DNA from: Mustelus asterias
Lineage: Eukaryota
Direction: 5' to 3'
NCBI RefSeq assembly: GCF_964213995.1
Contig: NW_027590143.1
Span: 868,001 to 932,000, forward strand
Length of the DNA stretch: 64,000 nt
Program-made: the position numbers and the translations under genes
Notes under the pieces: model-generated
What the model was told of the DNA's origin: nothing
What the model saw: only the letters and a program-made list of their open reading frames with translations
Database searches by the model: none
Shown: piece by piece, positions 1 through 64,000 of the stretch
Layout of the letters: each line of letters begins with the position of its first letter
How positions within the stretch are numbered: the stretch's first letter is position 1

Positions 1-419
1 AACAGAAACATATTTCCCGCAACACGCAGGTTGTAACGGGATCGTGTTTGCAGCGGTTAAATGACACTCCGTTAAATGAACACCTTCGAAGGAGATCAGA
101 TCCTCGCCTTCGCTTTACGTTATTTGAAGGGGAAACTAAACTGTCCGTGGGTTTATAGATCTCGGGTTTGTCAAAGCTTTTATCCAGTTTATCGAGTTTG
201 TCAAAGTCCCTCACCGGCTACAGTGGGGCCTGCAATCCCACTTTAACTCTTCGCTCTCATTCAGCTGAAGTATTTTGCCTCCTCCCTTGGTGAGACAAAG
301 TGGATTCTAATTGATATTAGAATTAATATATATTTTACCAGTGTGTTAATCGAACTGCGCAATTGAATGCAGTGAATGGTAAATACGTAAAACACAGAGT
401 TTGTAACTTGTGAACCTGC

Positions 420-471
420 CGGTTAATAGAGCTGCAGCGGTGAAGAATAAGCTCAGAGTCACAGGAGACAT
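420..471 (-). other. Probable V-gene leader exon (MSPVTLSLFFTAAALLT); its V exon is not identifiable in the window
   Basis: ATG at 471, 17 hydrophobic codons + 1 nt (phase 1 like the other leaders), followed by a GC-type donor G|GCAGGT. Confidence 0.4.
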
Positions 472-779
472 GTTTGCAGAGGGGCCGAGGCGGATGTGAG
501 CAGAGATTGTTGAAGTTAACATTTTAATTGTCAAGAGCTGGTATGAAGTTGAGTTACATCCGGGCCATTGCTGATTGGTTTATTGCTGACAACGTCATTC
601 ATTGACATCCAGCCTTAGAATTCCATTGTCTTCAAATGACCCAATCAGCGCACGGCCCCTTTGGGTCTCAGCGCCGGGAGAAAGAAACTCAGTGAGTTTG
701 TTCACCTTCCGGGGACCTGGACAGGGATGAGACCCAAACTTGTCCAGTTAATCTCTTCAACCTGGAAGGCGGAGTGAGA

Positions 780-1255
780 ACAGGAAATCGGTTAATTTTT
801 AACTGTTCTCTTCCTTTTATTCCTTTATTGTCTTTCTTATCCGCCTCCTACTCTTTCCCCTTTCCATTTCTTTTCTCCTCCTTTGCTTCGCTTTCCCCCC
901 GTTTTCTCAATTTTACCTCTTTTCCATCCATCTCCCCCCTCCCTCCTTATCTTCATCTGTCACAGCTTACCCTCTGATTTCAGTTTCCCTGTCGTTTGGC
1001 CATTCACACCTACTAGTCTCTCTTTGGACTGCTAGCAGCGTTTCCCTTTGTTTTTGTGGCTATGACTCATATTTCATTCCTTTACCAAAAAGTATAAACA
1101 CCTCCCACTTCTCATGCCTTTTAGCTTTGACAGCGGGTCATCCGGACTCGAAACGTCAGCTCTTTTCTCTCCTTATAGGTGCTGCCAAAGCAGCAGAGAT
1201 ATTCCAGCATTTTTCTTTTGGTTTCAGATTCCAGCATCCTCAGTAATTTGCTTTA
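780..1255 (+). mobile_element. Penelope-like element terminal fragment with decayed hammerhead-like motif
   Basis: TTTGACAGCGGGTCATCCGGACTCGAAACGTC at ~1126-1157 resembles CTGANGA-stem-GAAAC-GTC; related copy on the opposite strand at ~10055-10165. Confidence 0.55.
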
Positions 1256-1579
1256 ATTTGAAATTAGTTAATGTTGTTCCGGAATCATAGCCGGAGCCCA
1301 AATTAAAAGAGCTGATCTCTAACTGTGAAAACTCACCGTAGCTGATGCAAGAGGCCACTGAGTCCTGAGAGAATTGAATAGAACAATGTGGTAAATAGCC
1401 AAACACCATCTTTTAAATGGGACGAATGGAGGGCTAGAACTGGCTATTTAATAGATTTACGCAGAATGAGAGTGGATGGACATCGCATGTAGACCCTGAC
1501 CTTAGGATCTCGATCACTTGCAATATTCGCAGCATACTTATACAAAAAATCGTGTTTACGGTAAAGGGTTGGTTCGTCC

Positions 1580-2484
1580 AAACTATGTTTCTGCATTTGT
1601 TCCTTCAATCAAATGTTCTTCAATAAAGACACGCGCTCCGATAATGAACTTAATACAATGTCCTTCTGCCCTCTTCTGGTGGAAAAACAAAGCACTACAA
1701 TATACAACTTTAAAACAACCTGTTCCATTTCTGGAATCAAGATTGATTCCAACAACTGCTGATCATACATTCTCCTCAGTGTGAAGTATATTTTTAATTT
1801 CTCTTCTTTTTAATTGCGCCTGGTGGTATTCACATCTGAGAAAGTACCTGCACCGGTGTTCAACTGTTTTCGAACACTGAGATTTGGACGCAGGTCTAAA
1901 CGGCAGCTTTGCTTAGTTGCAGCCGAGAGTTGGTTAACATGATTTTTTTTGAAATGTCGGGTTGCGCAGAAATCGGTGTTGGCAAACTGCTTGATCATCA
2001 CCATCAATCGGGTATTTTGTCAGAATTAACACTGGCTATGTTTCATGATGTTAGATCCAGTTACCATTATTCCCCCAACCCGCATCTTGTATTAGAAATA
2101 GATTTTATGTCATCCATTCTACTTCTACCTGAACTCCTGAAGATAGAGGTGGAGTGACACAATATCCATGATCCGCTCTAAAAGGATTGTTGGAACATCG
2201 GATGATCAATGAGTTGCAACAATGAAAATCAGATTCAATACCACCAGGCGCAATCAAAAAGAAGAGAAATTAAAAATATACTTCATACTGAGGAGAATGT
2301 ATGATCAGCAGTTGTTGGAATCAATCTTGATTCCCGAAATGAAACAGGTTATTTTAAAGTTGCATATTGTAGTGCTTTTTTCCACCAGGAGAGGGCAGAA
2401 GGACACTGCATTAAGTTCATTATCGGAGCGCGTGTTTTTATTGAAGAAAATTTGATTGAAGGAACAAACGCAGAAACATAGTTT
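1580..2484. repeat. Long inverted repeat, arms ~1580-1838 and ~2229-2484
   Basis: AAACTATGTTTCTGC...GCGCCTGGTGGTATT is the reverse complement of AATACCACCAGGCGC...GCAGAAACATAGTTT over ~255 bp with scattered mismatches. Confidence 0.9.
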
Positions 2485-3103
2485 TATCACTGATAACAAA
2501 CTTATTATTTTTTGAAATATTCTTATGAGTTGTCAAGGTTTCTACTCCTGTAGTTATGTAACAAATATTCGATGGATAGACCAGTTCCCATTGCACAAGT
2601 TCCCAAATTATCGAACGATATTTTAGGACTAACACACCGGGACTGGTCACAATGTGGAATGAGACTTCAGAAAGAACGAGAGAGCAAAATGCACTGCAAT
2701 CGTTGGATCGTAGAACAGAAGGAACGTTGTAAGCTCTCCCGCAATAAAAGAGCTATAACAAGAAGGAGGAAACAGCTGTTCTCATTCATAACTATCTTGT
2801 GAACTGCAACTTGTCGAAGATCCAAGTGAAGAATTGCACCCTGCAATTACCAGTATTCACCAGTAGAGAGCAGTGTGTCGCGTGAGAAATATTTAATCTG
2901 GGCGTGTCAGGTGTGTACTCAGAGGCTGTGTAGGCCTGTGTCAGTGTGAAACGCTCAGTATGAGTGGCTAAAGTAGAACCCACCTAATGTTGTAACTTCA
3001 ACATAAACACGGCACTGAACTGAACCCGAAGAAAATACTTGGCTCCGGGTTAATGTTCATCGCCTGGTTCAAAGCTGATCTCGGTGTTGTGTGTGAACTG
3101 AGA

Positions 3104-3429
3104 ATGGTCAGGATTTGCATCGACGTTTTGTTGTTTTTCACTCTGATCTGCACGGGGGTGACCGGAGAAGCTGAGTTGCTGCAGCTCCCTCCACGGATGG
3201 TTATCAGTGGAGCGAGGAATATATCCATGAACTGCACTATTTCCATTCCGTTTGACATCGTGCGTTGGTATAAACAGCTCCCGAATCAGTCGCCCCAGTG
3301 ATGGCCACAAGAGGAACCGATCAACACGGGAGGATCACTACTTCGATCGGAGAAGGCAACAAACTCAGCATCCTGACTGTGAGAGACGTACAGGTTTCAG
3401 ACACTGCCACCTATTTCTGCACCATGAGG
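3104..3429 (+). pseudogene. TCR alpha/delta-type V pseudogene with leader and V in a single exon
   Basis: MVRICIDVLLFFTLICTGVTG-EAELLQ...NC...WYKQ..SPQ, frameshift/stop at ~3299, then ...LTVRDVQVSDTATYFCTMR; RSS follows. Confidence 0.9.
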
Positions 3430-3468
3430 CACAGTGTAATAAACACAGGGAGGTCCCGTACCAAAACT
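3430..3468 (+). other. RSS, 23-bp spacer
   Basis: CACAGTG-23-ACCAAAACT. Confidence 0.92.
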
Positions 3469-3904
3469 TGCACCGTTTTCAAAAACCGCTCCGCGGGAAT
3501 AACAGCGTTTCAAGAAGCGCGATATTAAATTCCAATGGTAAGGCGAAAGAGAGAAAAACATTTCTTGAATCAGAAAATTTAAAAAAGATTAAAATGAAGG
3601 GTTGGAAATGTATCCGAAGAAAATAGAAGAGATTACATTCAAATCAGAATGAGTGAAGGACAAGGCAAAAAAGTGCAGTAACAATACGTACAGAGCACAG
3701 AAAATTGGGAAACAATGCGAAGAGAAGAGGAAGAAAGTCAAAATTGCGAATGTGATGTGATGCATTTTGACAAGAAGAAACACAAAGAAACTTATGAAGT
3801 AAATGGTGAGAGATTGAAGAGGTCTTAGATTCAGAGGAATCTGCGTTTCCTAGTGCGTGAATGACAAATGCTCGCATATAGGTAGAGTAAGTGATGAGAA
3901 TGTT

Positions 3905-4075
3905 GCCGTTCAGCTCAGTTGCTGGATATCTGGCTTGTGACGCAAAGCAGCACTGACAGCATAGGTTCAATACCTGTACACGGTGTGTTCATTCATGAAG
4001 TCGCCGCCACCTCAACCTTGACCGCTCTCCTGAGATGTGGTGTGATCCTCAGGTTAAATTGCCTCCAGCCTTTGC
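3905..4075 (+). mobile_element. Degenerate tRNA-derived SINE fragment
   Basis: A-box-like AGCTCAGTTG and B-box-like GGTTCAATACC followed by a SINE-like body. Confidence 0.45.
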
Positions 4076-4121
4076 GGCTGTGGCGATTTTAACTTTATTG
4101 TTACTGTCTAACGGCGTGAGA

Positions 4122-4135
4122 GCGCCCTCTGCTGA
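4122..4135 (-). promoter_or_regulatory. CTCF-type motif 25 bp beyond RSS nonamer
   Basis: TCAGCAGAGGGCGC on the minus strand; identical 14-mer at 12511-12524 and 58354-58367. Confidence 0.7.
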
Positions 4136-4160
4136 GCACCAACTGAAATACTTACTGTGG

Positions 4161-4832
4161 GATTTTAGTATGGGACCCGCCATATCTATCGCAGTGTGGG
4201 GTCTAAGGCACATAAACATACCGCACTGTCAGTCATCACCGTGTTGCCGATCATTAGCTCAGTAATCTTGACAGTTTTATTTAATGCTGAAATGCTGAAA
4301 AGCGGTCGCTGATGTCGGTGTGTCTGTACAGTTTCCCTCCCACAATACGAAGCATGTAGTGTGGAGGCTGCCCGGGACTCTGACTATACCAGTACACATA
4401 AGGGTTAGAAGTGCTCGTCTTCATGTTGCAGGTAACTGTGACATTACTTTCCTCTTCAGCTATTATTTTGGCACCCGGCTGCTCCACTGTGTCTTGGCTA
4501 CTCCATTCTAACATAAAATAAGGGTAAAAAGAAAAGTAATCAGTACGAGCCGAATATTCCTCAACAAAATGGTCATCAAAACGATCATTATTATTTGTTA
4601 GCAATAGCATTTGGTTTTCCAGAAAGGAAATACATAAACACATCGGAGATAGGATTAGGAGTAGTCCATTCGGCCCTTGGATCGTGCCCAGCCATTCAGT
4701 TTGATCAATGTTTGATCATTCAACTCAATAACCGGATCCCATTTCTCCCATATCCTTTGATCCCCTTTGCGCCAAAACCTACTTACTGAGCAGTGAGATA
4801 ATGATGAAGATCGGAATGAGATAGTTCACCAT
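4161..4832 (-). pseudogene. TRAV/TRDV-type pseudogene: leader 4832-4787, V exon 4507-4199, RSS 4198-4161
   Basis: MVNYLIPIFIIISLL|GTAAGT; V QDTVEQ..VTC..VYWYSQ..RFSA, frameshift at tandem TTTCAGCA, DSAVCLCAL; CACACTG-22-ACTAAAATC. Confidence 0.9.
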
Positions 4833-5337
4833 TATCCTTCCTGAGTCTGTAACTGTGCAGTGAGATGAATCCTCTGTCAGAGACAGAAATACAGATGCCC
4901 GTCCCACTGCATTGCTCATCCAACCAATGAAAGGAATGCAGCAATCTTTCCAATCACACAATCGGGTCAAAGTGAGAACAACAAACGGAAGCTGTGGGCG
5001 GGGATACGGCAGACTCAATATTGAATGAAGTGTGTGGTGACTCTCAGCTGCACTGGGAGCTGGTGGAGCGGAATTAGCGACGGTTGAATCTACAAAAGTC
5101 TCTGGCCATCCTGCGCCTGCTCATTGTTCAGTTGTCCAACAATAAGTAGAGCGGCTGGGACACGATGCAATGAGAATCTTAGAATCTTGGAGCGCCGATT
5201 GAGGCCATTCGTCCTATCTATGCCTCTTTGGAAAAGTTCTCCAAATCATCTTTCATCCCCGCATTTTTCACACTGATCAGATTCTTTGTTCAAGATACAT
5301 TCAGAAGAATGAGGGGATATCTTTGTTCAAGATACAT

Positions 5338-5745
5338 TCAGAAGAATAAGGGGAGAGCTTATAGAAACATATAAGACTATGAAGGGAATAGGTAAGATAG
5401 AAGCAGGGAAGTTGTTTCCACTGGCGAGTGAAAGTAGAACAAGAGGACATAACCTTAAAATAAGGGGAAGCAGATTTAGGACTGAGTAGAGGAGGAACTT
5501 CTTCACACAAAGGGTTGTGAATCTGTGGAATTCCCTGCCCAGTGAAGCTGTTGAGGCTATTTCATTGAATGTTTTTAAGACAAGGATAGATAATTTTTTG
5601 AACAGTAAAGGAATTAAGGGTTATGGTAAGCGGGCGGGCAAGTGGAGCTGAGTCCACAAAAAGATCAGCCATTATCTTGTTGAATGGCGGAGCAGGCTCG
5701 AGGGACCTGATGGCTGACACCTGCTCCTAGTTCTTACCTTCTTAT
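5338..5745 (+). mobile_element. CR1 LINE 3' fragment
   Basis: ORF2 C-terminal region (RGELIETYK...FFTQRVVNLWNSLP) plus 3' UTR. Confidence 0.85.
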
Positions 5746-6371
5746 ACATATAATTTCCTTCTAAACATTTGTGTTTAATATTCTGCCACCATTTTAGGCA
5801 ATGTGTTTCCAACTTTGAACAACTGACAGGGCAGCAATGAATACGATCATTCTATGCTTTTCCTTCTCTTAAACTGGCACACTTGGATTATCGAATGATC
5901 GACCGTTTGAAACAGTTTTGCGTGATCTATTGCATCAAATTTTAAAATATTCTGAGCACTAAAATTAAGAAACTAATTTCATTATTTGATAAAAGAAGAG
6001 CAATTTCATTTTCACATAATCATCTGATCATTGAATGCCGTCCTCCGTGGAACTATTCCAGTTTACTTTCTCCAATATCTGGACAGTCTCACTGAACGAT
6101 GATTCCATGGTTTCTAAATATGATTTATAAACGTTAAATATTGCCTGAACATCAGCGAGCAATATAATTCAGTCTGATCAATTTCAATGTAGACCTCCTT
6201 GAAGAAGGTACTTGATATTCGTGTTTTCGGATGTAAATTAACAAACCCGAAATCCTGTCAGTGACCCCCATTCTAAGCAGAGGGCTCCAAATCCAAGCAT
6301 GCTAATTTGAAAGTCACCTGGGTCCAACGGCAAAGCCAATATGGATGGTTTCCTGAGTGAGGTCGCAATGG

Positions 6372-6387
6372 CCCTGCCCCCTGCTGT
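6372..6387 (-). promoter_or_regulatory. CTCF-type motif upstream of V leader
   Basis: ACAGCAGGGGGCAG on the minus strand, ~100 bp upstream of the ATG at 6489. Confidence 0.5.
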
Positions 6388-6488
6388 GAGTATGTGGAAC
6401 AATGTGCTGAACAGAACCCGATTCCCCTCGCTCCTTCTCAATCCCTGACTCATTCCATTCCCATTCACTGACAGAGATTCGGTCAGAC

Positions 6489-7477
6489 ATGTTTCTGATC
6501 ATACTGGTGATGCTCTGGGACAGTAAGTGATGAATTATGTTCGTTCAAACAGTTTAGCAGATTGATAAAATAGATTGTGCTATGATTTTTGGAGACTAAA
6601 TCGGTCAGGGTTATATTCACTGGAGTTTAGAAGAGTGAAGGGGATCTCATAGAATCTCATAAAATTCTAACAGGGTTAGACAGGATAGATTCAGAAAGAA
6701 TGCCCCCAATGATGGGGGAGTCCAAAACTAGCCGTCATAATTTGAAGATAAGGGGTAAACCATTTTGAACAAAGGTGAGGAGAAATCTTTCCACACAGAG
6801 CGTGGAGAATGTGTGGAATTCACTACCACAGAATGTAGCTGAGGCCAAAATGTTGTCTGATTTCAAGAAGAAATTAGATATAGCTCTTGGAGCTAAAGGA
6901 ATTAAGAGATATTGGGGAATGGAGAACCAGGATATTGAACTCAATAATCAGTAATGACCAAAATGAATGGCGGAGCAGGCTCGAAGGGCCGACTGGCCTA
7001 CTCCTGCTTCTCGTTTCAACGTTTTTCTGTTTCGATTTAAAATGGATAAAGATCAGGTATATATTTAGAGGGGCAGGTTGGAAAATGGAAATTCGCGCAC
7101 ACTTATACAGATAGATCGATCCTCTTTCATCGCGATCTTATTTTTCATTTACTTTAACAGGCGGGCTATGTGCGGTAAATCAGTCCCCGTGTCGGTAACT
7201 CTGTCGGAAGGGGGTTCGGCGAAGCTGGATTGCAAATATACAGACCAGGCTATAGACACCATGCAGTGGTATCGACAGAAACCGGCAGAGCCTCCAAGAT
7301 GGATAATTAGTAATGTAGTAGCACTGAAGAAAGATGCGATCTCAGGGCGATATCTGGCGGCTGCTGACGAGTCTACAAAGTCTGGTTATAAGCGGCCTCA
7401 GTGGAGAGGACCGAGCGGTCTATTGCTGTGCTGTGAGGCACAGCGTTAGATTACAGCTAAAACCCTGCACAAAAACC
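6489..7477 (+). pseudogene. TRAV-type pseudogene: leader 6489-6522, V exon 7161-7438, RSS 7439-7477
   Basis: MFLIILVMLWD|GTAAGT; V AVNQSP..LDCKY..MQWYRQKP..EDRAVYCCAVR with two frameshifts; CACAGCG-23-ACAAAAACC. Confidence 0.9.
6590..7020 (+). mobile_element. CR1 3' fragment in the leader intron
   Basis: CR1 ORF2 end and 3' UTR (GAATGGCGGAGCAGGCTCGAAGGGCCGA). Confidence 0.8.
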
Positions 7478-8122
7478 TCAGCGCTCTCTGTCCTGTGTCT
7501 TTGATGTCTTTAGCTGAGCTTGTTTCCAGGTTTACAAAGATAGGTTTTTATACCAATCACTTGCATTGCTGTTCAAACCCTTGTTGAAATCAACATAGAG
7601 CCAGTCTGGGAAATCTTCAGGCTTATCACCATACCCCGACGTACATCATGTCAGCAAATATCTCGGAAAATACCCAAATTCGTATCTGCCGACCGACGTA
7701 GCGAGAGCCAAGGGATATGCAGTAAGTTTAACAGATCATTGTGGGATGTTCTTCCAGACTCGAAGAGATCCAAGGACAGTGAGTCTGCCTCACTGGATTC
7801 TGTGACAAAGTCCAGAATGTGGAAAAATCTGGACTTAAATTTAACCCATGGAATGAACAATTAACGTTTAAAAAGCACCGAACAGCACAGCGATTATCAC
7901 AAAGGACCTTGGACAGCACACGGCGTCTGGTGTGGATTTTGACAAGCAATAACGCACATCTCAAAGTGCTTCTTCCTTTTCGACTGATATTAGAAAGGAA
8001 CACAGATTAGGAGTGTATTTCACTTACTGGGAGATTGGGAGAGGTTTTCCAGGGAGAGTTTTATAAAATGTCCAGCTTTCTGATGAAGCACAGGCTACAA
8101 CCAGTAGGACTGCTCCTCTGCA

Positions 8123-8655
8123 GGTGTTTGTACGACTCGTATTGATCTTTACAACACTGTGCCTGCACTGCACAGATGTAGGTGGCAGCACCTGTCACTC
8201 GAGTATCGCTAACTTTCAGAGTGCTGCGTTTCTCTTAGAAAATGTACCGAGCCGTGATCCTGTCCGGATCCCTGGTAACGCTCACCAGGTGCTGCACGAT
8301 TCTGTCCTCGTATTGTCTGTATCAGTATAGGATCTGTGGAACTGTTGTGGAACATGTGAATGTTGCAGTGGCTCCCTCGGTAACCACCACGAACTCCGGA
8401 GACTGCGATACCTCTTCACCGCCAGCAGCACCTGGGAAGTTAATGTGCATATGCAGCAATAAAATAGCGCATTATAATGTATCACAATAAAGTACCATTG
8501 TATACACAATGAAAACAATACAGTAAAGCAGAGTATAATTTAACACAATATATCTGGTGTGTGAAATATTCCTGTCAGAAACAGTGACCACACTTACACT
8601 GAGGGAAGAGTATGAAATCCAGGGAAATGATCACTAAATTGAAGCTCAACTTCAT
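8123..8655 (-). pseudogene. TRAV-type pseudogene: leader 8655-8598, V exon 8431-8162, RSS 8161-8123
   Basis: MKLSFNLVIISLDFILFPQ|GTAAGT; V EEVSQSPEFVVVTEGATATFTC..ILY*YRQ..F*EKRSTLKV..AATYICAVQ; CACAGTG-23-ACAAACACC. Confidence 0.9.
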
Positions 8656-8864
8656 GTTGGATCACGTCGAATTGTGTAAAATAGATCTCAAGCCGAAAGA
8701 GTTCCTGGGAAAGCAACGGTATTGGATATGAAACGGAGCCCAGCACCAGTTCCACTGTGAAAGCCAAAGCCGGGTCTCTGGGACTTGTGATCACAAAGTA
8801 AAGCAGTGAGGGAGCTGCAGCATCGCTGGGATTTGAGGGATGAGGGTGCGCATGCGTTAGAGCA

Positions 8865-8990
8865 TTCTGTGACGTCAGTACACCCGGCAGTGTGACATCA
8901 GTACATCCAGGCACTGTGAGACCAGAGTATCCGACATTGTGACGTCAGAGTATCTAGTATTATGACGTCAGAATGCGGATATGTGTGACG
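8865..8990. promoter_or_regulatory. Tandem ~23-bp repeat array of CRE-like motifs upstream of the V leader
   Basis: TGACGTCA 8870, TGACATCA 8893, TGAGACCA 8917, TGACGTCA 8940, TGACGTCA 8963, TGACG 8986; further AGTGACGTCA at 9555-9564. Confidence 0.8.
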
Positions 8991-9540
8991 GATTGTGTGC
9001 AGTTTTGGTTTCCTTATCTGAGGACTGATGTCCTTGCTTATAGAGGGAGTGCAGCGAAGGTTTACCAGGCTGATTCCTGGGATAGTAGGTCTGTCATCTG
9101 TGGAGTGACACAGACGGTTAGGAATATATTCACTGGAGTTTAGAAGAGTGAGAAGGGATCTCATAGAAACTTATAAAATTCTAAAAGAGTTAGACAGGGC
9201 AGATACAGAAAGAATGTTTCCAATGGCGGGAGAGTCCAGAACTAGAAGTCATAGTTTGAGGATGAGGGGTAAATCTTTTAGAACTGAGGTGAGAAGATAT
9301 TTCTTCACCAGATGGTGAACGCGTGGAATTCACTGCCACCGAATGTAGTTGAGGTCAAAACGTTGTCTGATTTCTAGAATAAATTAGACATAGCTGTTGC
9401 GGCTGAAGGTATCAAGGGATATGTGAGGGAGCGGGATCAGGGTATTCAATTCGATGATCGGCCATGATCAAAATGAATGGCGGAGCAGGCTCGAAGGGCC
9501 GAATGGTCTCCTCCTGCTTCTAGCTTCTATGTTTCTATGT
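8991..9540 (+). mobile_element. CR1 3' fragment
   Basis: CVQFW..VQRRFTRLIPG motif region, 3' UTR and TTCTATGT tail. Confidence 0.85.
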
Positions 9541-10054
9541 CACATTGCAGTCTGAGTGACGTCAGTGGATCTATTCTGAGGGTCAGAAATATCTCTCCCG
9601 GAGCTCATCTAAATATTCAGCCCTGACCTTGTGTGAATTAACACCTTATCAGAAACTGGAAGGCCCTCTACCTAACCTGTAGACTGATTTAATAATGGAT
9701 CTGTCTGTCTGTTCGGATTCTGCAGTTTGTTTTCTGGGCCGTTACTGGAAACAGTTGGGTGACAGTTTGATCCAAGGTTAATGCGGTTTCCTCTCCAGGT
9801 GTCAGAGCGGCTGATAGTGGACCTGCTCATTGCTCATCCATTGACGATTCTCCACTAATCCCGACACGGAGGATGTCACACAGTCCAAATTACGGTTGCG
9901 GGTCTGCTTTCCTTCATAAACTCCGGCTGTTAGTCTCTGTTCTCAACTCTTCAGAGTTTTCTTTCTCCGCTCAGAGTTAGAGAGAGTCCTAATATCTCAT
10001 CGGTGCTGTTACTGCTTTTGCTCTCACCGATTATCTTCAGACCATAACAGTGAA

Positions 10055-10165
10055 TGCTGAAACCAAAAGAGAAAACGCTGGAAAATCTTAGCATGTCTGG
10101 CAGCATCTGTAAGGAGAGAAAAGAGTTGACGTTTCGAATCCAGATAACCCTTTGCCAAAGCTGTG
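10055..10165 (-). mobile_element. Penelope-like terminal fragment
   Basis: Reverse-complement similarity to 1120-1230 including the GAAACGTC motif. Confidence 0.5.
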
Positions 10166-10699
10166 AATGCTGCTTGTTTGGCACAATTCGGTTCCAGAGT
10201 GAAACATTTTCACTCCATACAATATCGTGGTCGATGTTTATTGCAGCCACGTCTTCTGTATGAACATTTCAGGACAGTAGCTGAGTGAGAAAATCTCCAT
10301 GATTCAGATCTCAAATATATGTTCAAACAAGAAACAATCATACTGTCGTGCGTTAAAATTTCAGATTAAAGTCATGATTTGAAATTGAGATGAAATGTGT
10401 TAATTTCACGACTACCTGTCGGAAATGCCCCCACTGAACACCCTTACAACTCACGTGCTCCAGTACCACATTATCGCTGTCCTTTCTGGAAAAGGGAGTT
10501 TGAGATTGAGGAAAGTGCTTCAATTTTTCATAATCAAGAATCGGCTGTCATGCCTGAGGACTCTCTCAAATCCCTTCCCTGTGACCCCAGTGGTGTTTTA
10601 GAATATGTAGGTGTGAATCCGCCCGTCAGTAATTGGAAACACCCAATCGTCAATATCCTTATAAGAAGAATAGTTCTATTGTTAGGGATGGGGTAGCAA

Positions 10700-11935
10700 C
10701 GGACCCCAAAATCACGACTTCATGAACGGGGAAGAGTAATTGTGTTTGAGTAACTTTTTAGAGTTTTTTCGAGGAAGTCTCAAGCAGAGTGGATAGAGGG
10801 GAACCAGTAGATGTGTTCTATTTTGACTTCCAGAAGGGGTTCGAGAAGGCACCCAACAAAAGGCCAAGTCATAAGATAAGAGCCCATTGTGTTGGGAGTA
10901 GTATATTGGCATGGATAGACAATTGGGTAATGGGCAGGAAACAGCAATTTTGGATACGGTGTTTTCAGTTTGGCGACATGTACCGGTGGGGTTCCAGGGA
11001 CCATAACTGGTTACAATATATATTAACGAATTGGAGTGAGGAAGCAAATGTACTGTCGCCAAATTTGCAGATAACACAAACATGGGTGGAAAGGTAAGTT
11101 GCGACATTGATAAGTTCAGTAAGTAGACAAAAAAAAATGAAAATACAGTTTAATGTGGGAAAATGTGGAAATGTTCATTTTGGAAAGGAGAACAAAAGAA
11201 CAGAGTATTATGCAATTAGAGACATACGGGACTTGAGAGGTACTTGTGCACAAAATACAAAATCAAAAATCACACAAATGCAGCAGATAATCAGGAAGGC
11301 AAATGGGACATTGATCCTTATTTCAAGGGGGTTGAAGTATAACAGTACTGAAGTCTTGCTGCAACTGCACAAGATACTGATGAGATCACATCTGGGGTAC
11401 CGTAAGCAGTTTTGGTCTCCTTATTTAAGGACATATATTATTTAATTGCGGTAGTGCAGAGACGTTTTACGAGGATGATCCCCAATACAGAGGGATTTCT
11501 GATCAGGGAAGGTTCAACAGGATGGGACTCTACTCATTCGAATTTAGAAGAATGAGAGGTGATCTCATTGAAATATGCAGGATTATTGAGAGGCTTGGGG
11601 GGCTAAATGCTGTGAGGGTGTTTCCCCTCATGGGAGAGTCTCAGACCAGACGGCGCAGTCTCAGAAAAAAAAAGGAACATTGAGATGAGGTGCAATTTCT
11701 TCTTTCAGAGGGTTGTGAGTCGTTGAAACTCTTTACCACAGAGAGCTGTGGGGGCAGAGTCATTGCGTATATTTAAGGCTGAGATAGATAGATTTTTGTT
11801 CAGTAGGTGAATCGAGGCTTGCGGGGAAAGGGCAGTAAACTGAATGTGAGGAATGTTGGGTCAGCCACGATCCCATTGAATGACTCGAGAGGCCGCACGG
11901 AATTCTGCTGATCCTATTTCATATGGTCTTATGTT
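10700..11935 (+). mobile_element. Old, degenerate CR1 fragment (RT to 3' UTR)
   Basis: ORF pieces VDVFYFDFQKGFEK, QFNVGKC..VHFG, QFWSPYL. Confidence 0.85.
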
Positions 11936-12295
11936 AAAGCCTGGTTATATTGAGGCGAAAACACTGGGTTGTCAATTTTGTCAGAAAATATTCAATCGAA
12001 AGGAAAATAAACTGCTGTAACTAAGAGAGTGTAATCGGTGCGCTGTGAAATGCATTATTTTCTACAAACTATGCCTAATCCAGCAACACATTCTGACCAA
12101 TTAGACACTATGCACCGGCTATGGTAAATGCGACCAAGAAACAGACTGTAGAAAGAGGAAGTGTAGCTCATTAATTTAGACAGACACGAAAAGGTTATGC
12201 AAGTTAAAACAGACCTCATTCAATTTCTCAGTTGCTGTTCATCTGTTCTTGTTGAATGTTGTGCTGTGTCATTTTAGCAATGGTCCTGTAACTGT

Positions 12296-12368
12296 AGGCC
12301 AGTGGCGCAATGGATAATGCATTTGATTACGGATCAGATTATTCCAAGTTCGACTTCTGGCTGGCTCG
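12296..12368 (+). tRNA. tRNA-Arg(ACG) pseudogene
   Basis: AGGCCAGTGGCGCAATGGATAATGCATTTGATTACGGATCAG...GTTCGACTTCTGGCTGGCTCG matches vertebrate tRNA-Arg(ACG) with several substitutions. Confidence 0.85.
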
Positions 12369-12510
12369 ATTCTGTTGGCAAGTTGGATTAGGTGGGCAGG
12401 TCAGCGCCTTTCATGTGTCGGCGCAGACTCAATGGGCCGAAGGGTGTCTTCTGCACTGTCGGATTCTGTGAACTGTTACAGGCTAATCGTTTCTGTTCAA
12501 CGCTGAAAGC

Positions 12511-12524
12511 GCGCCCTCTGCTGA
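12511..12524 (-). promoter_or_regulatory. CTCF-type motif 25 bp beyond RSS nonamer
   Basis: TCAGCAGAGGGCGC on the minus strand. Confidence 0.7.
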
Positions 12525-12549
12525 TCGCCAAATGTAACTCCCTGTCTGG

Positions 12550-12880
12550 GGTTTTTCTACGGGATTCTCTGAACCTCTGCAGTAGTGTGGGCTCCATGGC
12601 ACAGAAAGACACAGTGCTGTCAGAGAGAAGTGTTCCGGCGATATTTGAGGGAACCATTTTATGTTTTCTTGTGCAAAACAGCAGAAAATCTATCCGGAGA
12701 ATCTTCACACTGCGCTATATATCGTCAATCAATATGTCGGATCTTCCCCGCGAGGCTGGTTGTACCAGAGCAGAGTTCGAACATCAGCCGTCGAGTAACT
12801 GCAGCCCAGTGTTATGGTCCGTCTTTCCTGTATCGTTAATTCGGGGGGACCTTGGAACATCTCATCTTTGTCATTCGTTC
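12550..12880 (-). pseudogene. TRAV/TRDV-type V pseudogene (possible decayed leader at ~13411-13350)
   Basis: Acceptor then DEMFQGPPELTIQERRTITLGCSYSTADVRTLLWYNQ, stops, ..LSDSTVSFCAME; CACACTA-24-AGAAAAACC. Confidence 0.85.
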
Positions 12881-14235
12881 CTGCAACATATTACAGAATC
12901 TATTCAATTTCTGGTAATGAACGCTGGGAACAGACAATGACTATTCAACACAGACTCAGCGGGCAACAAAGCCAACAATATTAGTAAACAGCGTTTGGAG
13001 AAAATGTTTGCCGTTTTAGAATTGTACAGAAAAAGCAAAATTTTAAAATTATGCCAACTCTTGTACTCTGGCATGAAGAAGTAGTTTTCTATTACGGGCA
13101 GGCTTTCTATGTTAGGAAACTAAGGGGCGTTGCCAATAACAGATTGGCTGGTTTCACAGTGTTCTCAGGAAATGGCCACCCAACAATGTTAGTTGTAGCC
13201 CAATTACAGCATCTGAGTGTTTCTCTGTCTCCTCCTGTTTGTTTTTCTGAGTCTCCAGCTCTCTGTTCGTCTCGGTGTCTGTTTGACAATCTCTAATCTT
13301 TTGCCCTCCAGTGTCTGCCTCATCTCTCTGTGTCTCAGAGCCCCGCTCTCCCTCAACCACGTTCCAGGAAAGTGCAGAAAGTAGAACATGCAATTTCTTC
13401 CAGTCACCCATTTTGACAAGTTCCCCGAACCCCATTAGGGACACCTCATACGTTGGACAAAAAATAATAACGGCAACCGTGAGAAAAGTTTAAAATTGAA
13501 GCAGTTACACTGAAATCCGACATTCTACCAGATAATTGAGAGTCAGGAGTCAAATTTACACCCTTTCGGTGTGTGTACAGGCCTTTCTAAAGAGTCCGGA
13601 TCTTATCAGTATTGCTGCAGTCGGGAATGGGTTAATGACCCTTGTCACACTTAAGCATTAAGACCCGAACTCTGTGATTTTGTTTAGAACACTGCAGAGT
13701 CCATGTTTTTGTCAGAGTTCGGTGTTTTTCATGTCTGTGCCAGATAAAAGAAACAGCTATTCCTCTGTCTCCATTTGTTATCAGGAAATGCGATTAACCC
13801 AGCTCGAGTTAAGCTAAACAGCCTCCATTTTTATGTACCTTTGTTTAACACGATGGAGTTGACATGTATGCCTTTTGTCTTTGAATCACCATAGATTCAT
13901 ATATATATTCATCATACGTTATTCATCTTATCCTGATATAAAGTATTATACAAACTTGTATGTATATTAGTTAATTTGTTTGTGCAAAACCTGTGATGTT
14001 GTTTCAAGGATATAAATGACGAACAATCGTGGCCTTTGAGATCGGACAAACTGCGCAGAGGAAGATACTGCTAAAACAACAAGAATCTCACCATGAACAA
14101 TAACAGACATCTTAGAGAATTGCAATGTAATGAGGGCGGGGCCCGGGACATATATAAACTCTGTTCTTACTTGTGTTCGATAAGAAGGCTGGGGGTCCAC
14201 TGTTAGGAACCTCACTTCTCCCACAATTGTGAAAA

Positions 14236-14631
14236 TGAACCTGCATTTTGATCTCCTAATAGTGTCAGAGGTTTTTTACCTACAACAATTGCTATGGCTT
14301 CAAATTGTGAAACATGATTATGTTTTAACAGATAAGCCTGGGACATTCAAAATAGGAGAAAAAATAATAAGGATTCAAACTGAAGTTCCGTGAATTGGTC
14401 CGTCTAAATTAAGCATAATATTATTATAATAAGAATAATCGGAACAAGAAAAGATACAGCAGCATTATCCTGCAACAAGATACTCAGTAATCTGAGAATT
14501 CAGAGATCTCCCAGGCAGAACATTTACCTCACATGACCACAAGAGGGAGAACCACCACCGTGTTCCTCTGTACGCCAGGAGCGGTTTCAATTACACAGTG
14601 ATGTGTTGCAGAGCAGTTATCCACAAGAACT
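14236..14631 (+). pseudogene. Heavily decayed V relic with RSS
   Basis: CACAGTG-22-ACAAGAACT at 14594-14631 preceded by TTVFLC-like codons; GC box and TATA at ~14133-14158; leader-like MNLHFDLLIV. Confidence 0.4.
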
Positions 14632-15024
14632 GGATTATTAATCCACCTTAATGATTTGGATTCCGATCACATCAGGAGGAAACTTGAATCCAGTTAACCA
14701 AATAATCATGTGGAATTAAAGGTGCAATAAGTGGTGATCCTGACACTAGATAATTGGTATAAATTCCCAATTAGCTTAATGATGATATGGAGTGAAGGAA
14801 ACTTGTCGTCCTTATACGCCCTCACTCCAGACACACAGCAACGTGATTAACTCCTAACCTTTTTTGAATTATGTCACTAAGACCGATAAACCACACGAAC
14901 TGCGGGGTTCATCTTGGTCGATTCTTTCAGGAAACCCGACAATTCCGCAGTTTATCGAGTTCTTTGTATCCATATTGTGCGATTTCCCCTCTATTTCTTC
15001 ATTCTGTCTGCGCAGTAGACAATT

Positions 15025-15930
15025 TGATTGGATTTGATTTGATTTGATTGTCACATGTATTAACATACACTGAAAAGTATTGTCCCTGGCGCGCTATGCA
15101 GACAAAGCATACCGTTCATAGAGAAGGAAACGAGAGATTTTAGAATGTGGTGTTACAGTCATAGCTCGGGTGTAGAGAAAGATCAACTTAATGCAAGGTA
15201 AGTCCATTCACATCTCTTACAGCAACAGGGAAGATGCTGTTCTTGAGTCGGTTGGTACGTGACCTCAGACTTCTGTACCTTTTTCTCTACGGAAGAAGGT
15301 GGAAGACAGAATGTCCGGGGTGCGTGGGGCCCTTAGTTACGCTGGCTACTTTGCTGAGCCAGCGGGAAGTGTAGACAGAGTCAATGGACGGGAGGCTGGT
15401 TTGCGTGATGGATTGGGCTACATTCACGACCTTTTGTAGTTCCTTGAGGGCTTGGGCATAGCAGGAGCCATACGAAGTTCTGATTCAACCAGAAAGAATG
15501 CTTTCTATGGTGCATCTGTAAAAGTTGGTGAGAGTCATGCCAAATATTCTTCGTCTTCTGAGAAAATAGTGGCGTTGATGGGCTTTCTTATCTATAGTGT
15601 CGGCATGGGGGAACCAGGACAGGTTGTTGGTGATCTGGACACCTAAAAACGTGGAGCTCTCAGCCTTTTCTACTTCGTCCCCTTTGATGCAGACAGGGAC
15701 ATGTTCTCCTTTACGCTTCCTGAAGTCGCTAACAATCTTCTTCGTTTTGTTGGCATTGAGGGAAAGATTATTGTTGCCGTACCAGTTCACCAGATCCTCT
15801 ATCTCATTCCTGTACTCTGTCTCGTCATTGTTTGAGATCGATCCACTACGGTAGTGTCGTCAGCAAACTTGAAAATCGAATTGGAGGGGAATTTGGCCAT
15901 ACAGTCATAGGTGTATGAGGAGTATAGTAG
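15025..15930 (-). mobile_element. Rex1/Babar-type LINE 3' fragment
   Basis: NNLSLNANKTK..DFRK..FLGVQITNNLSW..KKAHQRHYFLRR; (CAAAT)n tail. Confidence 0.75.
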
Positions 15931-16031
15931 ACTTTAACCGACCTTCACCCAAATGTAAACCTTTACTATTTTGAATTCATGCCCATTTGTTCTATTGCTG
16001 CATTTTGAATAAATGTTTCTCAGTTTCTCAC

Positions 16032-16860
16032 ACAAAGAACAAAGAACAGTACAGCACAGGAAACAGGCCCTTCGGCCCTCCAGGCCTGTGCCGCTACTTG
16101 GTCCAACAAGACCAATCGTTTGTATCCCTCCATTCCCAGGCTGCTCATGTGACTATCCAGGTAAGTCTTAATCGATGTCAGCGTGTCTGCCTCCACCACC
16201 CTACTTAACAGCGCATTCCAGGCACCCACCACCCTCTGTGTAAAAACATCCCTCGAATATCTGAGTTATACTTCGCCCCTCTCACCTTGAGCCCGTGACC
16301 CCTCGTGATCGTCACTTCTGATCTAGAAGCTTCCCAGCGTTCACCCTATCTGTCCTCTTCATAATTTTGTACACCTCTATTAGATCTCCCGTCATTCTCC
16401 GTCTTTCCAGGGAGAACAACCCCAGTTTACCCAATCTCTCCTCATAGCTAAGACCCTCCATGCCAGGCAACATTCTGGTAAACCTTCTTTGCACTCTCTC
16501 TAACGCCTCCTCGTCTTTCTGGTAGTGCGGCGACCAGAACTGGACGCAGTACTCCAAATGTGGCCTAACCAGCGTCCTATACAGCTGCATCATCAGACTC
16601 CAACTTTTATACTCTATACCCCGTTCTATAATGGCAAGCGTACCATATGCCTTCTTCACCACCTTCTTCACCTGTGTTGCCACCTTCAACGATTTGTGGA
16701 CTTGCACACCTAGGTCCCTCTGTGTTTCTATACTCTTGATGACTCTGCCATTTATTGTATAACCCCTCCCTACATTATTTCTCCCAAAATGCATCACTTC
16801 GCATTTATGTTCCAAAATTCATCACTTCGCATTTATGTTCCAAAATGCATCACTTCGCAT
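16032..16860 (-). mobile_element. CR1 3' fragment
   Basis: KCEVMHFG..RDLGV..LVRPHLEYCVQFWSP..RRFTRM; TCTTTGT tail. Confidence 0.92.
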
Positions 16861-17708
16861 CACACCCTCTGACATTTTTAAATATTTATTTCCTTCCCTG
16901 GAATCCCTGCTTCTATTTGAGTCAATATTTTACTCTCTGTACCCCACTGTTACTCTCATTATCAAGGAAATTTAATAATTTGCAGCCAACAAAACAACAC
17001 AAATCATGTGGACCCGGGCCCACACGCAACATCAGCTTCAAGCACATCCCCAGTAATAGCAAGGCATCCGTTTTCAGAACCAAATGCGGTGTTTCGTAAT
17101 TTCTCGGTTCCAATTAACCCAGTGGAAATAGAAACACGAAGCTTGCTGATGTGCAGAGAACCATCGGAAACTACAGACGTTTGTTCTCTCTCCTCACATT
17201 GGGTTCCAACTCAACTCGACGAATCTGCAACGCGAGAATTCCAAGGCTCTGACTTGTTCTTGTAGCCACTGAATAAATTGATAAAATGTGCGCTGAGTCC
17301 AAATAGGTGTGTATATGTTCCTGCTCAGTGTGTAGAGAATGTTCAGCACTTCTATTTTTTCCTGAATTTATTCTGAGGAATCTGTAAGAGCCAATGGCAT
17401 ATGCTTGTAAGATACTCTATTTAGCTAATATTCGTTCGTTGATTAACTGGGGGGAGTGTTTTCTGGCCGCATAGTGTTACTGTCACTAAACTAATAATGC
17501 CGAGAAAAATGATGCAGGTACAGAGACTAGAGTTTGAATTCCAACAGCAACTCAATTCAAGGGCCATGAGTGACGACTTTAAATTAATAAAGAAAATCAC
17601 AATGATGCAACTTTTTGCATGGGTAAACGAATACGTTTTGACAAAAGTTTTGCCAGATGTCAGAGCGTCAAACCAGTAGGTAAACATTGTCGCAATTGCG
17701 ATCTATGT

Positions 17709-18662
17709 GGGCCAGTGGCGCAACGGGATCTTGATCAATTGCAACGGGACCTTGATCAATTCGGCCAGTGGGCTGACGAATGGCAGATGGAGTTTAATTT
17801 AGACAAATGCGAAGTGATGCATTTTGGTAGATTGAACCAGGGCAGGACTTTCTCAGTTAATGGTAGGGCGTTGGGGAGAGTTACAGTACAAAGAGATCGA
17901 GAGGGACATGTTCATAGCTACTTGAAGGTGGAGTCACAGGTGGACAGAATGGTGAAGGCGGCATTCGGCATGCTTGGTTTCATTGGTCAGAACATTGAAT
18001 ACAGGAGTTGGAATGTCTTGTTGAAGTTGTACCAGACATTGGTAAGGCCACACTTGGAATACTGTCTGCAATTCTGGTCACCCTATTATAGAAAGGACAT
18101 TATTAAATTAGAAAGAGTGCAGGAAAGATTTACTAGGATGCTACCGGGACGTGATGGACTGAGTTATAAGGAGAGGCTGGATAGACTGGGTCTTTTTTCT
18201 CTGGAGCGTAGGAGGCTGAGGGGAGATCTTATGGAGGTCTATAAAATAATGAGGGCCATAGATCAGCTAGATAGTCAGTATCTTTTCCCAAAGGTAGGGA
18301 AATCTAAAACTAGAGGACATAGGTTTAAGGTGAGAGGGGAGAGATACAAAAGTGTCCCGAGGGACAATTTTGCACACAGAGGGTGGTGAGTGTCTGGAAC
18401 AAGCTGCCAGAGGCAGTAGTAGAGGCGGGTACAATTTTGTCTTTTAAAAAGCATTTAGATAGTTACACGAGTTCGATGGGTGCATGAGCCAAATGCGGGC
18501 AATTGGGATTAGCTTAGGGGTTTAAAAAAAAGGGCGGCATGGACAAGTTGGGCCGAAGGGCCTGTTTCCATGCTGTCAACCTCTATGACTCTATGACTCC
18601 ATAACGGATAACGCACCCGACTACGGATCAGGAGATTCCAGCCCCGAATCCTGGCTGGCTCG
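17709..18662 (+). tRNA. tRNA-Arg(ACG) pseudogene split by a CR1 insertion (5' part 17709-17726, 3' part ~18603-18662)
   Basis: GGGCCAGTGGCGCAACGG ... AACGGATAACGCACCCGACTACGGATCAGGAGATTCCAG...CCTGGCTGGCTCG. Confidence 0.88.
17721..18600 (+). mobile_element. CR1 3' fragment
   Basis: LQRDLDQ..WQMEFN..LVRPHLEYC; (CTATGACT)n tail. Confidence 0.92.
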
Positions 18663-19012
18663 ATGTAAGACTTTATCAATAGTTCACATACTCCACGTTA
18701 CTGGCGATTAAAGAAAAAGTCTGCGATAACTTTAGACCTAATCCGGAAAATGTTAATCAACTTCAGTCAGCTTCGCCCGACAAATGTATGTTTAATTGCT
18801 TTTCACCAGATGTTGCTTTTTTAAAGTTAGATTCTACTGTAATTTTCTCATCATACAAGTTTAAACGTGTTTTTTTTAAGTGACGAATTCTCCAATTGTT
18901 TGGAAAAAATATTTCAATACGTTTAAGCTTCTTTCTAAATCGTCAAAAACTTCAAGGTAAGTAGTATGGAAAAATACTTTTCAAAATGGTGCAACAATTT
19001 CTAAAAAGTTCG

Positions 19013-19775
19013 TTTGATTTGATTTATTATTGTCACATGTATTAGAATACAGTGGAAAGTAATGTTTCTTGCATGCTATACATACAAATCATACCGTACA
19101 TAGAAAATGAAAGGACAGGGTGCAGAATGTAGGTTACAGTCATATCTAGAGAAAGATCAACTTCATATGAGGTAGGTTCATTCAAATTTTAATGGCAGCA
19201 GGGAAGGTGCTGCTCTTGAGTTAGTTGGTGTGTGTCCTCAGACTTTTGTATCTTTTCAGGGAAAAGCAGAGAAGACGCTGCTCTTGAGTTGGTTAGTATG
19301 TGTCCTCGGACATTTGCATCTTCTGCCCGACGGAAGAAGGTGGAAGGGAGTATGTCCGGTCTGCAAGGGCTGCTTGATTATACTGGCTGCTTTTCTAAGG
19401 CAGCGGAAAGTGCAGGGAGTGTTAATGGATGGGAGGCTGGTTTGCGTGATGGACTGAGTTTCCTTTACGCCCCTCTGCAGTTTCTTGCGGTCCAGGATAG
19501 AGCAGAGCCATACCAAGGTGTTTTACAACCAGGAAGAATGCTTTCTATGGTGCATCTGTACAAGTTGGTAAAGGTCGCAGCAGACATGCCAAATGTCCTT
19601 CGCCTCTTGAGAAAGTAGAGGCGTTTCTTAACTATAGCGCCGGCATGGAGGGACCAGGATAGGTTGTTGGTGATCTGGACACCGAGAAATTTGAAGTCTC
19701 GACCATTTCCAATTAATCTCCGTTGATATAGACAAAGGCATGTCCTCCGCTGCGCTTCCTGAAGTCGTTGACTTT
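19013..19775 (-). mobile_element. Rex1/Babar-type LINE 3' fragment
   Basis: Same family as 15025-15930 (CLRKAASIIK..HTPFHLLPSGRR). Confidence 0.7.
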
Positions 19776-21249
19776 AAACTATGTATAGTACTAAGAATTT
19801 CATAACACAATTAAGTTCCATAGAAAAGCTTTTCAAAAGTTGACGACTTATATTTAAATTCCATGAGGAAATTTATTTGATGTCAGATTAGTTTGAGCAG
19901 TTCACAAAGTAGCCAGAAGATTGAACGTGGAGATGCTGGCGTTGTCCTTCATGGGAGAGAAAGAGATTGAGGGGAGAGTTAATCGAGGTAGATTAGATTA
20001 AGACAGGCTTTGTTCATGTAGATAAAGAAAAAGCATTCCCATTATTTGATGGTACTAACGAAACTTGAGGCGGGGAGGGGAGTTTTTTTTTAAGATTACA
20101 GGCAATGTTGGACGGGGGCGTGGGGGCCGGATACAAGAGCAACATTTTTCCACAGCCTGTGCTCAGGAACCGGGACCATTTGCCGATGAGAGTGGTGGAT
20201 GTGGTTATTTTAGTTAAATAGAAATTCTGAAGCCAGAAGGTTAACATCCTGACAAAGAAAATGGACCTCTGGGAACATTCTGAAGCAGCTCGATGGAACT
20301 CCTCGATTATAATGAATCTGGGAGGTCAACCTGTAGATGTACCTGCCACCCACTGCTGTGTGTTTGTTAAGAGCCTCGCTGATGTTAAATGGGAGGGTAT
20401 CCCAAAATCGAGAAGGATGAATTGGAATACCAATTCTTAATTATGCAAATTTTCAATTTGATATCATGTAAAAAAAAAATGGAAACTAGTGAGGCGTGGA
20501 CCAGTCTTATTGCAAATAATTAATGATGGAAATTTGTGAACTTAAAACAAGCACACGACAAGAAAGATTATAGTGAGCTTCAGCAGAGGACTTAACGACA
20601 AAATTGGCTACACACAGACAGTATCTCATGAAGTTAACCCTCATCCCAGCTGTACAGCTATCTGCCCTATGAGAACTTTCCCTTTCTCAAGCAACATCCG
20701 AAATTATATAACGCTATGAGTTAAATGCAGATTATAGTTACCACCTATGGGTTATTTTACAGGTTGGGAAAGCCTTCTTCAGTTCAGCGTAATGTTGCTT
20801 CTCTGTTTGAGTTTTTAAAAGAGCATCCTTTTTCAGTACATTGCCCTTTTGGGAGAGTCTGCTTTCTACACATGGGTGTGGCTATAGCAGTAGCTGCTCC
20901 TCTCCTCCTGTGCTCAGCGGCCCTCCTATCGTTATGCTGGTCTTCCTGTTTGATGTTATGGTATCTTGATAACACCCCGACAAATAGTTGCAACTTATAT
21001 TCCCTCTCTCCACTTTGTACTCACTTCTTCTATAGTTCTTACATCTTTTTCTGCGCAATATTATTCAACCCATAGTCACTTATATAAATACTTGTTTTCC
21101 TCTGCTTTGATAATTCTCAAATCAAGCGCCCTCAGACAGATGTACTCTTATTAATCCAATTAATCCAATTTCATCCAAATTTTCATTTTAATCCTTTTAT
21201 TTAAATATCTTGAAATGTTCTGGGGACGAGATGCTGGTCTCCATTCTGA

Positions 21250-21361
21250 ACTCCACAGATATCCCCAGGCATTGTTCAGGTGGGACCCGACATCTGCATG
21301 TCTAGTTGTTCCAGATTTGTTTCACACCGGTGTGTTTACCCGCAGCCATCGCACAAAATGG
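21250..21361 (+). pseudogene. Possible V 3'-end relic with RSS
   Basis: D-x5-C spacing (DICMSSC) followed by CACACCG-23-ACAAAATGG at 21323-21361. Confidence 0.3.
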
Positions 21362-21502
21362 GTGAAAGACTTCGGTCAGAATTCAGCTGCCAAAGAGAAC
21401 AGATAACTTGTTGCTCAGCCAAATCTACGTTCATTGCAGTGGGACGGGAGAATTCCAGCTGCAGAAGAGGTCAGAGAAACTGGTGTCATAGCATTCTGCG
21501 TC

Positions 21503-21516
21503 CACCTGGTGGCAGT
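21503..21516 (+). promoter_or_regulatory. CTCF-type motif
   Basis: CCACCTGGTGGCAG. Confidence 0.5.
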
Positions 21517-22009
21517 TGGACCATAACTATGGTTCAGATGTACTGTCGTGGAGCCTGATTCATTATTATTCTCCTTATGTTACACTTGACACTGCATTAC
21601 TTACTAGTGGACTAGACAAAACCGCTGTTTATAATGCTTGAGGCTCTTCCCAGTTTCTGCTGCACTAGATAGTCTCCCTAATCATATCACACAAGTTCGC
21701 AGCATGTTTATATTGCACTAGAGAATGTTCTATCTTTTAGGTTACATCATTCAATTGTTTATATTACAATTATCCTACATCAGTTATTGATGCGCGCACA
21801 AAGTCTGATCATTGTGAGCCAACAGGACTGGCGCTCACTGTGTGTTTCTTGTTCCTGTCTTTCACTGAGTCATTTCTGCTGTTTGTTCTGAACAGCGTTT
21901 CGGAGCATCATTGGTGTGATCGTGTTCCAAGGAAGCTAAACTCAGTGTGGGCACGTGGTCAACAAGACTTGCACATTAGATTCTGTAATATAGTGGCAGC
22001 ACTTTAGAG

Positions 22010-22593
22010 ATGACACCAGTTAAGCTTCTCGTGATCTCATTTCTATTCGGTAAATTGGAACATGTGGAACACTTGTTAATATGACTTGTCATTCTTCCCC
22101 CTATATTATCTAAATACTGAAATGTATTCTTTCCTCTGGTGTAAATAATCCAAATGTGATAGTTAGATTGTGATTGATTTTCCTCATTTTGAAAGCGGGG
22201 AGAGGGGGATGCTTGTCATCAATCAGGGGGTTACCTGAATGTTTTGCATATTATTTGCATATTGCAGGTATATTCCAAGGGAGTTCGGTAACACAGATTC
22301 AACGTCAGTTGAAGGAACTAACCTGGAATTGAGCTGTAATTACAACTCCATTCTGTTGACCTGGATCTGGTACCGGCTTTACCCGAACCAGCCACTTCAG
22401 CCATTATTGCACTGGGATGACACCACGCGCAAGGAAGCCGAGTTTGCCGAAGGAAAATTCGATGCTTGGCATTTCAGTCTATATAAGCTTTTCCCTTTGT
22501 CAATTTCTGCAGTGGAGACAAAAGACAGTGCCCTCTATTTCAGTGGATTGAGGATCACGGTGCCTCAAACCGGGTGTGACCCGTACAAAAACC
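22010..22593 (+). pseudogene. TRAV-type pseudogene: leader 22010-22049, V exon 22268-22555, RSS 22556-22593
   Basis: MTPVKLLVISFLF|GTAAAT; GSSVTQ then frameshift, LELSCNY..WIWYR..FPLSISAVETKDSALYFS (second Cys lost); CACGGTG-22-ACAAAAACC. Confidence 0.9.
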
Positions 22594-23687
22594 GTGTCAA
22601 ACCACAACGAAGCCGGGGAGGTTCGCAAAGGCATCTTCAATCCTGCGACTCTTGAAAAAAAGCATCCCTCGTTCATATAATGATTCAAAAACATACTTTT
22701 ATTCTGGCAAAATGCCGTCAAGCTTTATAGACATCAGTTACTCGGAGTGAGTAGAGAAACGGAATTGGTTCCCTTGACAAAAAAATAAACTTTAGCTGAA
22801 ATTTAAATGAGGTATCTAAATTTATGAAAGAGTCAAATGAGGAAAAATTATTTTCATGGGAAGCAGGGACGACAATGAGAGGATACTGATTTAAGATGAT
22901 CGATAAATAGAAATGCTGGAGAAATGTATGATATATCAAAGCGTGTCGTTATGATCTTCAAAACATTGCCTGAAAGACTGATGGAAAGCGTATGCATTGA
23001 TAAATAACTGGGTGCATGTGGAAAAAATATAGAAGTACAGGACGAAGGATATGTAGCTAGTCTGAAGGAATAGCTCTTGCAGACTACTGGTACGAAGAAC
23101 GTGGCCGAATGCCTTCCTTCTGTGTCGTTTTATCCAGTGATTCAATAAATCATATCCAATCCTAACTCCGGCATAAACAATCGTTCCTGCTGTTGTCTCT
23201 CGTTCAAAATCCTAAAACTGCCTCCAGAATAGCACCGTGGAAGCACCTGCACCATTCACAGTAACGTGGATCAGGGTGAGACCACAATGTGTTTATGTGA
23301 AGTTGGCGATGGACAATAAATGGTGGTCTTGCTATAATCGCCGATAACTAGAGAACAGATGCAACAAATCAAAATCATATGGCACCTTATAAGAATCAGC
23401 ACATAATTTCTTCCTCGGTTTCCATCATTCATCCTTTCCTTTTTTTATTTGTGTCTTGTTTGCTCTCGCATTTTTCCTCTATTTCAGGCCCGCTTTTACT
23501 CTCCCAGATTCTCTCATTCGCCATTTTCCTTTTTCGGCACCTTGAAAGAAGCTCAATGACAAATTACATGCCCGAATGTTATATTTCATGATTAAGCGGT
23601 GTATGGAGGGAAGGGGTGGGGTGAAATGCCAAACACCAGTCCCGCCCAGAGCAGTGACGCAGTCAGGTGGTGCAGGTAGAGAAATCA

Positions 23688-24001
23688 GCTGATTCTTATA
23701 AGGTGCCATATGTTTTTGATTTGTTGCATCTGTTCTCCAGTTATCAATAAATCATATCCAATCCTAACAGGAACGATTGTTTATGCCGGAGTTAGGATTG
23801 GATATGATTTATTGAATCACTGGATAAAACGACACAGAAGGAAGGCATTCGGCCACGTTCTTCGTACCACTCGTCTGCAAGAGCTATTCCTTCAGACCAG
23901 CGACATATCCTTCGTCCTGCACTTCTGTATTTTTTCCACATGCACCCAGTCATTTATCAATGCATACGCTTTCCATCAGTCCTTCAGGCAATGTTTTGAA
24001 G
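23688..24001. repeat. Templated insertion made of three locally copied segments
   Basis: 23688-23745 = revcomp 23343-23400; 23744-23768 = direct copy 23142-23166; 23768-24001 = revcomp 22956-23189. Confidence 0.9.
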
Positions 24002-24167
24002 TACTCGGGTAACATGATGCTTCCCAGTTTTTGCACAGCTACTTTGTACTGGGAAAAAAATCACAAGATCCTTCCTCGCCTTCTGTGCATCAGTCACTTA
24101 AATTAAAATATTTCAATAGTAAATATATCTGTATTTCTACACAGCTGATTCAAAGAGATTACTGGCT

Positions 24168-24478
24168 CAGACTGCACTATATATTACTGAAGGCGATAGT
24201 GTGAAAATGGACTGCAGCTACACAACAAGATCCTATAATCCCGATCTCTACTGGTACTGATAGCTCACGGAGCGGGCTCCATATTTTATTTTGTATCGAG
24301 ATAGAATCGACAGAAGAGACGCAGATTTTGCCAAGGGACATTACGAGGCTGGTCAGATGAATTCAGGAAATAACTTTCCTTTAACGATTACTCGAACATA
24401 AACCCAAGACATCGCAGTCTATTTCTGCTTGTTCAGAGACACAGAAGTTTAGAATTCATTTGTCGTTGCACAAAAACC
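24168..24478 (+). pseudogene. TRAV-type pseudogene lacking leader (deleted)
   Basis: EGDSVKMDCSY..LYWY**..NFPLTITRT*TQDIAVYFCLFR; CACAGAA-23-ACAAAAACC (24440-24478); paralog of the V at 49273-50705. Confidence 0.9.
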
Positions 24479-25789
24479 TCACCGTATAAAAATGACACAG
24501 TTGATGTCTCCAGTTCACGTTCCATACGCGGCTTCGAGGTAACTGTTACATTTCTCAATTCTATCGCCTGTAATTCAGAAAGTTATGGATTCACATCTCC
24601 CTCCAGTGACTTGAGACCATATTCCACCTGGTACTTACACTGCCAGTGCAAATGGAGTCGGATCGTCTCCGCACTGAATTGCTCAGAAACGCTACTAAAT
24701 GGAGGCTCCGCCTGGCCTTTCTGGAGGTTCTTAAACAGCTCACCTCACTAGTTTCTAAAGCAGGGCAGTTATCAAAGAGATTTAAATCTCACTCGACAAG
24801 CTGCAAAAGATGGTCACATCACCGGGGATCTTGTTGTGGGCGTAGCGACTCTTTCCTGCATTGCAATAGTGACTGCACTTCACATTTACTCCATTTGCAT
24901 TGTGGGACAGGCTGTATGGACTCGAAATCCCTTCTCCGTCTATCATTGTTGGCAGAAATAGTAAATTCAGCATTGCACTATGCGGGCCTGCAGACATATT
25001 TTTCAGTTTCTCTCTCGCCACAAGTAATGCCAATTGCCTGGCTCGACCTTCGGCCTGGCCCTGGGGCCCTGGGGTTTTAAATAACCAAACTGGGGTTTCT
25101 GTACCAACCCAATAACAGCACTTGAGCTCAGCTCCCTAAAAGGCTCCCCAGTTCCTCGCGTGCAAAATTTGACTGGACTCCAAACCGCTTTCCTTTACTT
25201 TTAAGGCCATTTGTCTTATTAACCTGCTCAAGCTCTATCCTCAGTCTCTCCTCATCCACATTCTACATAAGAGGGTTTTTTATGACCTCGTTGCTATTCT
25301 TTGAGCGAAGGAAAGCGAAAACCACAGGATGTCAGTTATTCCAATTTGAAAAATAAACGATGAAATATATGAGTTGAACCGAGTGTTTGCGGTTTGCAAA
25401 CATGAGCAGTGGTTTCTGACAAATACTTGCTAAGAAATCAGGAAGATGGCAGCATTAACCTCAAGATTTTCAGCTGTTGTTGTGCCCCTCGTGTGGGAGT
25501 TAGAGAGGAAGTGTTGTAAAGTGGTGAGAGCTGAGAAAAATATGGAGAACAGAAATCATGGAAATGTTACAGTATATCATAAAGCAATGAAATGCAATGT
25601 AAAACAGTAAGCCTCTGAAAGTGACCGACACCGACAGATCAACAGTGATGTACGTGACAAAACGGTCTTCGGATTACTTGCCTGATCTGCCTTTTTTTCA
25701 ATAACTTTCAGATTTTTTCAACCAGCGTTCGACGCTGAAGCTGTGGTCAGGTTCACGGAGATGCAAAAAAACAATTTCCATTTTAATTT

Positions 25790-26100
25790 AGCAGTTATGC
25801 AACATGGTGATGCAGCAGCAATGCCATTAGTTCCGAAATTCAAAGACCCTGATGATGTCAGGGCAGAGGTTCAGTTCTCACCATGGCAGCCGGTGAAGCA
25901 TAATCAATTCAACGAATTAATAGAAACATGATGTAATTGACAACAGGCTAGTCTCAATAATGGTGTTCGTTGGTTGTCGCAAAGAAAACCTCATCTCCTT
26001 CATTGAAGTCTTTTAGGGAACGAAATCTGGCATCTTTACCTGGTCTGGCCTATCTGTGACTCAAGACCCACAGCAATGTGATTGCCCCCTGTAATGGCCG
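25790..26100 (+). mobile_element. Degenerate DeuSINE/SacSINE1-like repeat (related pieces at ~14740-14850, 33040-33290, 37740-38060, 42340-42640, 43870-44130)
   Basis: Shared core CCTGGTCTGGCCTAYNTGTGACT..AGACCCACAGCAATGTG on either strand. Confidence 0.55.
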
Positions 26101-26514
26101 AGAAAGGAAACTACCAGGCACGCCTAAATCACAGGAGACAATTACAAAGAAAACACTCTGAACGTTCAGTCTCCTAATGTACAGACATAAGTTTCTGGGT
26201 TTATTTTGCTATCGTCTGAATGCAGCATTTAGAAATATGGTGCGATTAAATCAACTCTCACTGACAGTTTCGCGCCAACAGCAGCAACGCTTACCCCCTC
26301 ATATTCAATCTAAAATTCTCTCATTGCACTGGATGTTGTGTGCAGTCAGTGGGCATTTAATAATCATGATTGACACACCGCAATTAGTGCCTAAGGTCAA
26401 CATTTACAGTTGCTGAGAACGGGTTTTCACATCTGCATGGTCAAAACATCTCGATGGGACAGAATGAAGTTAACCTTTGAGAAATAGATAAAATAAGCTG
26501 ATGGCTAAATTTCA

Positions 26515-27400
26515 ATAGAACCATAGAACCATAGAAAATTACAGCTCAGAAACAGGCCTTTTGGCTCTTCTTGTCTGTGCCGAACCATTTTATGCCTAGT
26601 CCCACTGACCTGCACTTAGACCATATCCCTCCACACCCCTCTCATCCATGAACCCGTCCAACTTTTTCTTAAATGTTACCACTTTATCCGGCAGCTCATT
26701 CCACACACCCACCACTCTCTGCGTGAAGAAGCCCTCCCTAATATTCCCTTTAAACTTTTCTCCTTTCACCCTTAACCCATGCCCTCTGGTTTTTTTCTCC
26801 CCTAGCCTCAGCGGAAAAAGCCTGCTTGCATTCACTCTATCTATACCCATCAAAATCTTATACACCTCTATCAAATCTCCCCTCAATCTTCTACGCTCCA
26901 GGGAATAAAGTCCCAACCTATTCAATCTCTCTCTGTAACTCAGCTTCTCAAGTCCTGGCAACATCCTTGTGAACCTTCTCTGCACTCTTTCAATCTTATT
27001 TACATCCTTCCTGTAACTAGGTGACCAAAACTGTACACAATACTCCAAATTCGGCCTCACCAATGACTTATATAACCTTACCATAACACTCCAACTTTTA
27101 TACTCGATACTCCGATTTATAAAGGCCAATGTACCAAAGACACTCTTTACGACCCTATCCACCGGTGACGTCACTTTTAGGGAATTCTGTACCTGTATTC
27201 CCAGATCCCTCTGTTCAACTGCACTCTTCAGAGTCCTACCATTTACCCTGTACGTTCTTCTTTGGTTTGTCCTTCCAAAGTGCAATATCTCACACTTGTC
27301 TGCGTTAAATTCCATTTGCCATTTTTCAGCCCATTTTTCTAGTTGGTCCAAATCCCTCTGCAAGCTTTGAAAACCTTCCTCACAGTCCACTACACCAATA
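26515..27400 (-). mobile_element. CR1 3' fragment with an open ORF2 C-terminus
   Basis: 264-aa ORF 26596-27390; (TTCTATGG)n tail. Confidence 0.93.
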
Positions 27401-27514
27401 CACGGACGAGATTAATAAAAACAGATTAATTCGTTAGAAATGCTCCTGACCAAAGAATGGAAACAATTTATGATTCAAGCAGAACACAAAAGTCAAACAA
27501 TTAAACACAACATT

Positions 27515-27660
27515 TTACTGATACGGGATCGAGATTAATATACACTGAAATGGTCAAGCACAGTTATTACTGATGCCGGGTCTAGATTAATGTAAACTGA
27601 GGAAAAGTCTAATAAAGTTATTACTAATACAGGGACGAGATTAATAAAAGCTGAGGCAGC
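27515..27660. repeat. Degenerate ~52-54-bp minisatellite, ~3 units
   Basis: TTACT(G/A)AT..GG..GAGATTAAT units start at 27515, 27567, 27621; partial unit at ~27398. Confidence 0.7.
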
Positions 27661-27814
27661 TTCTAGTGTACTGATTACGAGTGAAGAAGTTGACAGAGGT
27701 TAATTGGATTCCTCTGTGTGTGTGTTTGAAGGGTTGGCAGCCTCATTGTGATTGCACTTGTCCCAGATTCTCGACAACCTCAGCAGGCAGGAACAGCAGT
27801 TTCAATCGGAAAAC

Positions 27815-27853
27815 AGTTTTTGTACAGGGTCGGTACTGTTTTCAATCACTGTG
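27815..27853 (-). other. RSS, 23-bp spacer
   Basis: CACAGTG-23-ACAAAAACT. Confidence 0.93.
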
Positions 27854-28302
27854 AGTCTCAGAGAGAGCGCAGTAATAAATGGCAGCGTTGGTCGTCTGCA
27901 AGTCCATGATGGTTAAACTTGCGGTGGAGTCTGACAGCTGGAGGTCTGAAGCAAAACGGTTTCCTAACGCCGAGCCTTTCCATTCCACAACATCCCAAGA
28001 CCGTCTCCACACAACAAACTCGGGCTCCTTCGCTGGTAGCTGCAGGTACCAATACACATAATACATTTCTTCTGTAGTGTGATAGGTACATTTTATAGTC
28101 ACGGTTTCCCCTTCTCTCCCGCTCTCTGAAGACTGGGACTGAGTAACTGAATCTCCATCACTCTGATCTGTCATGTGTTTGGGAGCAAGAAAAAATCGCG
28201 TGTTAATATAAAATATAACGTCAATCTGAATGGAACATGATTGGAATCATCTTTACCGACAATAATTATCCCAAACATAATCCAGATTCTGAATATCTGC
28301 AT
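27854..28302 (-). CDS. Intact TRAV/TRDV gene segment: leader 28302-28257, V exon 28167-27854
   Basis: MQIFRIWIMFGIIIV|GTAAAG..AG|DQSDGDSVTQ..TIKCTY..YWYLQ..LTIMDLQTTNAAIYYCALSET; open frame with C, W and YYC conserved. Confidence 0.93.
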
Positions 28303-28937
28303 GGCTGCTTCCGAGCCCGAACCGCTCTTTTCCTTTATAATTTCAAACCCGAAACAGGACAAAGACCCACACAGGGTTCAATTGGTTAAAATCACTTCCT
28401 TCTCCTTTGTTTTCCGGCAGTGACGCAATCCTTAATGTACCCGCCAGATATTTAAATCAGATTCAAATGAGGGCCCTAGACAGCTGAAGTTCTTTGGCAG
28501 ACAGGATTAAATATGTACGAGTGAAATCAGTCACTCAGTCAGTATACTCGAGAGAGCGTGCTTAACTGCAGCTTTCCTGAGGTCTGAGATTCATTTCCGG
28601 GGGCCGAGTTGGTCAGGTTTCGCTGGCATCGCCCACATCCATTGAATTAATAACAAAAATAATCAAGTCGAGAGCAAGTAGAGCATGGCATTCACGACTG
28701 TCGGTCGCGGGGTGAATCTCTCGATTCTAGCTGCCGGGGCGTTTTGACTGAAAGTTCACATCTGGGATCGCCATTTAAATCCTTGAGCTTTATTTGAACG
28801 GTGGGCATGGCCTGATTTACAGATGTTTGGGTGTGAAGAATTTCAGTGCAGCTTTAATGTCCAGTCTCCCAAAGCAGTCCAGCTCTGCAGTCTCCAGCTC
28901 CCTGTCATGTAAATCATCATCTCCAGGCAGCAGAGCG

Positions 28938-29402
28938 ATGGGAATCCTTGTTTTCACCCTGTGTATCTGTTTACCCGTGAGTATCGATCACATTAACCCA
29001 CATCCTGTGGATTGAATAAAGTGCTGCCCCAGTCCATCCCAATTGCAGGCACAGCCTAGGATTTTAACGCCGTTGTATGGTTCGGCTCTGGTGGCCCAAT
29101 AAACTCTCTGTGTTTAATTTCCAGGATGTTTCAGTCAGTCAGTGACACAGAGCCCGGCAGCGGTGATCAGGAAGGAGTGTCAGTCTCCCACCATCATCTG
29201 TGTTTTCTCTGGAGTTTATGAGTTCGAAAATGGCCATTTCTTTAGAAAAACCCCGACCGGGACATCCAGGGAGCGGATCTCCAGCGGAGCGAGATTTGTT
29301 GTCTCGGTGAACAAAGCAGAAAAGACATTTTCACTTGAAAATCGGGATTTGAGAGTTGAAGACACTGCAAAGCTCAGTGCTGGTACTACACACATGGGAT
29401 AC
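28938..29402 (+). pseudogene. NAR-TCR V (IgNAR-like V), probably germline V-D joined; leader 28938-28976, V exon 29125-29402
   Basis: QSVTQSPAAVIRKECQSPTIICVF..FRKTPTGTSRERISSGARFVVSVNKAEKTFSLENRDLRVEDTA has the VNAR layout (short FR2-CDR2 region, ERIS-x-G-x-RF..VN..K-x-FSL) and a non-canonical FR1 Cys; an apparent ~13-nt deletion removes TYY; leader ends in phase 0. Confidence 0.85.
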
Positions 29403-29430
29403 CGCAGTGGAAGAGAGAAGAACAAATAGC
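29403..29430 (+). other. RSS with 12-bp spacer (heptamer mutated)
   Basis: CGCAGTG-GAAGAGAGAAGA-ACAAATAGC. Confidence 0.7.
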
Positions 29431-29606
29431 TCATGGCAATCGAAGAAGTAATGCCCAGCAATTCCCAAGTTCGGTAACTTGACCTTTCGGGTTGATGTTA
29501 CTCCCACTTCAATTTGGTTTAAATTCATTGTAAATTCCTCCCATCAGTTATAATTCTTCAAGATTTTTCGCCGTTAATAAGAATCTTCCATCTCTGCCTC
29601 TGTTCC

Positions 29607-32378
29607 AACAAAGAACAATGCAGCTCAGGAACAGGCCCTTCGGCCCTCCAAGACCGCGCCGCTCCATGGTCCAAACTACACCATTCTTTTGTATCCCTCC
29701 ATTCCCACTCCGTTCATGTGGCTATCGAGATAAGTCTTAAACGTTCCCAGTGTGTCCGCCTCCACCACCTTGCCCGACAGCGCATTCCAGGCCCCCACCA
29801 CCCTCTGTGTAAAATACGTCCTCCTGATATCCGTATTAAACCTCCCATCCATCCCCCGCAGCCCCCCCCCCCCCCTCACCTTGAATCTATGACCCCTCGT
29901 GAACGTCACCACCGACCTGGGAAAAAGCATCCCACCGTTCACCCTATCTATTCGTTTCATAATTTTATACACCTCTATTAGGTCACCCCTCATCCTCCGT
30001 CTTTCCAGTGAGAACAACCCCAGTTTACCCAATCGCTCCTCATAACTAAGCCCTTCCATACCAGGCAATATCCTGGTAAACCACCTCTGCACTCTCTCTA
30101 AAGCCTCCACGTCCTTCTGGTAGTGTGGCGACCAGAACTGGGCGCAGTATTCCAAATACGGCCGAACCAATGTTCTGTACAACTGCAACATCAGACCCCA
30201 ACTTTTATACTCTATGCCGCAAGCATGCCATATGCCTTATTCACTACCTTCTCCACCTGTGACGTCACCTTCAAGGATCTGTGGACTTGCACACCCAGGT
30301 CCCTTTGCGTATCTACACCCTTGATGGTTCTGTCATTTATCGTCCAGCTCCCCCCTACGCTAGTTCGGCAAAATGCATCACTTCGCATTCATCTGGATTG
30401 AACTCCATCTGCCATTTCTTTTCTCAAATTTCCAGCCTATCTAGATCCTTCTGCAGCCTCTGACAATGTTCCTCACTATCTGCAAGTCCAGCCATTTTCG
30501 TGTCGTCCACAAACTTACTGATCACCCCAGTTACACCTTCTTCCAGATCGTTTATATAGATCACAAACAGCAGAGGTCTCAACACAGAGCCCTGCGGAAC
30601 ACCACTCGTCACAGGCATCCAGCCGGAAAAAGACCCTTCCACTACCACCCTCTGTCTTCTGTGACCAAGCTAGTTCTCCACGCATTCAGCCACACCCCCC
30701 TTTATCCCATGAGATCCAACCTTTTTCACCAGCCTGCCATGAGGGACTTTGTCAAACGCTTTCCTAAAGTCCATATAGACGACATCCACGGCCCTTCCCT
30801 CGTCAACCATTCTAGTCATTTCTTCAAAAAACTCCACCAGGTTAGTGAGGCATGACCTCCCTCTCACAAAACCATGCTGACTATCGTTAATGAGTTTATT
30901 TCTTTCTAAATGCGCATACATTCTATCTCTAAGAATCCTCTCCAAAAACTTCCCTACTACGGACGTCAAGCTCACCGGCCTATAATTTTCCGGGTTATCC
31001 TTCCTACCCTTCTTAAATAACGGGACCACATTAGCTATCCTCCAATCCTCTGGGACCTCACCTGTGTCCAGTGACGAGACAAAGATTTGCGTCAGAGGCC
31101 CAGCGATTCCATCTCTCGTCTCCCTGAGCAGCCTTGGATAGATTCCATCAGGCCCTGGGGATTTGTCAGTCTTAATATTCGCTAAAAAATCCTAACGCTT
31201 CATCCCTTGTACTGGAGATTTTCGCTAACGGGTCAGCACTCCCCTCCGAGACACTCCCAGTCAACACATCCCTCTCCTTTGTGAATACCGACGCAAAGTA
31301 TTCATTTAGGATCTCCCCTACTTCTTTGGGCTCTAATTCCCCACTTTTGTCCCTGAGAGGTCCGATTTTTATCCCTGACAACCCTTTTGTTCCTAACGTA
31401 TGAATAAAATGCCTTGGGATTCTCTTTAGTCCTGTCTGCCAAGGACATTTCGTGACCCATATTTGCCCTTCTAATTCCTCGTTTGAGTTCTTTCCTACTT
31501 TCTTTGTATTCCTCCAGAGCTCCTTCCGTTTTTAACTGCCTGGACCTAACATACGTCTCTCTTTTCTTTTTGACCAGTCCCTCAATTTCCCTGGTTATCC
31601 ACGGTTCTCGAATCCTACCCTTCCTATCCTTCTTTTTTACAGGCACATGTCTATCCTGCAGCCCTAACAACTGTTCCTTAAAAGACTCCCACATGCCAGA
31701 TGTGGATTTACCCTCAAACAGCCTCTCCCAATCAACAGCTGCCAGTTTCTGCCTAATCCCACTAAAGTTAGCCTTCCCCCAATCCAACACCTTACCCTTG
31801 GGACACCACTCATCCTTTTCCATCACTATCCTAAAGCTAACAGAATTGTGGTCACTGTTTGCCACATGTTTCCCTACCGAAACTTTGAAGACCTGACCGG
31901 GCTTATTCCCCAGTATCAGGTCCAGTATAGCCCCCTCTCTAGTCGGGCTATCTACCTATTGTTCCAAAGAACCCTCCTGTACGCATTTTACAAATTCCTC
32001 CCCATTCAGAGTCCCAGCCCTACGCGATTTCCAGTCTATACCAGGGAAATTGAAGTCTCCCACTACAACAACCCTATTTTTCCTGCACCTATCCATTATC
32101 TCCTGACATATCCGTTCTTCCACTTCCCTTGGGCTGTTGGGGAGCCTGTAGTACACCCCCAACATAGTGACTGCGCCCTTCCTGTTTCTGAGCTCCACCC
32201 ACAGTGACTCGTTACACGACCCCTCTGAATTGCCCTCCCGCCACCGCTGTAATATGCTCTCCAACTAATACTGCTCCTCCCCCACCTCTTTTGGCCCCTC
32301 CCCTGTCTCGCCTAAAACACTTGTCCCCCGGAATATTCAGCTGCCACTCCTGTCCCTCTTTCAACCAAGTCTCTGTTC
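29607..32378 (-). mobile_element. 5'-truncated CR1 inserted between NAR V and NAR J
   Basis: Fragmented APE/RT ORFs; flanking direct repeat CTCTGTTCC at 29598-29606 and 32371-32379. Confidence 0.93.
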
Positions 32379-32536
32379 CTGGGCTATTTTCCCAGGAGCT
32401 CAGCAAGTCACAAGGCACCGTTTGATTCAATGAGGTTTTTTTTAAACAATCAAGTTCATTATTGATCTAAATTCCCTGAATAATTGAGAAACGCTGACAG
32501 TCCGGTAATGGTTGCCCGGTAGTTTGAGGTGTCAGT

Positions 32537-32626
32537 CATTCCTGTGCTGGGCAGACTGGGAGCTCTGTCACTGTGGGGTGAATGGAGATTTTCAGATGGG
32601 TCTGAGACGGTAGACTGTCACAGCCC
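32537..32626 (+). pseudogene. NAR-TCR J segment (32576-32626) with upstream 23-RSS
   Basis: CATTCCTGT-23-CACTGTG then GEWRFSDGSETV[frameshift]TVTA C|GTAAGT, resembling the NAR J motif DG-x-GTVLTV. Confidence 0.75.
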
Positions 32627-32907
32627 GTAAGTGATTCCAAATCCCCTTGTGTTATTCACTATCCTGGTTAGTGTTCACCATCAGTTATTATTCGTTATCA
32701 GTATCACTTCACTGCTGTGCTTCTGAAGCAGGGTGGTTCGCAAAGGATGCTCTTCACTTGCAAATTTAGACTTGGGAGCAGAGTAAGAAACTGAAATCGG
32801 GTCGGGCTTTGAGACCGGATTGAAGCAGTGTGAGTCTCCAAAGGATAGGTATCCTATGGGGAAGGAGGGTCAGCTGACCCCATCTGAACCATTGTTGGTT
32901 TAAGGAA

Positions 32908-33000
32908 CAGTAAGGAGTCTCACAACACCGGGTTAAAGTCCAACCGGTTTATTTGGAATCACAAGCTTTCGGGGCGCTGCTTCTTCCCAGGTGAGAGGAG
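32908..33000 (-). mobile_element. Penelope-like terminal fragment
   Basis: Same motif set as 40620-40817 (CACCRGGTTAAAGTCCAA..GCTTTCGG..GCGCTGCT). Confidence 0.6.
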
Positions 33001-33449
33001 AATTCGGGGAGTCCCGCCAGGGCCGATGGCGGAATTCCAATTCAATAAAAATACGTGGAATTGAGAATCTACCGATGACCATGAAACCATTGTCGATTAT
33101 TAGAAAAATCCATCTGGTTCACAAATGTCTTTCAGGGAAGGAAATCTGTGGTCCTTACCTGGTCTGGCCTATATGTGACTGCAGAACCACAGCAATGTGG
33201 TAGACTCTCCACTGCCCTTGGGTAACTAGGGACGGTCAGCCAGTCAGCCATGACGCACATGTCTCATGAATGAATAAAAAACACATTGTGGACACTCCGA
33301 ACACTGCTCCCTGCCCTCCGCTGAGAAACAGCGAAGTCACTGAGCACAGGATTTCTCTCTGCTCCAGGAAATGTGAATCAGGTAGCGGGAGAGTTAATCC
33401 AACATTGCAGCGACAGATCCAATACCTGCAGTGACAGGAAAACGGGAAC

Positions 33450-33785
33450 TATAGAATTATAGAAACCCTACAGTGCAGAAAGAGGCCATTTGGCCCATCG
33501 AGTCTGCGCCGACCACAATCCCACCCAGGCCCTACCCCCATAGCCACCCACTAATCCCTCTAACCTACGCATCTCAGGAAACTGAGGGGGAATTTTAGCT
33601 TGGCCAATCAACCTGACCTGCACATCTTTGGACTGTGGGAGGAAACCGGAGCACACAGAGGAAACCCACGCAGACACAAGGAGAATGTGCAAACTCCACA
33701 CAGACAGTGACCCGAGCCGGGAATCGAACCCAGGTCCCTGGAGCTGTGAAGCAGCAGTGCTAACCACTGTGCTACCGTGCCACCC
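33450..33785 (-). mobile_element. HE1-type tRNA-derived SINE
   Basis: GGCACGGTAGCACAGTGGTTAGCACTGCTGCTTCACAGC..GGTTCGATTCCC head and CR1-like 3' tail. Confidence 0.9.
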
Positions 33786-33859
33786 ATGCCGCTCGTGCCA
33801 GGGAACATGGCACAAATAGCTTCAAGATCATTTTATAGTTGTTGATGGCATTTCATTAA

Positions 33860-36800
33860 ACTAAAAAGTAGGGCCTCCAGGGTGGCCATCTCTGGGCTGC
33901 TCCCAATGCCTCGTGCTAGTGAGGCCAAGAATAGGGAGTTAGTATAATTGAATGCTTGGCTAAAGGACTGGTCCAGGAGGGAGGGCTTCATTTTCCTAGA
34001 TCAATGGGAAGATTTCAGGAGAGAATGGCAACTGTACAAGAAGGACGGGTCACAACTAAGTTGGAAGGGCACGAATATCCACGCTGGGAGTTTTGCTAGT
34101 GCAGTTCGGGGGGCTTTAAACTAGTATGGCAGGCGGGTGGGGATCAAAATATTAGGTCTACAAGTGTAGACTGCGGACTGGGACAAGGCTGGCAAAGAAG
34201 AATAGCATTCTGGGGGAGGATGACCTCACTGGGCCTGGAAGTCTGGAGTGCTTATACTGCAATGCAAGGAGCGTAGCAGGTAAGACAGACGAACTTAGGG
34301 CCTTAATGCTCACGAGGGATTTGGATGTGATTGCGGTGACGGAGACTTGGTTGAAAGAGGGACAGGACTGGCAGCTGAATATTCCAGGGTACAAGTGTTT
34401 TAGGCGAGACAGAGGAGGGGCCAAAAGAGGTGGGGGAGTAGCGGTATTAGTTGGAGAGCATATTACAGCGGTGCAGAGGGAGGACAATTCAGAGGGGTCG
34501 TGTAACGAGTCACTCTGGGTGGAGCTTAGTAACAGGACGGGCGCAGTCACTATGTTGGGGGTGTACTACAGGCCCGTCAACAGCCCAAGGGAAGTGGAAG
34601 AACGGATATATCAGGAGATACTGGATAGGTGCAGGAAAAATAGGGTTGTTGTAGTGGGAGACTTCAATTTCCCTGGTATAGACTGGAATTCGCTGAGAGC
34701 TTGGACTCTGAATGGGGAGGAATTTGTAAAATGCGTACAGGAGGGTTCTTTGGAACAATATGTAGATAGCCCGACTAGAGACGGGCCTATACTGGATCTA
34801 GTACTGGGGAATGAGCCCGGTCAGGTCTTCAAAGTTTCGGTAGGGGAACATGTGGCAAATAGTGACCACAATTCTGTTAGCTTTAGGATAGTGATGGAAA
34901 AGGATGAGTGGTGTCCCAAGGGTAAGGTGTTGGATTGGGGGAAGGCGAACTTTAGTGGGATCAGGCAGAAATTGGCAGCTCTTGATTGGGAGAGGCTGTT
35001 TGAGGGTAAATCCACATCTGGCATGTGGGAGTCTTTTAAGGAACAGTCGTTAGGGCTGCAGGACAGGCATGTGCCTGTAAAAAAGAAGGATAGGAAGGGT
35101 AGGATTCGAGAACCGTGGATAACCAGGGAAATTGAGGGACTGGTCAAAAAGAAAAGAGAGACGTATGTTAGGTCCAGGCAGCTAAAAACGGAGGGAGCTC
35201 TGGAGGAGTACAAAGAAAGTAGGAAAGAACTCAAACGGGGAATTAGAAGGGCAACAAAGGGTCACGAAATGTCCTTGGCAGACAGGATTAAGGAGAATCC
35301 CAAGGCATTTTATTCATACGTTCGGAACAAAAGGGTTGTCAGGGAAAAAATCGGACCTCTCAGGGACAAAAGTGGGGAATTATGCTTGGAGCCCAAAGAA
35401 GTAGGGGAGATCCTAAATGAATACTTTGCGTCGGTATTCACAAAGGAGAGGGATGTGTTGACTGGGAGTGTCTCGGAGGGGAGTGTTGAACCGTTGGAGA
35501 AAATCTCCATTACAAGGGAGGAAGTGTTAGGTTTGTTAGAGAATATAAAGACTGACAAATCCCCAGGGCCTGATGGAATCAATCCAAGGCTGCTCAGGGA
35601 GACGAGAGATGAAATCGCTGGGCCACTGACGCAAATCTTTGTCTCGTCGCTGGACGCAGGTGAGGTCCCAGAGGATTGGAGGATAGCTAATGTGGTCCCG
35701 TTATTTAGGAAGGGTAGGAAGGATAACCCGGGTAATTATAGGCCGGTGAGCTTGAAGTCCGTGGTGGGGAAGTTGTTGGAGAAGATTCTTAGAGATAGGA
35801 TGTATGCGCATTTAGAAAGGAATAAACTCATTAACGATAGTCAGCATGGTTTTGTGAGAGGGAGGTCATGCCTCACTAACCTGCTGGAGATTTTTGAAGA
35901 AGTGACCAGAATGGTTGACGAGGGAAGGGCGGTGGATGTCGGCTATATGGACTTTAGTAAAGCGTTTGACAAAGTCCCCCATGGAAGGCTGGTGAAAAAG
36001 GTTGGATCTCATGAGATAAAGGGGAGGTGGCTATATAGCTGGAGAACTGGCTTGGTCACAGAAGACAGAGGGTGGTAGTGGAGGCGTATTCTTCCGGCTG
36101 GAGGCCTGTGACTAGTGGTGTTCCGCAGGGCTCTGTATTGGGACCTCTGCTGTTTGTGATTTATATAAACGATCTGGAAGAAGGTGTAACTGGGGTGATC
36201 AGTAAGTTTGCGGACGACACAAAATTGGCAGGACTTGCAGATAGTGAGGAGCATTGTCAGAAGCTACAGAAGGATATAGATAGGCTGGAAATTTGGGCAA
36301 AGAAATGGCAGATGGAGTTCAATCCTGATTAATGCGAAGTGATGCATTTTGGTAGAAATAATGTAGGGAGGAGCTATACGATAAATGGCAGTACCATAAA
36401 GGGTGTAGATACGCAGGGGGACCTAGGTGTGCAAGTCCACAGATCCTTGAAGGTGACGTCACAGGTGGAGAAGTTGGTGAAGAAGGCATATGGCATGCTT
36501 CCCTTTATAGGACGGGTCATAGAGTATAAAAGTTGGGGTCTGATGTTGCAGATGTATAGAACGTTGGTTCGGCCGCATTTGGAATACTGCGTCCAGTTCT
36601 GGTCGCCACACTACCAGAAGGACGTGGAGGCTTTGGAGAGAGTACAGAGGAGGTTTACCAGGATGTTGCCTGGTATGGAGGAGCTTAGTTATGAGGAGAG
36701 ATTGGGTAAACTGGGGTTGTTCTCCCTGGAAAGACGGAGAATGAGGGGAGACTTAATAGAGGTGTATAAAATTATGAAAGGCATAGATAGGGTGAACGGT

Positions 36801-37118
36801 GGGAAGCTTTTCCCCAGGTCGGTGGTGACGTTCACGAGGGGCCATAGGTTCAAGGTGAAGGGGGGGGGGGGGGAGGTTTGACACAGATATCAGAAGGACA
36901 TATTGTACACAGATGGTGGTGGGGGCCTGGAATGCGCTGCCAGGCAAGGTGGTGGAGGCGGACACACTGGGAACGTTTAAGACTTATCTCCACAGCCATA
37001 TGAACGTAGTGGGAATGGAGGGATACAAAGGAAGGGTCTCGTTTGGACCAGGGAGCGGCACGGGCTTGGAGGGCCGAAGGGCCTGTTTCTATGCTGTATT
37101 TTTCTTTGTTCTTTGTTC
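33860..37118 (+). mobile_element. 5'-truncated CR1 (end of ORF1 plus nearly complete ORF2 with frameshift/stop)
   Basis: 590-aa APE-RT ORF 34306-36078 continued by 36072-36332 and 36339-36881. Confidence 0.95.
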
Positions 37119-39311
37119 ATTCTTGCACAATCAGTGACTAACACTAATTATATCCTACCTGATTTTTATTTCCATCCGATAGTCGATCATTTCTGCTTTG
37201 GCAGAATTGTGAAAACTTTAAATTGCATACTCTTCCACATATTGAACACTGACGGTGGATAAATCGGTTTGCATTACATTTTCTCGATTTCGAAAACATG
37301 GGATTGTGCTCATTGAAGCTTAATCAGTTCCTCAAGGATTGGTTGTGTCGAGGCTGAGGATGCTGAACCGTTCCATAGATTCTATTCTTGAATACTAATG
37401 GAAACAATGGATTTTGGAATAGAGCACGCAGTTCTCATTAAGGTAGATGATCAGAACGAAACTTCCTGAATTGGACAGCGGGTCCCCAAAATGGATCGGT
37501 CTACCATGTTTCTATTTCTTATGTATCTTATTATCAGCTTACATTTCTTACATTCCTGAGAAAATAAATAATCAACAATGTGTATGGATATCGAAAGTTC
37601 AGGATCGCTTTGCCATTTGTCTCTTACAGACCGGTAAGACATGAAAAAACAGCAGAGAAATATTTAACATTGTGTTTTAGTTTCTAGGAGCTCCATGTGC
37701 AGAAACTGATCCTTCAGTGGAGTGAAGTTTTTAATTAATTCATTTGTGTGACATGGGTGTCGCTGCTTGGCCAACATTTATTGTGCATCCCTGTTCGCCC
37801 TTGAAATGAGAGGCTTGCTCGTCCATTTCAGAGAGCAGTTAAGAGTCCACCACATTGCTGTGATTCTAGAGTCACATATAGGCCAGACAGGGTAAGAACG
37901 CCATATTTCCTTGCTTAAAGGACATTAGTGAACCATATGGAATTTGACAGCAATCGAGAATGGCTTCATGATCAGCAGTAGATTATTAATTCCAGGTTTT
38001 ATTTTTATTGAAGTCAAATTCTACCAGCTGCCGAGGCAGGATTCAAACCTGGGTCCCCAGAGCAAGGAGACGTTTACACATGAAATTATGAGCAGAACAG
38101 ATAGAAATATTCGGGTATGTTTACACGGAGACACATCAGAATGTATAGGTCGCTGTTTGGAGAAACGGCGTGATGAATTTATGGCAAGCTTGAAAAATAT
38201 GGGCGGGAGAGAGGAATAAATAGACACACAGCTCAGGATGTAAATTGTTATTTCCTGTTCGAGAGGAGAAGGGGCAAGAACATGCTTCGGCCAGCTGGGC
38301 CCAGTGGCCTATTCGTTTTAAGTGGAAAGTGTAGAATGTAAAACTTTGAGACAATTCTGTTCGGAAAGGACAATCAGCCAATGTACTAAAGGGATTGAAA
38401 TTCTCACATACCCTGAAGACAGTGCCCAGTGAGTAACAGTAACACCACTGCGGAAATTGAACAGGCTGAACCCAACCGACAACTGCAAGAAATTTGTACA
38501 AGTTCTCATGACGGTTGGAAACCACTAAGAACAGGCAGGAAACAACTCAGATGCAGAAATAGAACGAAACCAACTTGCAAATATTTCTAATAGAAGTAAA
38601 ACGGTAGAATCGATGGACGGAAATAGACAAATAGCAGACATTAACTTGCAGTGTTGAACTGCGGCCAAAGGTCGATCATTGACCCACGGATATACATTGT
38701 CAGTTTGGATTAATAGATGCGGACGAATATCTCTGCCCCGTGCTGAACCTGGATACATACAGGGACATAAAACTGCTGATTGTCCTTTGAGCAATGAAAC
38801 GTAGACAGCAAATTATTATGTGAGGAGAAGAGTGAACTTTATGATTTCGTTTCCTGGTTCGTATTTCGCCAATATATTTATTGGCACCTTTCTAATAAAA
38901 ATAGAATCATACTCCGCAACAAAACACAATTCTGTCAATAGAGACAATAATTTGAAGGTGCTGCCAATGTACCCATTCGGCCTTCTTTGGTCCCCTTGGC
39001 ACTGGAATATTGTCCTGTCCCAGAAGTTCTCCCTTCCACCGCCCCCCCGCCCTCCCCCAATTACCATTTGAAAGTCAATGTTAAATCAGCTCCCAGCACC
39101 ACCCTTTTCGCTGTTCACTTCAGGTGACTGCAATTCTCTGTGAAAAAAGGTCTGAAAATCTGCCACTCTTGTTTATTTCCAATAATCAATGCTTTTTGAA
39201 ACAAATTCAGTTAAACAAATTCCCGCAACAGACAGGTATTCACCCGATTGAAAAGTTTTCCCGGGGTAAACAGTGGCTAAAGAAACAATTCATTTTATTT
39301 CTATCCTGCAG

Positions 39312-39617
39312 ATTCCAGCTCAACTGTGTCACCGAGTTCACTTCTCCAAACGTCTGCCGCAGGTGACACGGTTACTTTAAGCTGTGAATATTCAGGGAAC
39401 TGTCAATATACAGTACACTGGTACCGTCAATCCCCAGGACAGGCTCCGAAATACCTCCTTCAGACACACACTTCAGGAGAGGATAATAAGAAACAGGTTG
39501 CCGGGGACGGAATTTCTGTTTATACACTTTCGTCAGTCAAAATCAACCGGTTAGAGATCTTCAAACTACAATTGAGCGACTCCGCTGTGTATTACTGTGA
39601 ACTGAGTGAGCGCACAG
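39312..39617 (+). CDS. NAR-TCR supporting TCR-delta V exon, open frame, CDR1 Cys
   Basis: Acceptor CCTGCAG|; SSTVSPSSLLQTSAAGDTVTLSCEYSGNCQYTVHWYRQ..LSDSAVYYCELSERT; phase compatible with the J donor at 32627. Confidence 0.88.
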
Positions 39618-39717
39618 CACACTGATACAGAACACGGAGAGATTTGTTCAAAAACCTGAACATGGTGAGAATTACAGACACGGTGATGCAGAACACGAAG
39701 AGAGCTGTACAAAAACC
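39618..39717 (+). other. Two tandem 23-RSSs (61-bp period)
   Basis: CACACTG-23-TCAAAAACC (39618-39656) and CACGGTG-23-ACAAAAACC (39679-39717). Confidence 0.9.
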
Positions 39718-39763
39718 TGAACATGGTTCGGGTTACAGATTCTTGTACTTCTCACCATGTTCA

Positions 39764-40108
39764 GGTTTCTGTACAGCTCTTACCGTGTTCTGTATCACTG
39801 TGCTGTGCGCCTACTCAGTGCACAGTAATACACAGCGGAGTCACTGAGTGGCAGTTTGGAGATCGTTAACCGGCTGATTTTTTCAAGGGGATCGACAGAA
39901 GCAGAAATTCTCCCCCCGGTAGCGTTTTCTTTGCTCGCCTCGCCTGATGTGTGTCTCTTAAGCAGGTATTTTGGGGTCTGTCTTGGGGAGTGACGGTACC
40001 AGTGGAGTGCGTGTTGTCAAAATCCCGGATATTCAAAGTTTAAAGTAATGGTGTCTTTAGCAGTAGAGGTTTGGAGAGATGGATTCTGTGACACAGATAA
40101 ACCAGATT
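39764..40108 (-). pseudogene. Second, inverted supporting V-delta pseudogene with RSS 39802-39764
   Basis: SVSQNPSLQTSTAKDTITLNFEYPGF*QHALHWYR..LSDSAVYYCALSRRT; first Cys to Phe, CDR1 Cys to TGA; CACAGTG-23-ACAGAAACC. Confidence 0.9.
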
Positions 40109-40619
40109 CTGCAGAACCTATAAAATAATACAAAATATTTCTGTGATGCTTTTACCTGCCTTGCATGTTAGTTTTCCCGGGGAAACATAATCGCGTCCAT
40201 AGCTGGCCATTTTGCTGTAATTGTTTCATTGAAGGGTGTTCGACATTTATTCACTGTAGTTGGGGAGACGGCGGCATAAAGGTATTATCACTGGATTAGA
40301 AATCCAGAGGTTTAGTAATCCAAGTAACAATCTGGGGACACGGCTATGAATCAGAGAGGCATTGATGATAGGAGCAGGAGGAGACCATTTGGCTCTTCGA
40401 GCATGCTCTGCCATTCATTACGGTCATGGCTGATCATCCACTCAGCCTAATCCTGCTTTTTTCCCCACAACATTTGATCCCATTCGCCCCACGTGCTTTA
40501 GTCAGCCGCCTCTTGAATATATTCAATGTTTTGTCAGAAACGCCCCATATAGTTCTAAATCAGGATGATTTGTGGTGCAATTTCCATACGCCTACTCTCC
40601 TTGTCCTTCTAGAATATAG

Positions 40620-40817
40620 TAAGAGTTTTAACAACACCAGGTTAAAGTCCAATAGGTTTATTTGGTAGCAAATGCCATTAGCTTTCGGAGCGCTGCTCCT
40701 TCGTCAGCGCTCTGAAAGCTAATGGCATTTCCTAACAAATAAACCTGTTGGACTTTAACCTGGTGTTGTTAAAACTCTTACTGTGTTTACCCCAGTCCAA
40801 CGCCGGCATCTCCCCAT
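40620..40817. mobile_element. Palindromic Penelope-like mini-insertion with hammerhead core and 14-bp TSD
   Basis: Inverted arms; CTGACGAAGGAGCAGCGCTCCGAAAGCTA on the minus strand 40707-40679; CTTCTAGAATATAG at 40606-40619 and 40818-40831. Confidence 0.8.
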
Positions 40818-40963
40818 CTTCTAGAATATAGCAGTGCTGGGTTTGGAAGCTGCTGCTAAGGTGCCTTGGTGAATTCCTGCAGTGCATCTTGTACATTGTA
40901 CACACTGCTGCGACTGTCGATCGGTGGTGGAACGAGTGCATGTTTGTGCAATAGGTACCAATC

Positions 40964-41152
40964 CCCGCTGGGCACCGCAGGGGTTGGGGTGCATTATTGA
41001 CCCTAATAATCACATTTTAATTTGATGTTTTTAAGTTTCCTTTGTACTTTGATTTCTGTTCGGGCTGTTCCCCCTCCTTTTTGGGGAGCTGCCCCTTTTA
41101 CTTTGTCCTGATTTAATTTGAGTTTGTTTATTTGGTTTGACCTAAAAAGAGG
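40964..41152 (+). mobile_element. Short retroposed 3' fragment (Tx1-like, tentative) with 16-bp TSD
   Basis: GCAATAGGTACCAATC at 40948-40963 and 41153-41168; T-rich tail ending AAAAAGA. Confidence 0.65.
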
Positions 41153-41467
41153 GCAATAGGTACCAATCAAACTTTGTCATGGGCAGGTCAACCTCGAAGT
41201 TAGAGTCTCAATGTACAACTTTAGAACCACCTCCATTATCATATTGTAAGGGCAGCTTCACTCGCGGATCATTCAAGTCTATTAACTTCCTGTTTGAATC
41301 CGTCTGCACTCCTTATTAACGAGACACAAATAGTGGCTGATAGAAGCATACAGACAAACACTGCACAGACATACAGAGGAATCTTTCGTGCGTTGCCAAC
41401 TGTTCGATTCCAGCTCGCCTTTTGGAAACTTTAAAACCCCATGGGAATACAACTCTGAGAAAGAAAA

Positions 41468-43070
41468 ATGTCACAGGATTTCACGGCTTCCATTCTTATT
41501 CTTTTCCTGAAGCTCGGTGAGTCATTTAACTAGCATTGGAACGCAGGTTTGCAAAAATAATATCGAGGGATGGTTGGATGTAGAAAAAGACGTGAGGCTG
41601 GGGGCGATTAAGGGAATAACAGAGGATGGACGGATGTATGTTTTTTCTTGAACATTCACTTTGATTATTCCGATTTACAATAGTTTGTTGTAGCTGAAAG
41701 GGGGCAGAGAAGAGAGTGAAACATTGTATTGTATATATTCAAAGCTATGAAAGCGTCAGAGCAAATTTGAAAGTTTGTGGAAACATTTCCAACTCTTACC
41801 TCTATTAATAGGAATAGTGTACATGTAAAGTGATATTAAGTCAAATATTTCTGTATCCATACTCAGGCCTTTTTTAATGTATTGTGTTCGGTTATGGGAA
41901 TCAAATCTAATGAACGGCGGCAATGTCTTGGGCAGGGTAAGGGGGAAATTTATTGGAACGGTCTCTGTGTTCAGGGCCCTTAGGTTTCAGGGCACACTGG
42001 GTAACGGGAACCCCTTTCTCAGAACACAGGCAGGTAACAGGAGACCTGAAAGCGATGTTGATATTCCTGAACTGTTTGACAGAGTAAATTGTTTCAAGAG
42101 ACAGAAAGCTGGGTAACCAGGGAAGGTTGTTTGAAGATAATGGGAAAATCAATCAAAGGAAGAATTTTCTTCTTGAAATGTTGGTCCAAGCAGATTTCAT
42201 GGTAACTGCTTAGAGGAAACAGGATGAATATTTGAAGGAAAATATTTTCCAGGTTATGCAGAAAGAGTAGCGGTTGGGGGAAATGATAAATCTGTCATCT
42301 GTCAATACGTGATATGTGTGTTTGCTGAATCATTCATTTCTTTCATTCATTCGTGGCTTCCATTCTTATTCTTTTCCTGAAGCGACTGGGCGTCCCTGGC
42401 TGGCCAGCACTTCCTGCTCATCCTTCGTTGCCCGAGGGCAGCACGGAGACAACCACAATTGTCTGGAGTCACATATAGGCCAGACCATTTCAGAACGGCA
42501 GATTTCCTTCCCTAAAGAACATTTGTGAACCAGATGGGTTCATATGACAATCGACAATAGTTTAATTGTACATTGTTCATTCCAGATTTTTTTTACTGTA
42601 TTCAAATCCTGCCGCAGTGGGATTCCTGGCTGAATTTCTCCATTAATTGTCTCGCGATAATATCAAAGGGCCACCGCCTATTATGATGAGGAGATGAAAG
42701 ATTTTTTAATGGTGCCCCATATCAAAACACCTATTTATTTTCTGTTGATTGTGTATTTGAAGGACTGTGTTATTCTGATGCTGTTAAACAGCTTGCATCA
42801 TCGGTAACATGTTTGGAGGAAGAACGCATGGTGTTGCCCTGTTCGTTTTCCACAGACAGCCGCCGCTATGACCTGCTCTGGTACCGACAAAAACCGGGGG
42901 AGGAGCTGTTTTTTTTAACCAGAAGGAATTCGGAAGGAAAAACAGAGAAAGCTGGGCGTGTGGGAGGCCGATTATCTTCAACACTACAAGCATCGAATCG
43001 TTTCTACAGTTTAACTCTGACAGATGCACAGCTGAGTGACAGTGGCATGTATTATTGTGCGCTGAACATT
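41468..43070 (+). CDS. Intact TRAV/TRDV gene segment: leader 41468-41516, V exon 42763-43070
   Basis: MSQDFTASILILFLKL|GTGAGT; GLCYSDAVKQLASSVTCLEEERMVLPCSF..LLWYRQKP..LSDSGMYYCALNI, open frame. Confidence 0.9.
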
Positions 43071-43109
43071 CACCGTGACACAAACTGATACAGGCCCCGT
43101 ACAGAAACT
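43071..43109 (+). other. RSS, 23-bp spacer
   Basis: CACCGTG-23-ACAGAAACT. Confidence 0.88.
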
Positions 43110-44896
43110 ATCACTGGAATTTCACATCACTTGTGTGTCTGAATTATAAATCTTCACCTCTGGCGACAGCAGACAACGCCACCGACTGTTCACAGCTGTG
43201 CGATTTTAATCAGAAATAAAGCGTTTATCGATGTAAAAGAGCGATATTTCATGACTGAGTTATTGAACGAAATAGGGAGGAAGAAAGTCATGGAAAAGTA
43301 AATAAAAGGATAGAGAGCGACAGAAATAAAAATAAGCGAAAGGCCGTGAGAAAGTCAGGGCTCAGGACGCAAATGTTGTGTGATTTCAAGAAGAAATTAG
43401 GTATAATTATTGGGGCTAAAGGGATCAAGGGATATGGGCGGGGGGGGGGTGTCGGAAGCGGAATCAGAATATTGAATTTGATGATCAGTCTTGATAACAA
43501 TGAATTTCGGATCGGGTTCCGAGGGCCGAATGGCCGACTTGTTTCTATGTATCTTTGTTTCTTTGATTGAGGCTTTATCTAAATACTCGCTCGTGCATTT
43601 CATCAGAGTAAATTCGGGCTGTGTGTCTAGTTGTTGCTTGTACCAGTATAAATGATGGATACCACATGCACTCTCTTAGATACGTTGTGAAGTTACCATT
43701 CCTGTTTTTAATTTCACTCCAGAGGGCAGTGGCTGGATCTCCAAAACACAGATATAAAGAATGTATTAGAACATGAAAAGATCAGTCCTACTTTCAAGTA
43801 AAAGATCATTCATATTGAAGAGAATTTAATGCGTTCAATACACAGTTTTTAAAATAAAATTGTTTCATGTGATTCCGGTGTGCCTGCTAGTTACCTTGCT
43901 CGGCCATTTCAGGGGCAATCACATTTCTGTGTCTGCAGTCACATAATGGCCAGACTAGGTCAATATTTCCTTCCCAAAAAATTTTGGTGCAGCAGATCCT
44001 TTTGTGACAACCAATTATCACCATTACTGCGACTATCCTACTGTCAATTCCATATTGTTTCTATTAATTCGTTGAAGTGATTAAATTCCACCCGCTGCCA
44101 TGGTGAGAATTCAACCTATGTGCTGACATCATCAGCACGGATATTTGAATTCCTGGACTGGCGCCTTTACATCAACATTACCATGTTGCATAACTGCTAC
44201 ATCAAAGTGCAAATTGTTGACTTGCATTCCCTGAAACCTGACAGCAGTATTCAGAGACTAACACTGGTAGAAAAAAAAACCTGAATACTCTTTAGTAAAA
44301 GAGCAGATCAGCTATGTAATCCCAAGGACTCTTGTCGTTTAAATCATTTAGGAACGCTATGACCTGTCTGTGCCGATCACTTTCAGAGCTTAACCGTTTT
44401 GCATTGCATTTCATTGCGTTATGATGTACTGCAACAGCTCCATGATTGTTGATCTCCATCTTATACTCTGTTCTCGCCGCTTTACAACAATTGCTCCTCA
44501 ACTCCAAACACCAGCACAAAATTGTTTGTGGTAAACCATAACAGCTGGAAATCTCGCGGTTCATGCTGCCACGTTCCCCCTTTCTTAATGACAATTTGTC
44601 AGCAACAATTGCTCATGTTTTTTAAACCGCCAGATAAAATTTAGCTGAACGCATATATTTCATCAGGCTTTTTTTGTCTGGTTGCTATAACTGTGGATTT
44701 CACTTTCCTTCGCTCAAAGAATAGAAACGAGGTTATTAAAAACCCTTTTGTGTCGAATGTAGATCAGTAGAAGATGGAGGAGAGAGCTTGAGCCGATTAA
44801 TGAGACATGACCTTAAAAGTGAGGGAAAGTGGTTTGGAGTCCAGTCAAATATTGCACGCTAGGATTTGGCGAGCCTCTTATAGGACTAAGCTCAGG

Positions 44897-47800
44897 AAGC
44901 ATCCTAAAAAAGGCGGGTAACCAGACAGACGTCATTGTCCACATTGGTGCAAATGACGTCAGCAGAAAGAGCAGGGAGATCCTGCGAGAGCAATTCAGGG
45001 AGTTGTGTGGTAGGCTAAAAAGCAAGGCTTCTAGGGTAGCGATCTCTGGACTACTCCCAATGTCACAAGCTAGTGAGGCTAAGAACAGAGACTGCACAGC
45101 TGAACGCGTGGATAAAGGACTGTTGCAGGAGGGAGGGTTTCGAATTCGTGGATCACTGGGAAGTCTTCAAGAGAGGGTGGCACCTGTACAAGAAGGACGG
45201 GTTGCACCTAAACTGGAGGGGTACGAATAGCCTAGCTGGGAGTTTTGCTAGTGTGGTTCAGGTGGGTTTAAACTAATGTGGCAGGGGGGTGGGGATCAGA
45301 ACAATAGGTCAATAAGCATAGAGGCTTGGGACGAGTTTGGGGCCAAGACAAGGCTATCTAAGAGGAAGGGCATTCTGGGGGAGGATGACCTCAGTGGGCC
45401 TGGAGGTCTGGAGTGCATCTGCTTCAATGCACGGAGCGTCACGGCCAAGACAGACGAGCTTAGAGCCTTAATGCTTGCCGGAACTTGGATGTGGTTGCAG
45501 TAACGGAGACTTGGTTAAAAGAAGGACAGGACTGGCAGCTGAATATTCCGGCGTATAAGTGTTTTAGGCGAGACAGAGGAGGGGCGAGGAGAGGTGGGGG
45601 AGTAGCAATGCTGGTTAGGGAGCATATTACAGCGGTACAGAGGGTGGACAATATGGAAGGGTCAGGTAACGAGTCACTGTGGGTGGAGCTCAGGAACAGG
45701 AAGGGCGCAGTCACTATGCTGGGGGTATACTACAGGCCACGTGCTGGGGGTATACTACAACCCACGGGAAGTTGAGGAACGGATATGTAAGGAGATTCTG
45801 GACAGGTGCAGAAAAAATAGGGTTGTTGCAGTGGGAGATTTTAATTTCCCTCGCATAGACTGGAAATCGCTTTGGGCTGGGGGCCTGGACGGGGAAGAAT
45901 TTATAAAATGCGTACAGGAAGGTTCTTTGGAACAATATGTTGACAGTCCAACTAGAGAGGGGGCTATACTGGACCTAGTACTGGGGAATGAGCCCGGTCA
46001 GGTCATCAAAGTTGCAGTAGGGGAACATGTGGCAAATAGTGACCACAATTCTGTAAACTTTAGGATAGTAATGGAAAGAGATGAGTGTTGTCCTATGGGT
46101 AAGGTACTGAATTGGGGAAAGGCAAACTACAGCCGAATTAGGCAGGATTTGGTGGCTGTTGATTGGGAGAGGCTGTTCGAGGGTAAATCCACATCTGGCA
46201 TGTGGGAGTATTTTAAGGAGCAGTTGATAGGACTGCAGGACAGGCATGTGCCTGGAAAGAGGAAGGCTAGGAAAGGTAGGATTCGAGAGCCGTGGATAAC
46301 CAGTGAAATTATGGGTCTAATCAAAAAGAAAAAAGAGGCATACATAAGGTCCAGGGAGCTAAAAACAGATGGAGCACTGGAGGAAAACAGAGAAAGTAGA
46401 AAATAACTCAAACAGGGACTTAGAAGGGCAAAGAGGGGTCACGAAATGTCCTTGGCCGACAGGATTAAGGAGAATCCTAAGGCATTTTATACATATGTTA
46501 AGAACAAGAGGGTTGTTAGGGAAAGAATCGGACCTCTCAGAGACAAAGGAGGGGAATTATGCTTAGAACCAAAGGAAGGAGGTGAGATCCTAAACAAATA
46601 CTTTGCATCAGTATTCACAAAGGAGAGGGACATGTTGACTGGTATTGTCTCAGAGAGATGTGTTGCCCCGTTAGAAAAAATCTCAATTACAAGGGAGGAA
46701 GTGTTAGGTTTTTTAGGAAACATTAAGACAGACAAATCCCCAGGGCCGGATGGCATCTATCCTAGACTCCTCAGGGAGGCGAGAGATGCAATTGCTGGGC
46801 CTCCAACAGAAATCTTTGTCTCTTCGCTGGACACAGGTAAGGTCCCAGAGGATTGGAGGATAGCAAATGTGGTCCCGTTATTTAAGAAGGGTAGCAAGGA
46901 TAACCCGGGTAATTATAGGCCGGTGAGCTTGACGTCCGTGGTAGGGAAGTTGTTAGAAATGATTCTTAGAGATAGGACATAAGCGCATTTAGCACTGAAT
47001 AATCTCATTAGCGATAGACAGCATGGTTTTGTACGAGGGAGGTGATGCCTCACAAATTTGGTTGAGTTTTTTGAGGAGGTGACAAAAATGATTGACGAGG
47101 GAAGGGCCGTGGGTCTCGTCTATATGGATTTTTGTTAAGCGTTTGACAAGGTCTCTCATGGCAGGCTGGTGCAAAAGGTTAAATCTCACGGAATAAAAGG
47201 TGAGCTAGCGAGATGGGTGGGGAACTGGCTTAGCCATAGAAGACAGAGGGTAGCAGTGCAGGGGTCTTTTTCCGGTTGGAGGGCTGTGACTAGTGGTGTT
47301 CCGCAGGGCTCTGTACTGGGACCTCTGCTGTTTGTAATATATATAAATGATTTGGAGGAAGATGTAGCTGGTGTGATCAGTAGGTTTGCGGATGACATGA
47401 AGATTGCTGGAGTTGGGGATAGTGATGAACATTGTCAGAGAATACAGCAGGATATAGATAGGCTGGAACATTGGGCAGACGAATGGCAGATGGAATTTAA
47501 TCCAGATAAATGCGAGGTGATGCATTTCGGTAGATCTAATGTAAGGGGGGGCGATACAATAAATGGCAGAACCATCAGGAGTACAGACACACAGACACAG
47601 ACACACTGGGTGTACAAGTCCACAGATCCTTAAAGGTGGCAGCACAGGTGGAGAGGGTGGGGAAGAAGGCATATAGCATGTTTGCCTTTATTGGACGGGG
47701 CATAGAATATAAAAGTTGGCATATGATATTGCAGCTCTATAGAACGATGGTTAGGCCACATTTGGAATACTGCATCCAGTTCTGGTCGCCGCACTACCAG

Positions 47801-48625
47801 AAGGACGTGGAGGCTTTGGAGAGAGTACAGAGAAGGTTTACCAGGATGTTGCCTAGTATGGACGGCACGGTAGCACAGTGGTTAGCACTGCTGCTTCACA
47901 GCTCCAGGGTCCCGGGTTCGATTCCCGGCTCGGGTCACTGTCTGTGTGGAGTTTGCACATTCTCCTCGTGTCTGCGTGGGTTTTCTCCGGGTGCTCCGGT
48001 TTCCTCCCACAGTCCAAAGATGTGCAAGTTAGGTTGATTGGCCATGCTAAAATTGTCCCTTAGTGTCGTGGGATGCGTAGGTTAGAGGGATTAGTGGGTA
48101 AATAGGTAGGGCCTGGGTGGGATTGTGGTTGGTGCAGACTCGATGGGCCGAATGGCCTCTTTCTGCACTGTAGGGTTTCTATGTTTCTATGTTATGGAGG
48201 GTCTTAGCTATGAGGAGAGATTGGGTAAACTGGGGTTGTTCTCCCTGGAAAGACGGAGGATGAGGGGCGACCTAATAGAGGTGTATAAAATTATGAAGGG
48301 CATAGATAGGGTGAACAGTGGGAAGCATTTTCCCAGGTCGGAGGTGACGAACGCAAGGGGTCACGGGTTCAAGGTGATGTAGGCAAGGTTCAACACAGAT
48401 GTCAGGGGTACGTATTTTACACAGAGGTTGGTGGGGACCTGGAATGCACTGCCAAGCAAGATGATTGAGGTGGACACGCTGGGATTGTTTAAGACTTATC
48501 TAGCTAGCCACATGAACAGACTGGGAATAGAGGGATACAAACGAATGGTCCAGTGGGCACATGAGTGGCCAGGCTTGGAAGGCCGAAGAGCCTGTTCCTG
48601 TGCTGTATTGTTCTTTGTTCTTTGT
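44897..48625 (+). mobile_element. 5'-truncated CR1 with multiple stops/frameshifts, TSD TCAGG
   Basis: ORF1 esterase and ORF2 fragments; TCAGG at 44892-44896 and 48626-48630; absent from the paralogous site at ~25120. Confidence 0.93.
47863..48192 (+). mobile_element. HE1-type SINE nested in CR1
   Basis: SINE head and tail; TSD TATGGA at 47857-47862 and 48193-48198. Confidence 0.92.
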
Positions 48626-49272
48626 TCAGGTGCTGTCCTTGGATTGATACAGAAACCCCAGTTAGGTTATTTGATAACTCCGCACTCCAGGGCCGGACCT
48701 AAGACAAAGTCAGGCAATTGGCATTGTTTGGGCGAGTGTTGAGTGGGAAACTGAAAAAAGATGTGCACAGGCCTACGAGTTGTAATATTTACTATTGCTG
48801 CCAACAATGACAGGCAGAGAAGGACGGCCGAGCCCATCCAGCCTGTCCCCAATAAAAATGAGACAAATCTGTAGTGAAGTCACTATTGTAATGTAGGAAA
48901 CCTCACTATGAACAGAGCAAGATCACACGTAACGTGATCGTCTGTTGCAGTGATGTCGACTGAGATTTAAATGTCTTGGAGAATTGCCCTGCTTTAGAGG
49001 ATAGTGCGGTGAAGTGTTTAAGATCCTCCAGAAAGGCCAGTCGGAGCCTTTATTTCGTAGTTTATCTGAGCAATTCACTGCGGAGACACTAGGTCTCCAT
49101 TAGCACTGGCAGTGTAAGTGGCAGCTGAAATGTGCGCTCAGGTCTTCGGAGGGAGACTTGAACCACAGCTTTCTGAAGTACAGGCGATAGAATTGAGAAA
49201 ATTAACAGTGAACACAGAGTCGTGGATAGAGACTGAACTAGAGACATCGCCTGTGCCAATTCTATTTGGTGA

Positions 49273-50705
49273 GGTTTTTGTACAGCGACAGATGAGTTTT
49301 AAACCTCTGTGTCTCCCAACACGCAGAAATAGACAGCGGTGTCTTGGATTTCTGCTCGAGGAATCGTTAAAGGAAAGTTATTTTCTGCATTCCTCTGGCC
49401 GGCCTCCAATTTTCCCTTTGCAAAACCTGCGTCTCTTCTGTTGCTTCTATCTTGATACAAAATGGATGAGAATATAGGAGGCATTGGACGAGAATATAGG
49501 AGGCATGGTTAGTAAGTTTGCAGATGACAACACGATTGGTGGCACAGTGGAAAGTAAAGAAAGTTACCTCCGATTGCAAAGGGAACTTGATCAATTGGGC
49601 CAGTGAGCTGACGAATGGCAGATGGAGTTTAATTTAGGTAAATGGGAGGTGATGCATTTTGATAGATTGAACCAGTGCAGGACTTACTCAGTTAATGGTC
49701 GGGCGTTGGGGAGAGTTACAGACCAAAGAGATCTAGGGGTGCAAGTTCATTGTTCCTTGAAAGTGGAGTCACAGGCGGGCAGAGTGGTGAAGATGACATT
49801 CAGCATGCTTGGTTTGATTGGTCAGAACATTTAATACAGCAGTTGGGATGTCTTCTTGAAGTTGTACAAGACATAGGTAAGGCCACCCTTGGAATACTGT
49901 GTACAGTTCTGGTCACCCTATTATAGAAAGGATACTATTAAACTAGAAAGAGTGCAGAAAAGATTTACTAGGATGCTACCGGGATTTGATCGTTTGAGTT
50001 ATAAGGAGAGGCTGGATAGACTGGGACTTTTTTCTCTGGAGCGTAGAAGGCTGAGGGGTGATCTTACAGAGGTCTATAAAATAATGAGCGGCACAGATCA
50101 GCAATATATTCAATATATTTTCCCAAAGATAAGTGAGTCGAGACCTAGAGGGCAGAGTTCTAAGGTGAGAGGGGAGAGATACAAAAGTGTTCAGCGGGGC
50201 AATTGTTTCACACAGAGGGTGATGAGTGTCTGGAACAAGCTGCCAGAGGTAGTGGTGGAGTGGGTATAATTTTGTCTTTTAAAAAGCATTTAGACACTTA
50301 CATGAGTAAGATGGGTATTGAGGGATATGGGCCAAATACGGGCAATTGGCATGAGCTTCGGGGTTTCAAAAAAGGGCGACATGGACAAGTTGGGCCGAAA
50401 AAAATAAAATAAAATGCGGAGCTTGGCCGTATGCTGTCCATACCAGTAAAGACCAGGATCGCTGTAAGTTGTCCTGTAGCTGCAGTCCATTTTCACTCTA
50501 TCGCCTTCATTAATATACAGTTCAATCTGGGGTTGCGACACAGAATCTGCTTGAATCAGCCCTGAAATAAAATATATGGAAAGGTTTAATCAACACTGAG
50601 TGGAGAGTCCATTAACATCACAATACTGCCGGCAAAAAGAAAGTTATCGTTTTCCATACCGAACACCAGCCACAATATAACCAGATGACAAAAAAAGAGC
50701 CTCAT
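49273..50705 (-). pseudogene. TRAV-type gene disrupted by CR1: leader 50705-50660, V exon 50561-49312, RSS 49311-49273
   Basis: MRLFFCHLVILWLVF|GTATGG; ADSVSQPQIELYINEGDRVKMDCSY..LYWY [CR1] ILYQD..NFPLTIP..DTAVYFCVLG; CACAGAG-23-ACAAAAACC. Confidence 0.9.
49463..50400 (+). mobile_element. CR1 3' fragment inserted in a V exon
   Basis: SKFADD..WQMEFN..EYCVQFWSP; same subfamily as 17721-18600. Confidence 0.92.
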
Positions 50706-52072
50706 TATTTCGTGGCCGGTGATGTCTTTGAATTGCATGTGTGGAGATATGGATATATTTACTATTGTAATCCTTTAAATTAAGCGACTGTTGTTCAGAA
50801 AGGTGAAACAGAAGGCGAGAAAGAGTCTCGTGAAATTATTTTCCAATATAAAGTAGCAATGCGATAACTGGGTAGCAGCTTGTTAACAAGAGTCTGAGTG
50901 GTCAGATATAGTTTTTCTCGTTCCTGTTACACCATCTGACCATGTCACTGTTCTGGACAGGGCCTGTGTTTGGAATTTAGCCCCGCCCCATCTCTCCTCA
51001 CGCCACTTGTTCGGAACATATAACATTCGGACATGAAAGCTGCCATTGAACTTGATGAGAGATGCAAAGAAACGAAAATGGTGAATGAGAGAAACTGGCA
51101 GAGACGAAGCAGGCCAGAAATAGAGGAGAAATGGGAGGTCGAACAAAACACAAATCCAAAAGGAAAACGTGAATGAGGCACCTTTTTATTCTTTTTGTTG
51201 CTTGTTTTATTTTTTCTCTTTCGGCGACTATAGGAAGACTATCATTTATTGTCCATAATTAACGTCACATAAACAAATTGTGAGAATCGTCTTCCTGAAG
51301 CACACCAGTGTAAATGTTGAATGTGCTCCCATGCTGTTATTATGGGGATGCTTGTAGGATTTTGGACGAGAGATAGCTACAGGAACGATTGTTTATGCCG
51401 GAGTTAGGATTGGATATGATTTATGGAATCACTGGATAAATCGACACAGAAGGAAGTCATTCGGCCAAGTTGCTTGTACTTCTAGTCTGCAAGAGCTGTC
51501 CCTTCAGACCAGTTACATATTCTATGTCCATGGACTTGCACATTTGTCCATTTCAAATCGGAAACCAGCCATTTATTACTGTATGTGTTTCCACTAATCC
51601 CTGAGGCAGCGTTTTGAAGATCATAAAGACACGCTTTGAACATAACCATATATTTCCCCAGCATTTCTATTTACTAGTTATCTTTAATTAGTGTCCTCTC
51701 GTACCTGTTGACCATGGAAATAATTCCTCCTCATCTATTATATGAACCCTCATTGTTCCACAGGACCAGGCTGAGGAGAAGGCAGTTGGTTTGTTCACTA
51801 CATTTATTTATTTATTTTAAGTTAAATTTGTGTAAAGAAATCGGAGGTTTTTTTTAAAACAGGAAGTGGGCCCAGCAGGAGTCTGGGAAGGTTTTTGGAG
51901 GGTTTAAAAGTAGGCCACACTTTTGAGCGGGCAGCGTCGTTAGCGGGCAGCAGAGTGAGCAGGAGGCAGAGTGAAAGCTGTAGGGCTTTGGCTCACAGGG
52001 CTTGGGCAAGCAGGGGTGAGTTAATTCATTTTCTGCTGTTTCTACCTGGTACTGGCAAGGTATCGAGAGGGG

Positions 52073-52993
52073 ATGGGTGTGAAGGCAGTGCAATGTTCCT
52101 CTTGCACTATGTTCGAGGTGAGGGACGACGTCAGTGTCCCTGCTGATTATACCTGTGAGAAGTGCATCCATCTGCAGCTCCTCCAAAACCGTGTAAGGGA
52201 ACTGGAGCTGGAGTTGGAGGAACTTAGGATCATTAGGGATGCAGAGATGGCCATAGACAGAAGCTTCAGGGATACAGTTACTCCGAGGAATGAAAATAGA
52301 TCGGTGACGGTGAGAGGGGCTGGGAAGAAGCAGTCGGTGCAGGGATCCCCTGTGGTCGTTCCCCTTAGCAACAAGTATTCCGCTTTGGATACGGTTGAGG
52401 GGGACGACATACCAGTGGTGAGCCGCAGTGAGAGGATCTCCAGCACTGAGTCCGTCCCTGTGGCTCAGGAGGGTAAGGAGGAGAGCGGGAGGGCAATAGT
52501 TATTGGGGACTCATTAGTTAGAGGGATAGATAGGAGGTTCTGTGGCAGCAAAAGAGACTCGAGGATGGTTTGTTGCCTAGCGGATGCCAGGGTCCGTGAC
52601 GTCTCGGACCGTGTTTTCCGGATTCTTAAGGGGGAGGGGAAACAGTCACAAGTCGTGGTACACATTGGTACCAACGACATAGGTAAGAGAAGGGACGGGG
52701 ATTTAAAACAGGAATTTCGGGAGCTGGGCTGGAAGCTGAGAGCAAAGACAAAACATGTGGTCATCTCTGGTACGCTACCGGTGCCACGTGATAGCGAGTT
52801 GAGGAACAGGGAGAGAGTGCACTTAAACATGTGGTTGCAGGGATGGTGCAGGAGGGAGGGTTTCAGATACGTGGATAATTGGAACACGTTCTGGGGAAGG
52901 TGGGACCTCTACAAACAGGACGGGGTGCACCTGAACCAGAGGGGCACCAATATCCTGGGAGGGAAATTTGCTACGGCTCTTCAGGGGGATTGA
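52073..52993 (+). CDS. CR1 ORF1 (zinc finger/coiled coil + SGNH/GDSL esterase)
   Basis: CSSC..CEKC, heptad LELELEELR, VIGDSLVR, HIGTND, DGVHLN motifs. Confidence 0.92.
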   Translation: MGVKAVQCSSCTMFEVRDDVSVPADYTCEKCIHLQLLQNRVRELELELEELRIIRDAEMAIDRSFRDTVTPRNENRSVTVRGAGKKQSVQGSPVVVPLSNKYSALDTVEGDDIPVVSRSERISSTESVPVAQEGKEESGRAIVIGDSLVRGIDRRFCGSKRDSRMVCCLADARVRDVSDRVFRILKGEGKQSQVVVHIGTNDIGKRRDGDLKQEFRELGWKLRAKTKHVVISGTLPVPRDSELRNRERVHLNMWLQGWCRREGFRYVDNWNTFWGRWDLYKQDGVHLNQRGTNILGGKFATALQGD

Positions 52994-55896
52994 CACTAAT
53001 TTGTCAGGGGAGTGGGAAAAGGAGTTGTAGTCCGGAAGTCAGTGTTGAGGGTGGTGAGATATTGGGGAAGGTATCAAGGTCAAGGGTGGGTACAGGTAGA
53101 CAGGAAGATGGGTTGAAGTGTGTCTACTTCAATGCAAGGAGCATCCGGAACAAGGTGGATGAACTTGGGGCGTGGATTGCTACTTGGGACTACGATGTTG
53201 TGGCCATTACGGAGACGTGGGTAGAACAAGGACAGGAATGGTTGTTGGACGTTCCGGGGTATAGATGTTTCAGTAAGTGTAGGGAAGCTGGTAAAAGAGG
53301 TGGAGGAGTAGCATTGTTAATCAAGGATAGTTTAACGGCTGCGGAAAAGCACTTTGAGGGGAATATGCACACTGAGGTAATATGGGCTGCAGTTAGAAAC
53401 AGGAAAGGAGCGGTCACATTGCTAGGAGTTTACTATAGGCCCCCAAATAGTAATAGAGATGTGGAGGAAGAAATTGCAAAGCAGATTATGGATACGTGTG
53501 GGGGTCACAGGGTAGTTGTCATGGGGGACTTTAACTTTCCAAATATTGATTGGAACCTTTGTAGGTCGAATAGTTTGGATGGGGCACTTTTTGTGCAGTG
53601 TGTGCAGGAGGGTTTCCTGACACAATATGTGGATAGGCCGACAAGGGGTGAGGCCACATTGGATTTGGTACTGGGAAATGAACCAGGCCAAGTGTTAGAT
53701 TTGGTTGTGGGAGAGAACTTTGGAGATAGTGACCACAATTCGGTGTCTTTTGTTATTGCAATGGAGAGGGATAGGGCCGGACGGCAGGGCAAGGCTTACA
53801 ATTGGGGGAGAGGTAATTATGATGCGATTAGGCAAGAATTAGGGGGCATAAGATGGGAACAGAAACTGTCAGGGAAAGGCACTGATGAAAAGTGGAACTT
53901 TTTCAAGGAACAAATACTGGGTGTCCTTGATAGGTATGTCCCTGTCAGGCAGGGAGGAAATGGCCGAGTGAGGGAACCGTGGTTCACAAAAGAGGTGGCA
54001 TGTCTTGTGAAAAGGAAGAGGGAAGCTTATGTAGGGATGAGGAAACAAGGTTCAGATGGCTCGATTGAGGGTTACAAGTTAGCAAGGAATGAGCTGAAAA
54101 AGGGGCTCAGGAGAGCTAGGAGGGGACATGAGAAGTCCTTGGCGGGTCGGATCAAGGAAAACCCCAAGGCTTTTTACTCTTATGTGAGGAATAAAAGAAT
54201 GACCAGGGCGAGGTTAGGGCCGGTCAAGGACAGTGGTGGGAACTTGTGTATGGAATCAGTAGAGATAGACGAGGTGATGAATGAATACTTTTCTTCAGTG
54301 TTCACCAAGGAGAGGGGCCATGTTTTTCAGGAAGAGAAGGTGTTACAGGCTAATAGGCTGGAGGAAATAGATGTTCGGAGGGAGGATGTCTTGGCAGTTT
54401 TGAATAAACTGAAGGTCGATAAGTCCCCTGGGCCTGATGAAATGTATCCTAGGATTCTTTGGGAGGCGAGGGATGAGATTGCAGAGCCTTTGGCTTTGAT
54501 CTTTGGGTCCTCGCTGTCCACGGGGATGGTGCCAGAGGACTGGAGAGTGGCAAATGTTGTTCCTCTGTTTAAGAAAGGGAATAGAAATGACCCTGGTAAT
54601 TATAGACCGGTTAGTCTGACTTCGGTGGTTGGTAAATTGATGGAAAAGGTCCTTAGGGATGGGATTTACGACCATTTAGAAAGATGCGGATTAATCCGGG
54701 ATAGTCAGCACGGATTTGTGAAGGGCAAATCGTGCCTCACAAATTTGATAGAATTTTTTGAGGAGGTAACTAGGTGTGTTGATGAAGGTAGGGCGGTTGA
54801 TGTCATATACATGGATTTTAGTAAGGCGTTTGATAAGGTCCCCCATGGTCGGCTTATGATGAAAGTAAGGAGGTGTGGGATAGAGGGAAAGTTGGCCGAT
54901 TGGATAGGTAACTGGCTATCTGATCGAAGACAGAGGGTGGTGGTGGATGGAAAATTTTCGGACTGGAGGCAGGTTGCTAGAGGAGTGCCGCAGGGATCGG
55001 TGCTTGGTCCTCTGCTCTTTGTGATTTTTATTAATGACTTAGAGGAGGGGGCTGAAGGGTGGATCAGTAAATTTGCTGATGACACCAAGATTGGTGGAGT
55101 AGTGGATGAGGTGGAGGGCTGTTGTAGGCTGCAAAGAGACATAGATAGGATGCAAAGCTGGGCTGAAAAATGGCAAATGGAGTTTAACCCTGATAAATGT
55201 GAGGTGATTCATTTTGGTAGGACTAATTTAAATGTGGATTACAGGGTCAAAGGTAGGGTTCTGAAGACTGTGGAGGAACAGAGAGATCTTGGGGTCCATA
55301 TCCACAGATCTCTAAAGGTTGCCACTCAAGTGGATAGAGCTGTGAAGAAGGCATATAGTGTGTTAGCTTTTATTAACAGGGGGTTGGAGTTTAAGAGCCG
55401 TGGGGTTATGCTGCAACTGTACAGGACCTTGGTGAGACCGCATTTGGAATATTGCGTGCAGTTCTGGTCACCTCACTATAAGAAGGATGTGGAAGCGCTG
55501 GAAAGAGTGCAGAGGAGATTTACCAGGATGCTGCCTGGTTTGGAGCGTCGGTCTTATGAGGAAAGGTTGAGGGAGCTGGGGCTGTTCTCTCTGGAGCGGA
55601 GGAGATTGAGGGGAGACTTAATAGAGGTTTATAAAATGATGAAGGGGATAGATCGAGTGAACGTTCAAAGACTATTTCCTCGGGTGGATGGAGCTATTAC
55701 AAGGGGGCATAACTATAGGGTTCATGGTGGGAGATATAGGAAGGATATCAGAGGTAGGTTCTTCACGCAGAGAGTGGTTGGGGTGTGGAATGGACTGCCT
55801 GCAGTGATAGTGGAGTCAGACACTTTAGGAACATTTAAGCGGTTATTGGATAGGCACATGGAGCACACCAGGATGGTAGGGAGTGGGATAGCTTGA
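52879..55896 (+). CDS. CR1 ORF2 (AP endonuclease + reverse transcriptase), uninterrupted; true start probably near the ORF1 stop
   Basis: YFNARS, ITETW, GDFN, SDH, YRPVSLTS, DFSKAFD, GVPQGSVLGP, FADD motifs. Confidence 0.95.
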   Translation: MEHVLGKVGPLQTGRGAPEPEGHQYPGREICYGSSGGLTLICQGSGKRSCSPEVSVEGGEILGKVSRSRVGTGRQEDGLKCVYFNARSIRNKVDELGAWIATWDYDVVAITETWVEQGQEWLLDVPGYRCFSKCREAGKRGGGVALLIKDSLTAAEKHFEGNMHTEVIWAAVRNRKGAVTLLGVYYRPPNSNRDVEEEIAKQIMDTCGGHRVVVMGDFNFPNIDWNLCRSNSLDGALFVQCVQEGFLTQYVDRPTRGEATLDLVLGNEPGQVLDLVVGENFGDSDHNSVSFVIAMERDRAGRQGKAYNWGRGNYDAIRQELGGIRWEQKLSGKGTDEKWNFFKEQILGVLDRYVPVRQGGNGRVREPWFTKEVACLVKRKREAYVGMRKQGSDGSIEGYKLARNELKKGLRRARRGHEKSLAGRIKENPKAFYSYVRNKRMTRARLGPVKDSGGNLCMESVEIDEVMNEYFSSVFTKERGHVFQEEKVLQANRLEEIDVRREDVLAVLNKLKVDKSPGPDEMYPRILWEARDEIAEPLALIFGSSLSTGMVPEDWRVANVVPLFKKGNRNDPGNYRPVSLTSVVGKLMEKVLRDGIYDHLERCGLIRDSQHGFVKGKSCLTNLIEFFEEVTRCVDEGRAVDVIYMDFSKAFDKVPHGRLMMKVRRCGIEGKLADWIGNWLSDRRQRVVVDGKFSDWRQVARGVPQGSVLGPLLFVIFINDLEEGAEGWISKFADDTKIGGVVDEVEGCCRLQRDIDRMQSWAEKWQMEFNPDKCEVIHFGRTNLNVDYRVKGRVLKTVEEQRDLGVHIHRSLKVATQVDRAVKKAYSVLAFINRGLEFKSRGVMLQLYRTLVRPHLEYCVQFWSPHYKKDVEALERVQRRFTRMLPGLERRSYEERLRELGLFSLERRRLRGDLIEVYKMMKGIDRVNVQRLFPRVDGAITRGHNYRVHGGRYRKDIRGRFFTQRVVGVWNGLPAVIVESDTLGTFKRLLDRHMEHTRMVGSGIA

Positions 55897-56299
55897 TCTT
55901 GGTTTCAGATGAAGGTCGGCACAACATCGTGGGCCGAAGGGCCTGTTCTGTGCTGTAATGTTCTATGTTCTATGTTTCGGACACAGATAATTTTGCACTC
56001 TGACGCGCTTCAACGCATTCAATGAAACATTACAGAACGTTGCAAAATGGTTATTTCAGAAAGTGCAGTGATACTGAAGTTTTCTGCAAAGATAATGTTG
56101 CACATTGAAGAGCTTCAGTGCAATCAATGGAACATAATACATCTTTCAAGATCGTCAATACAGGAAGGGCGATGTCATTTAGGTTGTCTACATTGAACAA
56201 GTTACACTCTCAGGTGCTTCAGTAGAATTGCGAGAGGTGTAATATTCACTGCATTCATTCAATGTGAGTCCAACAGCATGGGGCGTTCATATAGAGTTC

Positions 56300-56640
56300 T
56301 GCTCCCCTCAGATCACAATGGCCGAAAGGTCGCCGTTTTCCCCATTGCGCCTTTGCAGCAACTGCCCCAAGGTTTAGTGCGTCCCTCAATCGGTAGTCCT
56401 GTGCCCAGGAATGTGTTGTCTGCAACACTCGATCGAGGACAATTCTTTGCACATGAAGATCAACTCGTTTCGGGAAGGCAAATCGTGTATTTTACCGAGT
56501 TGAAAATTCTCCAACAGCAATTGGTGCTTGTCTCGGTTTGTCCCTGGGAACAGCTCGTAGAGCACAGAGTCCTTCATCACGGAGTTGCTTAGGATGAACC
56601 TCGACCAATAAAAAAAGCTTCTCATCACCTCGGGATATAA
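56300..56640 (-). mobile_element. Degenerate Tx1/L1-type LINE ORF2 C-terminal fragment
   Basis: QDYRLRDALNLGAVAAKAQWGK and SVLYELFPGT segments. Confidence 0.55.
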
Positions 56641-58050
56641 ATGGATAGTTTATCTGCTACGTTCGGGTTTTGTGTCTCAGTGACTCACTGACACAGTAAC
56701 ACACCCCAGCGCCTGATACCGATGTGCTGTCTCCATTAGGACTGGTCAAAGGTCTTGTTGAGTGAATGAAGAGTTTGAAGAGTCTGTGGCGTTTCTGCTA
56801 ACAGATGAAATGACAAATTTCAGGCCACGGTTCTGTTGCATGCTGAACGAGCGGATGCTCCCAGGGCATCAGATGATTGTATTTCATTGGATTTCAATCG
56901 ATTGTCACTCTTGTGTTAATATCTGCTGTGATTGAGAGATCGCAGACACTCCACCGATAATTGTCCATGCAAACGAAAGTTGTTTTTTATGGTCAACACT
57001 CTCCTTCAAAAATTGCTCGCTTAAAATCAAAACGGGAAGCTGCAATTCCACTAATTGCCGTTTCCTGGTTTCTGCATTCTCTCGATCCAGAATATTAAAG
57101 GAGAATGACGTCAATGGAGGTTTAATGGAATAAGTAATCGTATATATTACTTCCATGGTAAATATCTTTCATGTCGTCACCGAGGACAAAGTAGAAATGC
57201 AACACTGATGTGTGGTTTACGATTAGTTGCCTTGGGACAGAATTTTCATATATCCTTTTCAGTAAAAGGCAGAATTATCTCCTTCGCTCAGCCAACTCGG
57301 AGTTTCAAAGTCGCAAAAGCTTAGCTCAGTTTCTCTCTCCACAGAGTCTTTCCAGCAATTTTCTGTTTTTATTTCAGATCTCCCCTATCATATGTACACA
57401 TAGACATCCATTATTTCATATTGGCACCGAGAACATACCCGTCGGTTTAATGTTGCAATTCCTCCTGTGTTTCATTATATCCAAGGAAATGACTAATAAC
57501 GGCATTTGGTGTGGAAATTAATATTTGACATTAATGCGGGAGTGTTTGATATGTCTGTCGATATGCTGGGCGTTGGATATACATGATTTGTACAATGTGC
57601 ATTGGCTGCAAGTTGTTGATTAATCTCACTCCTAACAACAGCAACATGCATCACATTCTGGAGTACTTCCATGGAGTGGAATGTAAATTGACTACTGGAA
57701 TTTTTTCAAAGTATCAAAATATTACGATGGACCTGAGCACCAGCTGATGGTCCATTATGCGGGATATCTGTTATTGAAACCTGTAAGGGAGAGACAAGGG
57801 AGAAATGTAGGTGGAGATATGGGAAGAAAACAAGAGGGATTGAATAATTGGAATTGGAGGCGAGACCTGGAGTTAAGCAGAGCAAGAACCGGTGATATAA
57901 ATGAATGAATCAGGAATAGATTTAGAGGAAGATACAATCAGAGAAACAGCTGCAGCAAAACAGACATAAACGAACTAAAAAATGGGGAATATTTGTTCCA
58001 AGTGTTATTTTCACTCCCAGATATTTGATACATTCTGTGTTTTGTTGCAG

Positions 58051-58328
58051 AAATAGTGATGATTCTGTGTCCAATGATCAATCTGAATTAAGGGTTCTCC
58101 AAGCACAGAGCATAATGCTGGATTGTAAATACTCGACAGCTACTCTCTCTACTCTGTTCCTGTATCCCAGCGAAACTCCGAGATATTTAATGAGGATTTA
58201 TAGCTCGGAGGATGTGGAAAAATATTGCCTACTTTGTACAAAGGAACACTGTTCCTCAAATGTCACCAGGACGCTTCTCTCCGATTGTGTTTCTGCTGCA
58301 GAGAAAGAGCGGATCCCAGACAAAAGCA
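58051..58328 (+). pseudogene. Decayed V pseudogene related to the V at 12550-12880; heptamer lost, nonamer ACAAAAGCA at 58320-58328
   Basis: DDSVSNDQSELRVLQAQSIMLDCKYST..PRYLMRIYS..TLLSD; spacer remnant similar to that at 12559-12582. Confidence 0.7.
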
Positions 58329-58353
58329 CCGCACTGATAGTTCCAGTTAGTGA

Positions 58354-58367
58354 TCAGCAGAGGGCGC
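58354..58367 (+). promoter_or_regulatory. CTCF-type motif 25 bp beyond RSS nonamer
   Basis: TCAGCAGAGGGCGC. Confidence 0.7.
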
Positions 58368-58959
58368 GCTCACCCGAAAAACAGGAATAATAAGCGAGAG
58401 TAACAGAAATGTATTATAATTCCGAGCGAAGGCACTCACCAAAGTGAGTTCGTGGTGCGTCAGCTGACATTTTGTCTTTGGTGTTATTTCCTAGTCTGTA
58501 TCAATTATTGGCCAGCCCTTTCCCATCTCCCCTTTCCGTTTCTCGGTCCATTTGATCACAGTCGGTACACAGCGTGCTTGTGTGAATGCTTTTTTGCGAA
58601 TATTACTGAATTTCCCCACAATGCCACTGTCATTTCGAGCGTAATTTTAGAGCTTTGTTGTTTCCTGATACCTTTTACGGCCTTACCATAACTAGATCAG
58701 GATTTTCTTCTGATGTGAATAACACCAAAGGACACCTTGCCCCGATAAGGACATTAATTATATCCCAGTTCAGTGTTCTTCCATTTACTCGCAGTCACCT
58801 CACCAGACTGGGAATTGTGGACAAAACATGTCGCACATTTTCTCTCTGTTCGCAAGCATGGTTTGAATCACAAATTTAAACCCACTACCGTCTTATTTCT
58901 TTTTTTCGGGTTTGAACCTTGGAGATTCTGTCATTCAGCCGCTATCCTTTGATGTTATC

Positions 58960-59380
58960 AGTGATCGGTGGATATGTACGTCGAGATCTCTCTGCTTATC
59001 AATACGCCTAAGGGTTCTACCTTTCCTATATAATCCCGACATGCATTGGACCTTCCAAAATGCATTATCTCACACTTGTCCAGATTAAACTCCATCTGCC
59101 ATTTTTCCGCCCAAGTCTCCAACCGGTTTATCTTTTGCTGTAGCTGTATCCTCTGACAATCCTCTTCACTCTCCGCAACTCCACACATTTGTGTGTCGTC
59201 TGTGAACTTACAATTATACCAACTACATTTTCCTCCAAATCATTTACATATACTACGAACAGCAAAGGTTCCGGAACTAATCCCTGTGGATCATGGCTAG
59301 TCACAGCCTTCCAGTCAGAAAATCACCCCTCTACCGCTACCCTCTGTCTTCTATGGCTAAACCTGTTCTGTATCCATCTT
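58960..59380 (-). mobile_element. Internal CR1 RT fragment
   Basis: WAEKWQMEFNLDKCEIMHFG. Confidence 0.85.
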
Positions 59381-59540
59381 CCCGCAGAGAACATACGGCG
59401 CATGTGCAGTTTCGCCTTCGGCATCTTTCATATTAAATTAATAATTGTATTTTTATTTACATATAAATCACCTCCCGGTGGCCTGTCTGGTTCAGAATTT
59501 CAGTCACTTTCTCCATTTCTGAACAGTCGTTTTTTTTCTT

Positions 59541-59748
59541 AAAATAAACGGCGGGTGTCGGGGCTGGTGGTGACGTCACTGAAATAGGACGGCCAGTCCT
59601 TCCCCACCACTGGCTCCTGATGTTCCGCCAAAGAGCTGCAGCTGGTCCAGGGTACGGCCAAGATGTGACATTGTGATGAGCAGCAGCAGCAGCTGCAGGG
59701 AGTGTCCCAGTGACCCCTGGCGCCAGGAGGGGAAAGAGCAGCAAGCAT
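59541..59748 (-). pseudogene. Possible relic of a single-exon leader-V gene
   Basis: LLLFPLLAPGVTG leader-like start, NVT motif, frameshifted SDV..DTAVYF end; no clear RSS. Confidence 0.3.
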
Positions 59749-59834
59749 AGTCTCTGCCCAATGGCTACACCCAGGTCAATTGTTCAGTGACACTGGGAAC
59801 CTCTTAAATTTAATCTTCAGCTTCTCAGATTCAC

Positions 59835-59945
59835 CCCCATCCATCCCTCCATCCATTGCTCCCTCCCTCGATCGGTCCATCGGTCCATCCATCCGTCCAT
59901 CCCTTCCTCCCTCCATCCGTCCCGACATGTGTCCCTCCATTCACA
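59835..59945. repeat. (CCAT/CCGT/CCCT)n simple repeat
   Basis: Tetranucleotide periodicity. Confidence 0.8.
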
Positions 59946-60354
59946 CAACAAGAACTATTCAGTCTGCACAGCAGCTTCAGTCTCATCCCCCAGTTTGTTT
60001 TCCACCCTTTATCACACCAATTCTTCTCCCACATGTTTCACATCATTACATTATAATACAAACTTGATAACCTCTCCAATTTGACATTTGTTCAGGGGTA
60101 CAGACAGCAGATAAATGATCAACTACAACCCCACCCTGGGCTATGGTGAAACATTTATACATTAGCTCATTACACAATTAAACCCACACACTGGTTTTAA
60201 GTTTGCTTCCGTTACCCAGCAGGTTGAGTAAACTGAAATTGACCTCAACACTTTATGGTCTCTGTCTCTGCGTTTGTGAGACTGTCCGTAATAGTGTGTA
60301 TGTCTGTGTGTGTGTGTCTCTGTGTGTTCTTCTGAGAGTATATGTTTTTGATTT

Positions 60355-60642
60355 TGTTGTATTTGATTTATTATTGTCATGTGTATTAGTATACAGTGAA
60401 AAGTATTGTTTCTTGCGCGCTATACAAACAAAGCATACCGCACATAGAGAACAGTAAGAAGGCCCAAAACGCCAGGTTAAGGTTTATTTGGAATCACGAG
60501 CTTTCGGAGCGCTGCTCCTTCATTGCGTGAGTGGAAAGGTAGGTTTCACAAACACGGCATTACACGCACATAGAGAAGGAAATGAGAGATTGCAGAATGT
60601 AATGTTACAGTCATAGCTAGGGTGTAGAGAAAGATCAATTTA
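60355..60642 (-). mobile_element. Rex-type LINE tail with nested Penelope-like fragment (60452-60564, TSD CGCACATAGAGAA)
   Basis: Same tail as 15030-15200; 13-bp direct repeat at 60439-60451 and 60565-60577. Confidence 0.75.
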
Positions 60643-60779
60643 ATTGAAACATTGTTATAGATTTCAAAAGAATTAGAATAGAGTTTTAGAAGCAAAGACC
60701 GAGAGTAAAAGATAACATCAGAGAGATGCGGGGCACAGCATGCAATAAGTCGCTATGGTCCGACGCCATCCTGATTTTT

Positions 60780-62280
60780 TTTGGTTAGTCTCTGTGTTTA
60801 TCTGAGAGTGTGTGTATGTTTGCTTTTGTCTGAGTATTTATTAGTATGTGTCCGTATGTGCGACTTTGCTTGTGTCTATTTCTCTGAGATTGTGTGACTG
60901 TTTTTGCCTGAGTCCGTGTGTGTGTGTGTGTGTGTGGGTGTGTGCTTGTGTCTGTTTGATTGTCTGTTCATGTGTGTGTATGTGTGTGTATTATGCTGAA
61001 AGTGCGTGTCTGTGAGTTTACAACCTTGCCTATGTTGCTTGACTGAGATCATATGTGTGCCTATGTTGGACTGTGTGCGTGTGTTTCTGTGTGCGTGACT
61101 GTGTTTGCCTGGGTGTTTGTGTGTGTGTGTTGGTGCCTACGTGTTTTTCTGTGATTGTATGTATGCCTGAGTGTTTGACTGAGTGCTTATGTGTTTGTCT
61201 CTAAGTGTGTGTGTTTTGTCTGAGAGATTGTGTGTATCTGTGTGTTTGCGTCAGAGTGAATTTGTATGTGTGTGCCTGTGTGTTCGTTTGATAGTACAGC
61301 TGTGTGTGGGTCTGTGTGTGTATATTTGCCAGCGAGTGTGACTGTGTGTGTGCATGCATGTCTGAGAGTGTATGTTTTCTTTGTCTGAATTTTTCTCTGT
61401 ATATGGCTGTGTGCAAGAGTTTGCTTGTGTGTGTTTGTCTGAGTGTGTTCTTGTGATTGTATCTTTGTCTGTGAGTGTGTGTGTGCCTGTGTTTTTCTGA
61501 GCGTTTCTCTGTGTTTGCGAGTTTTCCTGTGTCTGTTCGTCTCAGAAATAAGTGTGCCTGCATTTGCCTGTGTGTTTGCGTGTATGTTTTCTGTACTTTT
61601 CTAAATGCGTGTGTGTGTTTGTGTCTGTGTGTGTGTGTGCATGTATTTGTCTGACAGCGTGTCTGTGTGTCTGAAAGAGAGAGAAAGTATGTGTGTGCCT
61701 GTGGGTGCGTGCGTGTGTTTGTCTGAGCGAGTATATCTGTGTATGGGCCTGTGTGTGCGAGTTTGCCTGTATCGATTTTTGTGAGATCCTGTGTGTGTGT
61801 GCTCGTGACTGTTTCCTAGAAATCATAGAAACCCTTCAGTACAGAAAGAGGCCATTCGGCCCATCGAGTCTGCACCGAACACAATCCCACCCAGGCCCTA
61901 CCCCCACATCCCTACATATTTTACCCGCTAATCCCTCTAATCTACGCATCTCAGGACACTAAGGGGCAATTTTTAGCATGGCCAATTAACCTAACCCGCA
62001 TATCTTTGGACTGTGGGAGGAAACCGGAGCACCCGGAGGGAACCCACGCAGATACAAGGAGAATGTGCAAACTCCACACAGACAGTGACCCAAGCTGGGA
62101 ATCGAACCCAGGTCCCTGGAGCTGTGAAGCAGCAGTGCTAACCACTACGCTACGGTGCCGCCCATTTGTCTGTTTGTGTGTGTACGTTTGCGAGTTTGCT
62201 TGTGTCTGCTTGTCTCAGTGTGTTTTTCTGAATGTGTGTGTGTGTGCGTGTGTTGGTCTCGCATTGTGTGTGTGTGTGAA
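60780..62280. repeat. Degenerate (TG)n-rich low-complexity tract
   Basis: ~1.1 kb of imperfect TG repeats interrupted by a SINE. Confidence 0.9.
61818..62162 (-). mobile_element. HE1-type SINE
   Basis: Close match to 33450-33785. Confidence 0.9.
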
Positions 62281-62431
62281 CATTTGAAAAAAAGAAATGT
62301 ATGATATACTTGGCATTATGGTGACATGGCTCCAAGGTTAGCAAGGATGGGAACTAAACATTGAGGGCCATTCGATGTTTAGGAAGGACAGACAGAAAGC
62401 AAAAAAATGGAGTACATTGTTTCTTAAAGCG

Positions 62432-62745
62432 GGGCGGCACGGTGGCAGAGTGGTTAGCACTGCTGCCTCGATGGCAGGGGCCCGGGTACAATTCCGAACT
62501 CGGATCACTGTCTGTGTGGAGTTGGCACATTCTTCCCGTGTCTGCTTGGGTTTCCTCCGGGTGCCTCGGTTTCCTCCCACAGTCCAAAGATGTGTGGGTT
62601 AGCTTGATTGGCCATCCGAAATTGACCCTCGTGTCAGGGGATTGACAGGATAAATAATTTGGGTTACGGAAATAGGGCCGGGATTGTGGTCGGTGCAGAC
62701 TCAATAATCCGAGTGGCCTCCTTCTGCACTGTAGGGATCCTATGT
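62432..62745 (+). mobile_element. Older HE1-type SINE
   Basis: GGCGGCACGGTGGCAGAGTGGTTAGCACTGCTGCC head. Confidence 0.85.
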
Positions 62746-62999
62746 GATATTGAAGAAAGATATTAGCACAGCGGATGTGGAAGACTGGTAAGGGAACTGT
62801 GGCCAAGCCATCGCGTACAAGGGAAGAAGAAACATACAAATTGGTAAATAAATCCATCGACCTGAGAATTTGGAGCAGTTTCAATTCAGCACAAAAGGAC
62901 CCAGGAATTGATTCGGAAGGGAAAAAATAGAGTGTGAAAGTAAGAAGGCGGGAAACATAACAAATAGTTGATCCATTTGTGGGCATTTTCGAAAAAATA

Positions 63000-64000
63000 T
63001 TTAGACTCTAAACTGGTCGCCACAGATTGGAGGGTAGCTAATATACGCCCGCCATTCAAAAAGGGAGGTAGAGAGAAATAGGGTGAACCATAAGGCAAAG
63101 AGCCGAACATTAGAACTAGGAAATTGCTCGAATCAATTATTAAGGATTTCATAACTCAGCATTTGGAAGGCAGTGGTAAAATCAGACGAAGTCAACATGG
63201 ATTTGCAAAGGGGAAATCATGCTTGGCAAATCTATTGGAATTGTGTGAGAATGTAACTAGTAGAGGTGACCAAGGAAAACTGGTGGGTATGGGTTATTTA
63301 GACTTTAAAATGCTTTCGGCAAGGTCTCATATAGCGTACGACCATAAAAGTGGCATGGATAGTGTATTGAGCTGGATAGAAAGCTGCTTAGCAGATAGGA
63401 AGCAAAGAGTTGGCAGAAATGAGTGTTTTTCCAATTGGCTGGTAGTGACCAGTGGGGTACCGCAGGGATCCACGCTAGGAGCCCAACTGTTCTTATTGTG
63501 TATAATTGATTTCAAAGAGGGAACTAAATGTGTTTTCTCCAATTTGCAGGTGACGCAAAGTTAGGTGAGAGGGTGAGCTCTGAGAAGGATGCAGCGATGC
63601 TTCAGCCTGATTTAAACAGGCAGAGTGAATGGACATATGCATCGAAGATGCAGTATAATGTGGGCAAATGCGAGATCATCCACTTCGGAGGCAACAATAG
63701 GACGGCAGATTATTATTTGAATAAATTGAGCGGTGAATATTCAGCGACAGCTTGGCATCCATGTGTATTGGCGCTGAAAGAAAGCACCACAGGTTCAGCA
63801 GGCGGTAAAGAAGGCAAGTGGTATGCTGGCCTTCATAACGACAGGATTTGAGTATAAGGATAGGGATATTTTACTGCAATTTTACAGGGCGTTGGTGAGC
63901 CCACAACTGGAGTATTGTGTGCAGTGTTGGTGTCCTTATCTGAGGAAGGATGTCCTTACTGCAGAGCGAGGGCAATGAAGATTTACCAGACTGATTCCTG
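63000..64000 (+). mobile_element. Degenerate CR1 ORF2 fragment running off the window
   Basis: SQHGFAKGKSCL, VTSGVPQGSTLG, QYNVGKCEIIHFG. Confidence 0.85.

What the first reader, a model, noticed from the sequence alone, without database searches (positions are those of the whole stretch)
29361..29430. NAR V ends in a long germline CDR3 and a 12-bp RSS: probable germline-joined V-D
Seen: every other V here ends roughly 8-16 nt after the second Cys and has a 22-24-bp spacer, but this V continues 34 nt (KAQCWYYTHGI, including another Cys) and is followed by CGCAGTG-12-ACAAATAGC. The partner J has a 23 spacer, satisfying 12/23, and no free D is visible in the ~340 bp of non-CR1 sequence between them. 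Established: germline-joined segments occur in shark Ig clusters. Inference: a RAG-mediated germline V-D join was fixed in a T-cell receptor cassette, leaving a single V(D)-J step.
Basis: partly seen in the sequence, partly recalled or inferred. Interest (0 to 1): 0.8.

Follow-up and report, generated by a model that had tools for sequence, protein, structure and literature searches.

The report
Pre-fused shark T-cell receptor segments
This is a dead copy of a large family of shark T-cell receptor gene cassettes that are inherited with two of their three DNA pieces already fused, likely by the immune recombinase acting in germ cells, so intact copies would need only one cut-and-join to finish their antibody-like tip domain.

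Summary
The 12-spacer signal and the 34-nt tail are real. The signal and everything from it to the J are homologous to the 3' side of the D in split NAR-TCR cassettes of the same genome (V-22 / 12-D-12 / 22-23-J), so V and D are fused here. The fusion is old and inherited: 40 of 63 cassettes seen carry it, they form one group, and 15 look intact with dN/dS about 0.3. RAG origin is inferred (about 0.7); a plain deletion is not excluded because the extra bases begin with CA/CACA. Expression is untested. Partial VD-J joins are known in shark Ig; I found no report for NAR-TCR, but three key papers were not held. The scan noted this family before on other pieces of this genome, and similar joins in other genomes.

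The parts
28938..28976 (+). Leader exon of the NAR-TCR V; 39 nt, ends in phase 0 instead of phase 1 (intact paralogs: 43 nt), so it would splice out of frame
29125..29368 (+). NAR-type V exon, FR1 to FR3 (A-B loop Cys kept, no WYRK Trp); 13-nt deletion at 29368/29369 removes the YYC codons
   Evidence: intact paralog closest to VNAR structures
29369..29392 (+). V-derived part of the tail (22 nt by this genome's split V genes, 24 nt by models from other sharks and rays)
29391..29402 (+). Junction plus 3' remnant of the D (10-12 nt, depending on where V is taken to end)
29403..29430 (+). 12-spacer signal, homologous to the D 3' signal of split cassettes; heptamer mutated to CGCAGTG
29431..29606 (+). 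5' part of the D-J interval, ending in the first copy of a 9-bp target-site duplication (29598-29606)
29607..32370 (-).
32371..32536 (+). Second target-site copy (32371-32379) and 3' part of the D-J interval
32537..32575 (+). 23-spacer signal of the NAR J (nonamer 4 mismatches from consensus, heptamer intact)
32576..32626 (+). NAR J segment with a 2-nt deletion not shared by its two closest copies
39290..39717 (+). Supporting V-delta (open frame, Cys in CDR1) with two stacked 23-spacer signals at 39618 and 39679; partner exon of the cassette

Best explanation
The window holds a dead copy of an old, amplified family of NAR-TCR cassettes in which V and D are fused in inherited DNA, likely by one RAG cut-and-join in a germ cell, so that intact copies would need only one V(D)-to-J join. 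Shown: the ancestral layout is V-22 / 12-D-12 / 22-23-J; about 400 bp holding the V signal, the V-D spacer, the D 5' signal and the 5' part of D are missing; the V end is complete and 8-12 nt of D plus its 3' signal remain. Inferred: RAG paired V-22 with the D's 5' 12-signal in the germ line, the D end was trimmed, and 0-4 bases were added. The fused cassette was then duplicated many times. Predicted: in a T cell the intact copies join 12-signal to the J's 23-signal, giving a tip domain whose CDR3 has a fixed aromatic first half (KAQ[H/Y]WYY[T/A][H/Q][G/R]T) and one variable junction, spliced to a supporting V-delta that rearranges on its own.
For: Split cassettes with a free D. The flank behind the 12-signal beats all 200 shuffles against the D 3' flank in 14 of 15 pairs and against the V-signal flank in 0 of 15; whole interval collinear. 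40 of 63 cassettes fused, tail 34 nt in 38 and 33 nt in 2. D-J tree: fused 19 rows versus split 17 rows on either side of one branch, 100/100. 15 of 40 intact, 11 distinct sequences, all 15 keep CAC, against 6 of 25 broken ones. dS 0.28, dN 0.07 between intact L007 and L018, Fisher p 0.0015. Leader intron kept, so not a retrocopy. Both ends of the missing piece fall at the places RAG cuts, in a span of 391-429 bp with a D of 13-19 nt. 12 of 51 models from other species read into the heptamer, all after exactly 8 codons, one ending WYYT as here. Five split-class cassettes carry recent RAG-type joins, one a V-D join of the same shape. Germline RAG joins are described for shark Ig (PMC2193156, PMC4279169).
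Against: No P nucleotides at the old junction. If V ended at 22 nt, the next bases CACA equal the start of the consensus heptamer, whereas PMC2193156 notes that no signal bases remain in its germline joints. No split cassette with this group's D flank was found (35 of 35 hits fused), so the parent D cannot be compared. The leader-plus-V tree does not resolve the fused group as one side of a branch (7% of bootstrap trees; not rejected, p-AU 0.41). No fused cassette shows a join to J: 0 of 15 intact against 5 of 21 split-class with a recent join (p 0.06). The CAC tally rests on few lineages, not 40 independent events. Tail conservation is significant in one pair (33/34 versus 113/153, p 0.002, one member has a broken leader) and marginal in a pair of intact copies (30/34 versus 108/153, p 0.05).
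Confidence: 0.68

Rival explanations
1. V and D were fused by an ordinary germline deletion, not by RAG: the left break fell 2-4 nt inside the V heptamer or used a TGGG shared by the V spacer and the D. The product happened to keep an open frame and a usable 12-signal, and was then amplified.
For: The extra bases start CA or CACA right after the V end. Split V spacers begin ATGGG and split D segments contain TGGG. Non-RAG deletions occur in these cassettes: L053 lost its V end and signal, and the window lost 13 nt.
Against: One deletion would have to end inside a 13-19-nt D after about 400 bp and begin within 4 nt of the V border. The microhomology version needs a second 4-nt loss. With a 24-nt V end only CA is left to explain. 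The recent join L050 has the same shape.
Confidence: 0.2
2. The fusion is real but the family is not used: it spread as a passenger in segmental duplications of the locus, and the open frames are left over or kept by gene conversion from split V genes.
For: 25 of 40 copies are broken. No fused cassette is found joined to J. The J nonamer in the family is 3-4 mismatches from consensus.
Against: Two intact subfamilies at dS 0.23-0.28 both keep leader phase, frame, CAC heptamer, open J and, in the two loci fetched far enough (L051, L065), an open supporting V; dN/dS 0.26-0.33. The D remnant and its signal cannot be restored from split V genes.
Confidence: 0.07
3. The 12-signal is a shortened V signal, or the D-less layout is ancestral, and no D was ever joined.
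For: By geometry, 10 nt plus heptamer plus 12 equals heptamer plus 22, so a 22-spacer reading fits some copies.
Against: The flank matches the D 3' flank and never the V-signal flank. Split V ends are seen in models from orectolobiform and lamniform sharks and a skate.
Confidence: 0.03
4. The join is a somatic T-cell rearrangement that was captured in the assembly.
For: The assembly holds other joins that could be somatic.
Against: 40 copies with one junction, diverged to 71-86% in the flank; a LINE inserted afterwards and shared by three copies; contigs of public runs hold the fused form.
Confidence: 0.01

Closest known systems
NAR-TCR, the doubly rearranging TCR-delta of cartilaginous fish (Criscitiello 2006, not held; seen as described in passages of PMC1845163, PMC12227049, PMC5931798)
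   Same: NAR-type V with leader, A-B loop Cys and no WYRK Trp, its own J, and a downstream supporting V-delta with a CDR1 Cys.
   Different: The NAR V and D are fused in inherited DNA; the passages I read describe two somatic VDJ rearrangements. The window copy is a pseudogene.
Partly germline-joined (VD-J) shark IgH clusters and germline-joined nurse shark NS4 light chains (PMC4279169 passages; PMC2193156 introduction, methods and passages)
   Same: Same kind of product: segments joined in the germ line, intron kept, split and joined members side by side.
   Different: Here it is in a T-cell receptor locus; the junction has no P bases, so RAG origin is less directly shown than for NS4.
Marsupial TCR-mu V-mu-j (PMC7615758 passages)
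   Same: Germline-joined segments in a TCR chain with two V domains.
   Different: V-mu-j is the fully joined membrane-proximal domain, thought to be retroposed; here the tip domain is half joined, keeps its intron and would still rearrange.
Pre-joined TRD V-J of the newt Pleurodeles waltl (PMC12698447 passages)
   Same: Inherited join in a TCR-delta locus, expressed in that species.
   Different: A single complete V-J in one haplotype; here a V-D join shared by about 40 loci, expression untested.

Membership tests
NAR-TCR cassette | V most similar to IgNAR V | tested here: met
   Best solved-structure matches of an intact-frame paralog are VNAR domains, E 1e-18
NAR-TCR cassette | Leader, Cys in the A-B loop, no WYRK Trp (PMC1845163) | tested here: met
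   Window and paralog translations; the leader is present but out of phase in the window
NAR-TCR cassette | Downstream leaderless supporting V-delta with a CDR1 Cys | tested here: met
   39290-39619 open with CDR1 Cys; gene models splice the NAR J straight to it. Absence of a leader exon was not searched separately.
NAR-TCR cassette | In a TCR-delta locus with D, J and C downstream | tested here: met
   12-D-23, J segments and C exons on the same contig, opposite strand, about 40-70 kb beyond the cassette
NAR-TCR cassette | Expressed as a two-V chain after two rearrangements | not testable with these tools
   No RNA holder listed; the window copy cannot encode it
Germline-joined antigen-receptor segments | Join present in inherited DNA | tested here: met
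   40 diverged copies, later LINE insertion shared by three, contigs of public runs
Germline-joined antigen-receptor segments | Split relatives show which signals were removed | tested here: met
RAG-made coding joint | Both signals fully removed, no heptamer bases left | tested here: inconclusive
   CA or CACA follows the V end; it fits N bases, D bases or heptamer remnant
RAG-made coding joint | P nucleotides or other trace of a hairpin | tested here: inconclusive
   None visible at the old junction; P bases are not always present and the parent D is missing
Retroposed joined V (TCR-mu type) | Leader intron lost | tested here: not met
   Intron 28977-29124 present

The most novel reading that the evidence does not exclude
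RAG keeps rearranging this shark's TCR-delta locus in the germ line. Besides the old V-D fusion, the recent V-D, D-J, hybrid and signal joints in split cassettes are also inherited, and the fused family gives a semi-invariant class of gamma-delta T cells whose tip domain has a fixed, selected CDR3 half.
Probability: 0.3. Interest if true: 0.75.

Novelty: new variant of a known kind. Interest (0 to 1): 0.5.

Why it matters
[quoted passage not shown] A half-joined family that makes up most NAR-TCR cassettes of a shark, with intact members under purifying selection, would show that germ-cell recombination has also shaped a T-cell receptor locus. It gives a direct test of what the NAR-TCR tip domain binds, since half of its CDR3 is fixed. 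The window copy itself is only a fossil of this family.

Tried and rejected
Expression: no RNA holder listed; not evidence either way. JGI metagenome scan with the V protein: 161 pattern matches, none confirmed. Criscitiello 2006, Ott 2021 and Criscitiello 2010 were not held, so I cannot say whether they mention joined NAR-TCR cassettes. The one supplementary file of PMC3964593 held as text had no hit for NAR-TCR, NARTCR or germline-joined; bioRxiv supplements are closed. Protein tree of 49 V domains: 91 columns, mostly unresolved, no date for the join. Tandem Repeats Finder did not list the stacked signals in the window. Look-ups of earlier findings by sequence and by relatives returned nothing. 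An RSS information-content score was not computed because no shark model was at hand. Rejected: the extra Cys as a feature (private, out of frame); a free D in the interval (collinear with paralogs); retroposition (intron kept). No structure was predicted, as a finished domain needs a junction that is not in the genome.

Full report
What is in the window. A leader (28938-28976), an intron, a V exon (29125-29402), a 12-spacer signal (29403-29430), a J with a 23-spacer signal (32537-32626) and, 6.7 kb further on, a supporting V-delta. A paralog with an intact V frame has VNAR structures as its best matches and shows the marks that PMC1845163 gives for NAR-TCR V (passages). The closest database protein (97%) is labelled Mustelus asterias. 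The 12-spacer site is the only one of its quality in the window; 20 of 20 Markov simulations gave none. The signal consensus used for the scans is recalled.

The TGC taken as the second Cys is made of Thr-Ala codons: 13 nt with the YYC codons are deleted relative to paralogs, and KAQCWYYTHGI is out of frame. The leader ends in phase 0, not 1. The heptamer is CGCAGTG. A LINE with a 9-bp target-site duplication splits the D-J interval, and the J lacks 2 nt. Two copies about 97% identical share the leader defect, the deletion, the heptamer change and the LINE, but not the J deletion or the extra Cys. The copy is therefore a real pseudogene; the J deletion alone could be an assembly error.

The family. 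Searches of the own genome (the DNA searches score at most 40 candidates, so counts are lower bounds, and uncollapsed haplotypes may inflate them) gave 63 cassettes. 23 belong to a split class, V-22 / 12-D-12 / 22-23-J, or derive from it; 40 have V, then 10-12 nt, then a 12-spacer signal. Of the 51 matches, 49 were loci already held; 2 on other contigs were not fetched. Split V ends run 22-24 nt past Cys. Of 51 models labelled with other species, 12 read through into the heptamer, all after 8 codons, and one ends WYYT like the fused family; models favour open read-through, so this sample is biased. None of the 51 has the fused tail. An unnamed protein, P0001, has the fused tail on a different V (79% identity), so the form exists outside this assembly.

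The 12-signal is the D's. From the heptamer to the J the fused and split cassettes align end to end. With the signal itself left out, the next 170 nt beat all 200 shuffles against the D 3' flank in 14 of 15 pairs and against the V-signal flank in 0 of 15. The remnant resembles the TGGGA-containing 3' ends of split D segments. About 400 bp with both inner signals are gone.

One old event. The tail is 34 nt in 38 copies and 33 nt in 2. In the D-J tree (36 distinct rows; 10 fused loci dropped because the J expression failed, and split loci without an intact interval left out) fused and split lie on either side of a 100/100 branch. The leader-plus-V tree of 51 rows neither shows nor rejects one group. 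Flanks of fused subfamilies are 71-86% identical. All 35 hits to a fused-type query were fused, so no direct parent is seen. In public contigs one record of run X1 bridges the junction, and fused-type tails appear as loose ends in all four runs, which come from at most three samples of one study.

Signs of function in paralogs. By my count from the rows, for one heptamer, 15 of 40 have a phase-1 leader, an acceptor and an open V with YYC; they are 11 distinct sequences in two subfamilies. All 15 keep CAC, against 6 of 25 broken copies, though these are few lineages. Their J segments are open. Between the subfamilies dS is 0.23-0.28 and dN/dS 0.26-0.33 (p 0.0015 for L007 versus L018). Against this, none of the 15 is joined to J in the assembly, whereas 5 of 21 split-class cassettes carry a recent join (p 0.06). 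Expression was not testable.

Mechanism. Shown: the deletion starts at the V coding border, within 0-4 nt, and ends inside the D. Inferred: this is what RAG does with a 22/12 pair, and germ-cell RAG joins are described for shark Ig, including partial VD-J clusters (PMC2193156, first part and passages; PMC4279169 passages). The doubt is that the extra bases begin CA or CACA, as a heptamer does, that there are no P bases, and that TGGG occurs both in the V spacer and in D. I put RAG origin with working paralogs at 0.68 and a plain deletion at 0.2.

Recent joins. L050 is V plus C plus the last 9 nt of D; L045, L055 and L056 are D-J joins, the last two with extra bases; L058 holds an inversion with a hybrid joint and a perfect signal joint to a TCR-delta D signal; L081 holds another signal joint. 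A joint at the same coordinates as L050 is in one contig of X1 (depth 3.5, 30 letters on the short side, bases between not known), and the L045 junction is in one contig of X3 (depth 14.2) but not listed for X1, X2 or X4. A rough one-copy depth in X3 is 8 (96.5 over 12 copies; my inference). This hints that some recent joins are constitutional, but the runs may include the assembled animal and somatic origin is not excluded.

Comparison with what is known. It works like a partly joined shark IgH cluster and is a member of the NAR-TCR family on every feature testable here. [quoted passage not shown] Searches (listings only) and passages of PMC12227049, PMC5931798 and PMC6795676 showed no report of joined NAR-TCR segments, but the primary NAR-TCR papers were not held. 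Earlier notes of this scan describe the same family on other pieces of this genome and similar joins in other genomes; I read them after reaching my view and did not use them as support.

Verdict. A real, inherited V-D fusion in a T-cell receptor cassette; a new variant of a known kind; this copy is dead. Interest 0.5.

Noticed in passing
L057:3050-3100; L063:2560-2620; L055:2100-2170; L056:2100-2170; L058:5690-6500; L081:1770-1840: Recent RAG-type products in the assembly: one V-D join, three D-J joins, an inversion with hybrid and signal joints, and a second signal joint. Two have matching joints in public contigs. Germline or somatic origin is open.
   Followed up: partly
G000 contigs C71, C90, C106, C110, C111, C115, C123, C154, C173, C181, C973: The flank of a TCR-delta D (12-D-23) has 14 matches, most about 24-40 kb from a split NAR cassette; on C111 J segments and C exons follow, and on C90 J segments. 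The TCR-delta locus looks duplicated as whole D-J-C units.
   Followed up: partly
window 39618-39717 (+) and 39802 (-); L051:4027-4310; L063:7218-7500: Supporting V-delta genes are followed by stacks of two to five 23-spacer signals at a 61-bp period.
   Followed up: no
window 39744-40127 (-): A second, inverted supporting V with a stop codon faces the first; no NAR V or J partner for it was found in the window, unlike the facing pair in L051.
   Followed up: partly
L049:1942 onward and L048: A split cassette whose D is interrupted by an insertion of about 5 kb at its 3' end.
   Followed up: no
L032-L046 versus L004-L026: Split-class V genes vary strongly in CDR1 length and sequence, whereas fused-class V genes share one short CDR1; P0001 pairs a split-type CDR1 with the fused tail.
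   Followed up: no

What the first reader, a model, noticed from the sequence alone, without database searches (positions are those of the whole stretch)
28938..40108. Complete NAR-TCR (doubly rearranging TCR-delta) cassette embedded among conventional V genes
Seen: on one strand and in order, leader, VNAR-like V with an extra FR1 Cys (RKECQS), 12-RSS, 23-RSS + J with donor GTAAGT, then a V-delta exon with a CDR1 Cys (CEYSGNCQY) whose acceptor phase matches the J donor. Established: shark NAR-TCR chains carry an N-terminal IgNAR-like V spliced to a leaderless supporting V-delta, with non-canonical Cys proposed to link the two domains. Inference: this is one such cassette, and here its NAR half is pseudogenised (deletion at TYYC, J frameshift, CGC heptamer, CR1 between V and J) while the supporting V is still open. 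The system is known, but this copy may be unannotated.
Basis: partly seen in the sequence, partly recalled or inferred. Interest (0 to 1): 0.85.

Follow-up and report, generated by a model that had tools for sequence, protein, structure and literature searches.

The report
Dead shark NAR-TCR gene cassette
This is one copy of the shark two-variable-domain T-cell receptor delta cassette (NAR-TCR), a known system, whose front half is broken while its second variable exon still reads open.

Summary
On the + strand, in order, lie a leader, a NAR-lineage V exon (29125-29402) with a 12-spacer RSS, a 23-RSS plus J (32576-32626) with a GTAAGT donor, and a leaderless V exon (39312-39617) with a 23-RSS.

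The V groups with NAR-TCR V domains of six cartilaginous-fish species, not with IgNAR or conventional V. It has the a-b loop Cys and lacks the WYRK Trp. The J matches the NAR-TCR J consensus: score 41, next 26, and 0 of 200 shuffles reach 41. The second V falls among supporting V-delta domains and carries the CDR1 Cys.

The NAR half is dead. A 13-nt deletion removes TYY and shifts the frame; contigs of a ~2%-diverged relative show no gap there. The heptamer reads CGC. The J carries a 2-nt deletion that the relative lacks.

Two corrections. RSS plus donor alone is at chance level, and phase matching does not discriminate. There are two LINE insertions, one on each side of the J.

No RNA data were available. 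The system is known, so this is another, pseudogenised copy. The scan noted other NAR-TCR cassettes elsewhere in this genome.

The parts
28938..28980 (+). Leader exon of the NAR V (MGILVFTLCICLP). The strong donor GTGAGT at 28977 is phase 0; the weaker GT at 28981 is phase 1.
   Evidence: Homologous leaders MGILLVF.LCVCLP are seen in P0004, P0009 and P0027.
29125..29402 (+). NAR-TCR-type V exon, a pseudogene. A 13-nt deletion at about 29366-29369 removes TYY and shifts the frame before Cys104. It has a long 3' extension (..CWYYTHGI).
   Evidence: Contigs of a relative cover 29291-29632 with no gap.
29403..29430 (+). 12-spacer RSS of the NAR V: CGCAGTG, 12 nt, ACAAATAGC. Heptamer position 2 is G instead of A.
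   Evidence: The read-through tail of P0002 gives the same layout.
29607..32376 (-). 5'-truncated LINE copy inserted between NAR V and J.
   Evidence: The junction at 32376 is bridged by a contig of the relative (X3 record 24).
32537..32575 (+). 23-spacer RSS of the J: nonamer CATTCCTGT (5 of 9), 23 nt, heptamer CACTGTG.
32576..32626 (+). NAR-TCR J segment, read as SDGSETV / TVTA in two frames. It has a 2-nt deletion after 32612 and Gly to Glu in the G-x-G motif. The donor GTAAGT starts at 32627 (phase 1).
   Evidence: All 4 runs of the relative carry GT behind 32612.
32627..39311 (+). 6,685-nt intron between J and supporting V. It holds SINE-like repeats (32905-32986, 33451-33787), other repeats (33009-33232, 37832-38044) and a longer LINE copy (about 33861-37116, + strand).
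39312..39617 (+). Leaderless supporting V-delta exon, open, with CDR1 Cys (CEYSGNCQY).
39618..39656 (+). 23-spacer RSS of the supporting V: CACACTG, 23 nt, TCAAAAACC.
39679..39717 (+). Second, orphan 23-RSS (CACGGTG, 23 nt, ACAAAAACC). It is the second copy of a 61-nt tandem unit.
   Evidence: family D1.
39764..40108 (-). Inverted pseudo-copy of a supporting V with its 23-RSS (heptamer at 39802-39796), tail to tail with the first. Cys23 is Phe and the CDR1 Cys codon is a stop. It is also leaderless.
   Evidence: (56.5% identity over 92 aa, E 1e-28).

Best explanation
This is a germline NAR-TCR cassette of a shark TCR alpha/delta locus.

How an intact copy works:
- RAG joins the NAR V (12-RSS) to its own J (23-RSS).
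- Separately, RAG joins the downstream leaderless supporting V-delta (23-RSS) to D-delta/J-delta.
- One transcript starts at the NAR leader.
- Splicing goes leader to NAR VJ, then J donor to supporting V acceptor, then on to C-delta.
- The product is a three-domain delta chain. The a-b loop Cys of the NAR V is proposed to bond the CDR1 Cys of the supporting V.

In this copy the NAR half cannot work:
- A 13-nt deletion removes TYY and puts Cys104 out of frame.
- The heptamer is CGC.
- The J has lost 2 nt, so the frame that ends in TVTA runs into a stop.
- The best leader donor is out of phase.

The supporting V is still an open, unremarkable member of its family. Having no leader or promoter of its own, it is stranded.

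Shown: the anatomy, the family placement of V, J and supporting V, and the lesions.
Inferred: recombination, splicing and the disulfide.
For: NAR V:
- The best 7 PDB hits are all shark VNAR domains (E 1.2e-11 to 2.7e-10). The first conventional antibody V comes at E 1.8e-3.
- The library scan found 24 proteins at E<=1e-3. The top 15 (E 2.5e-35 to 4e-12) are NAR-like-V models with ..ECQS.. and FF(R/K)Q; 11 of the 14 I fetched also carry the J and supporting V, and 3 (P0008, P0009, P0013) hold only the NAR V. IgNAR heavy chains score only E 6.5e-7 and 2.3e-6.
- In the tree the window V lies in a 15-row NAR-TCR V clade (82/90). That clade is sister to IgNAR V (97/93), and the whole NAR lineage has 94/90.
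- The a-b loop Cys is present in 16 of 16 NAR-TCR-type rows and 0 of 4 IgNAR rows. The WYRK Trp is absent in 16 of 16 and present in 4 of 4 (sequences printed).

J:
- The consensus from the homologues is DGSGTVVTVTA followed directly by DS.. of the supporting V.
- The window scores 41 at 32595, the next best is 26, and 0 of 200 shuffles reach 41.
- The exon borders are homologous: TVTA plus a split codon, then SSS.

Supporting V:
- V-set E 3.5e-14.
- 51-66 identical residues over 85-95 aligned to the second V of 12 chains.
- It lies inside the supporting-V clade (94/81).
- The CDR1 Cys is present in 12 of 12 homologues.
- No leader candidate lies within 1 kb upstream. By contrast, a leader with a GTAAGT, GTAAAT or GTAAAG phase-1 donor was found for the conventional V at 4198-, 8161-, 22556+ and 27853-, and a more distant candidate for the V at 7439+.

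Other support:
- The C-terminal part of P0004 hits TCR delta constant chains; the top 9 rows have E 8.8e-11 to 6e-10.
- No D-like element lies between V and J (0 candidates).
- Lesions. The V deletion is shared by contigs of X1, X2 and X3 (0 gaps over 29291-29632), and GT is restored behind 32612 in 4 of 4 runs.
Against: - The J nonamer is weak (5 of 9), and RSS plus donor alone occurs as often in shuffles.
- There is no RNA evidence, so the 32626-to-39312 splice is inferred from homologous gene models of other species. Those models are computational predictions.
- C-delta, D-delta and J-delta are not in the window.
- Absence of a leader is a negative result of a pattern scan with my own thresholds. 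Two conventional pseudo-V (12589-, 49311-) also gave no candidate.
- The intron is long (6.7 kb), though at least about 4 kb of it is repeats.
- A second reading of the V-side RSS exists: CACATGG at 29391-97 with a 24-nt spacer to the same nonamer.
Confidence: 0.9

Rival explanations
1. The cassette is functional, and the lesions are errors of this assembly.
For: All 4 runs of a close relative carry the 2 nt that the window's J lacks. The window's own species was not among the runs (best share of words 0.5), so the J deletion could not be confirmed independently.
Against: The 13-nt V deletion lies in contigs of 3 runs (2 samples) with 0 gaps. A non-homopolymer 13-nt loss shared across genomes is not an assembly error. 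Even in the relative the J keeps Gly to Glu in the G-x-G motif, and a further change there (A to G at 32607, Thr to Ala) also departs from the consensus.
Confidence: 0.04
2. The V is an IgNAR heavy-chain cluster V, or an orphon of one, that happens to lie near TCR V genes. The J and the second V are unrelated neighbours.
For: PDB holds only IgNAR V structures, so the best solved relatives are VNARs. [quoted passage not shown]
Against: IgNAR chains score 28 or more orders of magnitude worse than NAR-TCR-type chains. The tree separates them. The V has the a-b Cys and lacks the Trp. No D elements and no C exons follow. The J matches the NAR-TCR J, and its exon border matches the supporting V border of the homologues.
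Confidence: 0.02
3. The V at 39312 is an ordinary TRDV/TRAV whose leader has decayed or was missed. It sits behind a NAR V-J orphon by chance.
For: Leader absence is negative evidence. Two conventional pseudo-V in the window also gave no leader candidate.
Against: It groups with the second V of two-V chains from five shark species and carries their CDR1 Cys, which 12 of 12 have. Its exon start is homologous to the point where those chains pass from J to V. Similarity to its inverted copy starts only 6 nt before the exon (pair I6).
Confidence: 0.04

Closest known systems
NAR-TcR of nurse shark (Criscitiello, Saltis, Flajnik 2006, PNAS 103:5036; the paper itself is not held, and its content is known here only through citing papers)
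   Same: An N-terminal NAR-lineage V made by its own rearrangement. It is carried on a leaderless supporting TCR-delta V with a CDR1 Cys, inside the TCR delta locus.
   Different: This copy is a pseudogene in its NAR half. The V carries a 12-RSS and the J a 23-RSS, with no D between them, whereas citing papers speak of VDJ rearrangements. Whether the 2006 paper describes this layout I could not check.
Elephant shark NAR-TcR genes (Venkatesh et al. 2007, PMC1845163, section 14 and Figure 3 legend read)
   Same: All four diagnostic features listed there are met: a leader and a-b loop Cys on the NAR V, no Trp in WYRK, no leader on the supporting V, and a Cys in its CDR1.
   Different: The window V groups with elasmobranch sequences, not with the Callorhinchus row P0016.
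IgNAR V clusters, including the partly germline-joined type III (PMC4622739, passage read)
   Same: The same V lineage. Germline joining of segments is known there and would explain a V with a long 3' extension and a 12-RSS.
   Different: IgNAR V keeps the Trp and lacks the a-b Cys. It is followed by D segments, a J and IgNAR C exons, not by a second V.
TCR-mu of marsupials and monotremes (PMC3457774, PMC2275272, passages read)
   Same: A three-domain chain with an antibody-like N-terminal V on a supporting V.
   Different: Convergent, not homologous: it uses a VH-derived V and has its own locus.

Membership tests
NAR-TCR cassette | The N-terminal V belongs to the NAR lineage and to its TCR branch. 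| tested here: met
   It lies inside a 15-row NAR-TCR V clade (82/90), and the NAR lineage has 94/90. Support for the TCR branch as a whole is moderate (82/76).
NAR-TCR cassette | The NAR V has a leader peptide exon. | tested here: met
   MGILVFTLCICLP lies 144-148 nt upstream. The strongest donor is out of phase, which may be a further lesion.
NAR-TCR cassette | A Cys in the a-b loop of the NAR V. | tested here: met
   RKECQS. The same column is Cys in 16 of 16 NAR-TCR-type rows and in 0 of 4 IgNAR rows.
NAR-TCR cassette | No Trp in the WYRK motif. | tested here: met
   HFFRK. Trp is absent in 16 of 16 NAR-TCR-type rows and present in 4 of 4 IgNAR rows.
NAR-TCR cassette | Its own J with an RSS and a splice donor, between the NAR V and the supporting V. 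| tested here: met
   The coding match is significant. The RSS-plus-donor pattern alone is not.
NAR-TCR cassette | The supporting V-delta lacks a leader exon. | tested here: met
   no candidate within 1 kb upstream, while four nearby conventional V and the NAR V have one in the usual place (a fifth, 7439+, has only a distant candidate). This is negative evidence only.
NAR-TCR cassette | The supporting V-delta has a Cys in CDR1. | tested here: met
   CEYSGNCQY. 12 of 12 homologues have it.
NAR-TCR cassette | The supporting V can rearrange to D-delta/J-delta (23-RSS). | tested here: met
   CACACTG-23-TCAAAAACC at 39618.
NAR-TCR cassette | Expressed as V-V-C-delta, spliced from the J to the supporting V. 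| not testable with these tools
   No RNA run was found and C-delta is outside the window. The homologue P0004 carries a TCR delta constant region.
NAR-TCR cassette (functional gene) | Open, in-frame NAR V with Cys104, an intact J and a CAC heptamer. | tested here: not met
   So it is a member of the family, but as a pseudogene.
IgNAR heavy-chain cluster | A V with the WYRK Trp and without the a-b Cys, followed by D segments, a J and IgNAR C exons. | tested here: not met
   (no D-like element). A second V follows, not C exons.

The most novel reading that the evidence does not exclude
The cassette belongs to a germline V-D-joined class of NAR-TCR genes. RAG acted in the germ line, leaving a V with about 6 extra codons and the D's 12-RSS. 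The V can therefore join the 23-RSS J directly, and no D remains in the 3.1-kb interval.

In addition, the cassette's parts are modular. In the relative the J is still in frame although the V was already dead. This would fit the J and the supporting V having been kept in use by NAR V segments of upstream cassettes rearranging into this J.
Probability: 0.3. Interest if true: 0.5.

Novelty: new member of a known kind. Interest (0 to 1): 0.27.

Why it matters
It adds one well-dissected, datable dead copy to a known multigene family.

Modest points of value:
- The order of decay can be read. The V deletion and the LINE insertion are shared with a ~2%-diverged relative, while the J deletion is private to the window.
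- It shows a V-12 / 23-J layout without a D.
- Public annotation leaves such genes unnamed or misnamed, so locus annotation of shark TCR delta would gain from the diagnostic features used here.

It does not open a new question.

Tried and rejected
- **RSS plus donor as evidence for the J.** Rejected as insufficient: 1 site observed, shuffle mean 0.94. Short ungapped peptide motifs did not single out the J either. The frameshift-tolerant two-block scan did.
- **A D segment between V and J.** None found. A second RSS-like site whose heptamer ends at 33771 lies in a tRNA-derived SINE and has no J behind it.
- **A second NAR V or J for the inverted supporting V.** None in the window.
- **The two LINE copies as one inverted duplication.** Rejected. 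The + copy extends at least about 480 nt further 5' than the - copy, as shown by a third copy at 45054-48628. They are independent insertions.
- **Decay of the supporting V at conserved residues.** It differs at 3 of 37 conserved columns, within the leave-one-out range of the 12 homologues (1-11). The NAR V differs at 3 of 23 (range 0-7). There is no signal either way.
- **Pfam on the 79-aa NAR V.** No family at E<=1.
- **Rows left out of the tree.** P0011, P0017 and P0018, because their NAR V is partial. P0022, P0023 and P0025, which are weak non-V hits. P0027, which had not been fetched yet.
- **Rows left out of the supporting-V alignment.** P0016. The other stored proteins have no second V.
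- **Rows left out of the NAR-V alignment.** P0011, P0013, P0016, P0017, P0018 and P0024.
- **Heptamer base 29404 in the relative.** Whether the G is shared could not be read, because the table shows only part of the differences.
- **Papers not held.** Criscitiello 2006, Ott 2021 and Criscitiello 2010. What they say on RSS spacers, D segments and distances is unknown to me. Figures are not held, and supplements were not asked for. The supplements of PMC12227049 may list NARTCR V positions.
- **Searches for print on RSS or germline joining in NAR-TCR.**. In the listings I recognised no shark paper that describes it.
Full report
**Setting.** The window is a cluster of V exons on both strands, each followed by a 23-spacer RSS. 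The RSS sites are at 3430+, 4198-, 7439+, 8161-, 12589-, 22556+, 24440+, 27853-, 43071+ and 49311-. Only two of these conventional V read open with both Cys (27853- and 43071+). The open V at 27853- finds TCR alpha and V-delta-1 chains among its best single-domain PDB matches. This is what a cartilaginous-fish TCR alpha/delta V region should look like. A tblastn of the NAR V against the window finds only itself (E 1e-50, next best E 0.14), so the window holds one NAR V.

**The NAR V.** The exon 29125-29402 translates, up to 29369, as SQSVTQSPAAVIRKECQSPTIICVF..HFFRK..ISSGARFVVSVNKAEKTFSLENRDLRVEDTA.
- In the PDB, the seven best matches are all shark VNAR domains (E 1.2e-11 to 2.7e-10). The first conventional antibody V appears at E 1.8e-3.
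- The full-library scan returned 24 proteins at E<=1e-3. The best 15 (E 2.5e-35 to 4e-12) are gene models with a NAR-like V. Most have, in this order, that V, a J reading (Y/A/V)DGSGTVVTVTA, and directly behind it a second V starting DS.SLVS..PLQTSAAGDTVTLSCEYSG.CQYTVHWY. Of the 14 I fetched, 11 carry the J and second V; P0008, P0009 and P0013 hold only the NAR V.
- These models come from Cetorhinus maximus, Heterodontus francisci, Mustelus asterias, Hemiscyllium ocellatum, Chiloscyllium plagiosum and Callorhinchus milii. They are named 'uncharacterized protein', 'T cell receptor alpha chain MC.7.G5-like' or 'immunoglobulin superfamily member 2-like'.
- One model, P0004, continues into a constant region. 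Its nine best PDB matches are TCR delta constant chains (E 8.8e-11 to 6e-10).
- True IgNAR heavy chains score far worse: P0019 at E 6.5e-7 and P0020 (Triakis scyllium) at E 2.3e-6.

**Tree.** In a maximum-likelihood tree of 31 rows, the window V lies in a 15-row clade of NAR-TCR-type V (82/90). Together with the two rows P0016 (Callorhinchus milii) and P0024 (source not looked up) this makes 17 rows (82/76). That group is sister to four IgNAR V (97/93). The NAR lineage as a whole (94/90) is apart from conventional and supporting V.

**Diagnostic residues.** Venkatesh et al. 2007 (PMC1845163, section 14 and Figure 3 legend) name the diagnostic residues, and the window has them. The a-b loop Cys is Cys in 16 of 16 NAR-TCR-type rows and in 0 of 4 IgNAR rows. 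The WYRK Trp is absent in 16 of 16 and present in 4 of 4.

**Lesions of the V.**
- Two close homologues read ..VEDTATYYC(Q/E)AQ.. (P0001 and P0002, 77% and 70% identity).
- The window reads ..VEDTA in one frame and CKAQCWYYTHGI in the next. So 13 nt, covering TYY, are missing, with TGCA shared by both sides (the arithmetic is mine).
- The read-through tail of P0002, YWYYTHGTPQWNGEGQIPKD, mirrors the window's CWYYTHGIPQWKREEQIAHG. The long 3' extension and the position of the RSS are therefore family features, not accidents.
- The heptamer is CGCAGTG. From established knowledge of RSS function (recalled), the first three bases CAC are the least tolerant, so this should cripple cleavage.
- The leader's best donor (GTGAGT at 28977) closes a 39-nt exon, which is phase 0, while the V acceptor needs phase 1. 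Homologues read ..CLP, one split codon, then (S/C)FSQSV. This fits the loss of one base here. A weaker GT at 28981 would restore the frame.

**The J.** The heptamer CACTGTG (32569-75), a 23-nt spacer, a weak nonamer (5 of 9) and a GTAAGT donor 51 nt downstream form the only such site in the window. By itself that is worthless, because shuffles give 0.94 sites on average and 53 of 100 shuffles have at least one.

The coding sequence settles it. I scored DGSGTV followed, at an offset of 19-23 nt, by TVTA. The window gives 41 at 32595, the next best is 26, and the highest of 200 shuffle maxima is 36. The J reads SDGSETV, then loses 2 nt, then reads TVTA plus one base. The supporting V starts with the two bases that complete the codon. 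This is exactly where the homologues pass from ..TVTA to DS... In the frame that ends in TVTA, a stop precedes it.

**The supporting V.** The exon 39312-39617 is open.
- It matches V-set (E 3.5e-14).
- It aligns to the second V of 12 two-V chains with 51-66 identities over 85-95 columns.
- It lies in the supporting-V clade (94/81).
- It has the CDR1 Cys that 12 of 12 homologues have.
- A scan for an ATG-started, hydrophobic exon ending in a GT donor found none within 1 kb upstream of it or of its inverted copy. It did find canonical leaders for the conventional V at 4198-, 8161-, 22556+ and 27853-, a more distant candidate for 7439+, and the leader of the NAR V.
- At conserved columns it is no more deviant than the homologues are from each other (3 of 37, range 1-11).
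- Phase matching between J and V is real but not diagnostic, since ordinary leader donors here are also phase 1.

**Between the parts.**
- A 5'-truncated LINE (29607-32376, - strand) sits between V and J.
- A longer copy of the same family (about 33861-37116, + strand) sits in the J-to-V intron, along with SINE-like repeats.
- The + copy encodes APE endonuclease and RT domains (E 4.6e-13 and 9.7e-14).
- I did not test whether it is CR1.
- No D-like element lies between V and J.

**A relative's DNA.** No run of the window's own genome and no RNA run was found. Four runs of one coded organism (three samples) hold 0.24-0.50 of the sampled words, which fits about 2% divergence (the estimate is mine). 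Their contigs were laid on 28900-32700.
- They cover 29291-29632 with no gap in X1, X2 and X3, so the 13-nt deletion is shared.
- They bridge the LINE junction at 32376 (X3 record 24).
- All four runs carry GT behind 32612, which restores one J frame.
- The V and the LINE insertion are therefore older than the split, and the J deletion is private to the window's lineage or, less likely, an assembly error.
- Up to 10 contigs per run lie on the V exon, so there are several paralogues.

**Behind the supporting V.**
- Its 23-RSS is part of a 61-nt unit that is repeated once (82% identity).
- An inverted 23-RSS and an inverted, dead supporting V (Cys23 to Phe, CDR1 Cys to stop) follow.
- The read-through tail of the Hemiscyllium model P0010 shows the same second unit (..ITDTVM..). 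The tail of P0015 (species not looked up) also appears to continue into a second unit (read by eye).

**What is known.** NAR-TCR has been described since 2006. I could read only citing papers. They state that the two V domains arise from separate V(D)J rearrangements, and they list the leader and Cys features. Within the searchable library I recognised no account of RSS spacers or germline joining in NAR-TCR; for the most part only the search listings were seen. Earlier notes of this scan report many NAR-TCR cassettes elsewhere in this genome, including a VD-12/23-J layout and RSS arrays with a 61-bp period. These are unchecked leads.

Noticed in passing
window 39618-39739: A 61-nt unit holding a complete 23-RSS is repeated in tandem behind the supporting V (82% identity). 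The read-through tail of the Hemiscyllium gene model P0010 contains the same second unit (..ITDTVM..), and the tail of P0015 (species not looked up) may too. A doubled RSS behind supporting V-delta therefore seems to be shared with at least one other shark species.
   Followed up: partly
window 39764-40108 (- strand): An inverted, dead copy of a supporting V lies tail to tail with the open one. No NAR V or J partner was found for it in 40.1-64 kb.
   Followed up: partly
window 29607-32376 (-), 33861-37116 (+), 45054-48628 (+): Three copies of one LINE family (APE plus RT). The two that flank the J are 92-95% alike and in opposite orientation. Summed word depth over this element in the relative's runs is about a million, so the family is extremely abundant.
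   Followed up: partly
proteins P0003, P0004, P0006, P0010-P0012, P0027: Public annotation leaves NAR-TCR gene models unnamed or misnamed: 'uncharacterized protein', 'T cell receptor alpha chain MC.7.G5-like', 'immunoglobulin superfamily member 2-like'.
   Followed up: yes
window 3104-3468 (+): A conventional V whose leader reads straight into the V without an intron (MVRICIDVLLFFTLICTGVTGE..) and then hits a stop. It still has a 23-RSS.
   Followed up: no
window, all conventional V exons: Of ten conventional V exons with a 23-RSS, only two (27853-, 43071+) read open with both Cys. The one at 22556+ is open but has Ser in place of the second Cys.
   Followed up: no
window 29378-29380: The extra Cys in the V's 3' extension (QCWYY) is private to the window. 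The relative has A at 29379, giving Tyr as in P0002.
   Followed up: no
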